Shown: positions 1 to 17,948 of the stretch, one piece after another
Layout: every line of letters starts with the position of its first letter
How positions within the stretch are numbered: the first letter of the stretch is position 1
Source of the DNA: Elusimicrobiales bacterium
Lineage (GTDB): Bacteria > Elusimicrobiota > Elusimicrobia > Elusimicrobiales > UBA9959
Direction of reading: 5' to 3'
Length of the DNA stretch: 17,948 nucleotides
NCBI GenBank assembly: GCA_049972095.1
Contig: JBMFKQ010000030.1
Location: forward strand, 1 to 17,948
Program-made: the position numbers and the translations under genes
The notes under the pieces: model-generated
Seen by the model: only the letters and a program-made list of their open reading frames with translations
Database searches by the model: none
What the model was told of the DNA's origin: nothing

Positions 1-212
1 CTTTCCATCTCTTTATTCATCCAGTCTTTATCCTCTTCTATAGACCTCAATTCCCTCGTAAGCCTTAACCTGTCTTCCTGAAGTATCTCCTTCTCAAATT
101 TAAATCCCTTCTCCACTTCATCATGATGATAATGCCCATGCCCATGCTTCCCTTCATAACCAGTTAACCTTAAAATCAATTCATCTATAGCACCCTTCTC
201 AAAATGTTTCAT
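1..212 (-). CDS. 5' fragment of a hypothetical protein with His-rich N-terminal motif followed by predicted coiled coil; truncated by window edge
   Basis: Not in ORF track; translated by hand: ATG at 212, MKHFEKGAIDELILRLTGYEGKHGHGHYHHDEVEKGFKFEKEILQEDRLRLTRELRSIEEDKDWMNKEME..., no stop in 70 codons; strong SD AAGGAGGTG at 215-223; promoter upstream. Confidence 0.85.
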   Translation of the reverse strand, partial: MKHFEKGAIDELILRLTGYEGKHGHGHYHHDEVEKGFKFEKEILQEDRLRLTRELRSIEEDKDWMNKEME

Positions 213-239
213 ATCACCTCCTTAATTATAGTTTAAAAA

Positions 240-268
240 ATTTTATCAAAAAAAACTAACCCAGTCAA
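240..268 (-). promoter_or_regulatory. sigma70-type promoter for the His-rich coiled-coil gene
   Basis: Minus strand TTGACT (268-263), 17-bp spacer ending in TGA, TAAAAT (245-240): -35 plus extended -10 (TGnTAAAAT), 17 nt upstream of the SD. Confidence 0.7.
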
Positions 269-478
269 TATGCTGTAAGATCTCTATACATTTTGGACTT
301 TTCTGGTGTTAATTCTTTATTCTCTATCTTCCTTTTTTTCCTTAAGATCCTTTATTTTGTCCCTGCTATAATAGTCACACGCAGTCTCTTTTAGACTCAA
401 GTTATTATCAAAGGAGTCGATTGTATAATGAGCTATTCACTTAAAACATTCGAAAATTGATATGTGATAAGAAATCTT

Positions 479-2611
479 CTAATATTTGTTAATAGGATTT
501 TTAGATCTCTCAAGTATTTCAAGATAGTATCGGGCTTGAGAATAAGCTGGATTTATTTTTAAAGCTTCTATCAGGTGAATTTTAGATCTATTTTTGTCTT
601 TATCCCAATACAAAACAGCAAGATTGTAATGTGCAGTATATAAAAGTGGATTAAATTTTAATGCATAAAAGTATGATTTTTCGGATTCAACAAAGTTATT
701 TAGCTTTTCATAACATACACCCATATTTAGATATGCGTATGAGATATCTATGTTAATTGAATCAAATACTTCCTTAAATGATTTATATAATTTAGCTCTT
801 CTCTTGAGTTCAAAAAGAATACTCTTTGCTTTTATAAAACTTTCAAGGGCTTTGTCCCATTTAGCTTCATCTGAATAGATTATTCCTCTGTAAAAATAGA
901 TATTTTTATTCATCTCATCAAGTTGTTCAGCATCATTCAAGTATTCAAGTAAAATAGAGTGTTTAGTCTTCTCCCCTAAATTTTTTGATATTATGTTAGT
1001 AATAGCCAGCGAATATTGAGCAGCAAGATCATATACAAAAAAATCATTATAAGGAGGTTTTATAGTTTTATATGATAATTTTGAGATCATATCAATATCT
1101 GTTTTCTCATTCTCTGGTTCAATTTCAACATATAAACCATAATGCTTTATTTTTAAATCTGATGGTATTTCGCAATCCGTTGTGGCAAATACTCTTTTGT
1201 TATTTATTTCTTTAAACATCTCCCAATTTTCTTTGCTATCCAGATGTAAAATTACAATATCTTTATTTATCCTAGATTTATGATACCACTTTGCACCAGT
1301 TAGTCCCTGCGCAATTACATCGACATCCTCCCTTATCTTCTCAACATATCTATAATACCATAAACTAAATACCTGAACATCTTTTTTAGCTACGATTATT
1401 GAGTTTTGAGGCAGATTGTTAAGAATGTCTTTTGAAAAGGTTTCTGTAATTCTTAAATTTTTCCTATTATAATGATTAAAATTAATAAAAATCGTGAAAA
1501 AAATCGATACTATAGCAAGAAAAAAAGATATTTTTTTATCTATAGCCCTCAGTCCAAAAAAGCTCATAAATAAAATTGCAATGTTCGGCACAAGATAGTA
1601 TGGTTCGACTATACTAAGTGAGTGAGGGTTTGGGGGCATATTTGCCAGATAAAGGAAAAAAGGTCCTGGTATAAAAAAAAGTAAGATAAAAAAATAGATA
1701 TCTTTATTTTTTTCTTTAAACATTTTGTAAAATCCGTAAAAAGAAAATATTATCAGTATGTTAAAATTTTTTATTATATGAATAAAATACGCTTTCAGAT
1801 TTGGAATAAAGTTTTCGCCTCGTTTGTATTTTAGTGAAATAAGATCAAGTGTGGAACCATAGCTTTTTCTTGTTATTATATCTATGAGATTTTTGATGTC
1901 TGATGGATCTGACCAATTGATAAGTGGATCTGATTTTGAAAGAAAATAAAGATATATATAAACAGAAAATCCAACTACAAAGACAATTACTGATTTTGTA
2001 ATTAATCTAATACCAACTTTAAAATTTTTCTTATATGTAAACACTGTAAAGAAAGAAGGATATATAAGAGATATATCCATCCTGTTTGTCATAAACAAGC
2101 CACAAAAATATATAAACAATAATATTTTCCCTTCTTCTAAATAATCAGGTATAATGAAAAACCTAAAGAAAAGATATATTAATATTGTTGTAAAAAGTAT
2201 ATGTAGGGAATACATCTCTGAAACGGTTGAAATACTAACCATAGTAGAATTTAAACAAAACAGAGATGATAGAAGATATTTTATTGGCGTTTTATCTTTA
2301 AATATCTCCTTAAAAATTTTTAACAAAAATACTCCAGACAGACTTCCTGCCACAGCAGAAAGAAGATTTAGTCTAAAAGCAAAATTTCCCGGTATTAGAC
2401 AAGAAAATACTTTACCAATAATATTATAAAGGGGATATCCTGGTTGATGAGATATCGATGAGGTGAAGATATCAAACGCAAATTCTCCCGCATCTCTATA
2501 CGGTGCAAGAACTGGAGGCATAAAATAGAAATAAGTTATAAAAATTACAATAAACAATATGATAGAATCAATCTCACGCTTAAAAAGATTTCTCAGTATG
2601 TTCCAAAGCAT
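479..2611 (-). CDS. DUF2723 / TMEM260-like GT-C fold membrane glycosyltransferase with C-terminal TPR repeats
   Basis: First TM followed by YRDAGEF...SHQPGYPLY (DUF2723 DxGE...HxPGYPLY signature), many TM segments to ~aa 380, W-x-D-P motif (INWSDP), soluble domain, then TPR-like helices (IYFYRGIIY, AYLNMGVCY, AHYNLAVLY, ALKINP). SD GGAG upstream. Confidence 0.85.
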   Translation of the reverse strand: MLWNILRNLFKREIDSIILFIVIFITYFYFMPPVLAPYRDAGEFAFDIFTSSISHQPGYPLYNIIGKVFSCLIPGNFAFRLNLLSAVAGSLSGVFLLKIFKEIFKDKTPIKYLLSSLFCLNSTMVSISTVSEMYSLHILFTTILIYLFFRFFIIPDYLEEGKILLFIYFCGLFMTNRMDISLIYPSFFTVFTYKKNFKVGIRLITKSVIVFVVGFSVYIYLYFLSKSDPLINWSDPSDIKNLIDIITRKSYGSTLDLISLKYKRGENFIPNLKAYFIHIIKNFNILIIFSFYGFYKMFKEKNKDIYFFILLFFIPGPFFLYLANMPPNPHSLSIVEPYYLVPNIAILFMSFFGLRAIDKKISFFLAIVSIFFTIFINFNHYNRKNLRITETFSKDILNNLPQNSIIVAKKDVQVFSLWYYRYVEKIREDVDVIAQGLTGAKWYHKSRINKDIVILHLDSKENWEMFKEINNKRVFATTDCEIPSDLKIKHYGLYVEIEPENEKTDIDMISKLSYKTIKPPYNDFFVYDLAAQYSLAITNIISKNLGEKTKHSILLEYLNDAEQLDEMNKNIYFYRGIIYSDEAKWDKALESFIKAKSILFELKRRAKLYKSFKEVFDSINIDISYAYLNMGVCYEKLNNFVESEKSYFYALKFNPLLYTAHYNLAVLYWDKDKNRSKIHLIEALKINPAYSQARYYLEILERSKNPINKY

Positions 2612-2679
2612 CCATATCTCCCCTTATGTGTGTTAGATAAAAAAATACACATCATCAAAGGATATTTTATTAGATAAAA

Positions 2680-2688
2680 ATTTTATCA
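2680..2688 (-). promoter_or_regulatory. candidate extended -10 promoter for the DUF2723 gene
   Basis: TGATAAAAT on minus strand ~70 nt upstream of ATG; identical 9-mer to the extended -10 at 240-248; no good -35. Confidence 0.4.
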
Positions 2689-2740
2689 TCAAGCGATAAT
2701 TCAAATTTGTAGAAGAGTTTTAAGTCTTGTTTGCTTTGTT

Positions 2741-2746
2741 TATAAT
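2741..2746 (+). promoter_or_regulatory. candidate -10 element for the M3 peptidase
   Basis: Consensus TATAAT 48 nt upstream of ATG 2795 and upstream of SD AAGGAGG (2782-2788); no convincing -35. Confidence 0.4.
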
Positions 2747-2794
2747 AAATTTTTAAAATAAGTAGTAGATTGATCGTTCATAAGGAGGAAGTCT

Positions 2795-4762
2795 ATGATA
2801 CCATCATTTAGATACACTCCCGAAGAAATTTCCTTGCTTGCAGATAAAGTAATAAGTGAGTTTGAGAAAAAAATTTCTGAAATACTTTCAATCCCAACTG
2901 ATAAAAGAAATTTTGAAAATACAGTTAAGGCTTTTGAAAAAGCCCTTGCAGAATTTAATCATCAGGTTAACATACCCATTTTTTTAGCTTATGTTTCACC
3001 TGATCCCAACATCAGATCACAAGCCCTTGAGCTTGAACAGAAGATAAACAAATATTCAGTTGATATCTTTACAAGAGAGGATATATTTAAGGCTGTTAAG
3101 TCGGTTGCAGAGACAAAAATTGAGGATGAAACGGATAAAAAACTTGTAGACAAGATAATCTTTACTTTTAAACAAAACGGTCTTTATGGTGATGAAAAAA
3201 CAAGAAGAAAGATTAAAAAACTTCTAAAGGAGCTTGTAGATCTTGAGCTTGAGTTTTCGAAAAATCTAAGGGAAAGCCATCAACAGATAGAGGTTGATGA
3301 AACTGATTTGAAAGGACTTGATGAAAATTATATAAAAAGACTTAGCAAAACCGAGGATGGCAGATATATCATTACAACTGACTATCCAGATTATCTACCT
3401 TTTATGGATAATGCAGAGTCTGATATAGCAAGAAAAGAACTTGAGGTAAAATTCAATAATAGATGTTATCCAGAGAATGTTGAGCTTATGGAAAGAGCAA
3501 TAAGAGTAAGACAAAGAATAGCAAAGCTTTTAGGATATAAAAACTTTGCAGATTATGTCCTTGAAGACAGGATGGCGAAAAAATCAGAAAATGTCATGAA
3601 TTTCCTAAAAGAACTCTATGAAAAGGTTAAAAAGAAGGGCAAAAAAGAATTAAGAACACTTCTTCGTATGAAAAATCAAAGAAATGATAGTGATGAAAAA
3701 TTTCTCTACAACTGGCAATGGCGATATTATGCAAATAAGCTTAAAAAAGAGAGGTATGATATAGATTATGAAAAGCTTAGGGAGTACTTCCCACTTGAAA
3801 AGGTTATATCTGGAATGTTCGAGGTTTTTGAGATAGTTTTTGATATCAGATTTGTAGCTAAAGAACTTGATAAATGGCATGAAAGTGTTAGAACTTATGA
3901 GGTTAGAGAGAAAAATGGAGAGACTATTGCATACTTTTATTTTGATCTTTTTCCAAGGGACGGAAAGTATAAACACGCTGCATGCTTTGGACTTATTAAG
4001 GGAATGCTTTTAGATGATGGGAGATATAGAAAACCCGCTGCAGCAATAGTTGCAAACTTTACCCCACCATTTGATGGTAACCCATCGCTCTTGAAACTTG
4101 ACGAGGTTGTAACACTTTTCCATGAGTTTGGTCATGTAACTCATAATATCTTTACGAGGTCAAAATATGCAATCTTTTCAGGCACATCAGTTGCAAGAGA
4201 CTTCGTTGAGGTCCCTTCACAATGCCTTGAAAACTGGGCTTATTCTGTTGATGTGCTTAAAAAAATATCATCTCATTATAAAACAGGCAAGCCACTTCCA
4301 CAAGATATTATTGAGAGAATAATAAAAGCAAAGAATGCTACAAGTGGGCTTCATTATTTAAGGCAGATATTTCTTGCAACACTTGATATGGTTTATCATA
4401 CAAAGAAGGGCAAGGTTGATACAACAAAGATATATGAAAAGTTGATGAAAAAGATATTTCTTATACCTATGACTAAGTCTACCCATCCTCAAGCAAACTT
4501 TGGACATCTTATGGGTGGGTATGAGGCAGGGTATTACAGCTATCTCTGGTCTGAGGTTATAAGCTGTGATTTCTTTGAAGAGTTTAAAAGAAATGGCATT
4601 CTTAACCCTTCAATTGGCTTAAAATACAGGGAAATGGTTCTGGCTAAAGGTGGAAGTATAGATGAGTCAAGGATAGTTAGAGATTTTCTTGGAAGGGATG
4701 TCCAGTTTGACGCATTTTTAAGACATATTGGAGTTGTTGATGAAAAAATATCAAACACTTGA
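2795..4762 (+). CDS. M3A family zinc oligopeptidase (thimet oligopeptidase/neurolysin-like)
   Basis: TLFHEFGH zinc motif, downstream DFVEVPSQ with third ligand Glu, DLFPRDGKYKHAACF and FGHLMGGYEAGYYSYLW motifs; strong SD; no signal peptide. Confidence 0.95.
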   Translation: MIPSFRYTPEEISLLADKVISEFEKKISEILSIPTDKRNFENTVKAFEKALAEFNHQVNIPIFLAYVSPDPNIRSQALELEQKINKYSVDIFTREDIFKAVKSVAETKIEDETDKKLVDKIIFTFKQNGLYGDEKTRRKIKKLLKELVDLELEFSKNLRESHQQIEVDETDLKGLDENYIKRLSKTEDGRYIITTDYPDYLPFMDNAESDIARKELEVKFNNRCYPENVELMERAIRVRQRIAKLLGYKNFADYVLEDRMAKKSENVMNFLKELYEKVKKKGKKELRTLLRMKNQRNDSDEKFLYNWQWRYYANKLKKERYDIDYEKLREYFPLEKVISGMFEVFEIVFDIRFVAKELDKWHESVRTYEVREKNGETIAYFYFDLFPRDGKYKHAACFGLIKGMLLDDGRYRKPAAAIVANFTPPFDGNPSLLKLDEVVTLFHEFGHVTHNIFTRSKYAIFSGTSVARDFVEVPSQCLENWAYSVDVLKKISSHYKTGKPLPQDIIERIIKAKNATSGLHYLRQIFLATLDMVYHTKKGKVDTTKIYEKLMKKIFLIPMTKSTHPQANFGHLMGGYEAGYYSYLWSEVISCDFFEEFKRNGILNPSIGLKYREMVLAKGGSIDESRIVRDFLGRDVQFDAFLRHIGVVDEKISNT

Positions 4763-4772
4763 CTTTTTACTG

Positions 4773-5621
4773 CTACCACCCTTTGATCTTTTCCTCTAAC
4801 TTTTTTCTCATCTTTTTATTAAAAGCATAACCTTCAAAAAAACTCATTCCATTTTTTTTTGCTATATATATAAACCTATCATCTACAGATGAAAGAAGAT
4901 CTATATCCTGGTCAAATTCAAAAAGCTCTTCTTTTTGAAGTATTTTAAGTTCAATTATCTCTTTAAGTACAGAATAACATTTCTTTTCCGAAAGTATCTT
5001 TATGATTTCATTTCTTATCCTTTCTTTTGAAAGAAGCTTTATATATGGGATAGAATCCAAAAGCAGCTCAAATGTCTTTTCTTCTACCTTCCAGCCAAAT
5101 CTTTGGGAAAATCTAATCGCCCTAAAAATCCTTGTTGGATCATCAATGAAGCTTTTTGTATGAAGAACTTTTATAATCCCTTTTTCTATATCGCCGATAC
5201 CGCCAAAAGGATCTGTTATCTCAAAAAGATTACTTTCATTAACTGAGACTGCAATGGCATTAACTGAAAAATCCCTTCTTGAAAGATCATCTTCAATTGA
5301 TGATGCGGCTTCAACAATAGGCAGCGATGCAGGATAAGGATACCTCTCCTTTCTAAATCTTGCCAGATCAACTCTTAGATCTTTAGATATCAATCTTAAG
5401 GTCATAAATTGGGGAAATTCTTCAACCTTCATTGAATATTTTTTCGCTAGCTCTTCAGCAATACTTTTAGGATGTAGTGAGAAGGTTATATCTATATCAA
5501 AGCAGTTTTTGCCAATATACCAATCACGCACACATCCACCGACAAGATATGCTTTGGCAGAATTTTTTATAGCAATTACTGTTTCTATTATATCTGTGTT
5601 ATTGAGAGGTTTTATCTTCAT
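4773..5621 (-). CDS. Class II tRNA nucleotidyltransferase (PolyA_pol family), short, A-adding-like
   Basis: GGCVRD...DIDI catalytic motif A, RKERY loop, DLSRRDFSVNA motif B, DPFGG motif C, SFIDDPTRIFRAIRF motif D, SKERI motif E. Confidence 0.92.
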   Translation of the reverse strand: MKIKPLNNTDIIETVIAIKNSAKAYLVGGCVRDWYIGKNCFDIDITFSLHPKSIAEELAKKYSMKVEEFPQFMTLRLISKDLRVDLARFRKERYPYPASLPIVEAASSIEDDLSRRDFSVNAIAVSVNESNLFEITDPFGGIGDIEKGIIKVLHTKSFIDDPTRIFRAIRFSQRFGWKVEEKTFELLLDSIPYIKLLSKERIRNEIIKILSEKKCYSVLKEIIELKILQKEELFEFDQDIDLLSSVDDRFIYIAKKNGMSFFEGYAFNKKMRKKLEEKIKGW

Positions 5622-6249
5622 CTATGAATTCTATCCCTTCCTCATCTTCCTCAAGAAGATCTACAAGATTTTTCAATCTTATAAGCGCTGGATTTTCTTC
5701 TAAAAGCATCCTAACTGTGTCAATAATATCGTATCTGTGAGGAGTTTTTTTGTAAGGTATTGAAAATGGTATGTTTAGCCTTCTTGCAGCATTTTTATCA
5801 GCAACAACATATTTAATATTCTTTTCCCTACATATCTCCTCTATAACCTCTGTTTCTTCTCCTATATCCTTATCCCTTTCAAGAAGATCTTTAAGCTCAG
5901 CTGTTCCAAAAAGATACCAGGGCTCAAAGTTTAGATCTGTTTTTGAGTTAAGATTCTCCTTGAGTAATTCGTAGTCACTCTCAAGCTTTTCAATAATCTC
6001 TTTTTTCTCCTTCTCATAAGATGGCATAACGAAAACAAGAAGCTGATTTTTTGGATCAAGATATATAAAGTTGTCTTCATAGAAGAAAATCTTTGAACAA
6101 TGAGGGCAGAGAAGAGAGTTGAAATCGCCACGCAGTATCATATCCTTCAGCTCCAGATCAACATCACCTCTTACCACAGTCCAAAACTTTGCCTCAAAAT
6201 CCTCTTTACAGTAAGGACATCTTACATTTCTTATATTCTCTATTGACAT
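5599..6249 (-). CDS. CpXC domain protein (putative zinc-binding)
   Basis: CPYC and CPHC pairs ~36 aa apart followed by FIYLDP, matching the CpXC family pattern; SD-like AAGGGG at 6259-6264; overlaps next gene by 23 bp. Confidence 0.85.
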   Translation of the reverse strand: MSIENIRNVRCPYCKEDFEAKFWTVVRGDVDLELKDMILRGDFNSLLCPHCSKIFFYEDNFIYLDPKNQLLVFVMPSYEKEKKEIIEKLESDYELLKENLNSKTDLNFEPWYLFGTAELKDLLERDKDIGEETEVIEEICREKNIKYVVADKNAARRLNIPFSIPYKKTPHRYDIIDTVRMLLEENPALIRLKNLVDLLEEDEEGIEFIDEDKTSQ

Positions 6250-6307
6250 TAGATTAATCCCCTTCTTTTATCCTTGCTTCTGTATTTGCGTTTGGATGCA
6301 GATTTTT

Positions 6308-6380
6308 AAGGGGCTATATTCTTTAAACTCCCAAAAGTTTTTTATATTTCTTTTGGGGATTTGAAAGGGGCAAGCCCCTT
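6308..6380. repeat. Nested inverted-repeat (REP/REPIN- or MITE-like) intergenic element
   Basis: Arm 6308-6337 aaggggctatattcttt-aaactcccaaaag versus reverse complement of arm 6350-6380 aaggggcttgcccctttcaaatccccaaaag; 12-nt AT loop; right arm contains perfect hairpin aaggggc-aa-gcccctt. Confidence 0.65.
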
Positions 6381-6381
6381 C
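6363..6381 (-). terminator. GC-rich hairpin just downstream of the histidine kinase stop; possible terminator or mRNA-stabilising stem
   Basis: GAAGGGGC-UU-GCCCCUUUC begins ~10 nt after TGA at 6392; U-tract short (3 U), so termination is uncertain. Confidence 0.45.
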
Positions 6382-6391
6382 TGAGTCAAGT

Positions 6392-8137
6392 TCAACTACG
6401 AAAAAAAATTCTTTTCCACCATGGTTTTTTTACTTTTACTATATCCTTTTTTTCTTCTAAGCTTTCAATCTGTGATTTATAAACCGGTAGATCAACAAAG
6501 AATGTAGATCCCTTTCCAACCTCACTCTCAAGACTTATAACTCCACCCTGCATAACAACCATTGCCTTTGTTATTGCAAGCCCAAGCCCTGTACCACCAA
6601 CCTTCTCCCCACTGACTGCCTGAACAAATTTCTCAAAGATTTTTTCTCTATCCTCCTTTTTTATCCCTATTCCTGTATCCTTGACATAAAATCTAACATA
6701 CTGAGCGTTATTAATCGCTCCAACCTCAATCTTGCCACCTTCAGGTGTAAATTTTATAGCATTTGATATAAGATTTATAAGTATCTGCTCAGTTTTTCTT
6801 TTATCAGCATATATATCAGCAAGATTATCTGAAAGATTAGAGTATAGATTAATATTTTTTGAAACAGCCCACGCCTTCATAGAGCTAATAGCTGACTCAA
6901 CAACATCAGCAGGAGATACTCCTTCAAGATTAAAAACCATTCTACCTGATTGAAGTTTTGAAAAATCAAGTATATCTGTTACAATAGAATTAAGCCTTTC
7001 TGTGTTTCTAACAGCAGCATTTATCATATTTTTTAGAGAGGGATTAAGATTTTTGTCCTCCGATATCATATTAAGAGCCATCTTTATAGAGGTTAGAGGG
7101 CTTCTAAGCTCATGTGTTACCATAGATATAAAATCAGATTTCATCTGATCTATCTCTCTCAATCTTGCTATATCATGAGGTATGGTTATTGTTCCTACTA
7201 TCTTACCATCCTCATTCTTTATAATAGCTGTGGCATTTTTAATTGTTTTTGCAAGCTCATTATCACCTTTAACCTCAATAGAGTTATCTATCCTTTTATC
7301 ACTCAGCTCATCTGTAGTTTTTGCTACACTTAAAACTTTGTTATCTTGAGAAATAACATCAGAAAGTTTTTTACCGCTTATTTCATTAAGCCTTTTACCT
7401 GTAACTATCTCAGCCTGTGGTGTTGTCATTATCACATTTCCGTTTTTATCAATTATTATCTCGCTTCCAGCAATACTTGATAACACAGATTCAGCTCTGA
7501 GATAATCATTCTCAGCCTTTATCTTTTCTTTTCTTATCTCGCTTACAGCCCGCTCAATTGCCTGTTCAACCTCCTCCTTAAACTTCTTTAAAAGCAACTC
7601 AACAATATCTTTCTGTTTTTCTTCTTCAGGATAAAGTTTTGAAACAATCCCTTTTATGCTTTCAACAAAATTCTTCCCCTCAAATATCTCTTTTTCATTT
7701 TTTAGACATTCTTGAGATGAAGCCTTTACATATTTTTCTGAAGAAACAATTATGTTTTTTATCCCTTGGTTTTTAAGATAAAGCTTTATATCCTGTTTGC
7801 ATGAGAGCACCCTTGAAAATTTAATAACCTCATCCTCAGATATCCCTCTCATTATTTCAATGGTATCTATATGACAATTTTTATAAAGCGATGTTATTGA
7901 AGAAGGAATTTTCTCAAAGGAAAGAACAACTCTACCATTTATCAAAAGCTTGTTTTCATGAAAAGAAAGCTTTATACTATCTACAGAAAGTGCTCCACAC
8001 AGATTTTTCAACTTAATCTTAAAATCATCTGCTGAGCTTTTAACCTGCGGGTGATCTGATGCATAAAGATTAGATTGAACAAGAACCCTTGTAAATGATT
8101 TAAGAAACTCAGCTATACAAAACTTAACATCTTCCAT
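6392..8137 (-). CDS. Cytoplasmic PAS-domain sensor histidine kinase (HisKA + HATPase_c) with uncharacterised N-terminal domain
   Basis: H-box THELRSPLTSI, N-box QILINLISNAIKFT, G1 DTGIGI, F-box IFEKF, G2 GTGLGL; PAS-like IIIDKNGNVI...AEIVTG...DGKIVG; no TM. ATG 8137 (AAGG 7 nt upstream) preferred over track's TTG 8143. Confidence 0.93.
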   Translation of the reverse strand: MEDVKFCIAEFLKSFTRVLVQSNLYASDHPQVKSSADDFKIKLKNLCGALSVDSIKLSFHENKLLINGRVVLSFEKIPSSITSLYKNCHIDTIEIMRGISEDEVIKFSRVLSCKQDIKLYLKNQGIKNIIVSSEKYVKASSQECLKNEKEIFEGKNFVESIKGIVSKLYPEEEKQKDIVELLLKKFKEEVEQAIERAVSEIRKEKIKAENDYLRAESVLSSIAGSEIIIDKNGNVIMTTPQAEIVTGKRLNEISGKKLSDVISQDNKVLSVAKTTDELSDKRIDNSIEVKGDNELAKTIKNATAIIKNEDGKIVGTITIPHDIARLREIDQMKSDFISMVTHELRSPLTSIKMALNMISEDKNLNPSLKNMINAAVRNTERLNSIVTDILDFSKLQSGRMVFNLEGVSPADVVESAISSMKAWAVSKNINLYSNLSDNLADIYADKRKTEQILINLISNAIKFTPEGGKIEVGAINNAQYVRFYVKDTGIGIKKEDREKIFEKFVQAVSGEKVGGTGLGLAITKAMVVMQGGVISLESEVGKGSTFFVDLPVYKSQIESLEEKKDIVKVKKPWWKRIFFRS

Positions 8138-8139
8138 GT

Positions 8140-9771
8140 TCAAGCCTTAAGCATAAAAGGATATCTCCAATCCCTTGGTGGCACGAAGTTTTCCTTTATT
8201 GCTCTGGGGCTTGTCCATCTTATAAGGTTAAGCCAAGAGCCTGCCTTATCATTTGTTCCGCTTGCCCTTGCGCCCCCAAAAGGCTGCTGATTAACAACAG
8301 CTCCGGTTGGCTTATCATTTATATAAAAGTTTCCAGCAGCATTAACAAGTATATCAGTTGCCTTCATTATTGCCTTCCTGTCCTCAGCTATTATAGAACC
8401 TGTAAGCCCATAGGAGGATGTCTCGTCGCAGAGCTTAAGTGCCTGTTCAAAGTCATTATCATCGTAAACATAAATGCTAAGAACAGGTCCAAATATCTCC
8501 TCTACCATTGTCTTAAACCTTGGATTATCTGTAAGAACAACAGTAGGCTCTATGAAATACCCTTCACTATCATCACACTTACCACCAACAATTATCTTGG
8601 CATCAGAAGATTTCTTTACATATTCTATGTAACCTTTAATATTTTCAAATGCAGTCTTGTCTATTACAGCATTCATAAAGTTAGAAAAATCCTCAACACC
8701 TCCCATCTTTATAGATTTAATCTCGGATATAAACTCATCCCTTATTTCATTCCACACAGATTTGGGTATATAAGCCCTTGATGCAGCAGAACACTTCTGT
8801 CCTTGATATTCAAACGCACCCCTTATAAGAGCTGTCATAAGGACCTTTCTGTCACACGATGAATGGGCAAATACAAAATCCTTCCCACCAGTCTCACCAA
8901 CTATTCTTGGATAGGTTTTGTAGTTTGAAAGATTCTTTGCTGCAAGCAACCACATGCTCTTAAAAACAGCCGTAGAACCAGTGAAGTGAAGCCCTACAAA
9001 ATGCGGGCTACCAAGAACAAGCTTCCCAACCTCACTACCACTTCCAAAAATCAAATTAATAACACCATCAGGAAGTCCTGCCTCCTGCCACAGTTTCATT
9101 ATGTAATAGGCTGAATAAACTGCTGTCGATGCAGGCTTCCAAAGGACAACATTTCCCATTATAGCAGGTGAGCTTGGGAGATTTCCTGCTATGGATGTGA
9201 AATTAAAAGGTGTCACAGCAAAAACAAAACCCTCAAGCGGTCTGTAATCCATATAGTTTAAAGTTGGCTTAGGCGAGTGAGGTTGAGATTTGTATATAAG
9301 CGTAGCAAAGTATGAATTAAACCTGAAAAAATCAATCAACTCACAGGCTGAGTCAATCTCAGCTTGAAATGGATTTTTTGACTGGCCGAGCATCGTTGCA
9401 GCGTTAAGGATGAATCTCCAAGGACCGCTTAAAAGCTCTGCTGCCTTCAAAAAAATCTTAATCCTCTCCTCCCACCTCATCCTTGACCATTCTTCCCTTG
9501 CCTTCATTGCCTCGTTTATCGCAAGCTCAATCTCCTTTGGCCCTGCATTATGATACCTTGCAAGAATTTTTTTGTTTTCATGAGGTATTACAACGCTTGC
9601 GATGTTTCCTGTTCTTATCTCTTTACCACCTATTATAAGAGGAATTTCTATCTCAACTGACTTCATCCTTTTAATCTGCTCCTTCAGCTCTTTTCTTTCA
9701 GGTGTGCCTGGGGCATAGCTTAAAGTTGGCTCATTTTGTGGCATTTCAAGATTAAGTATTGTATTATTCAT
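8140..9771 (-). CDS. pruA: L-glutamate gamma-semialdehyde (delta-1-pyrroline-5-carboxylate) dehydrogenase, monofunctional ALDH4 type
   Basis: NEPTLSYAPG, QAEIDSACELIDFFRFN, PFNFTSI, GETGGKDF, FEYQGQKCSA (catalytic Cys), EEIFGP, NDKPTGAVVNQQPFGGARASGTNDKAG. ATG 9771 with SD GAGGAGG (9777-9783) preferred over TTG 9774. Confidence 0.96.
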   Translation of the reverse strand: MNNTILNLEMPQNEPTLSYAPGTPERKELKEQIKRMKSVEIEIPLIIGGKEIRTGNIASVVIPHENKKILARYHNAGPKEIELAINEAMKAREEWSRMRWEERIKIFLKAAELLSGPWRFILNAATMLGQSKNPFQAEIDSACELIDFFRFNSYFATLIYKSQPHSPKPTLNYMDYRPLEGFVFAVTPFNFTSIAGNLPSSPAIMGNVVLWKPASTAVYSAYYIMKLWQEAGLPDGVINLIFGSGSEVGKLVLGSPHFVGLHFTGSTAVFKSMWLLAAKNLSNYKTYPRIVGETGGKDFVFAHSSCDRKVLMTALIRGAFEYQGQKCSAASRAYIPKSVWNEIRDEFISEIKSIKMGGVEDFSNFMNAVIDKTAFENIKGYIEYVKKSSDAKIIVGGKCDDSEGYFIEPTVVLTDNPRFKTMVEEIFGPVLSIYVYDDNDFEQALKLCDETSSYGLTGSIIAEDRKAIMKATDILVNAAGNFYINDKPTGAVVNQQPFGGARASGTNDKAGSWLNLIRWTSPRAIKENFVPPRDWRYPFMLKA

Positions 9772-9808
9772 CAAGACCTCCTCTTCAAATTTTTAAAAGC
9801 CTAAAATT

Positions 9809-9837
9809 ATTATATAATTTTTAAGCCTCCGTATCAT
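9809..9837 (-). promoter_or_regulatory. candidate internal promoter for pruA-histidine kinase
   Basis: TATAAT (9814-9809) with ATGATA (9837-9832, 4/6 match to -35) at 17-bp spacing, upstream of the pruA SD. Confidence 0.4.
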
Positions 9838-10396
9838 TTAAATATTCCTTAGAACCAGGTTTTACAAGTGGAATCTTTTTACTGCACAAAGGACAGTTTG
9901 AAGAAGAGTATGTTAAAAGACTGATTTTTATAAGATAGTAATGAGGGAAATCCAAAACAACATCTCCTCTTTCAACTATCGCACAAGCTCCAACAACAAC
10001 ACCACCATTTTTTTTAACAACCTCAGCAGTTTCAAGCGTTGATTTACCAGTGGTAAAAACATCCTCAACAATCATGACCCTTTCTCCCTTTTTTATCTCA
10101 AAACCACGCCTTAGGGTCATAAGCCCTCTTTCCCTTTCACTAAATATAAAAGGAAGTTTGAATCTCTTTGCAACCTCCCAGCCAATTATTATACCTCCTA
10201 AAGCGGGTGATATTATTAAATCAGGGTCAAGGTGAACAGTCAGGGTATAAATTCTATCTGCAAGGATTTGTGCATTTTCAGGATAAACAAGTGCCTTTGC
10301 ACACTGTATATATGAATCTGAGTGTAAGCCACTTGAAAGCAGAAAATGCCCTTTAAGAAATGCACCACTTTCCTCAAGTATTTTTCTTACATCCAT
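9821..10396 (-). CDS. pyrE: Orotate phosphoribosyltransferase
   Basis: GHFLLSSGLHS, SPALGG, LRRGF, PRPP-binding VEDVFTTGKS, C-terminal CPLC...KPGS; adjacent to pyrF. Confidence 0.96.
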   Translation of the reverse strand: MDVRKILEESGAFLKGHFLLSSGLHSDSYIQCAKALVYPENAQILADRIYTLTVHLDPDLIISPALGGIIIGWEVAKRFKLPFIFSERERGLMTLRRGFEIKKGERVMIVEDVFTTGKSTLETAEVVKKNGGVVVGACAIVERGDVVLDFPHYYLIKISLLTYSSSNCPLCSKKIPLVKPGSKEYLNDTEA

Positions 10397-11060
10397 TTAT
10401 ATCCTCAATTATAGTCTCAATAGCCTTTCGAGGATCAGGGCTATCAATAACAGGTCTTCCAACAACAATATAATCTGCCCCTGCCTTAACAGCCTCACAG
10501 GGTGTCATAAAGCGCCTCTGATCATCATAAAAAACATCTTTTTCAAGTCTTATGGATGGTGTTATAAATTTAAGCTTTTTTATAAATCTTTTGAGATAAT
10601 AAAGCTCCCGTGGAGAGCTTATAACCCCGTCAATACCAACCTCTTCAGCAATTCTCGCAAAGTGAAGAACCTGATGTTCAAGGGAATATCTGAAACCTAT
10701 CCTTGAGTATTCATGCGCGTCTATACTTGTAAGAATACTTACCCCCCATATCTTTATTTTGTCTTCTGCAGATTCTTTTGCAGCCCTAAGCATCGAGGGA
10801 CCACCAGCTATATGAACACTAAGCGAGTATATGTTCATATCTATAAGATTCTTAACTGTGTTCCTAACTGTGTTTGGAATATCAAAGAGTTTGAGATCAA
10901 GAAAAACAGAGCAATTTCTAGAGATTACAAACTCTATTATCCTGTAATTCTTTACAAAAAGAACAGATCCTATTTTAAATATCCTGACTCTGTCACTAAG
11001 AATTTCAACAATTCTCTTTGCTTTCTCATAATCACAGTCAAGTGCAACTATTATATCCAT
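10374..11060 (-). CDS. pyrF: Orotidine-5'-phosphate decarboxylase
   Basis: IIVALD, FKIG, FLDLKLFDIPNTV (DxKxxD), LTS, TPSIR, DDQRR, VVGRP. Confidence 0.96.
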   Translation of the reverse strand: MDIIVALDCDYEKAKRIVEILSDRVRIFKIGSVLFVKNYRIIEFVISRNCSVFLDLKLFDIPNTVRNTVKNLIDMNIYSLSVHIAGGPSMLRAAKESAEDKIKIWGVSILTSIDAHEYSRIGFRYSLEHQVLHFARIAEEVGIDGVISSPRELYYLKRFIKKLKFITPSIRLEKDVFYDDQRRFMTPCEAVKAGADYIVVGRPVIDSPDPRKAIETIIEDINGCKKNT

Positions 11061-11063
11061 AAA

Positions 11064-11738
11064 TTACTCAAGAGAAAATCTATCAAAAAATATCAAAGCT
11101 CCAAACATCATTATAAGAATTCCTGCAATTTTCTCTATCCACACTATAACATCTTTCCTTGAAGATAAGCTCTTTATGAAACCACCTCCAAATACAGAAA
11201 CTAATATAAACCCAAGACCCATGCCAAAAGAATAAACCAGAAGAAGCATTACCCCCTCAACTATAGATTTGTTTGCAGCAATCATTAGTATGCTTGCAAG
11301 AAAAGGACCTATACATGGCGACCAGCCGAATGCAAAGCTCGTTCCTGTTATAAAAGCTGCTATATAGCCAGGATTTGATGGCCTAAATATCCTTCTTTTT
11401 TCATATTCAAGAAAACCAATTTTTATAACCCTAGTTATATGAAGCCCTAATATAAAAAGGATTAAGCCAGAGATTTTTTGGAAGACAAATTTGTATCTAA
11501 CAAGAAATGAAGCTGTATATGATGAGAAAGCACCAAGAGATGAAAAAACAGTAGAAAAACCAAGAATAAAAAAGATAGAGAATAACAAAAGTTTTCTCCT
11601 ATCAACCTCCCTTCCTTCAAATATCTCCTTTGCCGAAAATCCGGAAAGCAAAGACAAATAACCAGGAAGAAGAGGCAAAATACAGGGAGATGAAAAACTC
11701 AAAAAACCATTAACAAATGCAAGAGCAAATTCTTTCAT
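11064..11738 (-). CDS. ccdA: Cytochrome c biogenesis / DsbD-family transmembrane electron transporter
   Basis: SFSSPCILPLLPGY and FGWSPCIGP Cys motifs; ~6 TM segments. Confidence 0.93.
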   Translation of the reverse strand: MKEFALAFVNGFLSFSSPCILPLLPGYLSLLSGFSAKEIFEGREVDRRKLLLFSIFFILGFSTVFSSLGAFSSYTASFLVRYKFVFQKISGLILFILGLHITRVIKIGFLEYEKRRIFRPSNPGYIAAFITGTSFAFGWSPCIGPFLASILMIAANKSIVEGVMLLLVYSFGMGLGFILVSVFGGGFIKSLSSRKDVIVWIEKIAGILIMMFGALIFFDRFSLE

Positions 11739-12334
11739 TTAACCTTTCTCCATTGAGAGTATAGGATATTAATCGTTTTTACATTTAGATTTTTATTAGG
11801 CCATATCCCTTTTTCAAATCCCATCTTCATCTCCCTAACAAAGCCCTTGGCCTTTATTATCATATCACATACCTCTCTTACAGCACCATCCCCACCTTTT
11901 TTCTTAGATACATAATCACAAACCTTCTTCACATCATCTATTGCATTTGATGGAGAGGCAGCAAAACCGCACTTTTTAAGAACAGGGATATCAGGAAGGT
12001 CATCTCCCATATAACAAAGCTCATCCCAACTAAGCTTAGTTCTTTTAAGTATTTCTTCCACAGCAAGGATCTTTGTCAAAAAACCTTGATAGACAAAGCT
12101 CATTTTCAATAGTCTTGCCCTTTCATAAACACCATCCGATTCTCTGCCGGTGACTATACCTGTGTGTATACCGAACTTATTGAGAACTATTAACCCTACA
12201 CCATCCTGAGAGTTGAATGCATTAAGTTCATGCATCTTAGCTGATGAATCTGTAAAATAAAACATCTTTCCATCAGTAAGAACCCCATCGACATCCATAA
12301 GGAAAATTTTTATTCTTTTAAGCTTCTTATTCAT
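11735..12334 (-). CDS. kdsC: 3-deoxy-D-manno-octulosonate 8-phosphate phosphatase (HAD, YrbI family)
   Basis: DVDGVLTDG, FNSQDG, VTGR, K, MGDDLPD, GGDGAVRE motifs. Confidence 0.9.
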   Translation of the reverse strand: MNKKLKRIKIFLMDVDGVLTDGKMFYFTDSSAKMHELNAFNSQDGVGLIVLNKFGIHTGIVTGRESDGVYERARLLKMSFVYQGFLTKILAVEEILKRTKLSWDELCYMGDDLPDIPVLKKCGFAASPSNAIDDVKKVCDYVSKKKGGDGAVREVCDMIIKAKGFVREMKMGFEKGIWPNKNLNVKTINILYSQWRKVK

Positions 12335-12795
12335 CCAAGATCATTTGAAGGCAGGGCAGGCTTTGAAAAATCTTTTTTATGCCCCGTACTTCCAAAACCA
12401 AATATACCTCTTTTTGTCTTTGGAAGCTTTTTAACCTCTTTGAACTTAGGATAATAAACCGGGATGACAACGAGCTGGGCGATTTTTTGTCCCTTTTCTA
12501 TAACCTGTATTTTATCAGTAAGATTAAACATACAAACAATTATCTCTCCTCTGTATCCTTCATCTATCAGACCGGCTGTTACAATAAGCCCCTTGTTCTC
12601 AATAGAACTCTTACCCCATATAATACCACAGGTTTTCCTTGGAAGTGCTATTTCAATTCCTGTTTTTATCATTGCTGGGCTATGTGGTTGTATATGAACC
12701 TCCTCTATAGAAAAGAGATCTGCACCAGCATCATTTTCATAGGCTCTGTCAGGAAGATGAGCACTATCACATATCCTTCTCACCTTAATCTTCAT
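12331..12795 (-). CDS. dut: dUTP diphosphatase (trimeric dUTPase)
   Basis: DAGADL, GKSS, AGLIDEGYRGEI, KIAQLV, RGIFGFGSTG (motifs I-V); SD GAGGTG at 12801-12806. Confidence 0.96.
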   Translation of the reverse strand: MKIKVRRICDSAHLPDRAYENDAGADLFSIEEVHIQPHSPAMIKTGIEIALPRKTCGIIWGKSSIENKGLIVTAGLIDEGYRGEIIVCMFNLTDKIQVIEKGQKIAQLVVIPVYYPKFKEVKKLPKTKRGIFGFGSTGHKKDFSKPALPSNDLG

Positions 12796-12816
12796 AATAA
12801 CACCTCACTTTAAAAT

Positions 12817-12825
12817 ATTATATCA
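12817..12825 (-). promoter_or_regulatory. Extended -10 promoter for dut-kdsC-ccdA-pyrF-pyrE
   Basis: Perfect TGnTATAAT (TGATATAAT) 10 nt upstream of the dut SD; downstream genes overlap or abut (ATGA overlaps at 12331-12334 and 11735-11738). Confidence 0.65.
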
Positions 12826-12844
12826 AATGCTTTTGTAGTGAATT

Positions 12845-13201
12845 TTATTTTGTATATTTTCTTACAATCTCTATAAGCTCTACAGAATTAACAGGCTTAA
12901 ATATCACATCTATATCTCTTGCAAGTCCAAGCCGTTCAAACTCAATCCTTGAAAGCCCTGTCACAACTATCACAGGAATATCGGCAAGAGATTCATACTC
13001 AGATATCATAGCTATCGTGGTATCGCCAGAGATGTTTGGCATCTGAATATCTGTTATAATCAGATCAGGTTTTGACTCAAGAGCTTTTGATATCATCTCT
13101 TGCCCATCACAAACAGCAATAACTTCATATCCTTCACAGCTGAGTATCTCATACATAAGCTGTCTGTTTATATCATCATCCTCAGCAAGCAATATTTTCA
13201 C
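12845..13201 (-). CDS. Single-domain response regulator (stand-alone receiver)
   Basis: ILLAEDD acidic pocket, DLIITDIQMP phospho-Asp, VVTG, FKP; GTG start with SD GGAGG at 13208-13212; no output domain. Confidence 0.93.
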   Translation of the reverse strand: MKILLAEDDDINRQLMYEILSCEGYEVIAVCDGQEMISKALESKPDLIITDIQMPNISGDTTIAMISEYESLADIPVIVVTGLSRIEFERLGLARDIDVIFKPVNSVELIEIVRKYTK

Positions 13202-13235
13202 CTACACCCTCCACACATAGCTAACAATCACATCT

Positions 13236-14990
13236 TTATTTCATAAACTCAATAACCCCTTCAAAGATAGCCTGAGCAAATCTATCCTGCCATAAGGGGT
13301 CTAAAAGCATCTCCTCATGCTCAGGCAAAATCATATAGGCATTTTCAACAAGAACTGAAGGCATATTGTGTATTCTTGCAACCATATAATCGCCATATCT
13401 AACTCCCTCATCAGGAAGTGGAATGTTTTTAACAAAACTTTCATGAATCGCATCAGCAAGTTTTTTTGAATGCAGGTGATAATAGTATATCTGAAAGCCC
13501 CTTGGCTTTGAATAGGGATCTTCTCCATCCGCTATTGCGTTGTTATGTATACTGATATAGATATCACCATCAATCCTTTTTGCAATTCTTGGTCTTTCAG
13601 AAAGAGGAATCTGCTCAATAGGATCATTGCTTGTCCTAGTCATATAAACATTTGCTCCATATGAGACAAATTTTTCATAAAGTTTTTTCGCTATTTCAAG
13701 ATTTACAGAATATTCAAAGCTGCCTGAAGGACCAACGGCTCCATCATATGGAGGGGTTGTTTTTGGAGAATGGCCTGGGTCTATAATGATGTTTATACCT
13801 TTAAGAGGTTGAGGGATGAAAAGTGAAGGAATAAATGGTTTGAATTTAAACTCAATATCAAGTGTCCCTTCAGTAGAATAGCTTACATTGTAGCCACACA
13901 GGTTATCATCTTTAAAATTAAATGTAAAAAGTGTTTTATTATCAAGATTTTGCCTAAACATAACAGAGGATATGAAATTGTCTTTTGGATCATAAACAAT
14001 CCAGTTTATATTCGCAGCAGAATTACTAATCTCAAGATAAAGTTTTTTATCATCCTCCCATATAGCAAAAGCTACTTTCATAGATGTAAATATCCTTGCA
14101 AGAACACGGTTCAGTGATGTTTTTATAAGCTTAACACCACTTATCTTGGAGTTTAGTATCCTATGTGAAATTCTTTTTATATCAAGCTTATCCAGATCAG
14201 CATAAAGCTTCATATCTCCAAGAACTGCACGACATCTTTTAGAATCAATCATATCACAAAAAAGATTTATTCCCGGCTCAAGAAAAAGTATATACCCTCC
14301 TGCATCATTTTTAAGAACAACATTATCTGTTGATGTCTCAACCATATAATAACCATCAAAAATCCTTAAGAAATCTTTAAAAATCGCTTTTTCCCCTTTG
14401 AGTTTTCCTTGGGTATATTTAAGAATAATATCATAGTTTTTTGCTTTGATATTTACTGGAATAGAGAAACAGTATTCAAAATTCCCCTTTTTATCATCAT
14501 CTACAACACTATTAACAATCTTGTCAACCTTCACCATAACCGAGGTGTTAGCAAGTCCCTTGAAAGAAATACAGATATCAGATCCTTTTGAAACATAAAC
14601 ATAGCTTGATGATAAAAGCTCAAAAGGAGTTTTATCATCAAAATTTCTTCTGTTGTCTGTAATCACAACATTTCTTCTGTAGATGCTTTCACCAGCATTA
14701 ACCACAAATGAGGGGTCTGATGTTGATATTGAAACATAGGCTATAAAACTTCCATTTTTGTATGGTTTTACAATCTGGCCATTAACAGTAATTGTGGATG
14801 GAATAGGATTAACATTACCAAAAACAAAACTCTTAGAAACACTCCCTATATTTTTACCCTCCCATGGATATACTATGTTAACTGTGTATGTTGAGATAGA
14901 AGTCTCACTTTGACAATAAAGATTTATAATGGAGAAAAAAAAAGAATACAATAAAAGTATTTTAAACGCTGTGAAACATAATCTTAACAT
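13236..14990 (-). CDS. N-acetylmuramoyl-L-alanine amidase (Amidase_3) with signal peptide and ~380 aa beta-rich N-terminal region
   Basis: IIIDPGH, E in FEYSVNL, LSER, YISIHNNA, SVLVENAYM (zinc ligands H/E/H and catalytic Glu intact); hydrophobic N-terminus. Confidence 0.93.
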   Translation of the reverse strand: MLRLCFTAFKILLLYSFFFSIINLYCQSETSISTYTVNIVYPWEGKNIGSVSKSFVFGNVNPIPSTITVNGQIVKPYKNGSFIAYVSISTSDPSFVVNAGESIYRRNVVITDNRRNFDDKTPFELLSSSYVYVSKGSDICISFKGLANTSVMVKVDKIVNSVVDDDKKGNFEYCFSIPVNIKAKNYDIILKYTQGKLKGEKAIFKDFLRIFDGYYMVETSTDNVVLKNDAGGYILFLEPGINLFCDMIDSKRCRAVLGDMKLYADLDKLDIKRISHRILNSKISGVKLIKTSLNRVLARIFTSMKVAFAIWEDDKKLYLEISNSAANINWIVYDPKDNFISSVMFRQNLDNKTLFTFNFKDDNLCGYNVSYSTEGTLDIEFKFKPFIPSLFIPQPLKGINIIIDPGHSPKTTPPYDGAVGPSGSFEYSVNLEIAKKLYEKFVSYGANVYMTRTSNDPIEQIPLSERPRIAKRIDGDIYISIHNNAIADGEDPYSKPRGFQIYYYHLHSKKLADAIHESFVKNIPLPDEGVRYGDYMVARIHNMPSVLVENAYMILPEHEEMLLDPLWQDRFAQAIFEGVIEFMK

Positions 14991-15010
14991 AAAAATATTA
15001 TAATAAATAT
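14991..15010. promoter_or_regulatory. Symmetric bidirectional -10 promoter, predicted leaderless transcripts both ways
   Basis: Palindrome TATTATAATA (14996-15005) gives TATAAT on + (14999-15004) and on - (15002-14997); each is followed by exactly 6 nt and then the ATG; no SD on either side. Confidence 0.7.
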
Positions 15011-16330
15011 ATGAAACTCTGCATGACCTTCTTTTCCATCATTTTAGTTACTTTTGCATCAAATATATCATCCAAGGATTTTTTATTCACCTATCCGGGA
15101 ATGAGAGCAAACTCTGTGGGAAGTGCCTTTTCATCCATAGCTGATGACCCTTATACCATATTTTACAACCCGGCAGGTCTAAACCTCCTCAAAGACTGGC
15201 AGGTTTCATCAACTCTTAATAGAAAGCTTTCTAAAAAAAACCTTGGAGAGTTTTCTTTAGCATATGTAAAGCCATTGCCAGAGATTAACAACGCTATCTT
15301 TGGATTTGGATATGATGGGATAAGACAATCATCAGAAGGGGAAATGGACAACTATATATTCTCCTACTCAAACCAGAAAACATATAAATACCTTCAGATG
15401 CCAGTTCTCTACGGCATAAGCTTAAGAATAACAAGCATAAGATATCCTTACAAATCACATCTTGGTATAGGATTTGATGCCGGAGGGCTTGTAAGATCTA
15501 TCAACGGTTATCGACTATCACTTGTTCTTTCTAAATTTATGTTTGGAATGGGTAAAAAGATAACAACACTTACATCCGGCATATCATATGATTATCATAA
15601 CACAACATTCGCAGCAGAGATAAGAATAACCGCAGACTATGCAGAGATCTTCTATGGTTTTGAGACAAAATTTAATGAGGATTTAATGAGGATAAGGGCA
15701 GGTAAGGGAGTAAATCTTGATGGAAGAGATTTTATAATGCTTGGAGCCGGCTTTAACTTTGATCCTGTGATAATAGATATAGGATTCTCTTATCCATATA
15801 AAGGATTACACCTCAATGCCGGAGATTATGGCTTTACACTTACATATAAATTCACAGGACCAACATATCACGAGCGAATGTATTCACAAGCATCTCAGAA
15901 GGTTAGGGATCTCTCACTCAGATCCAGCTCACTTAAAGAGGAGATAAACATTCTTGAGAAAGAGACAAAAAATCTTCAATCACAAAAAAACAACCTTGAA
16001 ACTGACCTTACAATAATGAACACTAAACTTATTGAGCTTAAAGAGGAGATAAGAAAAAAGGAGAATGAGCTTGCGGATCTTGAATATCTTAAAACAAAAA
16101 AAGCTCAAAAAGAAGAGAAAGAATCAAAGCCAGTTATAAAAGAAGAGAGATGGCCAAAGCTTCACAAGGTTGAGAAGGGAGATACTTTAAGGTCAATATC
16201 ATCAAAATATTACGGCACACCATCTATGTGGAAGCTTATATATGAGGAAAACGAGGATAAGATAATAAGAGGACTTCCAAAAGAGGATGAGATATTGGTA
16301 ATACCTCCTCCTAAAAAGAAATATGAATAA
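15011..16330 (+). CDS. Outer-membrane beta-barrel (PorV/PorP/FadL-like) fused to coiled coil and C-terminal LysM domain
   Basis: Signal peptide; PGMRANSVGSAFSSIADDPYTIFYNPAGL (PorV/FadL-like N-terminal signature); alternating beta-strands ending YGFTLTYKF (~aa 281); heptad region ~aa 290-370; LysM HKVEKGDTLRSISSKYYG...IYEEN...LVIP (~aa 385-432). Confidence 0.82.
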   Translation: MKLCMTFFSIILVTFASNISSKDFLFTYPGMRANSVGSAFSSIADDPYTIFYNPAGLNLLKDWQVSSTLNRKLSKKNLGEFSLAYVKPLPEINNAIFGFGYDGIRQSSEGEMDNYIFSYSNQKTYKYLQMPVLYGISLRITSIRYPYKSHLGIGFDAGGLVRSINGYRLSLVLSKFMFGMGKKITTLTSGISYDYHNTTFAAEIRITADYAEIFYGFETKFNEDLMRIRAGKGVNLDGRDFIMLGAGFNFDPVIIDIGFSYPYKGLHLNAGDYGFTLTYKFTGPTYHERMYSQASQKVRDLSLRSSSLKEEINILEKETKNLQSQKNNLETDLTIMNTKLIELKEEIRKKENELADLEYLKTKKAQKEEKESKPVIKEERWPKLHKVEKGDTLRSISSKYYGTPSMWKLIYEENEDKIIRGLPKEDEILVIPPPKKKYE

Positions 16331-17447
16331 AGACATAATAGTAATTTCAGCAAGAGAGGAGAATATAAAAAAGATGAAGACAATTCTAGATCTGTGCGGA
16401 TATAAAGGATATTTTGCCAGCGATCTCAATGATGTATTCAGTATAACAGAAAAGTTTGTTCCTCTAAGCATAGTCATAGTTGAAGAGGAAGAGGCAAAAA
16501 CAGAGATTTTCTTAAAAGAAATAAAAAGATACATGTCACTAATACCAGTTATTATAATGATGAGCGAAAAAGATCACATAAAAAGGGAGAAATATATCTC
16601 TATTGGCGCAAACATAGTTATAGAGTTTCCATGGAGTGATGTCGATTTTGCAAAAAAGATAGAAATGCTTGAGATAAAAAACATAGAAGTAGAGAATAGA
16701 CAGAAAGAAAGTAAAAAAAGGATAAAAAATCAGGCAATTGTATTATCAATTTTCTTATTCATTTTTGTATTGGCACTAATAATTCCAGTTAAATTTCTAT
16801 CAAAAACCAAAGAGGTAGCAAAAAAGGATTTTTTCTCAATCCCATCAACATCAATCTCTGGGTTTATAAAAAAGGATAACAAACTCTATGTATATGACTG
16901 GGTCATTCAGTCATTTTATGTCTTTGACTATCAGACAAAGGAACTTATAGAAACAAAAAAATTTTTCACCCCGTATATAATAACACTAATAAAAGACACA
17001 ACAGCCAATTTTTTCTTTGCCATTACAGATTCCGGAGAAATAAAAAAATTTCTAAAAGATAACAGATTTACAGAGTTCTCATCTACATTATATCCATATG
17101 CAAAAGATCTCTGCTATGATGGTATGTATGTTTGGATAGCTAACGATGAATATCTCATAAAGGCTTTAAACAATGATCTTTTAACCCCTGTTGAAAGATA
17201 TCCATTAAAGCAGGAGCTTTCAAAAATCCAGCATATAGCCTGTGCCAAAAACAATATTTATTATTATATCAACAATACCTTAATAAAAACAGAAGAAAAA
17301 AGACCTTTTGATAAAATATCAAAGATAAGTCTTCCTTATAGAATACTATTCATCGACTTAATGTCAGATGAAAAGATAGCATACATAAAACAGGATAAAG
17401 AGAAAAGCCAACTTTTTGAAATCGAAATAAGACACTTATTAGATTAG
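16323..17447 (+). CDS. Bitopic membrane protein: degenerate receiver-like domain, one TM, extracytoplasmic beta-rich (propeller-like) domain
   Basis: aa 1-116 follow receiver secondary-structure pattern (IIVIS...GY...PLSIVI...IPVIIM...GANIVIEFP) without the canonical Asp/Lys; KKRIK then TM AIVLSIFLFIFVLALIIPV; LYVYDW and DLCYDGMYVWIA blade-like motifs; overlaps upstream gene by 8 bp. Confidence 0.7.
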   Translation: MNKDIIVISAREENIKKMKTILDLCGYKGYFASDLNDVFSITEKFVPLSIVIVEEEEAKTEIFLKEIKRYMSLIPVIIMMSEKDHIKREKYISIGANIVIEFPWSDVDFAKKIEMLEIKNIEVENRQKESKKRIKNQAIVLSIFLFIFVLALIIPVKFLSKTKEVAKKDFFSIPSTSISGFIKKDNKLYVYDWVIQSFYVFDYQTKELIETKKFFTPYIITLIKDTTANFFFAITDSGEIKKFLKDNRFTEFSSTLYPYAKDLCYDGMYVWIANDEYLIKALNNDLLTPVERYPLKQELSKIQHIACAKNNIYYYINNTLIKTEEKRPFDKISKISLPYRILFIDLMSDEKIAYIKQDKEKSQLFEIEIRHLLD

Positions 17448-17948
17448 GAGTTTTTCTCTCTTTCAAACTTCTCTATTATTTTTTCTTTATCTAATATCTC
17501 TTCGTAAAGTATCTCGATCTTTCTATTCATCTCATCAACCGTTTCAATAAGTGTCGCCTTATCTCTGAGAGCAGTATTAAGAGCCTGTTTTTTATCTTCA
17601 ATCTCTTGTTTAAGGGCATCTATAGTTGTTTGCATATCCGAAATCTTTTGAGTAAGGCTCAGTTTCTCCTCTTCAAGGCTGGCGATCCTTTCCTTAAAGT
17701 TATCTGCGGTCTGAGAAAGTTTTAAAGAAAGATCCTCTATAATCTTCTCCATCTCCTTATTTTTCTCAGATACCTCCTTAATCTGCTTCTCCCTCAAACC
17801 AACCTCACTCCTAAGCTCAGCTATTATAATATCCTTCCTCGAAAGCTCTTCATCCTTAACACTTAACTCACCCTTAACCCTCTCATACTCTTCATTCAAA
17901 CCCTTCATCCCCACCTCAAGCTCCTCTATCCTCCTCTTAAATCCCTCC
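17444..17948 (-). CDS. 3' fragment of a long coiled-coil protein; start lies beyond the right edge
   Basis: Frame remains open upstream of the track's GTG 17914 to the edge (EGFKRRIEELEVGMKGL...); E/K-rich heptads, no Pro; stop overlaps stop of the convergent gene by 4 bp. Confidence 0.85.
   Translation of the reverse strand, partial: EGFKRRIEELEVGMKGLNEEYERVKGELSVKDEELSRKDIIIAELRSEVGLREKQIKEVSEKNKEMEKIIEDLSLKLSQTADNFKERIASLEEEKLSLTQKISDMQTTIDALKQEIEDKKQALNTALRDKATLIETVDEMNRKIEILYEEILDKEKIIEKFEREKNS

Follow-up and report, generated by a model that had tools for sequence, protein, structure and literature searches.

The window analysed here, a stretch of 17,948 nucleotides from an Elusimicrobiales bacterium, encodes a 439-aa protein (positions 15011..16330, + strand) in which an outer membrane barrel is followed, in the same chain, by a coiled-coil stalk, a flexible linker and a LysM domain. 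We consider it fairly probable that this protein is a barrel of the PorP/SprF-like kind that brings its own wall anchor, the single-chain equivalent of the PorP-PorE bridge of Bacteroidota, and that it works with an inner-membrane partner. According to this reading, a FadL-fold barrel of the PorV/PorQ/PorP group would have gained a periplasmic arm in Elusimicrobiota, made of a coiled coil some 12 nm long, a linker and LysM. The LysM would hold the glycan strands of peptidoglycan, pinning the barrel and whatever it carries to the wall. Because the arm and LysM sit on the barrel, a single chain would do the joint job of Porphyromonas PorP (the barrel) and PorE (the wall bridge). The propeller of the co-transcribed partner probably touches the stalk or the LysM arm, and the cytoplasmic receiver-like domain of the same partner could control which state this link is in. 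As the gene always travels with that of the inner-membrane partner, we favour a specialised wall anchor rather than a general staple.

The gene was defined from the list of open reading frames and its translation, with an ATG start; a database record of 100% identity (435 aa, a cluster representative) begins at Met5 of the window protein. Residues 1-21 (15011..15073) form a hydrophobic N-terminus, a putative Sec signal peptide. Such a hydrophobic N-terminus precedes a conserved DF..PG.RA motif in 36/36 aligned homologues, which is consistent with the signal peptide proposed earlier. Residues 22-282 (15074..15856) comprise a hatch with the motif FYNPAGL (aa 51-57) and a 14-stranded barrel ending in YGFTLTYKF (aa 273-281). 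They are followed by a single 82-residue heptad helix, the coiled-coil stalk (aa 286-367, 15866..16111), by a K/E/P-rich flexible linker of low pLDDT and variable length (aa 368-380, 16112..16150), and by a LysM of the YgaU/TsaP kind with the pattern WP..H.V..GDTLRSI..KYYG....W..IY..N (aa 381-432, 16151..16306), all on the + strand. The AlphaFold2 model, made from an alignment of 36 sequences (mean pLDDT 83.8), places 14 strands within aa 64-280, then a single helix of 82 aa at 286-367, a stretch of pLDDT <50 at 364-378 corresponding to the linker, and a beta-alpha-alpha-beta unit at 383-431. An earlier, sequence-only reading of this DNA had described an open reading frame that combines barrel, coiled coil and LysM; frame, model and homologues bear this out, and aa 22-281, for which structure prediction had been proposed as a check, does model as a transmembrane barrel of 14 strands.

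To place the barrel, the model was compared with 48,161 PDB representatives using VIA-align. A FadL homologue of P. aeruginosa (3dwo; Z 30.4, rmsd 2.2 A, 253 residues aligned) and PorV (6h3i_F; Z 30.3, rmsd 2.5 A, 251 aligned) were followed by FadL (1t16, Z 28.6), after which the score fell to 18.1 for OmpG, the next fold class. All the matches cover model residues 19-282, with the hatch aligning from residue 21, and PorV was also the first-ranked Foldseek match of the barrel model. The PorV/FadL-like barrel of the sequence-only reading is thus confirmed, with Z near 30 to both families and 14 strands in the model. Among NCBIfam families, PorV_fam (PorV/PorQ, NF033709) gave the best barrel match, at E 3.4e-9 over aa 23-109 only. 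Two results stand against a PorP/SprF-type anchor here: at 36.7 bits the window protein falls short of the PorV_fam cut-off of 90, and Pfam PorP_SprF (PF11751) found no match in it at E <= 1, nor in its close relatives at E <= 0.01 (0/36). One homologue carries the precomputed Pfam family PF27720, and the nearest proteins outside the family are stand-alone barrels of ~311 aa, named PorQ or FadL-like. On the best reading of these matches, the barrel belongs to the PorV/PorQ/PorP (SprF) group of type IX secretion, with the FadL fold. Even-stranded barrels have their C-terminus in the periplasm. Since the modelled barrel has 14 strands, the stalk and LysM should be periplasmic and face the cell wall.

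The stalk shows an unbroken hydrophobic a/d heptad pattern from about residue 291 to 357 across 124 homologues, in which position 'a' is mostly I/V, position 'd' mostly L, and an invariant K326 occupies an 'a'. This make-up suggests a parallel dimer. The stalk is exactly 82 aa long in 84/124 full-length homologues, unlike the linker behind it, which ranges from 4 to 53 aa. From the model we read it as a periplasmic coiled coil of about 12 nm, in agreement with the ~80-aa, ~12-nm coiled coil noted before. At the tip, the window copy alone scored 17.1 bits with Pfam LysM (PF01476), short of the 20.9 required; LysM was found, however, in 23/36 aligned family members (best E 1.3e-8) and in a deep orthologue (L112, E 7.4e-11), and the tip itself matched NCBIfam PRK11198 (E 4.9e-5) and, among PDB structures, the LysM units of LytE and TsaP (TsaP 3jc8, E 0.006). 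We conclude from these family matches and from the beta-alpha-alpha-beta fold that the C-terminal unit is a LysM domain, as had been noticed from the letters. It is predicted to bind glycan strands of peptidoglycan non-covalently.

The four-part order is kept in at least 124 full-length homologues among 225 proteins compared, and 68 close full-length relatives have the same order, which argues that the architecture did not arise by chance. Full-length homologues that carry a name are nearly all from Elusimicrobiota; 8 of the 20 distant full-length clusters are named, and one of these is Candidatus Firestonebacteria. An Atlas cluster, commonest in Eiseniibacteriota and with LysM in 99% of its members, scored 0.90 and is given as a lead only. 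Loci in the genome collection were searched with a family alignment (A1), a query that biases the result to closer relatives; the named loci were all from Elusimicrobia. The phylum was sampled with 201 genomes, most of which belong to two families, f2 and f12. No full-length copy was found in f2, in which 58/59 genomes had weak barrel matches (E 2.7e-6 to 2.3e-11); in the 4 genomes inspected, the match was to a small barrel standing alone. In f12, too, matches were weak or lacking and no full-length copy was found. The phylum can therefore manage without the barrel-LysM protein. A literature search found no paper on this architecture, so the earlier remark that it was not recognised as characterised stands.

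Directly downstream, the partner gene (16323..17447, + strand, 374 aa) overlaps the barrel gene at its stop by 8 nt. In its model (pLDDT 88.7), a receiver-like domain (1-105) is followed by a long helix containing a transmembrane segment (106-153) and then by a five-bladed beta-propeller (170-370), for which the top Foldseek matches are glutaminyl cyclase propellers; the receiver-like domain is predicted to be cytoplasmic and the propeller periplasmic. The partner lies downstream on the same strand in 80/81 loci with enough flank, and is absent from both families that lack the barrel (0/59 and 0/63 genomes). In deep lineages, a kinase-like ATPase, mostly His-less, is encoded between the barrel and partner genes. 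We modelled two copies of the stalk-LysM part together with the propeller. The complex scored 0.40 against 0.00 for the best control, a range in which wrong predictions outnumber correct ones unless the pairing is likely beforehand; at least 55% of contacts agreed between runs, and the partner pLDDT was at least 77. In the benchmark, the score mark was reached by 116/157 solved complexes and 2/215 mismatches, and values of 0.60 or under comprised 18 of the 157 solved complexes and both mismatches. The prediction gives weak support to a contact between the partner propeller and the stalk-LysM arm. More tentatively, and we would call it doubtful, barrel, 12-nm arm and partner may together form a switchable anchor spanning the envelope, in which the propeller would grip or release the arm under the receiver-like domain.

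Eight deep loci were chosen for barrel and partner matches 1-2.5 kb apart. Each of them encodes barrel, coiled coil and LysM in one full-length protein (403-494 aa; E 1e-45 to 1e-63 with the A1 profile), and two of the eight pass Pfam PorP_SprF (33.3 and 30.0 bits, cut-off 22.3). Comparing the family profile with one of the orthologues that pass PF11751, hhalign gave a probability of 99.9% (E 2.4e-34, 403 columns). At five of these eight chosen loci the barrel gene directly follows one for a 787-1223-aa protein with a C-terminal Pfam CHU_C domain (4/5 above the cut-off), and this upstream Ig/fn3 surface protein with its type-B sorting domain is presumed to be the cargo. In published work, PorP-like barrels belong to the FadL family, have 14 strands and hold type-B CTD proteins, with PorE bridging PorP to peptidoglycan (PMC9143113), and type-B cargo genes are linked to PorP/SprF-like genes (PMC12618676). 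In deep lineages the barrel gene follows that of its presumed cargo; in the window lineage no cargo gene adjoins, and an amidase gene faces the operon instead.

This last point weighs against the PorP/SprF-like anchor, as the window lineage has no adjoining sorting-domain cargo gene; the upstream gene encodes the divergent amidase. Five large proteins of its genome do have a CTD-like match at the C-terminus; each is directly followed by a small barrel paralogue, and since all five have their own adjoining barrel, no orphan cargo is evident. The same genome has a 1750-aa SprA-like open reading frame (TIGR04189, E 1e-23, below the 200-bit cut-off). A SprA-like gene also occurs in 5/5 genomes of the barrel-less family f2, which speaks against the same reading and indicates that the barrel is dispensable for whatever that translocon does. 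Pfam SprA_N found no match in the window's genome and GldM (GldM_1st) none in 41 genomes; control genomes were equally silent for both. Review abstracts call type IX secretion Bacteroidetes-specific (PMC7463736).

Could the protein simply be a general structural tether and ruler, an abundant barrel that staples the outer membrane to the wall through LysM, its 82-residue stalk setting the distance in the way of Lpp or of the stalk of OmpM? That would fit a rigid arm on an outer membrane barrel with a module for wall binding at its tip, and also a stalk length that is kept while the linker varies. The genome (96.5% complete) has no SLH domain, in the window protein or elsewhere, and none of its four OmpA-domain genes (Pal, two MotB-like and one 526-aa protein) fuses OmpA to a barrel. 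That carriers might have no other tether is all the same not supported by this genome, where Pal is present (TIGR02802, 130.3 bits, cut-off 125.35) and adjoins a CpoB/YbgF-like gene. A bulk staple would also not be expected to be missing in full length from f2 and f12, to be coupled to a signalling-type inner-membrane gene or to have cargo-linked PorP/SprF kin, and we regard this role as rather unlikely. The sequence-only reading had proposed a new general tether between outer membrane and peptidoglycan: its three parts, topology and conserved stalk agree with our results, and its generality does not, given Pal and the families without a copy. Its likening of the protein to an OmpM-type tether in reversed order survives as a resemblance of shape, in a genome without SLH and with a barrel of another type (OmpM1, 8bym, Z 10.5 against the barrel model, compared with 30 for FadL/PorV).

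The divergent gene (13236..14990, - strand) encodes an exported 584-aa N-acetylmuramoyl-L-alanine amidase (Pfam Amidase_3, E 9.2e-39), and the two start codons lie 20 nt apart in the window. With the amidase within 1.5 kb of the barrel gene in 52/73 loci, the barrel-LysM and propeller proteins could instead place or control it in a wall remodelling or division module that couples outer membrane invagination to septal splitting, a model that follows NlpD-AmiC or FtsEX-EnvC-AmiA/B. The amidase has a conserved N-terminal region of ~395 aa of no known family, present in 53 open reading frames of the loci, that could be a docking part, and coiled coils and LysM are reportedly also building parts of EnvC and NlpD (for NlpD, PMC5533458). 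We found, however, no LytM domain in either protein with Pfam. The amidase domain (401-580) is of the compact CwlV-like kind: it aligns end to end with compact CwlV, AmiC2 and LytH (173-178 residues) and only in part with the longer AmiA/AmiB/AmiC, from which it appears to be free of their regulatory insertion. The amidase link is moreover missing from the 21 most divergent loci, in which the barrel-partner pair persists, and 16/73 loci have neither amidase nor cargo upstream. Pfam scans of 19 proteins (upstream genes of amidase-less lineages and 514-525-aa proteins of three deep loci), 17 of them adjoining the pair, returned no family or unrelated housekeeping ones. We consider a division module improbable. 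Least credible is a role in uptake, in which a FadL-like transporter of hydrophobic compounds, anchored to the wall, would combine tether and channel in the manner of OmpM, for which a dual role is reported (PMC10628300). FadL homologues are the best structural match, N-terminal hatch included, and FYNPAGL recalls the NPA motif of FadL; yet Pfam Toluene_X (PF03349) reaches only 14.5 bits in the window protein, below its cut-off of 29.7, the nearest sequence relatives are PorV/PorQ/PorP-type and not FadL-type, and genes for lipid or aromatic catabolism are absent from the gene neighbourhood. We put the chance of such a channel as very small.

Ties between outer membrane and wall are known for few phyla only. 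A secretion-type barrel with fused coiled coil and LysM would be a third way of building such a link, in a protein conserved across a poorly studied phylum and paired with a partner that could relay a cytoplasmic signal. A physical pairing would give an uncomplicated bridge of two proteins that spans the entire envelope and lends itself to reconstitution and testing, and the fixed 82-residue stalk offers a direct handle on ideas about spacing, by changing its length. Our results also add to the signs that type IX-like carrier barrels and sorting domains operate outside Bacteroidota. Should the switchable anchor prove true, the cell could toggle from the cytoplasm the wall attachment of the barrel and of the surface protein that it holds, and Elusimicrobiota would have a cut-down type IX-like system for surface proteins, outside the phyla where such systems are described.

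The nearest counterparts among described systems are PorP/SprF and PorE (PorE-PorP-PG1035 in Porphyromonas gingivalis; SprF-SprB in Flavobacterium johnsoniae). Both systems have a 14-stranded FadL-family barrel and, as predicted here, a barrel bridged to peptidoglycan, and the gene of the deep orthologues directly follows one with a type-B (CHU_C) sorting domain, as in PorP/SprF. A propeller is involved in both, within PorE there and within the inner-membrane partner here, which also has the receiver-like domain predicted to be cytoplasmic. Barrel and wall link form one chain here, the link consisting of coiled coil and LysM, whereas PorE is a lipoprotein of its own and has an OmpA_C-like domain. 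The host is also different, belonging to Elusimicrobiota, and the window copy has no adjoining cargo and falls below the PF11751 threshold. PorV (6h3i_F, 8gl6_F) is among the top structural matches and gives the best NCBIfam family, but has no periplasmic extension or wall-binding domain.

As in OmpM/SlpA/Omp-alpha of Terrabacteria, one chain unites a barrel, a coiled-coil stalk that could set envelope spacing and a domain for non-covalent binding to the wall. In the OmpM-type tether, the SLH domain binds a pyruvylated secondary cell-wall polymer. Here the barrel comes first and the stalk is C-terminal, whereas the stalk is N-terminal there, and LysM stands in the place of SLH; a monomer-type FadL fold with dimer-like heptads, in a genome with Pal, also contrasts with the porin-type trimer of OmpM. 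Inverse autotransporters (intimin, invasin, YeeJ) likewise join an outer membrane barrel to a LysM that lies in the periplasm and binds peptidoglycan, and there are trimeric autotransporters that also extend into the periplasm. In Veillonella adhesins, C-terminal periplasmic coiled coils or SLH domains directly follow the barrel (10.64898/2026.01.22.700529). Autotransporters differ in that they belong to 12-stranded barrel families, the LysM of intimin is N-terminal, and the passenger is in the same chain, whereas the surface protein would here be a separate gene product. Finally, TsaP, a LysM protein linking the secretin of type IV pili to peptidoglycan, has a similar LysM subtype and anchors an outer membrane component to the wall, but is periplasmic, with neither barrel nor coiled-coil stalk.

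The protein encoded at 15011–16330 (plus strand; 439 aa by ORF list and translation) had been described by the sequence-only reading as a signal peptide, a FadL/PorV-like barrel, a coiled-coil stalk and a terminal LysM. This description was correct in all parts, as judged by modelling, PDB comparison and family-level LysM matches, with the putative signal peptide deduced from a hydrophobic N-terminal segment in the translation. FYNPAGL lies at aa 51–57, and YGFTLTYKF (aa 273–281) closes the barrel part. An AlphaFold2 model based on an alignment of 36 homologues (mean pLDDT 83.8) contains 14 beta-strands (aa 64–280), a single unbroken helix (aa 286–367), a poorly defined linker and a strand-helix-helix-strand unit (aa 383–431). 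Compared exhaustively with 48,161 PDB representatives, the model matched a Pseudomonas FadL homologue (Z 30.4, rmsd 2.2 Å, 253 residues), the type IX shuttle PorV (6h3i_F, Z 30.3) and E. coli FadL (Z 28.6), all matches covering aa 19–282. OmpG was the next fold class (Z 18.1), and the tether porin OmpM1 scored Z 10.5. Foldseek agreed with this comparison, placing PorV at the top.

The helix has a heptad pattern without breaks (aa ~291–357), with I/V predominating at 'a', L at 'd' and an invariant K326 at 'a', a make-up that by the usual rules suggests a parallel dimer stalk. Among 225 collected proteins, 124 aligned with the entire family profile; the helix segment measures exactly 82 residues in 84 of these 124 (range 62–101), and the linker after it 4 to 53 residues. 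The LysM assignment is weak from the window sequence alone (17.1 bits against the Pfam cut-off of 20.9) and firm for the family, with matches in 23 of 36 members (best E 1.3e-8). In the PDB, the tip also matched LysM units from LytE and TsaP.

A word-indexed search returned 68 close full-length relatives (404–468 aa), and all seven whose names state an organism are from Elusimicrobia, Elusimicrobiota or Elusimicrobiales. An exhaustive search of 1.84 billion representatives gave 1350 proteins at E ≤ 0.001, of which 24 reached E ≤ 1e-30; full-length matches (430–500 aa) were numerous. One distant full-length relative came from Candidatus Firestonebacteria, and an Atlas cluster, found most often in Eiseniibacteriota and with LysM in 99% of its members, is at most a lead.

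Gene context was compared across 85 loci: 77 from a species-genome collection (69 titled Elusimicrobia or a subgroup, 8 only "bacterium") and 8 picked with barrel and partner matches 1–2.5 kb apart on one contig. The barrel ORF was present in 84. A homologue of the downstream partner gene (16323–17447, plus strand), whose start overlaps the barrel-gene stop by 8 nt in the window, followed on the same strand in 80 of the 81 loci where the flank extended for 1.3 kb or more. In the partner model (pLDDT 88.7), a CheY-like domain (aa 1–105) is followed by a long helix that includes a membrane segment and by a five-bladed propeller (aa 170–370), which is closest in fold to glutaminyl cyclases. Of 74 homologues outside the eight deep-lineage loci described below, 63 have Asp at the acceptor position after strand 3 and 9, the window protein among them, have Glu; the usual receiver lysine before the conserved Pro-Trp is absent across the partner family. 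These residues point to either a degenerate or a locked-on receiver. A long coiled-coil protein truncated by the contig end, of which the C-terminal 167 aa remain, is encoded at 17444–17947 (minus strand); its gene converges on the partner gene, with a 4-nt overlap at the stops.

Complex prediction with two stalk-LysM copies and the partner propeller scored 0.40 against 0.00 for the best control. This is weak support: 116 of 157 solved complexes reached the mark used, as did 2 of 215 mismatches, but only 18 of those 157, together with both mismatches, did so at scores of 0.60 or under. Runs agreed in at least 55% of contacts, with partner pLDDT at least 77. Because the near-invariant gene linkage serves as a prior to this score, we consider contact between the stalk-LysM arm and the propeller likely but unproven.

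Among the 73 loci whose flank measures 2 kb or more, 52 carry an amidase homologue upstream and divergent, and 16 lack both the amidase and a sorting-domain gene. The window's amidase (13236–14990, minus strand) has a conserved N-terminal region of ~395 aa without a Pfam family. Its start codon is only 20 nt from the annotated start of the barrel gene, which means either that the promoters lie partly within coding sequence or that translation of the barrel begins at Met5. Given the conservation of this neighbour, a wall-remodelling role of the barrel protein and its partner is conceivable; against it, both lack a LytM domain, and the amidase domain is of the compact CwlV/LytH type, not the longer AmiA/B/C type. 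Elsewhere, the window encodes a 710-aa membrane protein (479–2611, minus strand) in which a TMEM260-like O-mannosyltransferase domain is combined with TPR repeats at the C-terminus. A CpXC zinc-ribbon gene (5599–6249, minus strand) overlapping a CCA-adding/poly(A) polymerase-family gene (4773–5621, minus strand) forms, with pyrE-like, pyrF and dUTPase genes, an ordinary housekeeping context.

The sequence-only reading had proposed a candidate new outer membrane-to-peptidoglycan tether, whose carriers might lack the classical ones. General tethering of this kind is possible as a physical effect, since any wall-bound barrel ties both layers, but we do not favour it as the primary role. The window's own genome (1.44 Mb, 96.5% complete) has no SLH domain and four OmpA-domain genes: two MotB-like, one encoding a 526-aa protein, and Pal (TIGR02802, 130.3 bits, cut-off 125.35), with a CpoB/YbgF-like gene after it. 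Pal is present, and the predicted lack of classical tethers therefore fails for it; Pal and the CpoB/YbgF-like gene also argue against a general tether. So do gaps in distribution, as the barrel protein is not universal within Elusimicrobiota. In a phylum sample of 201 genomes, it was found in 10/10 genomes of the window's own family, whereas family f2 (59 genomes, 1.2–2.6 Mb) gave weak matches only (E 2.7e-6 to 2.3e-11) and family f12 weak ones or none. In the five genomes inspected, four of f2 and one of f12, the matching ORFs (327–435 aa) aligned with no more than the initial third of the barrel. The partner gene is missing from the same two families (0/59 and 0/63).

In our best reading, the protein is a PorV/PorP-type barrel carrying its own wall anchor and partnered by an inner-membrane protein: the fused LysM arm would anchor the barrel to the wall, and the partner would work alongside. 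Five large proteins of the same genome (G000; 1041–2424 aa) match a type-B-like sorting domain at their C-terminus, and each is directly followed by a PorV/PorP-like barrel paralogue of 307–358 aa (L098/L115 on contig C15, L100/L116 on C11, and pairs on C18, C12 and C7). Elsewhere in this genome, one cargo thus has one barrel, as in the published cargo/barrel arrangement. To our knowledge, type IX secretion has not been described in Elusimicrobiota. A SprA/Sov-like giant outer-membrane protein is represented by a 1750-aa ORF (G000:C28:7134–8549, minus strand; TIGR04189 E 1e-23, below cut-off), and 38 of 41 genomes of the class contain SprA-like ORFs of ~1800 aa, none of which reaches the family cut-off. 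GldM was found in none of the 41, but control genomes were silent too. No cargo gene adjoins the barrel gene in the window lineage, and every sorting-domain protein found in the window's genome already has its own adjacent barrel, leaving no evident cargo for this one.

The eight loci picked by match spacing (L107–L114) are from deep lineages. All encode the same three-part protein (403–494 aa, profile E 1e-45 to 1e-63); next in order come the genes for a cytoplasmic coiled-coil HATPase_c protein (316–445 aa) and the propeller protein. The H-box histidine is kept in one of the eight HATPase_c proteins, most of which look like pseudo-kinases. The same layout, with TPR replacing LysM, occurs in the window's own genome, where a 572-aa barrel paralogue fused to TPR repeats (L094, G000:C23:13667–17140) is followed by a kinase-like HATPase protein (319 aa, G000:C23:16851–17810). 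In five of the eight loci, the barrel gene is immediately preceded by one for a 787–1223-aa Ig/fn3 protein with a C-terminal Pfam CHU_C domain (above cut-off in four), known as the type-B sorting domain in type IX secretion. Two of the eight barrels pass the Pfam PorP_SprF cut-off, and one of these aligned with the window family profile over 403 columns (probability 99.9%).

In the literature searched, no PorP/PorV-type barrel was described as carrying a fused coiled coil and LysM, and the earlier view that this architecture was not recognisably characterised stands. What appears new is this fusion, its elements being known from other barrels. Barrel plus LysM is shared with inverse autotransporters. 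A C-terminal periplasmic coiled coil is shared with Veillonella adhesins (preprint 10.64898/2026.01.22.700529). For type IX systems, PMC9143113 and PMC12618676 report type-B cargo with its PorP/SprF-like barrel, the same arrangement as in the deep-lineage loci, and propose that non-mobile cargo is wall-anchored via PorP-PorE-like pairs. In P. gingivalis, according to the former, PorE, a TPR/propeller/OmpA_C-like lipoprotein, bridges PorP to peptidoglycan (PMC9143113).
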